Assembly (NCBI RefSeq): GCF_036321535.1
Contig: NC_087445.1
Location: 67,642,001 to 67,706,000, forward strand
Reading direction: 5' to 3'
DNA from: Camelus dromedarius
Lineage: Eukaryota
Length of the DNA stretch: 64,000 nucleotides
Shown: positions 1-64,000 of the stretch, one piece after another
How positions within the stretch are numbered: the stretch's first letter is position 1
Layout of the letters: every line of letters begins with the position of its first letter
Made by a program: the position numbers and the translations under genes
Notes under the pieces: generated by a model
Seen by the model: the letters and a program-made list of their open reading frames with translations, nothing else
What the model was told of the DNA's origin: nothing
Database searches by the model: none

Positions 1-706
1 AAAAAAAGTGACGTGTAGGAAAAAGGTGATGGCGAGTGTGAGGCGAGTGTACAAAATCAGGAGGAAGTTCTGATGCCTTTGTTAGAAGCGCATGTGATTC
101 GGAGTTCATGAATGACCAAGGTGAAGAAGGTGCAAAGAGCATCTCAATGATTCTCAGAGTCCAAGAGGTAAAAACAAATTGATGATTTAGGACATACCCT
201 ACTCATTCTGGCTCTGTGATCTGAGAGAAACATCTATGGATTTTCGTGAAGAGATTGCTGTGAAATGCAAAGCCAAGCCTTTCCAACAAGGTCCTCAGAG
301 GAAACATTCTTCTCAAGTCTTCTGAAGGTCCTCAGAGGAGGCCTAGGGGGCAATCTGCCAAGATCTAATTGAGTCCCAGTGATCCTAGGGGATCTGTAGT
401 ATTTGCATGTAGTCTGCTTGCTGATAGCCTGGCTTATTTCAACATTAGTATTTTCTTATGGACAGTAGTTCTTAATTTACAGACACCCCTGACTTTCCTA
501 GAGCAGTTGGATGGCCTAGAGGAGACTGGGCACTCTCTGACGAGGCATGTACATTTTATATGTAGGTAGAAAAGTGCTTTTTTTTCCCCTGGGGGATGAT
601 ATACATCAATATAGTTAGATTCTCACGATGATCCTTGATTTAAGATAGACTGAACCATCTATGCAGAGGACTGATGCTCAGGAAGTACTCCATGAATCTC
701 CATTAG

Positions 707-1723
<1,017 letters not shown>

Positions 1724-2106
1724 CTCCATTAGGTTTTAATAGTCATGTTAGTGGTGATGAGTTCTGCATTAGCAAGTGCCCAGAGGACCACTCTTCTGAA
1801 TGTCTAGTAAGGGCTGAGCAATTAGCATTCACCGTCAGCCATGCAAGGCTAGGACTGAGATCTGACTGGGGAGGTTGAGGGGTCTTTGAAAATCTAGTTA
1901 ATGCGACTGGGATCCTGTGGAGTGGGTCAGAACACCCTTGTCGGCTTAGGAGGTTAACTGACTTCTGCTTGGATGTGAGCCTGGAACATTCCCCTGATAA
2001 ATCCAAGCCTCCCATAGAAGGGGAATCTGATGTCTGTTCTAACTCAATGCTCGAAGCCACCAAATTTCTTTGCCAAAGAACAGGACCACTATCATTTTAG
2101 CCTGGA

Positions 2107-2888
2107 ACTTTTTTTTTTTTTAACTTTTTTTTATTGATTTATAATCATTTTACAATGTTGTGTCAAATTCCAGTGTACAGCACAATTTTTCAGTTACACA
2201 CGAACATATATATATTCATTGCCACATTTTTTTCTCTGTGAGCTACCATAAGATCTTGTGTATATTTCCCTGTGCTGTACAGTATAATCTTGTTTATCTA
2301 TTCTACATTTTGAAATCCCAGTCTGTCTCTTCCCACCCCTGCCCCCTTGGCAACCACAAGTTTATATTCTATGTCTGTGAGTCTATTTCTGTTTTGGATT
2401 TATGCTTTGTGTGTGCTTTTTTTTTTTAGATTCCACACGTGAGCGATCTCATATGGCATTTTTCTTTCTCTTTCTGGCTTACTTCACTTAGAATGNNNNN
2501 NNNNNNNNNNNNNNNNNNNNNNNNNNNNNNNNNNNNNNNNNNNNNNNNNNNNNNNNNNNNNNNNNNNNNNNNNNNNNNNNNNNNNNNNNNNNNNNNNNNN
2601 NNNNNNNNNNNNNNNNNNNNNNNNNNNNNNNNNNNNNNNNNNNNNNNNNNNNNNNNNNNNNNNNNNNNNNNNNNNNNNNNNNNNTTTTGAAGTAGGGTTC
2701 CTTCTGGATATATGCCCAGGAGCGGGATTCCTGGGTCATACAGTAANNNNNNNNNNNNNNNNNNNNNNNNNNNNNNNNNNNNNNNNNNNNNNNNNNNNNN
2801 NNNNNNNNNNNNNNNNNNNNNNNNNNNNNNNNNNNNNNNNNNNNNNNNNNNNNNNNNNNNNNNNNNNNNNNNNNNNNNNNNNNTTTTG
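2107..2888 (-). mobile_element. Young camelid L1, 5'-truncated 3' end (partly masked)
   Basis: T-tail at 2107-2132, then the reverse complement of the same L1 3'UTR seen at 54600-54930 and 63100-63457, then ORF2 C-terminus. Confidence 0.88.
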
Positions 2889-3079
2889 TAGTACTGTGTT
2901 TAAGTTTCAGAAGTAGTGTATGCTCATTGTAGAATATTCAAATAATTCAGATGTTTAGTTAGTAAAATTCTCCCCTCCCAGTTCCAAAGAACTATTCCAT
3001 TTATACACAAATACGTACAAACACAAATATGAAACCATGCTTTTGTACTGTTCTGTAACTTCTTCCTTGTAAAATAGAT

Positions 3080-3950
3080 AATGGCAGTATTCCATAAAAT
3101 AACCCATGTTCTAATCTGTGAACTTCTGTATGTCCTTCCATTCATTTGTCTTACTAAATTTTATTCAATCATGTTTTATAATTGTCTGTATAGAGATCCT
3201 CCATATCTTCATCTGATTTATCTCTAAGTAAATCATTAGATTTGTCTCATTTTTCATGTAATTTAAATAAGATCTTCTTTTAAAAAAAATCATGTTTTTG
3301 TAGCTTTATGGAAAAACAATCTATTTTTGTACAGTGATTTTGTATCCAGGAACTTTGCTAAACTCACATTAATTATAATGATTTATGTATAAAATTTTTT
3401 AGATTTAATGAATTTATAACAGTGGTATCTGTGAATAAATGCAGTTATGTCTTGCTCTCAAATCTTTATGCCTTTTTTTTTTGCCTTACTGTATTGACTA
3501 GAAATTTCAATATAGAAATTGTAATAGTGGGAATTCTTGTCTCATTCCAAATCTCAGCGAGAAAGCATTACCTGTTTTATCTTTAAATGTGATGTTTGCT
3601 ATAATTTTTGTAAACTACTCTTTATCAAATAAAGTAAGTGCTCTTTTCCCCCTAGTTTGCTAAGTTTTTATTAAATTATAAATTAATGCTAAATTTCATC
3701 AAAAGTTACATCTACATTTGTTATACTAATATGATTTTCTCCTTTATTCTATTAATGCAGTGAATTACAGTATTGATTTAGACTGTTTAAACAATAATGC
3801 CATATTGAAAGAAATCCTACATGCCATGAAATACTTTAATTTTTGTATATTGTTGTATTTTATCTGCTAGTGTTTTGTTTGGGATGTTCATGAGTGAGAT
3901 TGGGCTCTAACTTTCCTTTATTGTAACAACTCTTTCAGATTTTAGTATTG
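3080..3950 (-). mobile_element. Old degraded L1M ORF2 fragment
   Basis: Degenerate antisense ORF2 motifs (e.g. ttaaatgtgatgtttgctata, gggatgttcatgagtgagattgg). Confidence 0.65.
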
Positions 3951-4914
3951 CAATGCCTATTCTGCTTGACCGTGAAGGCTGAGTCTTAGATAGGGACCGG
4001 GTGTCAAATTTGTGTGCCACAACAGGCTTCTCTCAGCATCAATAAACATGACTTCACAGTAAGATAAATGAGGAGCTACACAACACGTACTGCAATAACA
4101 CTGTGGAAGTCTTGTTTATCTTCTGTGCATCTTCGTACATCCAGAAAAATCTCCTAGGAGAATGTGAATGGTCGTGAGAGTCAAGCCAGGCTCCCACAGG
4201 TCAAGAATTGCACCAGGTCTGGGGTCTCTCCGGCTTTCATATCTTAATGATCATGTAGCCCTCTCCGGGATGTATTTTTAGGTCCTTCTTTTCTGTGCAG
4301 ATGCCCTTTGTCGATTACTGGTTACCCAATAACCAATCCCGCTAAAGAGCACAGCATCCTGGTTCACTACATAGCAGGATCCTAATTTATCTTACATCTG
4401 ATATACTGCTATACATTCTCTGAATTACTGTTGCAAGATGTGCAAACAAGAGTCAAATCCTCAGGTTTTTCTGGAGGATGAAAATTGATTATGGTCCACT
4501 TGTTAATTATTTCCTTCCGTTTACCTCTGACTGTTGTCTATACTTCCTTGCCATAGATTCCTTAAGCATTTAAAATGTAATTCTAAATATAGTAACTTCT
4601 ACAATACTTGATGCATGAAAATAGACCTCTTAAAACTCTGAAACACTAGAACCTCTATCATCCAATTAGGAATTGATATTCTTTTCCAACAATCACTATG
4701 TGATTGACTATATTCCCTCACAAGATTTCTGATATACCTTTTTCAGCTGGACTATATCCTCCCTCTTTTTTTTTTATAGACTTCCACGGAGGCATTCGGT
4801 TGTATATATCACTTTTCTTAAGATAAAATTACCTTTTCTAGCCAATAAGTCTCCATGGGCATTATATCAATTGGAAATTTTAGTTTGACTTCCCCCCAAA
4901 TCTTATAATTCTGG

Positions 4915-7228
4915 CAACCTATTTATTTATTTAAAAATAAAGTTGACATACAATATTATGTTAGCTTTAGGAGTGCTACATAGTAATTTGACATTTGCAT
5001 ACACTATGAAATGACCACCATGATAACTCTAGTAACCCTCTGTCCCCACACAAAGTTATTACAGTATTATTGACCATGTTTCTGATGCTGTATATTACAT
5101 TCCCCCTAGCTTATTTATTTATAAATGGAAGTTTGTACTTCTTAATCATCTTCAACTATTCCTTCTGCTCTCTCCACATCTGTTCCCTCTGGCAACCAGC
5201 TGTTTGTTTTCTGTATCTACGAGTCTGTTTTCATTTTGTTTTGTTTATTTGTATGTTTGAGTTTTTTTAGATTCCATATTAATGTGAGATTGTACGGTAT
5301 TTGTGCTACTCTGTCTGACTAATAAGTTCTAATTTCACTTAGCATNNNNNNNNNNNNNNNNNNNNNNNNNNNNNNNNNNNNNNNNNNNNNNNNNNNNNNN
5401 NNNNNNNNNNNNNNNNNNNNNNNNNNNNNNNNNNNNNNNNNNNNNNNNNNNNNNNNNNNNNNNNNNNNNNNNNNCATTCACCTATGAGTGAGCACTTAGG
5501 TTGTTTCCATATCTTGGCTATTGTAAATAATGCCACAATGAACATTGGAATGCAGATATCTTTTCAAATTAGTGCTTTTGTTTTCTTCAGGTAAATACAC
5601 AGAAGTGGAATTGCTGGGTCATAAAGCAGTTCTATTTTTGAGTTTTTAGGGAACCTCCATATTGCTTTCTATAGCGGCTTCACCAATTTATGATCCCACN
5701 NNNNNNNNNNNNNNNNNNNNNNNNNNNNNNNNNNNNNNNNNNNNNNNNNNNNNNNNNNNNNNNNNNNNNNNNNNNNNNNNNNNNNNNNNNNNNNNNNNNN
5801 NNNNNNNNNNNNNNNNNNNNNNNNNNNNNNNNNNNNNNNNNNNNNNNNNNNNNNNNNNNNNNNNNNNNNNNNNNNNNNNNNNNNNNNNNNNNNNNNNNNN
5901 AGGTCCTCTGTCCATCTTTTAATTGAGTTGTTTGATTTTTTGATGTTGAGTTTTTTGTGTTCTATGCCTAGTTTGGATATTATTAACCTTTTATCAGACA
6001 TATCATTTCAAATATCTTTTCCTATTCAGTGGGCTGCCTTTTCATTTCATTGAGAGTTCCTTTTCTTGTGCAAAAGCTTTTTAGTTTAACGTAACTCCAT
6101 TTGTTCATTTTTCCTTTTGTTTTCTGAGGACAGATTTAAAAATATTACTAAGACCAGTGTCAAAGAGCAGATTGTATATGTTTTCTTCTAGAAGTTTTTT
6201 GACTTTGGGTCTTACATTTAAGTATTTATTCCATTTTGAGTTTATTTTTGTATATTGTGTAAGAAAGGAGTCCAATTTGATTTTTTTTTGTTTGTAGCTG
6301 TCATGTTTTCCCAACACCATTTACTGATGAAGCTGTCTTTCCCCCGTTGTATACTTTTGCCTCCTTTGTCATAGGTTAATTGTCCATATAAGTATGGGTT
6401 TAATTCTGGGCTTTCTATTCTGTTCCATTGAACAGTTTTTGTGCCAGTCCCATACTGTTTTGATTACTGTTGCATTGCAGTATAATGTAAAATCAGGGGG
6501 TGTGCTACCTCCAGCTTTATTCTTTGGTCTGTTCAGGCTGTCTGCCTGGCCTGGCAGGGCTTGGGGCTGCTACTGGCCTTTAGTGTGTGTGTTGAGCATC
6601 AGGCACTAATAGGCTAGAAAGAGAATTCCAAAATGGCATTTGCCAGCGGGAGTGTTATTGTGGTAGAACAAGCTAATAAAAGGGTGACACTATCAACTCC
6701 ATCCCTGGGGCAGGGTTGTCCCAGTTGCCTCTTGCCTCTCTGGGAGTCTCTCCAAGATCAACATGTGGATCTGACCCAGACCCCTTTCAAACTACTTCCT
6801 CTGTACTGGGACTTGGAGCATATGAGATTTTGTGCATGCCCACTAATAGTTCTAATAGCAGTCCAGCTCTCCTGAATGTAAGTCCAGCTGCTTTTCAAAG
6901 CCAGATGTTCCAGGGGCTCGACTTCCCAGTGCAGGACCCCCTGGCTGGGATGCCCGATATGAGGCTCAGATACCTCCCTCCTTGGGGACAGCCTCTCATT
7001 TGTGGGTTGCTGATCTGGGGATGTAGGTCCTGATTATATCGCATCTCTGCCCTTCTCACCTGTCTCATTGTGGTTCCTTCTTTATGTCTTTAGTTGTGAT
7101 AAATCTTTTCTGCTAGTCTTCAGGGCATTCTCATATATATTTACTCTATAAATAGCTGTAATTTTAGGGTGTCTGTGGGAGGAGGTGAGTTCATGGTCTG
7201 CTTAGTCTGCCATCTTGGCCACCTCTCT
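4915..7228 (-). mobile_element. L1 with 3' end joined directly to 5'UTR (large internal deletion)
   Basis: 3'UTR and ORF2 C-terminus at 4915-6524 (antisense of ...KKSNNSIKRWTED...). Abrupt switch after cctccagctttattcttt to a GC-richer L1 5'UTR ending in gccatcttggcc (antisense of the YY1-containing start). Confidence 0.78.
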
Positions 7229-7429
7229 GCAACCATTTCATACCTACATTCCATTTTTGTTTATTTTTATAACTCAGTCAGAAAAACTTTACTATGCCAT
7301 ATAGCTGTGGCAGAGAGATTAAATGACATTTAACACATCTACATTAGTTACTATAACAATGCCAATTTAACTTTTTTAGCAAAAATACCATTTTCTCATA
7401 TATCATTTATTTTCCATAACTGGTATAAT

Positions 7430-8990
7430 TACTAAAAGTCATGGCTCAGGAAATTCTAGGTTCCATGTGGTCTGGGGGCATAATTGTACTTCATTGGACA
7501 AAGAGCAAGTTTTATATTAACTCTGGATTTAGGTATCTTTGTAGAGAAGTGCCCATCTCTCTTCCACCAGGGTAATCCAAAATTGATCCTTAACCTGTTC
7601 AAATTCTCCCAATTATAATATAGAGAGCCAATTATACTTTTAACACTGGGGTTCTGAGGGAGGATCAGTAAATACCATGCTTACCAGTAAAATCTTGCCA
7701 TCATTTAGGCTATCTTTAGTGTTCCCACAAATAAGCCTCCTCTTACCTAAGCCTGTAGCCCAGTTGGCCACTGCTGTTTAAATATATAGGATGCTATTTC
7801 CATCAAAATGGCGGCAGTTCCTTCCTGGGTGAGGGTATGTGTTTTTTTCTGACAGTTATTGACAAGCTAGTTGCTGAGTCAGTTTAGTAAATGCATATAC
7901 ATAGTCTATTCAAACATTGCTTCATCATACTTCCGGGCCATATGCCAAGTTCAGTCAGTTTCCTGGAGAGGACTCCCTCTAGTGACCATTTAGATTATGA
8001 GTCTCCAGGAAAGTTAATTTCTACTTGACTCTACACACTTAATCACGTTCCCAACTTCTCAAGTCCCTCTTAGTCCTCTGGGCCAATGTTATGCAATCAC
8101 AAGTGTTGTTGTCATGACTACCCATGGCGTGACACTAATTCAAGCACACTACGTGCACCCAAATAGTGTTGTCTCCCTCAAGCGATTGCCAGGTGAGCAT
8201 ATTCACTTAGCAGGTGCAGTTCAGTTCAAGCATAACAAAGTCTTCCCACAAACATTTTTTCCTGAAGTTTCAGGGTGAAATCATCATTGATATGTGACAA
8301 CTCCCTCACACGAGCTTTCACTTCTTAGACTTCATTGTGATTCCTTGAATTTCTGCCAGCATAATCTTCCACCCACATTCTTATTGGGTGTGATTAAAAG
8401 AGAAAATTCAATTCCAACATACTGGGCAGAAGACAGAAACATGTCTCCCTCAAACTTAGGAACCAGGGAGTCATCGTGGTTACAGAAACGTAATGTAGCA
8501 GCTGTTAGCTGACAGTCACAGTGTGTTCAGAAAGGTTAAAAGGCAGGAATCCTCTTAGTGCTACAGAGACTTAGCATGATAAACATCACAAAATATGACT
8601 AAGAAGATTCAACTGCAGGGGTCCTCTTAGGGTTACAGAGATTCAGTAGGATAAATGTAACAACAAAATGTCCCATTCTACTATGATCCAGGCAGGTCAT
8701 CAAGGAACTCTGATTGATGTATTCTTTCCAGATTATATAAATAAGGTCTCGAGAAATTGTTCTAGCGTGGCTTTGGTTCAGTTCTCCTTCTCAGGGGAGA
8801 ATGAATCCTGGAGCATCTTGGCGGTGATTCAGTACCTCACATGAGAAAAACAGCTAAGAATATTACTATCATCCCCTGACCCTTTCCTACCATTATTTCC
8901 CATTATGTGATCTCTTTTCAACACTCACAGTCCTCTCACTTTTCCCAATTACTGCCTTAAACCAGACTGGGTTTCTTTGGCTAGAAATCT
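7430..8990 (-). mobile_element. Possible degraded ERV internal sequence
   Basis: Balanced-composition stretch without intact ORF, resembling MER-type ERV1 internal segments; contains a 2-copy ~72-nt imperfect repeat (8551-8670). Family not confidently recognised. Confidence 0.3.
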
Positions 8991-8999
8991 CTGGTTCAG

Positions 9000-10230
9000 C
9001 TATACTGCCCTCTACAGGCAAGTGGCAGCATGTCTTTTCACATATGGTATTGGCTATTGAGTATCTTCTTTTGTACAATATTCAAATTTGTGGCCACTTT
9101 AAAAAATTGAGTTGTATGCTTTTTCACATTGATTTGTTTGAGTTCTTTATATATTCTGGATATGTCTGTGTCAGATACATGCATCATGAGTATTTTTTCC
9201 CTTTTTACTTTCTTTTTTGGGGGGGTTTATATATATATTTTTATTGGAGTATAGTCAGTTTACAATGTTGTGTCAATGTCTGGTGTACAGCACAATGTTT
9301 CAGTCATACATGAACATACATATATTCGTTTTCATATCCTTTTTCACCATAGGTTACTACAAGATATTGAATATAGTCCCCTGGGCTATACAGTATAAAC
9401 TTGTTTATCTATTTTTTATATATTAGTTAGTATCTGTAAATCTTCTCCCTTTTCACTTCTGGTTTTTTTTTTTTTTGCAAGATATGTGTATTTATTTTTT
9501 AAAATTTTTAAAATTTCTTTACATGAACATACATATATTCATTGCCCTGTTCACTTTCTTAAGTTGTCTTTCAATGAGCAGAAGTTTTATATTTAATAAA
9601 TCAATTTAATAATATTTTGTATTTAGTCCTTTTTGTTTCCTGATTATTTCCAAGATATTCCCTCATCTCGCTTTGCTGTACACATGAAACTAACACTGTA
9701 CATTGACACTTCAATAAAAAAGAGAATTAATAAAAAAAGAAATATTCACTCATCTCAGAATCACAGATATTTTACAAATATATATTTATATATATTCTGG
9801 TTTTTTTTAAAGAAATTTTATAGTTTTAGTCCACACATTTAGGTCGATGAGCCACTTTGAATTAATTTTTGTGTATGGCGTGGAGTAAGGGATCAAGTTT
9901 AATTGTTTTCCATGTGCTTCTCAAGTTTCTCCAGCTGCATGTAGTCCATGAGCCCTACTCTCCCCTCAAACTGCATTGACACTTTGCCAAAAATGAAATG
10001 ACTGTGTTAATAAAGATTTATTTCTGGGCTCTCTATTCTATTACATTGATCTATTTACGTATTCCTATATAAATCACACATATTAATTACTTTAGCTTTG
10101 TGGTCAGTCCTGAAATTTGGAAATGTGTGTTCTCCAACTTTGTGATTTTCCTTCAAGGTTGTCTTGACTGTTTGAAGGTCGTTTTCATTTCCATTCAGGT
10201 TTTAGAGTTGGCTTGTCTGTTTCCAAGGAC
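9000..10230 (-). mobile_element. Old L1M ORF2 fragment with a young L1 3' fragment (9228-9440) nested in it
   Basis: Antisense ORF2 motifs (gttctttatatattctggata, ttgaattaatttttgtgtatgg); homologous to 18182-18790, which lacks the nested young piece. Confidence 0.75.
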
Positions 10231-10813
10231 AATGACTAAGCACCTGTGCCCAGGCTTGGAGTAAAGTGCCTGGAATCAGGGTCTGCTCTCCTAAAGCCCA
10301 AGCGGGGGCAGCGTGGCCAGGTTTGGTGCAGGCTATCTACAGACTGTGGTGAGGGGAGGGGATGACAAGGAACACATCAGAGTGACTGCTTATTTCCCAC
10401 GGAAAACAGTTGATGCAGTAGAACAGTGAACTATGTCCTTAAAGTTCCAAAAGTTTTGGTACCTGGAATGCTATACCCTATTAAATTACCATTCAAATGA
10501 AAGAACCAAATAAAGATGCTGTTCAGATTTGCAAGCACCTAAAAAGTTTCTCTTCAGCTGGTATCTTACAAAGAAAGTCTCTCACCATTGCAATGGCCAT
10601 CTAATTTATTAATAATTTTAAATTCCATGAGCTATAAATATTTATTTGCAAAAATTCAGACATTACAAATATGTATAAAGAAGTGGAAATTCTCTCCCTT
10701 TCTGTCCCCCCTCCTTGCACATCCATTCTTATGCCAGAGACTATACACACATAGATATTCATACAATTTTTAAAAACATAGTGGATTAATACTTTTATAC
10801 TTTGTTCTACATC

Positions 10814-10941
10814 TTTTATTTTTTCCTTTGGGGGGGTAATTAGATTTATTTGTTTATTTATTTGATGGAGGTACTGGGGATCAAACCCAAGACCTCATGC
10901 ATGCTAAGTATGTGCTCTACCACTGAACTGTACCCTGCCCC
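10814..10941 (-). mobile_element. Vic-1-type camelid tRNA-Ala-derived SINE
   Basis: Antisense A-box/B-box head (tactggggatcaaaccc...gctaag...ctctaccactga); TSD ttgttctacatc / ttgttctatgtc (10802-10813, 10945-10956); absent at the paralogous site near 19390. Confidence 0.9.
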
Positions 10942-11970
10942 ACCTTGTTCTATGTCGTTGCTTTTCTACTTAATGGCTTTTCAAGGAAGTGATAGAGCTG
11001 TATTTGATTCTTCCAACATATTATATATTGTTACATTCTATATAATTAACCATAAATAATTTATTTATTCCCTTCTGATAGGATTTTAGGTTGCTGCCAA
11101 TTTTTAATCTCTTAAACCGGGATTCATTGAAAAAAATCTCAATTCTATATACATTTATGATAATATTTTTACAAAGCAGACTTCTAAGAGTGGGAATTTC
11201 TAGAATAAGGTATTAAATCACTTATTTTTAAACATTTAGCTTTAGGGATAGAGGGAGGGGAGAAAGTTTCCAGCATCCTCCCTTCACCACTGTGGAATGG
11301 ACAGTTTTCATGTCATCACTCTTTGCTTGTTTTTTTCTGGCCATTAGGGTTTTTAATTGCATGGTGAAAAAATAAGAGAAATTTGAAAAGAAATAAATCC
11401 ATTAGCAAGATAATGAAGGAAGGATAGAAAGATAAGGAAAGAGTAACAGTGAAAACAATTTATAAGCAAGAAAGTTTTTTAAAGAGAAAAACAAGGAATT
11501 ATAAAAACCCTCAATTTGAGAAAATTAGCTAAATATGCCCCACCTACTCTTTCTTCTCTTCACTCATTCTTTCCACCTTCAAATATTTTCAAAGACATTC
11601 AACAGGTATAAATTAAGTAATTATTTTTAAGCAGTATATTGAAATGTGAAGGCCCTTGGAGGATAAGTCTTAATAAAAGACAGAAATTTGTTCAGGAAAT
11701 ACCTGTAGGGAAAGGGTTAGTTTAAAGCAGTATTTGGAAGATGAGATGTCATGAATTTTCATAAGAAAGAGGGGAAATAGTAAGGGAAGAGGATTATGAG
11801 TTAAGCAGAGACAAGGCCAACTGGTGGGCCGTCATCAATGGATGTGCCTGCCCACAGTAGAAATAGCCTTGTCTCCCATGGCTTAAAAATGCTGACCTCC
11901 AAGAGCTTGATTGCTCACCAAGATCCAATAGAAACCAGAGTTAAGTGGAGCCAGTTCCACTGTGTGTTCA

Positions 11971-12915
11971 TCAAGAGGGTGCTGCCTGGGGTTTCCTCCT
12001 GCCCTTCAGCTTCCTCAGGCCCTGCTTCAGGTCTTTGTTTCTCAGGCTGTAGATGAAAGGGTTGAGCATGGAGGACAGAACTGTGTAGACAATCGTTGCC
12101 ATGTGGTCCCTGACGGTGTAGGTGGACACGGGCTGTAAATAGACATAGAAGATGCTTCCATAAAAGAGTGTTACCACAGTGAGGTGAGAACCGCAAGTGG
12201 AGAAGGCTTTGCGTTTCCCAGCAGCTGAAGGAATGTTGAAAACAGTGATGAGGATTCGTGTGTAAGAGAAAGCAATGAATAGAAAGGGGGTCACCAAAAT
12301 AACAGATCCTTCAATCATTATCACAATTTCATTGACAAATGTGGAGGAGCAGGACAATTTCATCAGAGGGCTGAGGTCGCAGAGAAAGTGGTGGATAACA
12401 TTAGAGTCACAGAAGTTGAGCTGATTCAGCAGAAGTGTGTGTAGGAGTGAGTGGAGGTGAGGCAATGAGCAGGAGAAGGCCACCAGGAGGACACAGCGGT
12501 GGTGGCTCATGATGGTGACATAGTGGAAGGGGTCACAGATGGCCACATAGCGGTCAAAGGCCATGACTGCTAGAAGGCAGCTGTCAGTGTTGCCCAAAGC
12601 ATATATAAAATACATCTGGGTCAGACACCCAGCATAGGCGATGGTCTTCCCCGACAAGAAGTTGACCAGCATCCTGGGAACAATGGTCGTTGAGAAGCAA
12701 ATGTCAGTGAATGATAGGAAACTCAAGAAGAAATACATGGGGGTCTTGAGCTGGGGGTCAGAGCGGATGGCCAGGATGATGAGCAGGTTCCCTATTATTG
12801 TGATGAGGTACATGGTGAGGAAGAGGATAAAGAGTGGCATCTGGTCCTCAGGCCGGGAGGAGAGTCCCAGGAGGATGAATTCAGAGACACTGCTGGTTTG
12901 GTTGACTCTTTCCAT
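11971..12915 (-). CDS. OR1L8: Olfactory receptor OR1L8-like, copy 1 (314 aa)
   Basis: MERVNQTSSVSEFILLGLSSRPEDQ; motifs [40 protein letters not shown]; intact frame. The ORF-track extension to 13029 starts at GTG and is not counted. Symbol marks closest family member, not proven orthology. Confidence 0.93.
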   Translation of the reverse strand: MERVNQTSSVSEFILLGLSSRPEDQMPLFILFLTMYLITIIGNLLIILAIRSDPQLKTPMYFFLSFLSFTDICFSTTIVPRMLVNFLSGKTIAYAGCLTQMYFIYALGNTDSCLLAVMAFDRYVAICDPFHYVTIMSHHRCVLLVAFSCSLPHLHSLLHTLLLNQLNFCDSNVIHHFLCDLSPLMKLSCSSTFVNEIVIMIEGSVILVTPFLFIAFSYTRILITVFNIPSAAGKRKAFSTCGSHLTVVTLFYGSIFYVYLQPVSTYTVRDHMATIVYTVLSSMLNPFIYSLRNKDLKQGLRKLKGRRKPQAAPS

Positions 12916-13947
12916 TGACTTGGGTCTAGTTATATACAAGAAGCTTTTTTTTAAATTTATTTTACATGTCCCAATTCCATCACCTAATCCTGAGAAGCCA
13001 GCAGGTCTTTGTTTCCTCTGTTTCGTCACAATGAGCAGTTGTGCAGGGACCGCTTGTCAACCTCATGGTCTTTGTTGTACTCTTCCCTTCCCAAATCTGT
13101 GGGCTTCATATGGGCTTTATGTTGAAAGCTGGAGGAACAGAAGAAGAATTTTCCTTTAGAAATCATCAGACATGGCCCTCTCTGATTCAAGTTCATTAGT
13201 TTCTATTCTGTGAAAAGCACTCCCTCTACCTCTCTTTTCTCCCACAAGAACATAGTCATATAACCCACGAATGTTTGCCTCTTGGTAGCTCATGTTGTAT
13301 TGGGAAGGTAAGTCATCAACAAAGAAAATATGCAATATAATATCAGGTAGGGATAAATTTTATTAACAAAATAGAGCAGTATATGGGGATGGAGGGGACT
13401 GGGATGTATGGATGGAAGTATTTTAGATAGCGAAGTCACATGACACTCATTCCTTATCAAAGCAAATTCAGTTGTATAACACTAGAGTTCATCTTTGCAT
13501 GTCTTGGAAACAAATAAGGGTTTGCCACTACAACCAACAGGGCAAATCTAGGAGGAATGCTGAATCCAGTTCAACCGTGTTATTTTCCTCCTCTGGGCAC
13601 AGAATGAGAGAGGGTCCTCCTCCTCCACTCATGGGCTGCTGTCATCATCAGTGTGTGCAAGTCTCCCCTGTTTTGTAGTTGTTTTTCCTTTCTTTAACCC
13701 CCTGTCCTAAATCACATTTGTACAGGATGGGCATCCTTTGCTGGCTATTCAATTCCTGTTTTAAAAACTCCTCTTTCGTATATTTATCCACAAATATCTA
13801 TGAGACACATGTTTATATATGTGATTTTTCAGTCATATCCAATTTCCCAGAAATAGACATAAAAAAACCTTCATTTCTTGCTGCTACAAAAACCTCTGTA
13901 ATGAGAGGTCTTTTATCAGCAAAGTGCTTTCAAAAAGTACTTTAGAC

Positions 13948-14163
13948 TGAAGGAACATAGCAGATACTAACTACTGTATATAAAATAAACAAGTTTCTTC
14001 TGTAGAGCATGGGAACTATATTCAGTATCTTGTAGTAACCCATAATGAAAAAGAATATGAAAAGGAAGATATACATGTTCATACATAATGTTTATGTATG
14101 ACTGAAACATTATGCTGTTCACCAGAAACTGACACAACATTGTAAACTGACTATACTTCAATA
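13948..14163 (+). mobile_element. Short 5'-truncated camelid L1 3' end
   Basis: L1 3'UTR (gaactatattcagtatcttgtagtaacc...cattgtaaactgactatacttcaataa) flanked by imperfect TSD caaaaagta; absent from the paralogous site near 22630. Confidence 0.8.
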
Positions 14164-14469
14164 AGGAAGAATGCAAAAAGTATGTTAAATCAACTTTTAG
14201 AGTCAGCTTATTTGTCTATACCTTTTGAATAGACATATTACATAGGGATTTTTATGCATTTTGAGACATTGGTTATTTACATATTCTTGGTTACCATAAA
14301 AATCTCTACAAAGTACACATTTATAATCATTAAAGTATTTCAAATCCTTTCTTTAGAGGCAGCATACTCTTTGACACAGGTTGAATGCACATTGGCCTAG
14401 CACAACATTATATATTAATATATTGATTCATTGAACAAATAAATGCTTATACTTTAGTCATAAGATACT

Positions 14470-15030
14470 AAACGTCTTTAAACCTCAGTTTCCTCATGTG
14501 CACTATTGGACACAAATGTCCCCATTCTCATGAGAGTTTAGTGAGATAATGCATTTAAATCCCCGAGAAGAGGGACCAGTATATTGTAGACACTCAGGAG
14601 AAGCTGTTGATGCTTTTCAATTCTCAGTGTCACCTTCCTTTACCTGCTAATTCTAGCTGTTTTCAAAATCCATCAATTCATATGCGTAAAACATGACATA
14701 GCTCACTGCTCAATTGTTGGGCTAATTTATGATTTTACAAGATTTTATGGATGAAACATTTGTGCATTGATCTTTGGCTGAATCAGGAATTAAAATTAAT
14801 AATAATAACCAATATATATTGAGAAATTATTCCATGTCACACTTCTGCTAAGCATCCCACTAAGTCCCATAATAAGGGATTGTGAGGCACGTGTTGTTAG
14901 GAGGAGACTAAGGCTTACAGAGGGGAAGTGGCTTGCTCAAGGTCACTAAGGAAGTGACTAGCAATCAGGATTTGAACCCCACTCTGATTTCAGACTCGCT
15001 CTGGTTGCTCGTGCTTTTAGCCACTACGTT
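14470..15030. mobile_element. MIR fragments
   Basis: MIR core motifs cctcagtttcctcat (14483) and gagactaaggcttacagag...gtggcttgctcaaggtcac (14905-14947); same pieces at ~22985 and ~23560. Confidence 0.7.
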
Positions 15031-15799
15031 ACCCCTCCTCTAGTTTTGGTATTTTTATTGTCTCTCACAATCAGGCACAGGCACTGTTTTCCCCATTTTG
15101 ATAGGTTCTTACACGAATTACCCTTCTATCCCCCTTGACTGTCAATGTTTCTTCCCCCACGTTCAGAAACTATCCTTGTAGTTGCAAGAGAGGTGATCTA
15201 TCTGTGTTGTAAAGATGGTGGAATTTGGAAGTTTGACTATCCATGATTAACTGGCCCAAGTTTGGCAGAAAAAATGGGCCATGTATGACCGGGGCGTGTC
15301 TGGTGTGTGCAGCTGTGGTCATGCCGTGGACAGTGCCCTGGACTGAAGACAAACAGTAGGGGTTTGATTTGTCCTCCATCACCTGCTCACAAGCTGACTC
15401 CTGATTCACAAGTGAGATACCATGTCTGTAAAGCAGTTTATCAAACACAGAGCAATATTCAAAACTGAGTCACTTGTGAAAGGGCTGCCTGGGGAATGTG
15501 GAATACAAAAAGGGGAGATTTGGTGAATTACTGAGATTGGATGCTCCAGGTTGCAACACACATGCTGATGACTAGAAAAAAAGGAGGAAGGTTTTGGATC
15601 TGAGACTCAGGAAGAACCGTTCTAAAAGCACAGGGTGAGTGGATGTGGCTGGGAATACAATTTTTTTTCCCTTTTCTTTCTACTGATGAGATTTGCTTCT
15701 AGCAAAACAAATGGTATAGGTGGTCTGGAGGTCAAACTGGATGGACTTAAAACCAAATGGCAGATGGAAGTTTTACTTGGACCTTATGACTTCTCAATC

Positions 15800-16550
15800 C
15801 ATAAATTATTTGAAACTACTGAGGAGAAAAGAATAAGGTTTCAAACCGGGTTGGAGTAAATGGGTGGCCAGCTTACGGAACTCACCTCCACATCCAGATG
15901 CTTTTCTTTCTTTCCCAGCCTCTCCAGAAGGTGATCTGCACCACATCTGTTCATCAGGTCCTAGTCTGCTTCTCAGCCAAAGCTCAGCTTCCTCATGTGT
16001 CTCCCACAAAATATGGGGCCGACTGAAAGGAGAGAAGCAGGAAGGGAGGAGCTGAGTTACTACTCCAAAGGGGTAACAGGTTTCCCTGCCTTGGCATCAA
16101 CCCCCATTTCTTCCCTAACGCCTGGTCCCCAGCACACTGCTGCTTCTCCAGGCTCCGATCTCAGGAGGCAGAGATGCCGGGACTCAAGCGGGAGGGCTCT
16201 CCCGACTGTGGAAGCCCAGCCAGCTTCTCATGAGCCTCAGGTCTGCTCTGCTGGGATCGGGGGCACCTGTTAGGCTGCGGGAGTTGTGGTGTGATGACCT
16301 CTCAGGGGAGTTTGTCCTGGGATCTCTGTAGGCAGAGAGCAGACTGGGAATCACAGGCTGCACAGCTGACTCCAAGGGGAGAAGGGGACCCCTGGGGCCT
16401 CCTGTTTAGATGCCAGGGCTAACCTCAGAGCTGCGTAGCCTCCCTCAGCATCTCCAGGGCGTGCTTCAGTTTCCTCAAGTGTGGGTTATCAAGGGTGGAC
16501 AGATACTTATGTGGGTGAATATTTTTATTTTGGGGGATTCAGATGTGGAC
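15800..16550 (-). promoter_or_regulatory. Putative promoter and non-coding exon 1 of OR1L8-like copy 1
   Basis: Block conserved in all three units. O/E (EBF)-type site CCCCTGGGG at 16389-16397; consensus minus-strand donor AG|GTGAGT at 15880-15887. Function inferred. Confidence 0.45.
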
Positions 16551-17389
16551 CAAGGTATATTCTCGAATCGAGCAAGTCATAAATCATTATGGGGAGTTCT
16601 CAGTTTTCATGGATTCAGTGGGGGTAAATCAATGGTGTGCATGTATTTTAGTGTCTGGGGAAGCACGTGTCTTAGATTTTTTGTCTGTGTGGGGTTAGGT
16701 TACTGTTAGTTCATATATGTTTAAAGAACAAGGTCAGGGAAATGTCACTGTCACACATAGCAATGGGGCTTTGGAAAAAATAATGTATATGTTTTCAGAA
16801 TTTATGCTCAGAGCAGTGTTTTGAGGTTTAGTGTTGAGGAACGGAGGTATTTATTAGAAAGATGACCTTGCCGCTTAGGAGTTGCTTTTAACATGTTATT
16901 TAACCTCTAAACCTTTCATTTCTTCATCTGAAAAATAAGGTTAGTAACTCTTCCTGGCACTAAAACCAGAGGGAGAATTTCCTTTTGAATTTTATATAGA
17001 GAATATTGTGTATTGTGGTGAACGTCATCCACAATGATGTTATTGGAAATAAAACCCATTCTGCTGCTGCCCTTAGAGGAAACCACGGTCTCTCACCCAA
17101 GACACCTGTGCCTTCTTCCTTAGCTTTGAGTTGAATTCAAAAAATTTAATCTTCTTATTAAGAGTAAGTACTGCATCTCAAAGGTTCAGCTACCCAGCAG
17201 TCCCTGAAAGTATTTAGCATGGGCAAGACGGTCTTATTAAAGCTTTCGATGAATTAATTTTTTAAAAAAGAGTAAGTACTGCAGAGACAGAGAGCCCTGC
17301 GTTGGAGTCCTGCCTCCTGTACTCTTCCTCTTCACGTGGCCTTTGTCTTTCTCTTGTTTCTATTCATTCATTCAGCAAATATTTGTTTA

Positions 17390-18010
17390 TTTATTTATTT
17401 CCAGCTTTACTGAGATGATTGACATATAACGTTGTGTAACGTTAAGTTATGCAACACAATGATCTGATATCTGTATTTACTGCAAAATCATGTTAGTTAA
17501 CACACCCATAACCTCACAGAGTTACAACTTTTTGTTTATTTTTTTTGATGAGAACTTTGAAAATCTACTCTCCTAGTGAATTTCTTTTTTTTTTTTAATC
17601 TTTGAAATTGAGATATAGTTGATGTACAACATTATGTAAGTTTTGGGTGTGTAACATAGTAATTCACAATTTTTAAAGGTTATACTCCATTTATAGTCAT
17701 AAAATATTGGCTATATTCCCTGTTATGTATAATATATCTTTGTAGCTTACTTGTTTTTTTTTTTGTATCTCTTAATCCCTTACCCCTATCTTGCCCCTCG
17801 CCCCTTCCCTCTCCTCACTGGGAACCACTAGTTTCTTTTCTATATCTATGAGTCTTTAATTTTTCTTCTTTTTTGTTATATTCACTAGTTTGCTTTATTT
17901 TTTAGATTTCACATATAAATGATATAATACAATATTTGTCTTTCCCTGACTTATTTCACTTAGCATAATACTTTCCAAATCCATGCAAGTTGTTGCAAAT
18001 AGAAAAATTA
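17390..18010 (-). mobile_element. L1MA 3' end (17390-17580) followed by a younger L1 3' fragment (17581-18010)
   Basis: First part matches 25925-26098; second part starts with a T-tail and reads a cetartiodactyl-type L1 3'UTR. Confidence 0.75.
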
Positions 18011-18011
18011 A

Positions 18012-18170
18012 GGGGAGGGGGTAGCTCAAAATGGTAGAGTGCATGCTTAGCATGCATGTGGTCCTGGGTTCGATCCCCAGTACCTCCTTTAAAATAATTA
18101 ATTAATTAATTTAAATTAAATTAAACTAATTACCTCTGCCCAAGAAATAAAATAAAAACTAAATTTAAAA
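18012..18170 (+). mobile_element. Vic-1-type SINE
   Basis: ggggagggggtagctcaaaatggtagagtgcatgcttagcatgc...ggttcgatccccagtacctcc (tRNA-Ala(AGC)-like head) plus AT-rich tail. Confidence 0.92.
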
Positions 18171-20409
18171 AAGGAAAATTATGTATATTCTGGATATGTC
18201 TTTTGTCAGATATATGCATTGTGAATATTTTTTCCCTTTTCATTTTCTTAAGGTTTCTTCTGGTGAGCAGAAGTTTTAAACTTTGATGAAAGCTAATTTT
18301 AAAAGTGTTCTTTTGTAATTAGTCCTTTTTGTTTCCAGACCTAGGAAACGTCATTCATCTCAAGGTCATAAATACATTTACATATATTTTTCTGTTTTCT
18401 TCAAGAAATTTAAAGTTCTATTCCTCACATTTTGGTCAATGAACCCTTTTGAATTAATTTTTGCACATGACATGGAGTGAGGGGGCAGGTTTAATTGTTT
18501 TCTGTGTGCTTATCCAGTTGCTCCTGCTTGACGTATTGGATGAATCCTTCTCTTCCCATTAAACCACATTGGCACTTTGCCAAAAATTAAATGCATATAG
18601 AAATAAATATTTATCTCTGGGTTCTCTATTCTGTTACATTGATCTATTTCTGTGTTCTTATACAAATATTACACATATTGATTACTTTAGCTTTGTAGTA
18701 AGTCTTGAGATTTGATAATGTGTCCTCCAACTTTATGATTTTTCTTCAGGATTGTCTTGGCTGTTCAAGATCGTTTCATTTCCATTCACATTTTAGAACT
18801 GGCTGTCTGTTTTCAAGGACAGTGACTAGACTCCCGTGCCCAGGCTTGGAAAAGGGAGTGGAATCAGGATCCGATCTCCTAAAGCCTAAGCAGGGGCAGC
18901 GTGGCCAGGTTTGGTGCAGGGTCTTCAGACTGTGGTGAGGGAAGGGGATCACGAAGCACATTGCAAAGACTTCCTGTTTCTCAGTGGAAACACTTGATGC
19001 AGTAGAACACTGAACTATGCTTTTAAAGTTCCAAAATTTTGGTACCCGGAATGCTATATGCTATTAAATTATCATTCAAGTGAAAAGCCATAATGATATT
19101 TTTCAGATTTGCGAGCACCCTAAAAAGCTTCTCTTCAGCTGGCATCTTACAAAGAAAGTCATTCACCATTGCACTGGTTATCTGATTTCTTAACAGTTTA
19201 AAATTCCATGAGCTATAGATATTTATTTGCTCAAATTTAGACGTTACAAATATGGATAAAGAAGTGGAAGCTCTCTCCTGTCTCCTCCCCTGCACTTTTT
19301 TCTTACTCCAGTGACTATACATATATTAGAGAAAGATAGATAGATAAAATTTTTTAAAATATAATGATTTATATTTTTATACATTGTTCTACATCTTGAT
19401 TTTTCTACTTAATGGCTTTTGAAGGGAGTAATAGAGATCTGTTTGATTTTTTCAGCCCGCTGCTTATTGCTACAGTCTATATAATGGATCATAACTAATT
19501 TCTCTATTTCCTTTTGAGAGGATTTTAGGTTTTTGCCAATTTTTATTTGCTGTAAACCCACTAAATAACTTTATTAAATTAAACTTCACTAAAATAAAAT
19601 CTCAGTACCCAATATACACTTATGATAATATTTCTACAAATTAGTCACTTAAGAGTTGGAGTTTCTAGAATAAGTATTAAACATACAGCTTTAGAGATGG
19701 ATGAAGGTAAGAAAGGTTTCAACATCTCCAGTGTGGGATGGATACTTTCTTTGTTCTTGTTCTTTCTGATCATTTGCAAATTTTAACTGGCTAAAAAAGT
19801 GAGGAAACTGAAAATAAATAAAGCCATAACAATATAATAAAGGAGAAATAGAAAGCAGAGAGAAGCGAAAAAGTGAAAAGTTAAGTTCTAAACAAGAAAA
19901 AATTTTTGAAAGAGAAAAGTGAGGAATTAATTTTTAAAAAATCCTCAAAACAAGAAAATTAGCTAAAATGTACTCTGCCTCCTTTCCCTGCTATTCCCTG
20001 TCTTCTTTATTTCTTTCCCCTTTCAAAAGTTTGCAGACCATTCAACCATTATAAATTAACTCATGATTTTTAGCAGTATATTGAAATGTGAAGGCATTTG
20101 GAGGATAAGCCTTAAAGAGAGAGACATTTGTTGAGAAAATATCTGTGGGGAAAGGGTTAGTTTAAAGCAGTATTTGGAAGATGAGATGTCATGAATTTTC
20201 ATAAGAAAGAGGGGAAATAGTAGGGAAGAATATCATGAGTTAAGCAGAGACAAGGCCAACTGGTGGGCCGTCATCAATGGATGTGCCTGCCCACAGTAGA
20301 AATAGCCTTGTCTCCCATGGCTTAAAAATGCTGACCTCCAAGAGCTTGATTGCTCACCAAGATCCAATAGAAACCAGAGTTAAGTGGAGCCAGTTCCACT
20401 GTGTGTTCA

Positions 20410-21354
20410 TCAAGAGGGTGCTGCCTGGGGTTTCCTCCTGCCCATCAGCTTCCTCAGGCCCTGCTTCAGGTCTTTGTTTCTCAGGCTGTAGATGAAAGGG
20501 TTGAGCATGGAGGACAGAACTGTGTAGACAATCGTTGCCATGTGGTCCCTGACGGTGTAGGTGGACACGGGCTGTAAATAGACATAGAAGATGCTTCCAT
20601 AAAAGAGTGTTACCACAGTGAGGTGAGAACCGCAAGTGGAGAAGGCTTTGCGTTTCCCAGCAGCTGAAGGAATGTTGAAAACAGTGATGAGGATTCGCGT
20701 ATAAGAGAAAGCAATGAATAGAAAGGGGGTCACCACAAAAACAGATCCTTCAATCATTATCACAATTTCATTGACAAATGTGGAGGAGCAGGACAATTTC
20801 ATCAGAGGGCTGAGGTCGCAGAGAAAGTGGTGGATAACATTAGAGTCACAGAAGTTGAGCTGATTCAGCAGAAGTGTGTGTAGGAGTGAGTGGAGGTGAG
20901 GCAATGAGCAGGACAAGGCCACCAGGAGGGCACAGCGGTGGTGGCTCATGATGGTGACATAGTGGAAGGGGTCACAGATGGCCACATAGCGGTCAAAGGC
21001 CATGACTGCTAGAAGGCAGCTGTCAGTGTTGCCCAAAGCATATACAAAATACATCTGGGTCAGACACCCAGCATAGGAGATGGTCTTCCCTGACACGAAG
21101 TTCACCAGCATTCTGGGGACGATGGTCGTTGTGAAGCAAATATCAGTGAAAGACAAGAAACTCAAGAAGAAATACATGGGGGTCTGGAGGTGGGGATCAG
21201 AGCGGATGGCCAGGATGATGAGCAGGTTCCCTATTATTGTGATGAGGTACATGGTGAGGAAGAGGATAAAGAGTGGCATCTGGTCCTCAGGCCGGGAGGA
21301 GAGTCCCAGGAGGATGAATTCAGAGACACTGCTGGTTTGGTTGACTCTTTCCAT
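20410..21354 (-). CDS. OR1L8: Olfactory receptor OR1L8-like, copy 2 (314 aa)
   Basis: Intact frame from ATG at 21354; same length as copy 1 and about 23 nt different; all OR motifs present. Confidence 0.93.
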   Translation of the reverse strand: MERVNQTSSVSEFILLGLSSRPEDQMPLFILFLTMYLITIIGNLLIILAIRSDPHLQTPMYFFLSFLSFTDICFTTTIVPRMLVNFVSGKTISYAGCLTQMYFVYALGNTDSCLLAVMAFDRYVAICDPFHYVTIMSHHRCALLVALSCSLPHLHSLLHTLLLNQLNFCDSNVIHHFLCDLSPLMKLSCSSTFVNEIVIMIEGSVFVVTPFLFIAFSYTRILITVFNIPSAAGKRKAFSTCGSHLTVVTLFYGSIFYVYLQPVSTYTVRDHMATIVYTVLSSMLNPFIYSLRNKDLKQGLRKLMGRRKPQAAPS

Positions 21355-22235
21355 TGACTTGGGTCTAGTTATATACAAGAAGCTTTTTTTTTTAAATTTA
21401 TTTTACATGTTCCAATTCCATCACCTAATCCTGAGAAGCCAGCAGGTCTTTGTTTCCTCTATTTTGTCACAATGAGCAGTTGTGCAGGGACCGCTTGTCA
21501 ACCTCATGGTCCTTGATTTCATCTTCCATTCCCAGGTCCACTGGCATTGTAAGGGCCTTGTATTGAAAGCTAGAGAGACAGAAGAAGAGTTTTCCTTTAG
21601 AAATCATCAGAGATGGCCCTCTCTGATTGAAGTTCATTAGCTCTTATTCTGAGAAAGGCACTGTCTCCATGCTGGGAACATAGCAATAAAACAGAGAAAT
21701 CTTTTGCTTTGGGTAGCTCATGTTCTAGTTTGGAAGACAGATCAGCAACCAAGAAATATGCAATATAGTATCAGGTAGGGATAAATTTTGTTAACAAAAT
21801 AGAGCAGTATAAGGATGGAGATGGCTGAGGAGTGGAGGGTGGAGGTATTTTAGATAGCGAAGTTACAGGACACTCATTCCTTATCAAAGCAATTTCAGTT
21901 GTATAACACTAGAGTTCATCTTTGCATGTCTTGGAAACAAATAAGGGTTTGTCCCAATAACCAATAGGGCAAATCTAGGAGAAATGCTGAATCCAGTTCA
22001 ACAGTGTTATTTTCCTCCTCTGGGCACAGAATGAGAGAGGGTCCTCCTCCTCCACTCATGGGCTGCTGTCATCATCAGTGTGTGCAAGTCTCCCCTGTTT
22101 TGTGGTTGTTTTTCCTTTCTTTAACCCCCTGTCCTAAATCACATTTGTACAGGATGGGCATCCTTTGCTGGCTATTCAATTCCTGTTTTAAAAACTCCTC
22201 TTTCATACATTTATCCAAAAATATCTATGAGATAC

Positions 22236-22236
22236 A

Positions 22237-22295
<59 letters not shown>

Positions 22296-22303
22296 GTATC
22301 TAT
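22236..22303. repeat. (TATC)n microsatellite
   Basis: About 14 TATC units; the paralogous position in unit 1 (~13795) has only a tatcta seed. Confidence 0.95.
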
Positions 22304-22379
22304 CTTCTATGCTTTTTTCCAAGTCATATCCAGTTACCTAGTGATGGACATCAAAATGGCCTCTGTTTTTTTTTCTGTG

Positions 22380-22560
22380 CTATACAGAAGAAACTTTATT
22401 TTTTTTAATTTATTTTTATATATAGTGGCTACTATTTGTAAATCTCAAACTCCCAAATTTATCCCTTCCCACTCCCTTTCCCTGGTAACCGTAAGATTGC
22501 TCACTATGTCCACGAGTCTGTTTTTGTTTTGTAGATGAGTTCATAGTGTCCTTTTTCTTT
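22380..22560 (-). mobile_element. Short L1 3'UTR fragment
   Basis: ctcccaaatttatcccttccc...ggtaaccgtaag...gagtctgtttttgttttgtaga; absent in unit 1. Confidence 0.7.
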
Positions 22561-23040
22561 TGGCCTCTGTTTCCTGATACTACAAAATATTCTGTAATGA
22601 GAGATCTTGCATCAGTAAAATGCTTTTTGAAAGTGCTTTAAATCAGTTTCGTAGAGTCAGCCTATTCATCCATACCTTGTGAATTACAGATTACATAGGG
22701 ATTTTCAGACTTTGCGACATTAGTTATTTACATATTCTTGATTACCATAAAAATCTCTACAAGGAACATATTTATAATACCAAGGTGTTTAAAATAATTT
22801 TTTAGAGGCAGTATATATACTTTCACAGAGTTTAAATAGTCCTATTACCCTGGAATTTTTAATGCATTTTAAAATTCTTATATATTAATTTATATATTAA
22901 TTTAACATTGATAAATTAATATATTAATTCACTTAACATTCGAATGCTTACATTTTAGTTGTAAGTTATTGCACATCTTTAAATCTCAGTTTCCTCATAT
23001 GTAACATTGAACATAAATAGCCACATTCTCATGAAGATTT

Positions 23041-23179
23041 ATTTATATACATATTTTTTAATATTTTGTGGAGGAGGTAATTAGGTTTGCTTATTTATTT
23101 TTAGAGGAGGTGCTGGGGATTGAACCCAGGGCCTTGTGAATGCTAAGCATGCGCTCTACCACTTGAGCTATATGGCCCC
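23041..23179 (-). mobile_element. Vic-1-type SINE
   Basis: Antisense tRNA head (gctggggattgaaccc...gctaagcatgcgctctaccacttgagcta); TSD ctcatga(a/g)gattt at 23028-23040 and 23180-23192; empty site in unit 1 near 14527. Confidence 0.92.
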
Positions 23180-24439
23180 CTCATGAGGATTTAGTGAGAT
23201 AACACATTGAAAACATTTATAAGAGAGAGAAGCATATTGAAAACTCTCAGGAGAAGCTGTTGATCTCATCAGTCCCCGTGTCACCTTCCCTTATCTGCTA
23301 TTTCTAGATGTTCTCAAAATCAGTTATTCACATGCATAAAATACCATATCCCTCACTGCCAAATTGTCAGGCTAATTTCAGAATTTTGCAAGATTTTATG
23401 GAAGGAATATTTGTTTACCATTGAATGACTTGAATGAATCAGTAATTTAAGTTAATAATCATAACCAGTATTTATGAATATGTATTACATATCAAGCTTA
23501 TGCTAAGCATCTCACTAAATCCCATGATAAGGACCTGTGAGGCATGTGTTGTTAGCAGGAGACTAAGACTTACAGAGGGGAAGTGGTTTGCTCAAGGTCA
23601 CTAAGGGAGTGAATAGCAATCAGGATTTGAACTCCAAGCTGACTCTGAGCTCATACTCTCAAACTCCTCTAGTTTTGGTATTTTTATTGTCTCTCACAGT
23701 CGAGGCACAGGCACTGTTTTCCTCATTCTGATAATTTCCTACATGAATTACTCTTCTATCCTCCTTAACTGACAAGCTTTCTTTTCCTATAGTCAGAATC
23801 TATCCTTGTGGTTGCAAGCGAAGTGATCTATCTTTCTGTGTTGTAGAGATGGTGGAATTTGAAGGTTTGACTATCCATGATTAACTGGCCAAAGTCTGGC
23901 AGGAAAAATGGGCCATGCATGACCGGGGCGTGTCTGGTGTGTGCAGCTGTGGTCATGCCGTGGACAGCGCCCTGGACTGAAGACAAACAGTAGGGGTTTG
24001 ATTTGTCTTCCATCACCTGCTCACAAGCTGATTCCTGATGTCTTATGAATTACAAGTGAAATACCGAGTCTGTAAAAGAATTGATCAAACACAGGTTAAT
24101 ATTAAAAAATGTCATTTGTGAAAGGGCTGCCTGGGGAATGTGGAATACAAAAATTAGTGGAGCTATGATGATGAATTAATGAGATTGGATGCTCCAGGTC
24201 TCAGGAATGAGGAACCCCCATCCTGATGACTAGAAAACAGGAGGAAGGTTTCAGATCTGAGAGTCTGGAAGAACCATGCTAAAAGCACAGGGTGAGTGGA
24301 TGAGGCTGGGAATACAATAGTTGTTTGTCTTTTCTTTCCTCCTAATGGGTTTTGCTTCCAGCAAAACAAATGGTATAGGTAGCCTGGAGGTCAAACTGGA
24401 TGGACTTGAAACCAAATGGCAGACGGAAGTTTTACTTGG

Positions 24440-25200
24440 ACCTTATGATTTCTCAATCCATGAATTACTTGAAACTATTGAGGAGAAAAGAATAAGGTTC
24501 CAAACCGGGTTGGAGTAAATGGGTGGCCAGCTTACGGAACTCACCTCCACATCCAGATGCTTTTCTTCCCTTCCCAGCCTCTCCAGAAGGTGATCTGCAC
24601 CACATCTGTTCATCAGGTCCTAGTCTGCTTCTCAGCCAAAGCTCAGCTTCCTCATGTGTCTCCCATGAAATCCGGGCTGACTGAAAGGAGAGAAGCAAGA
24701 AGGGAGGAGCTGAGGTACTACTCCAAAGGGGTAACAGGTTTCCCTGCCTTGGCATCAACCCCCATTTCTTCCCTAACGCCTGGTCCCCAGCACACTGCCG
24801 CTTCTCCGGGCTCCGGATCTCAGGAGGCAGAGATGCCGGGACTCAAGCGGGAGGGCTCTCCCGACTGTGGAAGCCCAGCCAGCTTCTCATGAGCCTCAGG
24901 TCTGCTCTGCTGGGCTCGGGGGCACCTGTTAGGCTGCGGGAGTTGTGATGTGATGACCTCTCAGGGGAGTTTGTCCTGGGATCTCTGTAGGCAGAGAGCA
25001 GACTGGGAATCACAGGCCACAGAGCTGACTCCATGGGGAGAAGGGGACCCCTGGGGCCTCCTGTTTAGACGCCGGGGCTAACCTCAGAGCTGCGTAGCCT
25101 CCCTCAGCATCTCCAGGGCGTGCTTCAGTTTCCTCAGCTGTGGGTTATCAAGGGTGGACAAATACTTATGTGGGTGAATATTTTTATTTTGGGGGATTCA
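24440..25200 (-). promoter_or_regulatory. Putative promoter and exon 1 of OR1L8-like copy 2
   Basis: Near-identical to 15800-16550; CCCCTGGGG at 25048-25056; donor AG|GTGAGT at 24539-24546. Confidence 0.45.
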
Positions 25201-25914
25201 GATGTGGACCAAGGTGTATTCTAGAATCAGGCAGATCATAAGTCACTGAAACCTCAGGGAGGTTTCAGTTTTCATGGATTCAGTGGGGTAGATCAATGGT
25301 GTGTATGTCTGGAGAGGCATGTGGATTAGGTATTTTTCTACGTGGGTTTAGGTTAATGTTAGTTTATGTACGTTTAACAAGCAAGGTCAGGCAAAGGTTA
25401 CTGTCATATGTAGCAAATGGGCTTTGGAGAAAGTAATGTTTGTATTTCATTGTTTAGGCTCAGAGCAGTGTTTTAAGGTTTAGTGTTAGGAAAAGTGATA
25501 TTTATTGGAATGCTGGCTTTGTCAATTAGTGTGTGCTTTTAACAATTTACTTAGCCTCTATGAACCTTAGTTACTGCATCTGAAAAGTGAGGCTAACAAC
25601 TCTTCCTGGCACTAAAATCAGAGAGAAAATCTCCTTTTGAATTTTGTATAGAGAATATTGTGTATTATGGTGAACAACGTTCACAACCATGTTACAGGAA
25701 ATAAAACACATTCTGCCTCTGCCCTCAGATGGAACTGCTGTCTCACACAACATACAAGTGTCTTTTCCCTTAGCCTTGAGTTTAATTTTAAACATTTGAT
25801 CTAGATATTAAGAGTAAATACAATGGAGACGGAGAGCCCTGGGTTTTAGTCCCGCTTCCTCCATGTACTATTCATGTGGCCTTCCTTCCTTCTATTCATT
25901 CATTCAACAAATAT

Positions 25915-28900
25915 TCATTTATTTACTTATTTCCACTTATATGACATTATGTAAGTTTAAAGTATACAACATAAAGATTTTATATCTGCATTTATTGCAA
26001 AAAGATTACTCAACAATGTTATTTAACATATCCATCACCTCACATAGTTACAACTACTTTTTTTCGTAGTGAAAACTTTGAAAATCTATTGTCTTAGCAG
26101 CTTTCAAATATACAACACAGTCTTGTTAGCTATAGTCCCCAGGCTGTAAATTACATCCCCCAAGTTTTTCATCCCTTTGACTACCTTCAGTCATTTTTCC
26201 CACCCAGGACTGCTCGCTCCTGGCAACCACCAATCTACTCTGAGTTATTTTTCTTATATTGCACATATAAATGAGATCATGTGGTATTTGTCTTTCTCTG
26301 ACTTATTTCACTTAGCATATGTTTCAATATGTTGTTACAAATGGCAGGGTTTCATTTTTATGGCTGAATAATATTCCAGTAATATTCACATTTTTTTAAT
26401 CCACTCATCCATTGATGGACATTTAGGTTGTTTCCATGTCTTGGTTATTTATAAAGCTCCAGTGGTTCAGATATCTCTCTGACATAGTGATTTCATTTCT
26501 TTAGGATGTATAATATACCCAGAAGTAGGATTGCTGGATCATATGGTGCCTCCATATTGTTTTCCTTAGTGCCTGTCCTAATTTACATTCCTACCAACAG
26601 TGCCCAGGGTTCCTTTATCTCCACATCATCCCCAACTCTTTTTATCTCTTGTCTTTTGATAATAGCCATTCTAACAGGGATGTGGTGATCTCTCCTTGTG
26701 ATTTTGCATTTCCTGATGGTTAACGATGTTAAGCTCCTTTTCATGTACCTGTTGGCCATTTGAATATCTTCTTTGGAAAAATGTCTGTTCAGGTCCTTTG
26801 ACTGTTTTTTAGTTAAATTTTTATTTTTTGATATTGATTTGTATGAGTTTCTTATATATATTTTGGATATTAACCCCTTATCAGATATGTAGTTTGCTAA
26901 TATTTTTCTCCATTCTGTAGGATGTCTTTTCATTTTGTTGATAACTGTTTTGCTATATGAAAGCTTTTTAGTTCGATGTAGTCTTGTAGTCCCAATTGTC
27001 TTTTAAATTTGTTTGTTCGTTTGTTTTGCCTTTGTTGCTTGTGCTTTGGGTGTTATATCTATAAAATCATTGCTAAGATCAACGTCAAGGAGGTTTTTCC
27101 TTATAGAAATGCAACGGATTTTTGTATGCTGATTTTTATCCTGCAACTTTACTGAATTTGTTTATCTATTCTAACAGTTCTTTAGAGTCTAAAATTTTCT
27201 GTATATATTATCATGTTCTCCGCAAACAGAGACACTTCTTTTCTGATTTGAATGCCTTTTATTTCTTTTTCTAATCACTCTGCCTAGGACTTTCAGTACT
27301 ACATTAAATAGGAGTAATGAGAATGGGCATCCTTGTCTTATTCCTAACCTTAGAGGAAAACCTTTCACCAGTAAGTATGATGTTAGCTGTGGGTTTGTCA
27401 TATACGGTCTTTATTATGTTGTGGTTTGTTCCTCAACTATTTGTTGAGGTTTTTATCATGTAGGGATATTGTATGCAGAAAAAGCATCTATTGAAAAAAA
27501 TCATATGATTTTTATCTGTTCTATTACTGTGGTGTAACATATTTACTGACCTGCATATGTTGAACCATCCTTGCATCAAAGGGATAAATCCGACTTGATC
27601 ACGGTGTATGATCCTTTTAGTGTATTACTGAATTCAGATTGCTCATGCATTGTTTTCCCAGTTTGGTTTAGTAGTTGTGTGTTCTTGCTCACTAAACTTC
27701 TTTAAGAGGATTATTCTGAATTCTTCATCAGACAGTTTATTGATCTCCATTTCTTTAGGGTCAATTATTGGAGCTTTATTAGTTTCCTTTGATGATGTCA
27801 CGTTTATTGGATTCTTTATGATCCTTGATTCCATGTTGATATCTGTGCATTTGAGTTAGTAATCTCCCCTTCTAGACTTTACAGATTATCTTCTGGTCAC
27901 AGTCCTTCACCAGCCACCTCAGCCTGGGGTCTTGGATAGGTCAGTGGTGGTGTCCTTGGGCAGGCAGGGCTTGCTGTCAGGGCCCCTATTCAGGTGAGGC
28001 CATAGCCTGTGCTCTGAGGTCAGGGTGGTTCTGCTGGCTGAGCTCTGAATCGGGTAGGACTGCCAGCTGTGTTCCTTGGTGGGTGGTGCCACTGGTGGGA
28101 CTCCTTGATTGGGTAAGGCTACGGATTGTCCTCACATTCACTCCTGGCCAGGTGGAGTATCAGGCTCTGATCCCTGATGGGATAGTACCTCTGGCTGGAT
28201 TCTGAGTTCAGGCAAGGCCACAGGCAGGGCTTCCTGGTGAGATTAAGTCCTCAGACTGTGTTTTACAGTCAGGCGGGGATGCAGACTGATTCCCAAAGGT
28301 GGGCAGGCCTGCAGTACGGGCTTCATGATCAGGCAGGCCACTGGCTTGCTCTGCTGTTGGGAAAGGTCTCTGACCAGGCTCTTTTGTTGGGAGGTGCCTC
28401 AAGCTGTATCCTGCAGTTGGGTGGGGCTAGAGTTTGTGCTCTGCTGGCAGGCGTGGTTTCTGTCTGGACTTCTTCATTGGTGGAGCCACAGAGTATGCTC
28501 TGTGATTGGGCTGGCACGCTGGCTGGGTTCCCTGTTTGGATGAGGCCATAGGCTATGTCCAGCAATGGGACGAGGCCATAGGCTGGGCTCTACTTCAGGG
28601 AGGGGCTGTGGGCTGGGTTCTGAGGCTATCCAGGATTACTGTACTTAACACTTGGGCAGGACTACAGATCTGGTTCCCTGCACAAGCACAGCTGTTGCAT
28701 AGGCTGAACAGCTGCCCAAGTTCTTGGTCCAGCGAGGCTGCAGGCTGTCTTCAGCAGTGGGCAGGGCTTCACATTTCCTTAACAGCTTGGTTAGGCCTAT
28801 AGAACAGGCACTGGTACCACGAAGACTCACTGGCTGATGACCCTCATCAGGCAGAACTGCCCACCAGTCCCCTAGCTAGGCTCCGCAGATGGGCAGAGTC

Positions 28901-28985
28901 ACCGGCTGGAATCTCTGCTTTGGGTGCAGCTGCAAAGAGGAACGTAGTCTGCCAATATCTGAGCACTGGTGGCTGTAAGCCCTAC
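25915..28985 (-). mobile_element. L1MA-type element retaining 5'UTR, ORF1 start, RT piece and 3' end, with several internal deletions
   Basis: Antisense ORF2 C-terminus (MKRHPTEWRKILANYISDKGLISKIY), RT piece (GFPLRLGIRQGCPFSLLLFNVVL), ORF1 N-terminus (PKEMEINKLSDEEFRIILLKKFSE) and GC-rich 5'UTR at 27880-28985. Confidence 0.85.
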
Positions 28986-28989
28986 CCTC

Positions 28990-29990
28990 CTTCTCTGTAT
29001 AGTATGAATATACCATACTTCATAAAATGAATTTATCCATCCTACCATAGATGACAGTTTAGGTTACTTCCAGTTTGGGGCTTCATAAGTTTAGCCCCTG
29101 ATGTAATGTTTAGACATATCTCTTGTTGTACATGTCCATGTGTTTCTCTGGAATATATACCCAGGAGTGGAATTTATGAAATATAGGTATCTTTACCTGT
29201 ACTATTTATTAACAAATTATTTTTCAAGTTGATTGTATCAATTTATATTCCCACTAGCAGCATAATTTTCTGTGGCTCCACATTTTCTCAAACCCTTAAT
29301 ATTTATCTTCAGAATTCTAATTTTTGTCTATCTGCTGGGTGTGCAGTGGCTTTCCACTGTGATTTAATTTGAATTCCTCTGGTTATGAATGAAACTCAGC
29401 ATCTTTTCATGTGATTATTGGTCATTTGGATTTCCTTGTCTTTTGTGAAATGTTTATTCAATTCTTTTTCGTAGTCCTCCTTCCCTCTCCACCTCTGGCT
29501 TTGTCTGTTTTTTCTTACTATTCCTAAGGATCTTTATGTACTCTTAATCTGAGTGTTTTTTGTTGGTTTTATGAATTTCAAATATCTTTTACTGTTCTAT
29601 TATTTGTCTTTTTCTTCTATGATGCTTTTTGATAAATAAAACAGAAGTGTTTAATTTTAACACAGTCCAATTTACTGTTTTCTTTTATGGTTAGTGTCTT
29701 CTATCTGTTTCTTGTTTTAGAAATATTTTCCTATCTTAAGGAGACAAAGAAATTCTCCTATATTATTTTCTAAAAACGAGTGGTTTTTGGTTTTCATATG
29801 TAAGTTTGTGATTCATCAGGAGTTAATTTTTGCTGACGGTGAGCGGTAGGAATCCAATTTCATTTTTCCATGTGGATTTCCAACTGTCTTAATTCCGTTT
29901 CTGAAAAGAGGCTCTTCCATGCCTCATTCATAAGTCAGGTGTAGAACAGTGTGTGGGTATGCTTCTGGGCTCTCTGTCTTGCGGCAGTTG
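28990..29990 (-). mobile_element. Old L1M fragment
   Basis: Antisense L1 3' end/ORF2; the 29390-29900 part is homologous to 9000-9950 and 18182-18550. Confidence 0.7.
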
Positions 29991-30054
29991 TACTGTTTGT
30001 CTAGACCTTCACCAATATCCTCATTGCATTCATTACCAAAGGCCTATTGTGTGG

Positions 30055-30140
30055 CTAGTGATTCTCAAAGTATTGTTTCAAAATCAGCATCACCTGAGGA
30101 CTTGATAGAAGTGAAAATTCTTAGATCTCACTCAGACTGA
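30055..30140. mobile_element. MER5A-like hAT relic
   Basis: tagtgattctcaaagt...cagcatcacctgaggacttg...aaattctt; a second piece at 31065-31200 (cttgttaaatgcagattc...ggcccca). Confidence 0.6.
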
Positions 30141-32218
30141 CTCAAGGGACATAGTCATAGGTCCATGGCCATGAGAGAAAAGTATTGGAGAAATGGTCTT
30201 GGAGAAAAGTATTTAGATCAGGATTTTCTCTTCTGAAGCCTAAGCGCTGATAGTGATAAAGGATAACTCTACATGTGTAGAGGTGAGATTTCTTCATGTG
30301 TGGAGTGTTTCCTCTTTATCTAGTTCCTCTCCAAAATGAGAATTAGGACATTCCATGGAGGGTCTCTGCTGATCTGACCTCCTTCATATCACTTCTTTCC
30401 TATCGTGATATGATATTATTGCTGTTTCAACAAAACAAAACTCAGTGGTGATGAGCAACAGAGCAATAGATTGTAGTTCACTTTCCTTAGTAATTAGTAA
30501 TTTTAATTGTACAAAAAATATGTCTTTTAACAAATTCAGAGAGTACAGATAAGCACACACTGAAAAGCAAACTTTATCTCCTTCCCTATTCCAGGGTTCT
30601 TTCCTAGAATTAACCATTTTAAATGGGAGATTTTCTTTCTGGGTCTATAATTTCACCAGATACACACACACTTGTATATTTTCATCATATATACATACAC
30701 ATTCATATATATATGAGCCCTAATAGATTTATTCTTAAACATTTTGCTCTTTATTCATAATAATGTTTCAGGTCAGCGATAGAGATACACCTCATCATTT
30801 GTAACTATTATGTATTATTTCTTTCTATGGAAAAATTGAACCACTAATTATCTATTTCCTTATTGATGGGCATTTAAGCTGTTACTAATTTTTTTTCTAT
30901 TACAAGCAATGATGCAACCAGTGAGTGTCTGTATATACATAGCTTTATACACTTGGTATAATATTACTAAAGGCACGAGTTCAAGAAATACAAACAATGG
31001 GACGTAGGAGGGATCAGAAATTTTCAGACAGGCAGCTTCTCACATAAAGGCCAAGTTAGTTTTCTCTAGGGGTCAGGGTGGGGGCGGTGCTTGTTAAATG
31101 CAGATTCACAGGCCCCACATGAGACCTGCTGAGTAATAGCTCTGGGAGTGATGTAGGAGAGTCAATGATAAAATACTAAGATATAAAACCTAAAACCACT
31201 GCATGAATAATAGAGAATGAAGGATGAAAACAAAAGTGAGCAGAATAAAATTCCTTGCCTGAAGCCCTGGATGACTCTTTACTTCCCAGAGGAGCCCAGT
31301 ATGGCTCCGTCTGTCTCTGGAAGCTCTTAGTTTCATCTGCCTTCAGCATTCACATATGAGTTTTAACACCTCTTCAAAAGCTGCTCAGAATAAATCTAAG
31401 GACAGACAGTAAATCTTTCATTGGGAGGCAGACAGGTTTTTGAAGGGCAGTGATGGTGGAAATAGGGGACTCTCTAAGGTGAACTGAAGCTAAGAGAGGG
31501 GACAAGAGGAGCCAATGCCTTTGAGGCACAAATGCCAGATGACCAGGGTAGAGACCCAGAGGCAACTCGGCCCCTGGGAACACTGGCCTGATCATCGGGG
31601 CAGTTGTGTGCTGAACTACTAAGTCACTTGCTAAGCAGGACTAAGAGTTGGGCTTTTGCTCATTACAGAGCCCAGAACATTCTTCTGTTAGAGATAGGGA
31701 AGAAGGAAGAGTCAATGGGATCCCTGCATACTTGTGGGACCAGACGCATTCCTTGTCTGGTGGACATTTCAATTTTATAGGAGTTTCAGTCTTTCTGTCA
31801 CTGTCTCTGTCTCTCTGCCTCTCTCTTTTTCTAAATCACTGGGATGACTTTCAAAAAGCTAGTTCATCCAGAAATTTCATTAAAATCAGAAGGCTATGAA
31901 GGGAATCAAAAGTCATTAATCAGATTTAAATTATTTCTAGGAAATTTTGTGGAAAACAAAAGTTTCAACAGCATTGAGAGCGAATGAAAATGAAGTGGTT
32001 TTCTGGAGAAGAGGAAGGTGGGAAGCTGATTACGGAATCATAATAAAGTTCCAATGGTTGATAGTTGCATGTGTAAAAAAGTGGATACAACCCAAGATCC
32101 ATGACACATATGAGTGATAACCTGCTGACTTACAAGAGTTTATTGTGTGTATCAGGAACCAGCAGAAACAGGGTCCAGAAGAGACATGAACTCGTGAACA
32201 TGCCCACAGAGGTTCTGG

Positions 32219-33151
32219 CTAGGACATCCTCCTGCCCATCAGCTTCCCCAGGCTCCTCTTTATGTCTTTGTTTCTCAGGCTGTAGATGAAAGGGTTGAGC
32301 ATAGAGGACAGAACTGTGTAGACAATTGTTGCCACGCGGTCCCTAACAGTGTAGCTGGACAAGGGCTTTAAATAGACATAAAAGACGCTTCCGTAAAACA
32401 GGATCACCACAGTAAAATGGGAACCACAAGTGGAGAAGGCTTTGTGTTTCCCAGCAGCTGAGGGAATCTTGAGAACCGTAATGAGGATTCGTATATACGA
32501 AAAAACAATGCATAGAAATGGAGTCACCAAAACAACCAGTCCTTCTGTCTTTATTGTGATATTGTTGACAAATGTGGAGGAGCAGGATGATTTCAGCAGA
32601 GGGTTGATGTCACAGAGAAAGTGGTGGATGACACTGGAGTTGCAGAAAGTGAGCTGATTCAGCAGAAGTGTGTGTAGGAGTGAGTGGAGGTGAGGCAATG
32701 AGCAGGAGACGGCCACCAGGAGGACACAGCGGTGGTGGCTCATGATGGTGACATGGTGGAAGGGGTCACAGATGGCCACATAGCGGTCAAAGGCCATGAC
32801 TGCTAGAAGGCAGCTGTCAGTGTTGCCCAAAACATATATAAAATACATCTGAGTCAGACACCTAGCATAGGAGATGGTCTTCTTCTCCGACAGGAAGTTG
32901 ACCAGCATCCTGGGGACAATGGTTGTTACGAAGCAAATGTCAGTGAACGACAGGAAACTCAAGAAGAAATACATGGGGGTCTGGAGGTGGGGGTCAGAGC
33001 AGATGGCCAGGATGATGAGCAGATTCCCTGTTATGGTGACCAGGTACATGGTGAGGAAGAGGATAAAGAGTGGCTTCTGGTCCTCAGGCAGGGAGGAGAG
33101 TCCCAGGAGGATGAACTCAGAGACGCTGCTAGTCTGGTTGATTTCTTCCAT
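32219..33151 (-). CDS. OR1L8: Olfactory receptor OR1L8-like, copy 3 (310 aa)
   Basis: MEEINQTSSVSEFILLGLSSLPEDQKPLF...NFLSEKKTISY...KLMGRRMS*; retains the SEKKT loop; acceptor-like ctctatcttag 8 nt upstream of the ATG. Confidence 0.93.
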   Translation of the reverse strand: MEEINQTSSVSEFILLGLSSLPEDQKPLFILFLTMYLVTITGNLLIILAICSDPHLQTPMYFFLSFLSFTDICFVTTIVPRMLVNFLSEKKTISYARCLTQMYFIYVLGNTDSCLLAVMAFDRYVAICDPFHHVTIMSHHRCVLLVAVSCSLPHLHSLLHTLLLNQLTFCNSSVIHHFLCDINPLLKSSCSSTFVNNITIKTEGLVVLVTPFLCIVFSYIRILITVLKIPSAAGKHKAFSTCGSHFTVVILFYGSVFYVYLKPLSSYTVRDRVATIVYTVLSSMLNPFIYSLRNKDIKRSLGKLMGRRMS

Positions 33152-35699
33152 GGAGTCAGCTAAGATAGAGGTGATCCTACAATTTAACACACATCTTTCT
33201 CTCATAATTGTAACCACAAACAAACCAGTAAGTCTATGTTTCTTCCTATCTTTCCTGTCCACCCACAGGGTCATGATTAGCTACCACACAGGCGACTTGT
33301 CAGCTTTGTGGTCCTTGATGCTGCCCTTCCTTCCCGACTCTAAGATTTCACAAGCTTCTTGTATTGATAGCGTGATCTCAAGAGGAAGAATTTTCTTTGA
33401 GGAACAGAATCGAACCTTCCTGATTCAGTTTAACATTAAACTTTAGAAACAATTTTTTATTGAGCACCTAGTCTGTGAAAAATATTCTTCTGGGAGTGGG
33501 GACACAGTTGTGAATATACCATAGAAAGACCTGTTTGTGCATCTTACCTTCTAATGGAGGATCGATTGATCGATCTATCTGTCATCTATCTATCATCAGA
33601 TAGTTTGACATTTTATAAAGAGAAATAAAGTCACATAAGGGGATATTGACTTAGAGAAGTAAGGAGGGATTTATTTATTTTAGATAAGGTAGTTTTATTG
33701 TTCTCTCTATATCAAAATGAATTTTCAATGATGGATTCCTAATATATCTCTAAACCTCCTTGCCAAAAAGAGGAGCTCAATAAAATAATAAACAGGGAAA
33801 TCAAAGGAATAATGAACCAAGGCCAACGAAGTGTTACTGTTGTGGTTATTTTATCTTCGGAGGCATTTATTTCAAAGCTTACACTTCTTAGTGAACTTCA
33901 AATTATACTATCAATCCATACAAATCTTAAGTTTTAAATTTACTTTTGACTGATTTTTCCTCTAATTGCTTAAACCTAATCATGTTCCCACATCTTGGGC
34001 ACCCAACCATTAAGCAAGCATACGTCCTTCAGTGCCATCATCCATTTGTTTATTTACCGATGTATATATCCTTGAAATATATATATATTATTGCCTTCTT
34101 TATGTGAGCTTTTCTTCCATTTACCTCAGTAATTCTTTGGCATATATCTCATTCTTGTTTTTTCTCTTTATATACATTTTTTTTGATATCGATCTCTGTT
34201 CTGGTTCTTTACTTTTGACTTTTTCCATCATATTCCAGCAGCACATGACTTAATATTCATGTCCCTAGTTGTCCTCTAAGCCTTTGCTACCATGAGCAAC
34301 GTAGATTCAAATATCCTCATGGCCACAAAGTGTTCTACATCATTCATCCAGACAATGAGACTGGATAGGCATTTTGAAAGAGCAATTCAAGGAATCATCA
34401 TTCATTTATTCACACAACAATTAAATGCTTACTTTCCAGCTGGTTAACATCAAGCAAGTTATTAAATATTTTTAAACTTCAGTTTCCTCATCTGTAAATA
34501 GGGTATACTAATATTTACCATTTATGAGTTTTATGAGTTTTTCGTGATATCATGTGTTTAAAGCACTTAGAATGGTTCAGGGACAGAGAAAACATTTGAT
34601 GCCACTGTCTTCTCCCTGTCATTATTATTGCCAATGAATTTCTCTCCAACCAGGTTTTTGGACATGTTCTCAAAAGTAACGAATCTAAATATTGAAATGA
34701 CCCTAGTTCTCACACTCTAATTTTCTAATGGTCAAATTCATCTTATTATGAATCTACAATGCTTTTTTAGGTGGTGTATGGTTCATACTTTGAATAATCT
34801 GAGAGTGAATCAGTAATTAAGCACTTACCACATGCAAGTAGAATTTTGTTTCATTCTTACAACAACCTTATGAGGCATAAGCTATTATTATTGCTTTTTT
34901 TCTGATGATGAAACAGATATAGATTTAAAATAATTTGCTAAAGTCACACATCAAGTAAACAGCAGAAACGAGATTCAAATACCACACTAATTCTAAATCT
35001 CAAGATTTAACTATGATGTATTTTCTCATATTTTTGTAAAGTTATAAAAGTATCTATGAAACAATCATGTATAAGATCTATTTTTTCCCAATTTGACCAT
35101 TTTCTATTTTAACACAGACACACACACACACACACACACATTTTTTCCCTTAAATGTTTTTCATTCCTCATTAAGAACAGACTTCTGTTGTTACAAAAGG
35201 AAACCTATTTTCTATGCTGAGCAGATTGTAGAATTTGAGAATTTTAATATCCATGATTCATTGGCAACAATAAGGGAGAATTTGGACTTTGATGTCTGGG
35301 ACATTATGTTTTTATGGGGTTGAGGGTTTAGTAGGAAGTGCACTGAACTTGGAAGAAGAAAGTGGAAACTTGTGCCTGAAATTCATTACTTGCTCACTGA
35401 GTGATCTCAGGGGCCCTGAAGAGCTAAAGAAGTATCAGGTATAAGTGTGGTTTGTAAAATATACTACAGAAAGTGAGAATCTGAGGGGATAATTCTAAAA
35501 GTCCTCTTATTGAGGATCTGCTTCCCCAACAACAATGGGATACCTTGGCCCAGGGATCAAATAGGGTGGTCGCAAAATACAAAGTTAGACTTAAATGGTA
35601 GGCTGAACTCTGTGATATACTTTATCCGTGTGATTTGTGGAACCGAATCAAATTCAAAAACTGAATTTTGAGTCTGAAGTAAGTACCTGATTGAGGCGG

Positions 35700-36370
35700 A
35701 TGATCAGGTGGGTAGTCAGTGTACTAATGCTCACTTTCCACACCCAGATATATTTTCACCTTTCCCAGTTAAAAAAAAAAATCTGTTCTCCCGTCCTGAA
35801 CCAAATTGGTTAAGTTCACTTATCAGTCAAAGATGATCTTTTTGACCTTCTAGCCAGTAAAAAAGCAAGAAGAGTTGCAAGGAAGGAGGAAAGAGTAGAT
35901 TGCCATAGATTCTAAAGGAGTGAAGCATTTTCTTGATATGCCCTCTCACCCCCTTGTCTTTTTCTCAGCGTCTGTCTCACCATTTTTCTGTTTTTCTCTG
36001 CTTCCAACTGTGGAAGGCAGAGATGCCCAGACTCACAGTGGCAGGAACTCTCTTGGTTGGGGAAACCTGTCAGCTAGCTTCTTGTGGGTCTGGGCTCGGG
36101 CCTCCTGGCTGCCTCTAGGTCCTTGCTGGTGAGAGATCTATGGTGTGCTTATTCCAGCCTGCCTCCTTAAGAGAGTTTGCTCCGTGACCTCTCTAAGTAC
36201 AGCAATCACGATGGGCAGCAAAGGTGCGTGCAGCCGCCCTCAGGGGGCAGGGGACTCCCGGGGCCTCCTTCGGAAGACTGAGGCTGTTTTCAGAGCCTTT
36301 TAAACTTATCACAAAGTCTCCAGGACATGCTTTAGTTTCCTCAACTGTGTGTAATCAAAGGTGATAGAAC
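35700..36370 (-). promoter_or_regulatory. Putative promoter block of OR1L8-like copy 3
   Basis: Diverged homolog of 15700-16550; ggggactcccggggcctcc at ~36250-36268 aligns with ggggacccctggggcctcc. Confidence 0.4.
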
Positions 36371-36414
36371 ATTTTTGTGTGTGTGTGTGTGTGTGTGTGT
36401 TTAGTGAATAGGGC

Positions 36415-37730
36415 ATGGGTTCTCTAGGAAGCCAACTTTGAGATGGAGATTAACATACAGGATGCCTATTAGGGAGTTCTCTTGGGATCAACATCTGTGG
36501 AAGGGAGAAGAAGGAAGAAGAATTGGGTGCAGGGACAAGTTGGGTTGTGACGAAGTCCTAGTGAAGGTCTCAGCTGACCCTGTTGGGAGCTCTGGAGCCA
36601 GGATGTCCAGGAAGACAGATCTTTATACCCACCATGTTGGTTATTGGACGTAGGCTGCTCTGGAAGGGAACATGTTCTTTGGTGAAGCAGTTTCTTTTAG
36701 CTGAGATCATCCCTAAAGAAAGCTTAAAGCCGAGGACTATCCTACAAGGCAACCATTGATGAACTCCAGTGTAATCATGCTTCATTTTGACCTGCACTTA
36801 CACAGCGAGCTGACCCTTCTATAAACTACACCTAGGCTTTCCTGTCCTCTATCAGCTGGGTGTAGGGAATTCTATGCAGCCATAGCTTTCTTCCTTTTTT
36901 CTTTTTTTTGGAAAGGAAGAAATAGCATTTTCTTTATTCACAAATGACGTGAATGTATGCCTAGAAAATCCAAAGATAATCTAACTCAAACTACTAAAAT
37001 TAATAAGTGAATTTAGCTATGTCATTGTATACAAAGTTAATAGTAAAAATCTATTTTATTTTTACGTACCAGAAACAAGCAGGAAATGGAATTTTAAAAG
37101 ACAATTTACAACAGTATCAAGATATACAAAGTACCTAGGAATGAATGTTGCAAAATTCCTACTGTGAAAACTACAAAGTAACACTGAGAAAAATGTTAGA
37201 GTCCCAAAAAAGGGGAGGCATATACCATGTTTGTGGATTGAAAGACTTAATGTTATGCCAGTTTCCCCAAATTAATCTATAAATTCATCATAATGCCAGT
37301 CAAAATCTGTGTGTGTATGTGTGTGCATGAATGCGTGTATTTGATGAACATAGATTAAGCTGATTCCAAAATTCATACAAAAATGCAAAAGATCTAAAAT
37401 ATTTAAAATAATATTCAAGAAAAACTGAGCTGGAGGACTTTTCACTATCAGATAACAAGACCTATCATAAAGCTATAGTGGTTGGAACAGCAAGGCATAG
37501 CTTTCTGATTCCTCTCCGAGATCACTGGACCTAAAAATAATACTGATGTAAAGAGTTCCCTGTATCTTTGTAGTGTTTCTCTTCCAACTTCAGAATTATG
37601 TGTGTCTTGCTAAGGCTCCAACTTGCTAGCAATTTCTTGGTTTTCTGGTCCAATTACCATGGTGTCATTGATATAGTGGAGCAGCGTTATGTTCTATATG
37701 ATATCCAGATTGCATCTTTTCAAACTATGT
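36415..37730 (-). mobile_element. Internally deleted ERVL relic (LTR16/33-like 3' LTR, RNase H and RT remnants)
   Basis: Minus-strand translations NITLLHYINDTMVIGPENQEIASKL (RT YIDD region, 37600-37690) and IPYTQLIEDRKA*V*FIEGSARC (RNase H, 36795-36872) resemble ERVL pol; LTR-like end at 36415-36620. Confidence 0.75.
36892..37495 (-). mobile_element. TSD-flanked retroposed RNA consisting of antisense old-L1 ORF2 sequence
   Basis: TSD catagctttct at 36881-36891 and 37496-37506; T-tail 36895-36909; minus-strand AATAAA at 36933-36938; body is plus-strand degraded L1 ORF2 (GKEEI...LFTNDVNVCLENPK). Confidence 0.7.
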
Positions 37731-37890
37731 ATTATATATAAAACATATGTGTGTATATATACACACATATACATGCACATATGAATGTATGTCTATACAT
37801 AATAGGATATATATATATGTATATATGTAAATACCTATACATCTATCTTCCTCCCATTGGTTCTGTTCTCTGTAGAACCCTGACTGATAC
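37730..37890 (+). mobile_element. MLT2 LTR 3' end
   Basis: TA/CA-rich tract followed by cccattggttctgttctctgtagaaccctgactgataca. Confidence 0.75.
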
Positions 37891-38064
37891 ACTACTCACT
37901 ATAAAAATTGGATTCATTTGGCTTCTTATGGTTTAGGTTTGCCACTTGGACTCTGTCATTCTCATTGCTATTGTCATTCTCATAGCTGAGGTCTATGACG
38001 GCATATCCTTCCATCAGTCTTACCTACAGAGGAAAGAAGAGCCCTTCTCCAAAGTAAAACATGG

Positions 38065-38221
38065 CAGAGGTGGGTATAGTTCAGTGGTAGGGCGTGTGCT
38101 TAGCATGCACAAAGTCCTGGGTTCAATTCCCAGTACCTCTACTAAAATAAATGTAAATAAACCCAATCCTCCCCTCACCCCTACACACAAATTAAAAATT
38201 TAAAAATTTTAAAAACTTAAA
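38065..38221 (+). mobile_element. Vic-1-type SINE
   Basis: gggtatagttcagtggtagggcgtgtgcttagcatgc...ggttcaattcccagtacc; TSD aaag(t/g)aaaacatgg at 38051-38064 and 38222-38235. Confidence 0.92.
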
Positions 38222-38679
38222 AAAGGAAAACATGGAAAGCGAAAGTCTTGGGTTTCTATTTCCCATCCACAGCCTGCCTATGATAGTCAGTTACTATCAT
38301 AACTTAAAGTTAAATGAAGACGTGGGTTGGTGTGTTACACAGGGATGGTGTCAGGCACAGTGATTACAGTGAATGTTTCCTTTGGCAAATTGATTAAGAT
38401 ACTAGTCCTTAAGGCCAACTGGTTTTCAGGAAACTGGCTGAGTTTAGTGCTTTAAAACACACTATCTCATTTAACCCTCACAGTAACCACATGAGCAAGG
38501 TGTTATTACCAGATCTAAGGAAACAGAACCTCCCAGAGCTTAAGCCCCTTGCTTAGGGCACCTGGTGAGTAAGTAGCAGAGCTGGCCTTGATCTCAGGTC
38601 AGTCTGTGTCTAGTGCCCTTGGGATCAATGTCACCACTCCACTACTTTCTGAACAAGCCTCAGCCCCCGCTCCAGGTGG

Positions 38680-39250
38680 CAGTGGAACGTGTGCTCTAAG
38701 GAGGCCAGGGCTGGCGATGTGGGAGTCTGCAAGGGCTTGACCTTGTCTGGGCCGTTCTGTGATGTACGGAGAGGCCAGCTCCGTGCTGTGGTTATTCCAG
38801 AGGCCAACGTGACCATGGTCACTCCTGCTTTCTGTGGCCTCAACGTCAACAACAAGGACACCTCCTCCTGGGACTCGTGGCTCAGCCCCTCGAGTCCCTT
38901 CACAGGTTACCTCTCAAGGGGAAGGCGAAAAATTGGGTAATTAGCTCAGGTAGGCTCCTTTGCTAATCAGAGCTCGGGGTTGTTTTCCCATCAGTATTAA
39001 CCTTGTTGGTGAATGGAGATCTTGCCCACTTCCCTGCTGCTCTAAAACAGGCATGAAACATTCAGAAGACGCTTAGGTCACGAGATCTTCTTGCTCCTTG
39101 GATACCGGTTTTTTGAACAGAAAGTGAAGGCTCAGGAAACAGCCTTGACCACAGGTGTCTGAGCTCACCAAGGACCCTCACAGGTCAGAGGAAGATGGGG
39201 AACCATCATTCGGCACTAGATGTGTGTGTTTCTGTAAAAATGTGTATCAC
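38680..39250 (+). promoter_or_regulatory. Putative promoter block of first OR1J-like gene
   Basis: Clearly homologous to 56245-56830 and more weakly to 46100-46700; homeodomain TAATTA at 38938-38943 and ctaatcag; followed by a degenerate TG tract. Confidence 0.45.
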
Positions 39251-41796
39251 GTGTGTGATTTTACATTTGTACAACCCAGTGTATTTAATGGGTAACTGAA
39301 TCACATACCAACTCTCTTCATGCAGGAAGGGCTAAGACAGATTATGGAGAGCTGGAAAAATCTTCTTGGTAGTGTGTGTGTGTGTGCACACGTGCATGTG
39401 TGTGCGTATAGGCACATGCTGTTTAGGTTTGTGTTTGTGTGCTGTGTTTGCATGGCTGTCTGCGTATCTTTGTGTATAAGATGTCCTTTTTTGCGTGGGT
39501 TGTGCTTTGTCTCAGTGACTAGGTGTAATGTTTACGTGTTGTGTTGTGTGTGTTTCATTTATCAGTTGTATGTAAATTTGTGTGAAATTATTACACAAAA
39601 GTGACTACATGTGTGTTTTTATGTATAAAACACTCACACTCTATTTTAACCTAGAACGAGTATAGAAGAGAGGGAACTAAAACCATGATAAGGCTGTGTG
39701 TGTGTGTGTGTGTGTGTGTGAGATAAATAGACTTTCAGCTAGTCTCCTCTTATATCGTATCTCCTCTGATTTCAGACAAAGATAGGTAGTTCCAAGTAAG
39801 GTCCTTGTCAACCCAACTTTTAAGCCATTTGTTCATGGATCTGAAGCCCCCCACAGTGCTCTGAGGCACTTTTCTTCATCAGCTTTCAACAACGCCATAT
39901 TTCTACTCTTGGGAACGTGGGAGTGGTTAAGTGACTCTGGGTCACACACATCCTGATTCACATCTCTTTTTCTGATACTTCATAGCTTTATGACCTTGGG
40001 CTTAACCTCTGCAAGGCTCAGAAGCCCGAGCTGTAAAATGTGATGTGATTTAACTCAGTATGTGGCATGTTATCAGCGTGCACTAAATGGATGCTAGCAC
40101 CACGATTATTTTTAAATGCACGAGAGCCTCAGCTTGCTCGTCATTTCTTGACTGTTCAAGGCAGAGTATTTTGTGCAGGGGAGACATCCCAAGAGCTCCT
40201 GTCAAGCTCCAACTGACAGCTTGCTTGCTTCCTTCCGGTGTCCAGCTACCTCTCACACAGGGGGTGGCTTGCATCGGCGTCCTGTTCCTCCTGAACCAGT
40301 CATTGCCTGTGACGCTGCTACCTGACACGCAACATCTGGACTCCCTCCAGAGAGGCTTGCGTTCCGAGGAGAAGTTGGATCCAGTAAATCCCAGTGGGCG
40401 GCCAAGTATCAGCAGAAGGTGTACGTCACTGCCTTCCTCCTGGTCCCCGCGGACTGCGTGCCTGAGCTCCTCTCTGTTCTTGAAGAGGCTCCTCAGTCAG
40501 ATGCCTCTGCCTTAGAGGGGTGGGGTCTCGCTGGGTCCCCTCTCTACATCTGATTTAACTCCCAGTGAAGGTGTTGCCAGGCCTCTAGTGCAAAGGCTAT
40601 CAGAAGTCTTCGTCTTACAATCAGGATCCAAAAACTACTACGTGTTCTCAACTATGTAACTTCATACCTATTTCCACAATATACTGTGAAAGAATTAACC
40701 ATTGGAACGTCTACTTCACAGGCACTCGGTAAATGTTTACTGATTAATGTAATTAAACGCACCTAAAAGTACTGTACAAATTGGAAAAAGGAGCGCCAGT
40801 AGGTGCTTGTACATTCTGGTTTGCCCAAGAAAGTCTTGGTGTAGACCTGCTATCCTGCTATAATTATTATATAACTTCTCCTTTCACTCTTAAAAGTATC
40901 CTGACTTGGATAATAACATGTAGGATCGTCATTTATCTCAGTATGAGTTGGTAGATAATCAAGCAGGTGGCTGGAGTAATTTTGAAATCTTGAAATAATC
41001 CCAAAACCAGACCCAGGATTTTCTGCCAAATAAATGAAAGTCAGGGCCAGTGAATGGCGAAGAGTAGGATCTCTGATCATACTGACGTATATAGAATTGT
41101 GACTGCATCAGGTATCACCTTTCTATCTTTGGACAAATTATGTAACCACCCTGAGATTTAGTTTCCTAAGGCTGAAACTGAACTTTATGAGTGCCTATGT
41201 CCTAGTTAGGCGCTCATTAAATAGCAACTATTTTCAATGCTAAGGTAAATTTTGAGAATTAGTCATAGTTAAGCAGGCGACTATAAATTTGACTAGATAT
41301 CCCACATTCTACATTATCAGCAAATTCTTAAGTCTTTGGGAAGTTCCCTGGGAAAATTCTCAAGTCTCTCACTGTATGTATATGTTATATTGGAGGAAGA
41401 GGGAAAAAAAGGAGAGAAAAAGGGAGAAAGGGAGGGAGAGGGAGATGAAGAATAAGAGGGCTGGGTGGAGTGAAGAAGAAAAAATGTCTCTGAGATCATT
41501 GCCAGCAGGGAATCAAATCCCAGGGTCCATGGTCTGGGCTTTTGCAGTTTCCCAGGGAGTGTTAAAGTCCAGGAGGTTAACAAATATTTCAGGCCAGCAA
41601 CTGGGTCTTGTCTAATGCCCATATCACTCTTCTGTTTTGTTGAGTTCCTGGAGTTTGATGCCAGATTTATCTGCTTACTACATCCTGCTATAGTAATAGC
41701 AAGCATTGTTGAGTACCTACTGTGTGCAGGGCACTGTCCTAAATGTATCACATGTATTCACTCCTTTAATCCTCAACGTTCCATTTTATAGAGGAG

Positions 41797-41945
41797 AGTG
41801 CCAAGCGCTAAGATGGCAGAGTAGAAGGACACATAGCTCCTGCCCTCCCATGAATACACCCAAAATTACATCTACAGACCCATCAATTTACACAGAACAC
41901 CTACTGAACTTTGGCAGAATATCTCTTACCTGGAAATGGAGGAGG
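41797..41945 (+). mobile_element. Isolated L1 5'-end fragment inside a MIR
   Basis: aagatggcagagtagaaggacac...cagaacacctactgaactttggcagaa interrupts the MIR core ccattttatagaggag|gaactgagg. Confidence 0.6.
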
Positions 41946-42409
41946 AACTGAGGTACATTGCAAAAGTGCCCAAGGCCACCCAGGTAGTAAATTGTTGAGG
42001 TTGGAATCCAATTTAAGCCTCTTGGCTAAGAAGCCCCAGCTCCTGGCTGGCACTCTGCAATGTACTCATAGAACGGAAACTCCAAGAGTCAGGGGGGTGG
42101 ATATTTTATTTTTTGTTCTATTCCTAGTGCCAAGAATAGCATCTGGAAGACCATTGAATAAGTGAAGACATTTACACTGGTCTCCTTTGAAGGAAAATCT
42201 TGTTTGCCATTGGAATTCTGATGCATTCAGTGACCAGAGTCGGGCAGACAGAAAATTCCAACAGCAAATGTGCAGTTTGTCTGAGTTTTGACACAGTCTC
42301 CAGGAAAGAAAAGCACATGGCTGTAATGAACACATGGTGATGATAACCACTATGTCTCAGTCTCTGATGTTTTCTACTCCCCGTATCCCCAGCAGAGATT
42401 AAGAAGAGC

Positions 42410-43351
42410 ATGAGGAGGGAGAACCGGAGCAGCGTGTCCGAGTTCCTCCTCCTGGGGCTCCCCATCCGGCCAGAGCAGCGGGGCGTGGTCTTCGCCCTGT
42501 TCCTGGGCGTGTACCTGACCACGGTGCTGGGGAACCTGCTCATCATCCTGCTCATCAGGCTGGACTCTCGCCTCCACACCCCCATGTACTTCTTCCTCAG
42601 CCACTTGGCCTTCTCTGACATCTCCCTCTCATCTATCACTGTCCCAAAGATGCTGGTGAACATGCTGACTCAGCAAAAATCCATCCCCTATGTGGGGTGC
42701 ATTTCCCAGATATATTTTTTCATACTTTTTGCTTGTCTTGACAATTTCCTTCTTGCAGTGATGGCCTATGACAGGTATGTGGCCATCTGTCAGCCACTTC
42801 TCTACACCACCGTCATGAGGGAGGGACTGTGTATCTTACTTGTGGCTGGATCTTGGTTCTTCTCGTGTGTCCATGCCCTGTTGCACACCCTCCTGCTGTC
42901 CTGCCTGTCTTTTTGTGCTGACAATACCATCCCCCACTTCTTCTGCGATCTCACTGCCCTCTTGAAGTTGACCTGCTCAGACACCTCCCTCAACGAGCTG
43001 GTTCTCTTCATCGAGGGTGGAATGATTGCCTTTCTTCCAATGAGTGCTATTTTGGGCTCTTATATCTGCATTGGGGCCACTATCCTGAGGGTCCCCTCCA
43101 TCAAGAGAATCTGCAAAGCCTTGTCCACCTGTGGCTCCCACCTCTTTGTGGTGTTTTTGTACTATGGGACTCTTGCAATGAGTTACTTCTTTCCTTCATC
43201 AAACAACTCCAAGGTCAAAGACATAATTGCTTCAGTTATGTACACCGTGGTGACACCCATGTTAAACCCCTTTACCTATAGCCTGAGGAACAGAGACATG
43301 AAACTGGCTCTGGGGATAATTTACAGGAATAGGATTTCTTTTGCCAAATAA
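42410..43351 (+). CDS. OR1J4: Olfactory receptor OR1J-like A (313 aa; OR1J4-like)
   Basis: [23 protein letters not shown]; [44 protein letters not shown]; intact. Symbol marks subfamily similarity only. Confidence 0.92.
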
Positions 43352-43511
43352 CAGTTGCCAGTTACGCTTTTAATTTTCCTAGTGATGCTTCTAGAGACAT
43401 CGTCTTGAAAAATTGTGTGATTGTGGCAGACTGCAAAAATGGCCACAATATTTGCAGCTCTTCCTTGTATGTTCCTGTCATATAGGCAATATATGTGAAA
43501 ATCATACCCCA

Positions 43512-44228
43512 GGTACAGCCACTATGGAAAACAGCCTGGAAATTCCTTACAAAACTAACAACAGAGTTACCATATGATCCAGCAATCCCAGTGCAGGTAT
43601 ATATCCAGAAAAGATGAAACCTCTAATTTGAAAAGATACATGCACCCCAATGTTCATAGCAGCACTATTTACAATAGCCAGGACAGGGAAGCAACCTAAA
43701 TGTCCATTGACAAATGACTGGGTAAATAAGTTGTGAGATATATATTTTTATAGATCGATAGATAGATAGGTAATGGAATACTACTTAGCCATAAAAAGAA
43801 TGAAACAATACCATTTGCCCCAACAGGGATGGACCTAGAGATTATCATACTAAGTGAAGTCAGACAGAGAAAGAAAATATCATATGGTATCACTTATATA
43901 TGGAATCTAAAAAATGATACACATGAACTTATTTACAAAAAAGAAACAGACTCACAGACATAGAAAAAAACTCTTTACCAGAGCAGAAAGTGGGGAGGGA
44001 GAAATTAGGAGTTTGGGATTAGCAGATACACACTACTATATATAAAATAGGTTAAAAAAAACAGGTCTTACTATATAGCACAGAGAACTATATTCGATCT
44101 CTTAACTATATGTTATAATGGAAAATAAATTGAAAAAGAATATATATATATACATATAAACGGAATCACTTTGCTGTACACTAGAAACTAACACAACATT
44201 GTAAATCAACTCTACTTCAATGAAAAAA
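43512..44228 (+). mobile_element. L1 3' fragment (ORF2 C-terminus and 3'UTR)
   Basis: gttaccatatgatccagcaatccca...gaagtcagacagagaaagaaaatatcatatg...cattgtaaatcaactctacttcaat. Confidence 0.85.
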
Positions 44229-44239
44229 ATATTGGGGGC

Positions 44240-44745
44240 ATTTTTAAGGCCAGTTGTTTGTTTTCTTAATGTTGAGTTTTAAGAGTTAAAAATTTTTTTT
44301 TTAAATTGAAGTACAGTCAGTTACATTGTGTCAGTTTCTCATGTACAGCACAATGTCCCAGTCATGAATATACATCAATATTCATTTTCATATTCTTTTT
44401 TATTAAATGTTATTACAAGATATTGAATATAGTTCCCTGTGCTATACAGAAGAAGCTTTTTTTCAATCTTTAAGAGTTCTTTGTATATTTTGGACAACTG
44501 TCCTTTATCAGATGTGTCTTTTGCAAATATTTTCTCCAGGTCTGTGGCTTGCCTTCTTACTCTCTTGACATTGTTATTCACAGGGCAGAAAATTTTAATT
44601 TTAATAAAGTCTGTCTTATCAACAATTTCTTTCATGATGGTGCCTTTGGTGTTGTATCTAAGTCATGGCCATAGTCAAGGTCATCTAGATTTTTCTCTCA
44701 TTTATATTTTAGAAATTTAAAGGTTTTTTGCTTTAAATTTAGGTC
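44240..44745 (-). mobile_element. Old L1MA fragment with nested young L1 3' piece (44290-44465)
   Basis: Nested piece has a T-tail and TSD tttaagagtt; host reads MKEIVDKTDFIKIKIFC...DKGQLSKIYKELLK on the minus strand. Confidence 0.8.
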
Positions 44746-45650
44746 TATGATGTATCCCTATGGACCTTTCCTGTTATGGGTACTTCCCATCCCTGCAACT
44801 TTACTGTGGGATTAGGAGCCTTGGTCGTTGGTTGTGGAGGGGTGCTTGCACAGAGAACATAGGAGTGGTTCCCTGATCTCAAAGTGTGATGGCTGCCTGG
44901 CAATTTTAGGTTCTTCATTCTGGAAGGCATGAGACAAAGAAAGGAGTTACTCTGAGTTCAGGAGTAATCGACCCTAATTATCTTGAAGAACTACAGGCGA
45001 TTTCCCTACCAGTAATAACATTAAACAGGCAATTGTAGCTCTGTCACATGATGCGTAAACAGAGCAGGATAAGCAAGAGTTCTGACGAATGAAGATCTGG
45101 GTCTCCATCAGGGAAGCAATCTTGACTGGTGGTAGTGTTGGAGGAGGATAAAGGAAGTCAATATGGATGGTAAAGGAAGGTAATGATAAATTTCAGTTAT
45201 AGCCTTGGGATCAGCTGTAGTGGCAAAGACTGTAGTTTGTTCCACTAACGCACCCTTTTAAATTCTGTTTATAGAGTGTATGACTGGCTCCCATCCTCCA
45301 GGCTCAGCGTGGGGTCACAGGTAGAGGTGGGTAGTACATGGTGTGGAATGTAGCTGATGCCCGCCCTGGAGCTCCTTGTCCCGCTTGGGTTATTGGAAGC
45401 GGCATTAGACAGTTTTCAGCAAGCTCACAGCGTCTTAGTGAAGTGCTTGCGTTTTTGCTCTGTCTGAGGGCTTTCTCTGGCACTGAGGGAGTCTGCAATC
45501 ATCCAGCCAATGAAGATGTCAGTTCACATATGTTGGACAAAGTGGGGATAAAAGTGGATAGCTTAGCTGACTGAAATGTGAATCACATAATTTTATCGTT
45601 ACTCTGTGGGGACAATTTAGTTCTTTCTTAGGGAGGGAGTAAGTTCTTAC
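44745..45650 (+). mobile_element. ERVL/MaLR internal 3' remnant plus LTR
   Basis: ggagtaatcgaccctaattatcttgaagaa encodes GVIDPNYLEE (ERVL dUTPase-like GVIDPDY motif); LTR-like sequence from ~45270. Confidence 0.6.
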
Positions 45651-46099
45651 CAAGATCAAGAGAATTCATTAATCAATAAATTCAATCGTTCACTCCATAT
45701 CAGTTCCATAACAATGTCAATGATTCTAGATGTAATTCTAGATGTAATATATATGTATATGTATGTATATATAATTGTTTATTTTTGGAAGATACAAAGA
45801 GAATGTGTCAAGAGCTGTTATTTATTTGCACTCATTGTGTGCTTTAGCGTGAATCGTCTCGTTTAATCTCAGTAATAACTTCGTGATGACGATGCAGTTG
45901 TTACCTGCACCTCACAGCTGATGAAACAGGGCTGAGAGGCTACTTAGTGTGCTGAGGGCCAACAGTTAATGAGCGGCATGGCCCAGGCCCAGTGCTTCTT
46001 CTGAGCATTGAGCCCAAGGACTCCACCTCCTCCCTCTACAAACGCTGAAGTCTCTCCCAAGGGAGAGAAGGTACCTGCAGGATGTGGAGTTAAAGCCAG

Positions 46100-46700
46100 A
46101 TTTGCGCTCTCGTGGTAGCAAGTGTAAGCGGTGTGGGGGTTTGCAGAAGCCAGACTTTCTGTTCCTGGACTGTAATGTGCTGATGGGAGAGGCTGACCCA
46201 GTGGGCTGGCAGCATTGGAGTTGTGGATGACTGAGCCATCCTCACTCCTGGAACTATGAGCAGGCGGAGAGGAGCCCAGGGTGGCCCTGAGTCTGGGGTA
46301 CCCTCTCAGGTGACTGTAGCAGCTCAGTCCCTCAGCCTCCGCACAGGCTCCTCCCCAAGGCATTGGAGGCAATTAGTCTACTTTGATTCTTTCCTTAACC
46401 AGGAGCTTAGGGACTTTTTATGTGTCCTCTCTGAGGCTTATAACATGGTATCCTGCCTGTGGCTCAGGCGCTCAAGGACAGTCACAGAAAGCTCAGGAGG
46501 TCACGGGCTCAGAGAGGGCTCTTCTTACTTTTTAGTTCATGGGGTTCTCAACAGAAGCTCAAGGCTCAGAAAACTGCTTGGATTAGAAGGTGCCTGAGCT
46601 CCCTGAGTGGCACAGGTCAGCGTGAGCTGGGAATTCTAGGTGGGCAAGACGTGTCTCTGCATCTAGAGGTCTGCGTATGCACTCCACGTGGGTCTGTGTG
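46100..46700 (+). promoter_or_regulatory. Putative promoter block of OR1J-like B
   Basis: ggcaattag...cttaaccaggagct aligns with ggcaattag...ctaatcaggagct at 56533-56571; followed by a TG tract. Confidence 0.4.
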
Positions 46701-46755
46701 GCGTTTCTTTGCTCCTATAATGTGGATATATGTATGTTTTCTTCATGGGTTTTGT

Positions 46756-46798
<43 letters not shown>

Positions 46799-48870
46799 AG
46801 TGTATTTGCTCTGTTTAATTTGCAGGTAATGTTTATGGGGTAGTTCCTGTGAGTGAATAGGGCCCAAGTGCCTCACTCACCGACCACCTCTACCTACGTT
46901 GGGTGTAGGTCAGTGGAGACTAGAACATCTCATTTTGCAATGAGGCCAGTATGGGTGTGACCATGTATGTCGTGTGTCACCTGAGTATGAAGAGGTGTGT
47001 CTGCACAATGGTATGTTTCCTGTATGATTTGTGTGTGATGTGTGTGATCTTGTGCCTTTAGTTGTTTCGTATGTGTGTTTGCATGTGTGAGTCTCTGTTC
47101 AGAGTCTAATGTTTATGCATCTGATGTGTGATCTGTATGTGCTGCTAGTTGTTTTATGTTTGTGTTGAGATTATACAAGTGTTTGTGCGTAGTTATGTGG
47201 ATTATTTTGTGTGTATCAGCTTGTGTATTATTTGTGAGTTTATCTTTATGAATCTTTGGGGAACTGAGCCATAAGCCATAGTCACTGTCTTAGAGATCAC
47301 AGATAGTAAGAATTCAAAAATCAGTCATTAAGTGTGCATGTGAATGTGTGTTTCAGGTACAGGTTTTAGGGGCTTCAGGTTTGCCCCTGTGAACCCAGAT
47401 ATTCCCTTAACTGTCTTTCTCTACAGGGGCCACATCACTGCATTGGGCAGGCAGGTTCACATACATTTCCACCAGCCATGTACTCGTGGATGTGAGCTCC
47501 AGGTCTGCACTCTGTCAGACTGGGGCCCAGTCCTCAGTCTGATCCTCAAATGTTTCCGTGATCTTAGGAAGTGACTTCAGTTCTCTGAGGTTCAGATTCC
47601 TCACTGGTACAGAAGAAATAACTATTCCTACTTCACAGTCCTATTTGGAGGATTAAATGAGGCAACACATACAAAGTATTCAGCACATAATTGGTGCTCA
47701 GTAAAAGGAATGTATTTTGTTATCTTGCTCCAAACCCCATGTTTATGTCATAGGGGCTCCTCTATCACCATTGTCTGGGATGGGACAGGCAGAAGCCTGA
47801 GACAACAGGCCCATCCAAAGGCTCCCTCTCATACTTCAAGGTCAAGATCAAACCTCTCCAGGGCTCATGGCCCAGCTGCCTCCTTCACCAGGCCCTACCT
47901 GAATCAGGGTTCCTAGTTGGCTCCAACCATCTTGTTTTCTGCTGGTTTCTCTGTGAGGACTCGCACAGTGTATGTCAGTGCACGGCCACGCCTCCACATA
48001 ATGGTCAAGTCTCTGTCCTCCTTGGTGGCCATGAACTGAGATAACCAGTGTCCCTGAGCAAGTTCATGGTCCCTGAGGGAGACTTGCTGTCCTGCACCTA
48101 TACTTGAGTGACGGTGTCAGTCTTGATTCCCTCTTCAGGGTTATGTCATTGGTAATCCTCACCTGCAACCTAACTTCCAAAGAAATACTAAATCTGGAAC
48201 CCACCACCAAAAAACTGGGTAACATTAGGTGAGTCATTTATCTCTTTACCCTCAGTTTTCACATCTATAAAATAAGGATATAATAGTCGCCTTGTGTATC
48301 AAACAATCCTTAAATATATAATTATTGCTTTGAGAGGAGTTAAAGTATGCAAAAGTTCTTTGTAAATTGTATGATGGACAAATAAATGTGAGCGGCAAAT
48401 TTTTCTTAGAGGGAGTTAAGAACATTTTTGACAAAGGTAGTGGACATAATACAGCTTCTCTGGATATTCTAACCAGCGAGGGTATAATTTCTATGCAGAG
48501 GAGTTTAAGACATGGATTTTGGTGAGGCAGACAAATGTTGTGATTCCATCTGCTACACTTAATTATATCTTTGCACATTTACATAATACACAATTTTGTT
48601 TTCTTATAGTCAAAATAAGTATAATAATCTCATTTTTAGAGCTTTAATGTGGATTTAATTTGAAAGTGCATGTTAAACACTTGGAATAATGCCTGGTACT
48701 ATTATTAATGTTGGTTTGGAAGCCTGGATTGGACACTTGATAACAGGGAATTTGACACAGCCAATTACACTGAAGTTCTGTGACAAAGCTTCAGTAATTC
48801 TTTCGCAGTGTAGGTAGTTTCACACCCGTTTTAAGAGGAAATGACTGATACATCTTACTTGGTACCCTTT

Positions 48871-49018
48871 AAAAAATATTTTTTGTGTTTTTTGTTTTAT
48901 GGGGGGAGGTAATTAGGTTTATTTATTATTATTATTTATTTAGTGGATATACTAGGGTTCAAACCCATGACCTCGAACATGCTAATCATGCGCTTTTCCA
49001 CTGAGCTATACCCTCCCC
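48871..49018 (-). mobile_element. Vic-1-type SINE in the intron ~400 nt upstream of OR1J-like B
   Basis: Antisense head; TSD tggtacccttt at 48860-48870 and 49021-49031. Confidence 0.9.
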
Positions 49019-49414
49019 ACTGGTACCCTTTTTCCATTTTGATCTCAGCAAATTATAGAGGTTTGAACCTGGCTTGTTATACAGATGTAAACTCCTTGAA
49101 CACAGAGACTTCTCATTTCTTGTTCACTACTATATACTCAGTATGGGACAGAGCTGTTTTGCAATAAATATTTGTTGAATAAAGAATAAATTTCCTTTGG
49201 TTTCTTTGGAAAAAGACTTGATTATCGTGAGGATTTGATCTATTGTTGGAGCCAGAATGGGGCAGACTGATTCATACAACAACAATTGTGAGAAATAAAG
49301 AGAAAAGTAGCTAAAATTAAGAATTTTCACACTAAAAAGGCCATTACTATAATGCTATGGCATGTTCACTGACATTTCCCACTTTCCCCAATTCCCACCA
49401 GAGACAAGAAGGGC

Positions 49415-50353
49415 ATGAGGAGGGGGAACCAGAGCAGCGTGTCCGAGTTTCTCCTCCTGGGGCTCCCCATCCGGCCACAGCAGCGGTGCGTGGTCTTCGC
49501 CCTGTTCCTGGGCGTGTACCTGACCACGGTGCTGGGGAACCTGCTCATCATCCTGCTCATCAGGCTGGACTCTCGCCTCCACACCCCCATGTACTTCTTC
49601 CTCAGCCACTTGGCCTTCACCGACGTCTCTTTTTCATCTGTCACCATCCCTAAGATGCTGATGGACATGCACACTGAGTACAAATTCATCCCCTATGCAG
49701 GGTGCATTTCACAGATATATTTTTTCATACTTTTTGGTTGTTTTGATAATTTCCTTCTTGCAGTGATGGCCTATGACAGGTATGTGGCCATCTGTCAGCC
49801 ACTTCACTACACCACCATCATGAGGGAGGAGCTGTGCATCTCCTTAGTAGCTGGGTCCTGGGTCTTCTGTTGTATCCATGCCCTGTTGCACACCCTCCTC
49901 TTGGTCCAACTGTCCTTCTGTGCTGACAATACCATCCCCCATTTCTTCTGTGACCTCACTGTGCTCCTCAAGTTGAGCTGCTCGGACATCTCCCTCAATG
50001 AGCTGGTCATCTTCACTGAGGGAGGAACGCTGTTCATCCTGCCTTTGAGTAGTATCTTAGCCTCATACATTCATATAGGGACTACCATCCTGAGGGTCCC
50101 CTCCACTAAGAGACTCTTTAAAGCTTTTTCCACCTGTGGCTCCCATCTCTTTGTGGTGTCTTTATACTATGGGACACTTGCTGGTGTTTACTTTTTCTCC
50201 TCATCATGGGACTCCAATAACAAAGACATGATTGCTTCAGTCATGTATACAGTAGTTACTCCCATGCTGAACCCTTTCATCTATAGCCTCAGGAACAGAG
50301 ATATAAAACAGGCCCTAGAAATAGTTGTCAATAGGGCTAACTTGTTGAAGTGA
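49415..50353 (+). CDS. OR1J4: Olfactory receptor OR1J-like B (312 aa)
   Basis: Intact; [46 protein letters not shown]. Symbol marks subfamily similarity only. Confidence 0.92.
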
Positions 50354-50723
50354 CAATGAGTAAATCCTCTTATTGCAGTCATGAGCGCAGTGAGCTAGAT
50401 CTCCTAAAATTATTGTATGGTTGGCAAATCTGAATGTGCGTTCTGCTGTCATGTGTAATGTTGTTAATGTCAATTAGGTCCAGTGTGTTACTTGGGTTGT
50501 TAAATATTCTTTTACCTTTAATTTTTTTCTGCTTGTTCATCATCTCATAAAATACGTAAAAAAATATTATGTGAGACATGTCACACAATTATAATTGTGG
50601 ATTTGTCTTTTTCTCCTTCAGATATGTCAGTTTTTGCTTAAATACTTGTTATACTATGTTATTTGAGAACACACATATTTAGCATCATGATCTGCTCCTG
50701 GTGGACTGATCCTTCTATGTAAG

Positions 50724-50915
50724 ATGTGCTGAAGCTGGCTTGCATTGGCTTCAAGCTGATTATGAACATCTCTTTCCAACTCCACATTCAATGACAACAT
50801 ATTGGTAGACTGAAATCAGCCAGAGAGGGGATAATTACACTATGGAAATTGGTCAATGCTACAAAGCAAAGCCCGCCAACAACAGCCACTTATTTATTTA
50901 ACAGCGCACCACTGC
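50724..50915 (+). mobile_element. hAT DNA transposon relic (MER63-like)
   Basis: gtgctgaagctggcttgca...tgaaatcagcc...ggaaattggtcaatgctacaaa...cagcgcaccactg. Confidence 0.6.
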
Positions 50916-51164
50916 ACTTCTAATTAGGAGACATTTCTCTTTAGCAATGGCTCCTATGGGTAACCATTCCTTTAGTTTATTAGTTGTTAGATTCTACTTC
51001 TTGTGTTTCTTTTATATATATTTCTTAGCTGCATCCTCTGAGAACATTCAGAAGCCTTGTAAGCAATGGACATACCTAACACTAAATTTGCTCTTTGAAT
51101 ATCATTCTCCTCTAAAAGGAACCGAAGTTACTTAGAAAAATGGCTGATTCTAGGGCTGGGGCAA

Positions 51165-51885
51165 GGACATGACAAGACCAGGGCAATTTTGCTGAGCTTG
51201 AAAATAAAAAGTGCTCAATGGGTCATGAGGACACAGGAGCCAGCTCAGAGAATCTCCTGCTGAAGCTCAAATAATTTAAGCTTCAAAATGAGTAACATTG
51301 GTAATGATGACAACTCAGAGCATAAATAAGAATTCATGAGTCCATAATGATAGAAATAAATCAATAAAACATGAATGGAGAATAAAGAGAAGTTCCTTCT
51401 TATAGGAGAATACAACTAATAAACATAGAGGAAATGACCAAATTAGAAAATCACCATTTGGCCACATTTGTAATAGTTTTTTTCATATAAGAATCACCAA
51501 TCGATGCTAGATATAGTGGGTGAAATTGGAATAAGAAAAACATGGTTATACAGTCTCAAAATACCTACCCAAATGATACTTATTAATTACAAATGTTGAA
51601 ATAGTGACTTGCTGTAGAGAACCCGGCAGATACCACCCTAACCAATTGATCAAGGATAAAATCACTAGTAATTGGAAAAACTGATACCATGAGTCTTCTG
51701 AGGATACCCACTGAGGTGCACCTGCCGAAAATCTAAGGCTGCAGTATACATGCATGTGCACATACATATTTAAATAAATATGGTAAAGTATTAACCATTG
51801 GGCAATCTGGGTGCAGTGGATACAGGAATTCCTTGTATCATTTTTACAGCTTTTCCAAATGTGTGAAATCATTTCAAAATAAAGA
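51165..51885 (+). mobile_element. Old L1MB/MC 3'UTR
   Basis: gattctagggctggggcaagg...ggatacaggaattccttgtatc...ttcaaaataaagagttaaaaa. Confidence 0.7.
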
Positions 51886-53518
51886 GTTAAAAATCCTTTG
51901 TCTCAGATGGAACAATGTCCAAGAAGAGAGAAGTCCAGGGCACCACTGGCCTCAAGGGCACTGCCTTTTGGGACTCCAGTCCCTCTGGCTCCTGGACATA
52001 CAGCTTCTCAAAGGACAGTAAGAAATCAGCCAGAAACTGGGGGACTGTTTCAGTTCTCTCAGTAATTAAAACATTATCTTTTGACTCATTTATCTGGATC
52101 TGATTAAGGAAGGTGAAAGTCAGGAGAAGCACCAAGGCCACAGATATTTCTCCTATTTGTCTGGATACCAAGTGTCCTGAAAAGAAGCCACAGTTTGGAA
52201 GAGGTGTCTGAGGTCACCAATGAGAAGCACAGGACAGAGGGAGCTGGAAATCTGCACTTGGCGGTGATCTGCCTGTGTGCTTGTGGGTCTGTGTATGAGG
52301 GCCTCTGTGCTCATAAGTGTGTGTCTGTGTATTGCATATGCTTACGTATGTGTTGTTTGTAGATGTGTGTGTGTGTGTGTGTGTGTACTATGTATCTGAC
52401 TCACAGCCTGATTCTTTTCCTGAATTAGACCCAATCCAGGCTCTGTTTTAGCAAGTTATTAGCTTCCTAACATGCACTTAGGGACTTCTGAGTCATGCCC
52501 ATGATCCTAAATATTTGCCTCCTGTTGTTATGACGGGGGCATTTCCCCCGCTGCGTGGGTACCATGGCTCAGAGGATGAGGGCTTAGCACCGGGGCTGCT
52601 GCAGAAAATGCCCGACCTCACCCAGGACCAAGGTCAGAGAGGGCTCAGCCTTCGCTCAGCAGTGTGCACTAGTGTGCGTGCGAGCTGCTGTTTGTGGGTG
52701 ACACACTCGTGTGTGAGAGCAACTGCGTGCTGTTTGCTTTTGTTTTGTGTGCATGTTACCACGTGCACAGGTTGTTGCTGGTAGTTTAAAGTCTGTGCCT
52801 ATGACTAAACAGGCTTAAGTGCCCCATGCTGACTGCCTTCACCCAGAAGGGTTTGGGTCAGAAGGGGTTGAAGCATGTCTGTCAGCAAAGGGAGTGTGTG
52901 TGCTGCTTGTTGTAGTGAGTGTGTGGCTGGGTGTGCACGTGTGTTTGCGGGCATCTGATTTGCATTCATGACCTTAATACTTCCTTAAGTGCCCTCCTTC
53001 TGGGGCACCACTGACTGAAAGAACCCAGCTCCGAACTACTCCCTGTTTCCTTAAAAGGATCTGCTATCATTTTCATATCCCTGAGTGTAACTGAGTCACT
53101 CAGAATTTTGTAAGCCATTAACTTTCATTAAATGCCCCATGCAAAGAAACCCCTGGTGTCATGCTATGTGAAGTTACAGAGCAGAATCACCATCAGATAG
53201 CAGTGAGATCTTGAGAAATCTACATAACTCCTTGGCCTCAGTTTCCAACATCTATAAAATGGAAAGAATTAGACTTCTTGTGAAAGTTACAGGCCTTCAG
53301 TAAATATTTATTCTTCAAATAGAAGTTGCTGTATTTGAGTTTTTTGCCAGTTGGAAAGTATACGAATATGAATAATTGAAATTACCATGGACAGGGGACT
53401 AAGAGAATTTTGAACAACTGTGGCTTCCCTACAGCTCTAAAATATTGTAGGATGCTTGGCTCCTCTAACCAATGGAAGGATAAGTTTCTGTGTGTAGTGG
53501 TTAAGAACCCGGGCTCTG

Positions 53519-54930
53519 CCCAGAAATGAACCCACAAACTTTTGGTCAACTCATCTTCGACAAAGGAGGCAAGAATATACATTGGAATAAAGACAGTCTC
53601 TTCAGCAAATGGTGCTGGGAAAACTGGACAGCAGCATGTAAAACAATGAAGCTAGAACACTCCCTTACACCATATACAAAAATCAACTTAAAATGGATTA
53701 AAGACTTAAACATAAGACAAGATACAATAAACCTCCTAGAGGAAAACATAGGCAAAACATTATCTGACATACATCTCAAAAATTTTCTCCTAGAAGAAAT
53801 AAAAGCAAGAATAAACAAATGGGACCTAATGAAACTTACAAGCTTCTGCACAGCAAAGGAAACCAGAAATAAAACAAGAAGAAAACCTACGGAATGGGAG
53901 AAAATTTTTGCAAGTGAAACCGACAAAGGCTTGATCTCCAGAATATATAAGCAGCTCATACGACTCAATAAGAAAAAAATAAACAACCCAATCCAAAAAT
54001 GGGCAGAAGNNNNNNNNNNNNNNNNNNNNNNNNNNNNNNNNNNNNNNNNNNNNNNNNNNNNNNNNNNNNNNNNNNNNNNNNNNNNNNNNNNNNNNNNNNN
54101 NNNNNNNNNNNNNNNNNNNNNNNNNNNNNNNNNNNNNNNNNNNNNNNNNNNNNNNNNNNNNNNNNNNNNNNNNNNNNNNNNNNNNNNNNNNNNNNNNNNN
54201 NNNNNNNNNNNNNNNNNNNNNNNNNNNNNNNNNNNNNNNNNNNNNNNNNNNNNNNNNNNNNNNNNNNNNNNNNNNNNNNNNNNNNNCTTACCATATGACC
54301 CAGGAATCCCACTCCTGGGCTTGTATCCAGAAGGAAATCTACTTCAGGANNNNNNNNNNNNNNNNNNNNNNNNNNNNNNNNNNNNNNNNNNNNNNNNNNN
54401 NNNNNNNNNNNNNNNNNNNNNNNNNNNNNNNNNNNNNNNNNNNNNNNNNNNNNNNNNNNNNNNNNNNNNNNNNNNNNNNNNNNNNNNNNNNNNNNNNNNN
54501 NNNNNNNNNNNNNNNNNNNNNNNNNNNNNNNNNNNNNNCATTCTAAGTAAGCCAGAAAGAGAAAGAAAAATACCATATGAGATCACTCATATGTGGAATC
54601 TAAAAAACAAAAACAAAAACAAACAAACAAACAAAAACAAAGCGTAAATAAAGGACAGAAATAGACTCACAGACAGAGAATACAGACTTGTGGTTACCAG
54701 AGGGGTGGAGGGTGGGAAGGGATAGACTGGGATTTCAAAATTGTAGAATAGACTACACTGTATAGCACAGGGAAATATACACAAAATGTTATGATAACTC
54801 ACAGAGAAAAAAATGTGACAAAGAGTGTGTATATGTCCATGAATAACTGAAAAATTGTGCTGAACACTGGAATTTGACACAACATTGTAAAATGATTATA
54901 AATCAATAAAAAATGTTAAAAAAAAAAAAA
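53519..54930 (+). mobile_element. Young 5'-truncated camelid L1 (~1.4 kb) with perfect 16-bp TSD
   Basis: ORF2 C-terminus ([33 protein letters not shown]), 3'UTR, poly(A); TSD aagaacccgggctctg at 53503-53518 and 54929-54944 at a TT/AA site. A 5-nt deletion (ctaagt[gaagt]aagcc) frameshifts the ORF2 end. Confidence 0.95.
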
Positions 54931-55393
54931 GAACCCGGGCTCTGATCACACACATACTATATTGGAACACATGAAGTAGCTACTATTTAATTTTTAATTT
55001 ACAAAAATGGTAATATACATATATATATCAAGTTATATATGTATATTACATATTATATATCACGTATGCCATAGATACATACACACACGTGTGTATGTGT
55101 GTGTGCCATCTCTGTTTTCTACCTATGGAATTTTGTGTCTGTGGAATTTGCATCATTTATGTTTCTGTTCTTTAAAAGTTAAAATGGGTGAAGAACAAAT
55201 TCTTAATGAAGCTGTTCAATTTTTTTTTTTTAATCTGGGAATGTAAGGCTGATGTGTGGTATTAATTAGGAAACATAAGTAAAGCTCTTAGCCTAGTACT
55301 CAAATGTTCACCAAAATGTTCATCATTATTCTGAAAGCTACTTTGTGCTCTATTCTGGTTTGGGAGCTATTCTGGCATTAAGCAATTCTATTT

Positions 55394-56230
55394 TTTAATT
55401 GAAATATAGTTCACTTACAATATTATGTTAGTTTCAGGTATATTACATGGTCATTTGACATTTGCATACACTATGAAATGATCACCACCGTGAGTAACTG
55501 TCTGGCCCCCCAATTATTACAATATTATTGACCATATTCCTTATGCTGTATATGACATCCCCAAGGTTTGTTTATTTTATAACTGGAGGTTTGTACCTCT
55601 TCATCCAATTCACCTATTTTACCGCCTCCAGCCATTGCCCTCCCCTCTGGCAACCACCGGTTTCTTCTCTGTATCTGTGAGTGTTTTCATTTTGTTTTGT
55701 TTGTTTGTTTTTTAGATTCCACATATAAGTGAGATAATATGGTATTTGTCTTTGTCTGACTTACTTCACGCAGCATAAAACCCTCTAATCTATCCGTGTG
55801 GTGGGAACATGGCTGTGAACTGCTCCAAGGTGCACTTGAGTAACTCCCAGATGACCACACTGTTGCCAATGAAGGTGGCAAACATTTTTATCCCACAGGG
55901 TGAGATGTCACAGACAATTGTTTTCACTTTTGGGGATACTTTCATTCTTTTACATGTGGATATTCAGTTTCCCAGCACCATTTATTGAAGAGACCATCTT
56001 TTCTCCATTGTGTAGTTTGGCACACTTACCAAAGATTAGTTGATGGGCTGTGTGTGGGTTTATTTCAGGATTCTGTTCCATTTTCTACAGGTCTGTTTTC
56101 ATGCCAATAACATAGTGTGTTGGTTACTAAAAGTTTGTAGTATATTTTGAAATCAAGAAGTGCGGTGCCTCCAGCTCTGTTCATTTTTCCCAAGGTTGCT
56201 TTGGCTTTTGTGGGTCTTTTGTGGTTCTAT
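55394..56230 (-). mobile_element. L1MA-type 3' fragment
   Basis: Same family 3'UTR as 4915-5340; antisense ORF2 EPQKTHKSQSNLGKNEQSWRH. Confidence 0.8.
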
Positions 56231-56244
56231 ATGAATGGAATAAA

Positions 56245-56830
56245 TGGTGGCAGTGGAATGTGTGTTCCAATACAACTCAGGGTCAGTGGTGTGGGACTCT
56301 ACAAGGGCTGGTACTGCTCTGCCTAGACCTTCCTGCAATGTATGGAGAGGCAGATTCCATTGCTGGGTTCTTCAAAGGTCAAGGGTGTTCATGGTTTCTT
56401 CTCCTCCTCATGACCACTCAGAGGGGAAGCCAACATGTCACTGATATTAGGGACATCTTCTCCTGAGACTCCTGTGGTTCATCCCCTTTGGCCCCTGCAC
56501 AAGATCCATCTCAAGAGGAAGGCAAGAAATTGGGCAATTAGCTCTGTTGGCTTCTTCTCTAATCAGGAGCTCCAGTTGTGTTCCCTGGGGTCTCAGTGCT
56601 GTTGGTAAATGTGGATCCCCCTGCTCATTGCTCTAGTTCTTGTAAACAGGCATGAAAGGTGGTAAAGGTCGTTAGGCCATCAGGCATAAGAGATGATTAT
56701 TCAGGTGGCAGCCTGGGCCAGCAAGAATCCTCAGAGATCTCAGCAAGGTGGGGAACCATCATCTGGTCTAGATGTGTGCATTTGTGTGAGGACTAGGCAA
56801 AAGAGAGAGAGAAAATGTGTGTTTCTGTTG
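56245..56830 (+). promoter_or_regulatory. Putative promoter block of OR1J-like C
   Basis: Homolog of 38680-39250; caatta and ctaatc homeodomain cores; O/E site TTCCCTGGGG at 56581-56590. Confidence 0.45.
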
Positions 56831-56874
56831 CTTGTATAACCATGTGTTTTCAGTGACTGATTCACGCACTGACC

Positions 56875-57065
56875 CATAGGGTGCTACTACTAGCCACAAG
56901 TGGCCATAAAATTTAAATTAATTAAAATTACCTAAAATTAAAATTTTGGTTCCTCAGTTGCACTAACTATATTTCAAGCCTTTAGGAGTCACACGAGGCT
57001 AGTGCTACTGTACTGGACAACGCAGATATAGAATATTTCCATCACTGTAGAAAGTCCTAGTGCTG
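56875..57065. mobile_element. MER3/MER33-like hAT relic
   Basis: ctagccacaagtggcc...ttcctcagttgcactaactatatttcaag...tactggacaacgcagatatagaatatttccatcac. Confidence 0.7.
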
Positions 57066-57254
57066 GTAATAGACCATGGGCTTGGCTGGAAATCTACAAT
57101 GCATGTGTGTGCTTGTGTTGGTGTGTGTATGTTACTTTTTTTTCCTGTAATTTGTGTGTGGTGTTTGACTTCATGTGATTCTTATTGTGTGTGGTGGAGT
57201 TTCTGGGTCTGGTTTGTGCGTTGTCTGGGTGTCTGGCTGTGGTGTTTGCATGTT

Positions 57255-59880
57255 TTGTTTTAAACAGCTTTCAAGGTGTAATTGATACACCAAAAACTGT
57301 ACATACTTAATGTATACAATTTGAGGAGTCTGGACATGTGCACATACATGTGAAGCTACCACCACAATCAAAGAAATTGACACATCTATCTCCTCTAAAA
57401 ATGTCATGCCCCTTTTTTTGGTGGGAAACTTCACATGAGATCTACTATTCTAATGAATTTTCAAGTGCACAATATAGTATTTCTGACTATAGGCAATCTA
57501 CTGTTACAGCAAGTCTCTAGAACTGTCATCCTGCATAAATGAAACTTTATATCAATTGAATAACAGTGCTACATTTCTCTCCCCCTAGCTCTCAGTAAGC
57601 GCCATTTATTCTCTGCTTCTGAGTTTCTTAAAGTGAAATCATGCAACANNNNNNNNNNNNNNNNNNNNNNNNNNNNNNNNNNNNNNNNNNNNNNNNNNNN
57701 NNNNNNNNNNNNNNNNNNNNNNNNNNNNNNNNNNNNNNNNNNNNNNNNNNNNNNNNNNNNNNNNNNNNNNNNNNNNNNNNNNNNNNNNNNNNNNNNNNNN
57801 NNNNNNNNNNNNNNNNNNNNNNNNNNNNNNNNNNNNNNNNNNNNNNNNNNNNNNNNNNNNNNNNNNNGTATCTTTGACATCCTGATTTCAATTCTTCCTG
57901 GTTTATACCCAGNNNNNNNNNNNNNNNNNNNNNNNNNNNNNNNNNNNNNNNNNNNNNNNNNNNNNNNNNNNNNNNNNNNNNNNNNNNNNNNNNNNNNNNN
58001 NNNNNNNNNNNNNNNNNNNNNNNNNNNNNNNNNNNNNNNNNNNNTTAAGTTGTGTGACAAAACATTTCATTTCAAAGTTGTAAGTAAACTGGTGTGAATC
58101 CATACAAACCTCTACACTTTTGACTAAGATGAGTATAGGTCAGAGAGAGCCAAAAAGAAGCACCTTGGTTTTTTTTTTTAAATTATTGATGTGTAGTTGA
58201 TTTACAATGTTAGTTTCCAGCATTCAGCAAAGTGATTCAGTTATACATATACATACATATATATATATATTTTTTTTCTTTTCAGGTTCTTTTCCATTAC
58301 ATGTTATTACTTGTTTAACTATATACAAGAAATTGAATATAGTTCCCTCGACACCTTGGGTTTTGTTTATGTCACTGAGCATCATTCTGTGTGTCTGTTT
58401 TGTGTATAACACACTCACAATCTAATTCCCCTTGAATGGGTGTAGAGCAGAGAGGGCTAAGTGAGTGACTTAGAAATATGTGTATGGTTTTGACCTAATT
58501 AAACAGCCTCACAGCCTGACTCTCCTCTGGCCTCAGCTCTAGACAGAAACTGGCAGCTCTGAACCAAGTCCTCTTTATGCTAAGTTGGTAGCAATTTGTC
58601 CAGGTGGTTTGAAGGCTACTGAACTTCTCCAGGGCTACAAATTTTCTACATTGACGTTTAATGATTTCCACATTTCCACTCTGGGGAACATGCTGGAGTC
58701 AATTTTGGAGCCTCGTCTAGTTAATCGGATGACTGTGAATTCTGAGTCCATGGTCCTACAGCATCTGTAATATCTCAGCTCTCCAGCCCCATCATTGGGC
58801 AAGTCCTCATGTCACTCACTTTATATGTGTGCTCAGAACTCAGCCATTTAAAAACACTGAAGATGGAAGAGGAGAGAGAGAGAGACAATGGCAGATACGA
58901 GGGAAGACATTTATTGGCAAATTTACTAAAACTTCAGTGAGTTACGTGCTGTGGATGTGCTAATCTTCAGGGGCCATGGTCTGAGCATTTACTATTTCCT
59001 GAATGTGAGAGTGACACCACGGAGGTAAACACACATTTTCAGGAAGCTGCCTAATCCTGTTTGGTGGCCTCCTCATATCTTTATTATCTTTACTGATCTT
59101 GGTCACTCCTGCTCCCAAATAATGACGATTTATTTTGAGGGGGTCACTTTCCTTCTGACTGTTGTGTTTATTGATTTATTAACTTTGGTTGATATAATTT
59201 CCAAATTAAAATTGTTTATTGTGCTAAAATATATGTAACATAAAATCCACCATTTCAATGATTTTTTAAGAGTACAGTTTTGTGGCATTAAGTGCATTCA
59301 CATTACTGTCCAACTGTCGCCACCATTCGGAACTTTTTTTGTCTTCCCAAACTGAAACTCGCTACCCATTGAACAATGACTCACTGTTTTCCTCCCCCAC
59401 CCCCAGCCCCTGGCAACCACCATTCTACCTTTTATCTCTATGAANNNNNNNNNNNNNNNNNNNNNNNNNNNNNNNNNNNNNNNNNNNNNNNNNNNNNNNN
59501 NNNNNNNNNNNNNNNNNNNNNNNNNNNNNNNNNNNNNNNNNNNNNNNNNNNNNNNNNNNNNNNNNNNNNNNNNNNNNNNNNNNNNNNNNNNNNNNNNNNN
59601 NNNNNNNNNNNNNNNNNNNGTTTATCCAGTCATTTGTTAATGGACATAAGTTGTTTCTATCTTTCTGCTGTTGTGAATACTGCTGCCTTTAAACATGAGT
59701 GCACAAATATCTGTTTGGTCCCTACTTTTAATACTTTTGGATCCAGAATTTCTGGATATGGATATATGGTAATTTTATATTAAAGTTTTTGAGCAATTGC
59801 CATAATGTCTTTCCTCCCTTCCTTCCTTCTCTTGTAACAGTCATTCTGATGGTGAGAAGTGAGCTTATGTGTTGATCACT
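57255..59880 (-). mobile_element. Cluster of L1 3' fragments (57255-58050, 58170-58345, 59150-59880), partly masked
   Basis: Antisense L1MA/L1MB 3'UTR motifs (aattgatacac...aatgtatacaattt; cccctggcaaccaccattcta). Confidence 0.7.
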
Positions 59881-59928
59881 TATTTTGTATGCAGTACTTT
59901 TATTTAATTGTCCCAATAATGCTATAAG

Positions 59929-59947
59929 TTGGGTGGGTGTTTGTGTA

Positions 59948-60005
<58 letters not shown>

Positions 60006-60022
60006 AGAGAAAGAGAGAGAGA
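59929..60022. repeat. Compound (TG)n(AG)n microsatellite
   Basis: Direct reading. Other (TG)/(CA) runs near 35117, 36376, 39695, 46759, 52364 and 63847. Confidence 0.95.
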
Positions 60023-60474
60023 GAAACTGGGATCAACAAGAATCAAACACAGCACAGAAGCAGTCTGGCTGCAAAGCTGTGCTGTTAGTCAGTACTCTGA
60101 GGTCCTTCACTAGATGTGGGTTCCCCAAAGGAAGGGACTTGTGTCTTAATAGTCACTCTCTCCCTTATGCCCATAATAGTGTCTCCATAAGTGTTAAAAT
60201 AAAGAATGCATTGTTCCTGATTTCCATGGAAGAGTCTGATTGATGTCATATACTTTCTGCAAGTGACAGTGTCAGTGTTCGGACAGATCACACTGCACAC
60301 TGTTCTCGCCAGTCTGGGCGAGGCACCAGTGTGTGAGTGCAATGTGATATTTGTCTGTTCACTGACACAGCCACTTGGAGAAAGTATGTGACCTTATGGT
60401 AATTGCTATGCTCAGTACTTCTAAGTTCCTGATACTTCCCATTTCTCTTCACCTCCAGCAAAAACAAGAAGAGC

Positions 60475-61413
60475 ATGAGGAGGGAGAACCAGAGCAGCGT
60501 GTCCGAGTTCCTCCTCCTGGGGCTCCCCATCCGGCCAGAGCAGCGGGGCGTGGTCTTCGCCCTGTCCCTGGGCGTGTACCTGACCACGGTGCTGGGGAAC
60601 CTGCTCATCATCCTGCTCATCAGGCTGGACTCTCGCCTCCACACCCCCATGTACTTCCTCCTCAGCCACTTGGCCCTCACCGACGTCTCCTTTTCATCTG
60701 TCATCGTCCCAAAGATGCTCATGAACATGCAGACTCAGCACCTATCCATCTCCTATCCAGGGTGTATCTCACAGATATATTTTTACCTATTTTTCGGTTG
60801 TGTTGATAGTCTCCTCCTTGCAGTGATGGCTTATGACAGGTACGTGGCCATCTGTCACGCCCTCCACTACACCACCATCATGAGGGAGGGGCTGTGTGTG
60901 CTGCTGGTGGCAGGCTCCTGGATTCTCTCCTGTGGCAGTGCCCTCCTGCACACCCTCCTGCTGGCCCAGGTGTCCTTCTGTGCTGACAACATCATTCCTC
61001 ACTTTTTCTGTAGCCTCCCCATCCTAATCAAGCTGTCCTGCTCAGACACCTCTCTCAATGAGCTGGTCATATTCACCACGGGGGCTGCGGTTGTCATGTT
61101 TCCATTCAGTGGCATCCTGGTCTCTTATGGCTGCATTGTCGTCTCCACCCTGAGGGTCCCCACTGTTAAGAGGATCTTCAAAGCCTTGTCCACCTGTGGC
61201 TCCCACCTCTCTGTAGTGTGTCTATTCTATGGAACAGTTGTGGCACTGTACTTTTCCTCATCAGGCGACTCCAATGACAAAGACATGATTGCCTCGCTGA
61301 TGTATACAGTGGTCACCCCCCTGCTGAACCCCTTCATCTATAGCCTAAGGAACAGAGACATGAAACTGGCTCTGGGGATTCTTTTCAGAAACAACAAGCT
61401 TTTTGCCAGGTGA
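60475..61413 (+). CDS. OR1J4: Olfactory receptor OR1J-like C (312 aa)
   Basis: Intact frame; [35 protein letters not shown]; atypical HALHY and HFFCS. Symbol marks subfamily similarity only. Confidence 0.9.
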
Positions 61414-62818
61414 GAATCATCTGATCATGTTCTTATTTCACCTACTGACCTTGTCAGAAATGCCTTCTGGAAAGGTGCCCACCCCTGCCTCTAGCAACTG
61501 CCCTTGAAATGGTCATTATGTTATTGGGCCAATCCCTTCCACTTTAGTCATATCTGTTGTCCATTTATTCTTTCATAACCCTCGATATGGCATTGCCCAC
61601 AACACACAGTCAACCTGTAGTCTTCGAAGCACCCAGCTGCTTACTAGTCAGGTGTGTGACCGATCGTTCTGAATGTGTTGCCCTATTGTCTTATCTTCCT
61701 GAAGAGAGAAAGACTTGCTAAGACGACCACACATACCAACCACCTCTCCCAAAAGGAAAATGTGACTCTGGCATTTTATGCTTCCTTTTCAATGATAAAA
61801 ACAGTTTTGTTTTAGGCTAAGGTCAGAGTTATGAAATAGGAAGTATTTTGGATCAAGCTGTACCTTCTCACATCCTAAGTTTCGGTTCCCCAGATGGCAG
61901 ATGGTCAGAATTCTCAAATGTGTTATGGCATTTCACTTCTCTATAATGATATGAACATTTGGAATCTCAACTAGGGCCAGTTGAAGTTTTGTGGAATATT
62001 GTTTTGCTAGATTAAAAAAAAACCCTCCTTAGCAATAGATAACATAGCCTTTAATTATCACTCACAATTCCTATCTGTTGAAATAAATTAGATAGAAACC
62101 AGCTCCTTATTGCCTCTTCCTTGCCTAGGGTTTTCTAAAGCTACAAATATTCAGTTAAGTTTCTCATGCTTAGTTTTAGTGAAGTCCAGAATGCTTACCT
62201 TCTCAATGCAGTATGAAGTTAATAAAGTACTTCTGATGGTTTGCTAAAACCTAAATAAACTTTAATTTCATTGCGTCTGTGACAGCAGGGGAGCACAGAG
62301 CAGTCAATCCCATTACCAAATTTCCCCATCCTAGGAAGACTATAATTTTTCCCTCTGAGCTGGATTTTTGGGTTTAGAACAGCCGAAGGCTGTCTAATTA
62401 ATTTTAGTCTGGGAAAATGAGTGTTGTATTTTTCCCAAACAGAGATCTCACTTCTCATATGAAAAAGCTAAAGGCATGAATTTATAATTCACACACACAA
62501 AAATATTTACTGTGTGACTACTATGTGCTGGGCAATTTTCTACGTTCTGGGAATGCAAGTTAAAAAAAAATTACTCCCTTTGTACAGTTTACATTCCAGC
62601 CCTCCTGATCCCACTTGTCCTGCTCCTTTTTTCCATAGCAGTTTTTAAACCTTCTAACACACTATAAGCTTTACTTACTTCTTAAGTTGTCATTGTTTCT
62701 TTTCTGGAGTGTAAGCTCTACAGAAGATGGGTTTTTGTGTCTGAAATAAATAAATGATAAGTTTTGTTTGTAGGTAAAAATTGCTATGAATAAAAGAAGC
62801 ATTAAAAAGGGGGAGGAA

Positions 62819-63484
62819 GATGGACATTTAGGCTGTTTCCATGTCTTGGCTATTGTAAATAGTGCTGCTATGAACATTGGGGTGCAGGTGTCTTTTTGAA
62901 GTAGGGTTCTTTCTGTATATATGCCCAGGAGCGGGATTACTGGGTCATATGGTAAGTCTATTCCTACTCTTTTGAGGATACAATGGAATACTATTCAGCC
63001 ATAAAAATTGACAACATAACACCATTTGCAGCAACATGGATGCTCCTGGAGAATGTCATTCTAAGTGAAGTAAGCCAGAAGGAGAGAGAAAAATACCACA
63101 TGAGATCGCTTACATGTGGAATCTAAAAAAAAAGACATAAATACAAAGCAGAAACAGACTCATAGACATAGAATACAAACTTGTGGTTGCCAAGGGGGCA
63201 GGGGGTGGGAAGGGACAGACTGGGAGTTCAAAATTTGTAGATACTGACAGGCATATGTAGAATAGATAAACAAGATTATACTGTATAGCACAGGGAAATA
63301 TATACAAGATCTTGTGGTAGCTCACAGCAGAAAAAAAATGTGACAATGCATATATGAATGTTCATGTATAACTGAAAAATTATGCTCTACGCTGGAATTT
63401 GAAGCAACATTGTAAAATGACTATAACTCAATAAATAACGTTAAAAAATAAAATAAAGTCTTTAACTGTTAACTTGAAAAAAAA
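62819..63484 (+). mobile_element. Young camelid L1 with 5' inversion (twin priming) and probable short 3' transduction
   Basis: 62819-62975 is antisense ORF2 (LPYDP...QPKCP); 62978-63457 is the sense continuation to the tail; imperfect TSD aaaaagggggaggaaga. Confidence 0.82.
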
Positions 63485-63792
63485 GGAGGGGGAGGAGGAA
63501 GAGTGCTGGGTGTGGGGGGTCATAATTTAAAATGATATGGTCCAGGAAGAGCTCATTGGAAAGGTAACATCCAAACAAAGACGTTAGTGAGGACCTGTAA
63601 GCCAGCCACAGGGGTATTTAGGGGAAAGCATTCCAAGCATGGAGATTAGCACCTAGAAATACTCTGAGGGGAGATGGTGCCTGACCTATTTCAGGGACAT
63701 TAACTGGGTCTCTGTAGCTGGACAGGGAAGGCCAAGTAGAGGAGGGATGGTAGGCGATAAGTTTAGAGATATCAGAGGACTGGACTTCCAGG

Positions 63793-63845
63793 TCACTTCA
63801 GGTCATTGTAAGTGTATTAATCACAGGGAAACAGAATCAATAGGG

Positions 63846-63899
<54 letters not shown>

Positions 63900-64000
63900 G
63901 TGTGTTTGCAGAGAGACATTTATTGGAATTGGCTCACATAATTAAGGAGGCTAGCATGCCCCAAATCTGCAGGGTAGGCTGGCAGGCTGGAAACCTGTGG
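63793..64000 (-). mobile_element. MLT2 LTR (runs off the window)
   Basis: tgtattaatcacagggaaacagaatcaatagg (TG)n gagagacatttattggaattggctcac...ggaggct. Confidence 0.75.

Follow-up and report, generated by a model that had tools for sequence, protein, structure and literature searches.

Concerted evolution confined to a GC-rich 5' cassette in the OR1J olfactory receptor genes of the dromedary

The window, by which we mean the whole 64,000-nucleotide stretch of dromedary (Camelus dromedarius) DNA that was analysed, carries on its + strand three intact olfactory receptor (OR) genes, called A, B and C here (Table 1). All three matched the Pfam family 7tm_4 (PF13853) at 161-180 bits (curated cut-off 27), and the nearest named proteins in a protein search were those of subfamily 1J (OR1J4-like, OR1J2-like and OR1J21-like; the names are automatic annotation); a Camelus bactrianus protein with 98% identity likewise bears the automatically assigned name OR1J4-like. 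By these similarities, A, B and C are classified as class II ORs of family 1, subfamily J (7tm_4). Of the words sampled from the gene-A stretch (41900-43400), 22% were present in an RNA-seq run labelled 'reproductive system', which hints at transcription outside the nose. Three further intact ORs, of another subfamily, lie on the - strand of the window; their GC content at third codon positions (GC3) is 0.75-0.79 in the 5' part and 0.63-0.64 in the rest, and the first two of them in Table 1 are very similar throughout, with 5 differences in the first 201 nt. A long ORF at 53526-54647, which is broken by runs of N and has LINE-like residues, is masked sequence.

Table 1. OR genes of the window, the two parts of the OR1J coding sequence, and the OR1J genes with the cassette outside the window (positions prefixed G000:C10).
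Feature	Position	Strand	Basis or remark
Gene A	42410-43351	+	Intact ORF
Gene B	49415-50353	+	Intact ORF
Gene C	60475-61413	+	Intact ORF
5' edge of paralogy, presumed splice acceptor of the coding exon	42395-42409	+	Flank alignment, BLAST
Gene A 5' cassette, codons 1-67: N-terminus, TM1, ICL1, start of TM2	42410-42610	+	Composition and identity to paralogs
Gene A diverged 3' part: TM2 to C-terminus and stop codon	42611-43351	+	Paralog divergence, 3' tree
Gene B 5' cassette	49415-49615	+	5 differences to A, 6 to C; GC3 64/67
Gene B diverged 3' part	49616-50353	+	3' tree orthogroup
Gene C 5' cassette	60475-60675	+	3 differences to A; GC3 65/67
Gene C diverged 3' part	60676-61413	+	Sister to bear gene in 3' tree
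OR of another subfamily, intact	11971-13029	-	N-terminus MERVNQTSSVSEF
OR of another subfamily, intact	20410-21378	-	N-terminus MERVNQTSSVSEF
OR of another subfamily, intact	32219-33274	-	N-terminus MERVNQTSSVSEF
L005	G000:C10 67710109	+	Intact OR1J with cassette, outside window
L002	G000:C10 67717398	-	Intact OR1J with cassette, outside window
L004	G000:C10 67728164	+	Intact OR1J with cassette, outside window
L008	G000:C10 67733354	+	Intact OR1J with cassette, outside window
L009	G000:C10 67764993	-	Intact OR1J with cassette, outside window
L010	G000:C10 67783325	+	Intact OR1J with cassette, outside window
L006	G000:C10 67820967	-	Intact OR1J with cassette, outside window

The best database matches were NCBI models of 475-500 aa, named OR1J4-like, from dozens of mammals. 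In the nine such models that we inspected, residues 1-166 of an OR1J gene, up to a point just past HTLLL, precede the next OR1J gene in full length. In the dromedary, two models correspond exactly to C(1-166)+L005 and L005(1-166)+L004, gene C being joined to the gene at G000:C10:67710109. No GT donor is evident at the codon 166 junction in most camel genes. The joined models represent either real inter-gene splicing or an annotation artefact spread by homology.

Within nt 1-201 (codons 1-67), a script counted 5 differences between A and B, 3 between A and C and 6 between B and C; beyond nt 201 the three genes differ at 155-182 positions, i.e., 21-25% of the remaining ~740 nt. The cassette of gene A contains 64.2% GC and 10 CpG, and third positions are G or C in 65/67 of its codons, falling to 31/56 in the following 56 codons. 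For the cassette genes as a set, GC3 is 0.93-0.97 in the cassette compared to 0.58-0.67 further along the same genes. A pooled two-rate change-point analysis over paralog pairs placed the break after column 201 (rates: 0.034 and 0.272), with the change points of individual pairs spanning 201-315 (median 209). Script and change-point analysis reproduced exactly the difference counts, the GC, CpG and GC3 figures and the codon-67 boundary given by an earlier reading of this DNA made from the sequence alone (hereafter, the sequence-only reading). As detected by BLAST, paralog similarity starts just 9-21 nt upstream of the ATG and ends near the stop codon; the flanks of A, B and C are unalignable, with alignment at background level upstream of about -15.

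Chance was rejected as the origin of the cassette GC3 (probability of at least 65/67, given 0.68: 3e-9). We also rejected the cassette as a general OR feature: in other intact ORs of the same genome (n = 39), GC3 averaged 0.66-0.68 in the equivalent 5' segment (maximum 0.84) and 0.60-0.63 over the rest of the gene, a 5' gradient of only +0.06, although one further OR1-type family, on contig C24, reaches 0.90 (below). Only two third positions in the cassette of gene A are A or T, namely those of codon 21 (P21 CCA; 42470-42472) and codon 53 (S53 TCT; 42566-42568). Both appear to be kept as A/T across the aligned mammals, and four-fold sites showed zero W<>W differences in 17 pair comparisons (W, A or T; S, G or C). 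Such conservation is not expected from GC bias alone; for codon 21, a CpG-decay equilibrium that returns CCG to CCA is a possible reason.

A genome search with the 201 nt returned ten copies at 97-100% identity, all inside 140 kb (G000:C10 67,684,410-67,821,167), seven on the + and three on the - strand, and the next genomic match was at most 81% identical. The sequence-only reading had assigned the cassette to three OR1J genes, which is correct for A, B and C but not as a total, since seven of the ten genes that carry it lie beyond the window. All ten are single-exon ORFs of 312-319 aa without stops, with OR motifs seen in their translations. Their mean pairwise distance is 0.035 in the cassette vs 0.26 elsewhere in the gene, and the 3' part of gene A differs by 21-30% from those of the nine remaining paralogs. 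Two pairs are recent duplicates along their whole length: B and L006 (about 1% divergence), and L008 and L009 (about 3% divergence; about 97% identity in the CDS). L006 (G000:C10:67819467-67822667) is an inverted near-copy of gene B, 130 kb away, with 98.3% identity across all 3 kb compared, flanks included. It represents a recent segmental duplication in inverted orientation or, alternatively, a haplotype that the assembly contains twice.

On a different contig, two ORs of another OR1-type family (L011, G000:C24:9497751-9500942, and L012, 9489830-9493021) are 96.8% identical over exactly the coding region and unalignable in their flanks, a pattern that suggests conversion of the whole CDS. 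Their 5' GC3 is 0.90, and they differ at 2/201 positions in the 5' part vs 22/699 in the 3' part.

The protein search found OR1J-named proteins in many orders. For comparison with other mammals, we used DNA from bear, musk deer, elephant, squirrel, warthog, sloth, a vespertilionid bat, C. ferus and C. bactrianus, the OR1J cluster of each species being sampled in part. The main alignment held 18 further intact OR1J genes from other genomes, 2 more from C. bactrianus were compared separately, and trees were built for nt 1-201 (5') and for nt 202 to the end (3'). The 3' tree recovered orthology with strong support: gene A grouped with a musk deer gene (99/97), its nearest relative in this part (13% apart), within a group holding elephant and sloth; B grouped with musk deer, warthog, bear, squirrel and bat genes (100/100); and C was sister to a bear gene (100/99), at 11.8% divergence vs 23.8% to the nearest camel paralog. 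The camel genes required six separate placements in this tree, and their monophyly was rejected at a cost of 469 log-likelihood units (AU p = 5e-77). Because the 3' parts group by ortholog, the divergence of the OR1J paralogs precedes that of the placental orders. In contrast, 11/12 camel cassettes formed one clade in the 5' tree (99/95), as did two squirrel cassettes (97/90) though these fall in different 3' orthogroups, and the orthologous pairings were disfavoured (AU p = 0.004, 0.011 and 0.085). The check proposed in the sequence-only reading, that is, separate trees for the two parts, thus returned grouping by species for the 5' part and by ortholog for the 3' part.

Distances and synonymous divergence followed the trees. 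Camel paralogs lie 0.035 apart in the 5' part, closer than to their orthologs (0.05-0.10), whereas in the 3' part they lie 0.21-0.33 apart and their orthologs 0.12-0.13. Among A, B and C, dS is 0.00-0.02 (5') vs 0.62-0.73 (3'), and over all camel paralog pairs it averages 0.05 vs 0.92. Between species, dS is 0.04-0.38 in the cassette vs 0.32-0.56 in the 3' part, usually 2-5 times below the 3' dS of the same genes, and dN between orthologs is alike in both parts (5': 0.05-0.10; 3': 0.07-0.14). Strong protein constraint on codons 35-67 (dN: 0-0.06) adds to the similarity. The mean paralog dS in the cassette is thus lower than its between-species dS although the paralogs predate the species, indicating concerted evolution limited to one segment. 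Two lineages or more thus show concerted evolution restricted to this segment, most probably driven by interlocus gene conversion. The cassettes are strongly homogenised in camels; homogenisation is evident in squirrel, and not evident in bear or musk deer, whose paralogs show no clustering by species in the 5' part (distance: 0.08-0.09 within species vs a between-species mean of 0.093) and whose cassette GC3 is still about 0.9. Bat and sloth give no judgement, because their copies are recent duplicates throughout. Tree conflict and dS agree in bearing out the claim that the paralogs diverge except in the 5' tract, which conversion keeps alike. That claim had been set against the prospect of a 5' tree following orthology with low cassette dS across species; the dS is indeed low, owing to GC bias, but grouping in the 5' tree is not by ortholog.

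Camelus species differ from each other by 1.0-2.5% in the tract and by 0.4-1.5% in the 3' part, ruling out a low mutation rate as the cause of the low cassette dS. One C. ferus gene (gene 1) differs from its dromedary ortholog L004 at 5/201 positions in the 5' part vs 3/735 in the 3' part (p = 0.014). Four of these five 5' differences fall at nt 17-31, and at all four both states occur among other paralogs, so that the cluster looks like a short conversion patch gained after the Camelus species split. The remaining Camelus ortholog pairs (3/4) show no 5' excess; further differences between Camelus orthologs that match states of other paralogs are found at nt 64, 71, 158 and 184.

Unequal crossing-over inside the cassette, with chimeric genes and gain or loss of copies, could also have homogenised the tract. 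The genes are tandem, the cluster has undergone the recent duplications B/L006 and L008/L009, and exchange in a common 200-nt tract would yield exactly 5'/3' chimeras. However, crossover with the three inverted genes would invert or break the cluster, and every 3' orthogroup has been kept beside its orthologs in other mammals, which speaks against repeated loss and replacement. The apparent recent patch covers between 15 and roughly 100 nt, and the recent duplicates reach well past the cassette. Since the identity of B and L006 covers the whole 3 kb compared, their breakpoints lie outside the cassette, and the suggestion in the sequence-only reading that the cassette acts as a site of crossover and copy-number variation found no support. 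We consider crossing-over improbable as the source of the homogenisation. The exchange was probably non-reciprocal conversion, given the inverted genes, the persistence of all orthogroups and the small size of the recent patch; short non-crossover tracts, of a width like that of the cassette, are known in mammals.

The reach of the cassette extends well beyond camels. In all other orders sampled it is 90-95% identical to that of camel gene A, and in the nine placental lineages sampled GC3 of codons 1-67 is 0.85-0.97, with a drop at codon ~68-70 in each. As far as these sequences tell, the cassette is a pan-placental feature of OR1J and no camel peculiarity, because the GC3 step and the boundary recur in all nine lineages. 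Three substitutions are camel-specific, i.e., nt 71 A>G (Q24R; 9/10 copies), nt 79 T>G (F27V; 10/10 copies) and nt 100 A>G (M34V; 10/10 copies); all are W>S and nonsynonymous, and they are absent from 16/16 sequences of other orders. Residues that had been proposed as species-specific therefore stand in part: QRGVV and GVY (R24, V27 and V34) are camel-only among the mammals sampled, but DSRL also occurs in bear, musk deer, elephant, squirrel, sloth and bat and, by this distribution, is taken to be ancestral.

The substitution spectrum of the cassette is GC-biased. At four-fold sites pooled over 17 ortholog pairs, which share branches and so are not independent, S<>W differences amount to 5.3% in the 5' part vs 20.1% in the 3' part, and G<>C differences per S-S site to 4.6% vs 6.9% (ratio 0.67; Fisher p = 0.14, not significant). 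The synonymous deficit is essentially confined to S<>W, as predicted under GC-biased gene conversion (gBGC), since gBGC ignores G<>C; the nominally lower S<>S figure leaves room for some extra constraint on the cassette. Among derived variants in the ten camel cassettes, S>W changes are held to 3 copies or fewer in 12/12 cases, while 4/10 W>S changes reach at least 8 copies (Fisher p = 0.029; 0.049 without ambiguous sites), a test of direction with small numbers (201 sites, 3-4 fixed changes). The GC bias that the sequence-only reading had attributed to conversion is upheld on both counts, by an S<>W deficit with near-normal G<>C and by the wide spread of W>S variants only.

The same figures bear on an explanation without conversion, in which the nucleotides of the cassette themselves have a function inside the coding exon, as a protein-binding site, an RNA structure, or a signal for translation or choice, and are under purifying selection that includes synonymous sites. 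Such a functional element would fit the reduced cassette dS between species, the conservation of the GC3 step and boundary across the placentals sampled, and the apparent conservation of the A/T third positions of P21 and S53. Constraint nevertheless leaves two things unexplained: ancient paralogs of one species resemble each other more than they resemble their orthologs, and lineage-specific changes are common to ten camel copies or to both squirrel copies. Moreover, the synonymous G<>C rate is indistinguishable from that of the 3' part, S<>W alone being missing, which disfavours a constrained DNA or RNA element as the cause of low dS; tract divergence between Camelus species equals or exceeds that of the rest of the gene; and an Rfam scan of 42000-43400 gave no match, only one chance-level hit far below threshold. 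We judge this explanation to be slightly less credible still than crossing-over. Repeats of 200 nt with 97-100% identity can in principle defeat short reads. Nothing else spoke for an assembler that collapsed or copied the near-identical 5' ends, and such an artefact is very unlikely, to the point of being negligible, because the assemblies of three Camelus species and of eight other mammals, made independently, agree: the cassette occurs with gene-specific variants in C. ferus, C. bactrianus and the eight others, each copy has private variants, and 14 DNA runs from 6 studies contain 94-96% of the words sampled from the gene-A stretch.

We are therefore fairly confident that recurrent GC-biased interlocus gene conversion, acting over short tracts among tandem and inverted OR1J paralogs, targets these 201 nt. 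The first ~200 coding bases would be copied recurrently between ancient paralogs, so that the copies in one species evolve jointly, and heteroduplex repair would prefer G/C. New G/C>A/T mutations would be held to one or two copies and then erased, while A/T>G/C changes could reach every copy, even protein-altering ones (Q24R, F27V and M34V in camels). On this account, the process drove third positions over time to 85-97% G/C and removed most between-species synonymous S<>W divergence, with G<>C changes still building up at a nearly normal pace. What we infer here is the molecular mechanism, why the boundary lies where it does, and the timing in the germline. Upstream, the tract would reach as far as the homology does, to the edge of the exon. 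Downstream, divergence of ~26% may stop heteroduplex formation, and selection for distinct ligand-binding helices may also purge converted alleles. The high identity of the cassettes would in turn keep conversion going. A bolder proposal, which we regard as doubtful, is that the OR1J coding exon holds a fixed PRDM9-independent initiation site for ectopic conversion, active for about the whole placental radiation. The cassette would then be a self-propagating GC-biased driver that keeps its own identity and converting ability and imposes TM1 amino-acid changes on all paralogs simultaneously, whatever those changes do to the receptors.

Paralogous conversion is hard to measure in extended arrays (PMC10463633). 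The OR1J locus provides a natural experiment in which converting and non-converting modules adjoin in one exon, replicated in ten paralogs and many mammalian orders, and in which the influence of ectopic GC-biased conversion on GC3, CpG content, dS and dN/dS is measurable against an internal control. There are also practical consequences: the dN/dS of about 0.5-1 in codons 1-67 would be mistaken for relaxed or positive selection, OR1J trees and orthology calls that include the first 200 nt are biased to species clustering, and short reads within the tract lack a unique assignment.

The mechanism and its occurrence in OR clusters are already known, and the OR1J 5' cassette, of which we found no specific description in the searchable literature, adds a case that is unusual in its cleanness and its long duration. 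Partial conversion among OR paralogs of one cluster was reportedly seen by Sharon et al. in 1999 in the primate chromosome 17 OR cluster and by Nagawa et al. in 2002 in the mouse MOR28 cluster, and human interlocus conversion signals are said to include ORs. As in those two clusters, tandem ORs swap short coding segments and parts of the genes look younger than the genes themselves. Unlike there, the OR1J exchange is confined to one fixed 201-nt segment, spans ten genes on both strands, and has left a footprint that is common to all placental orders sampled and tied to near-saturated GC3.

GC-biased gene conversion is reported to have been described by Galtier in 2003 for mammalian histone genes and by Kudla et al. 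in 2004 for Hsp70, and rDNA is a further multigene family in which it occurs. These families resemble OR1J in that converting paralogs have raised GC3, W>S changes are favoured and nonsynonymous changes may fix. However, histone, Hsp70 and rDNA families homogenise whole genes, whereas OR1J has a sharp intragenic step (GC3 from 0.95 to 0.6 at codon ~68) that parts the converting from the diversifying module in one exon and so supplies the internal control. Mosaic divergence under interlocus conversion plus selection is treated for TLR1/TLR6 (PMC2077338) and in modelling of tandem paralogues (bioRxiv 10.1101/2025.10.29.685298). As in OR1J, conversion there reportedly keeps some segments alike while functionally distinct segments escape; compared to mosaics of the type portrayed there, OR1J is a family of ten ORs and no pair, and it bears an explicit signature of GC bias.
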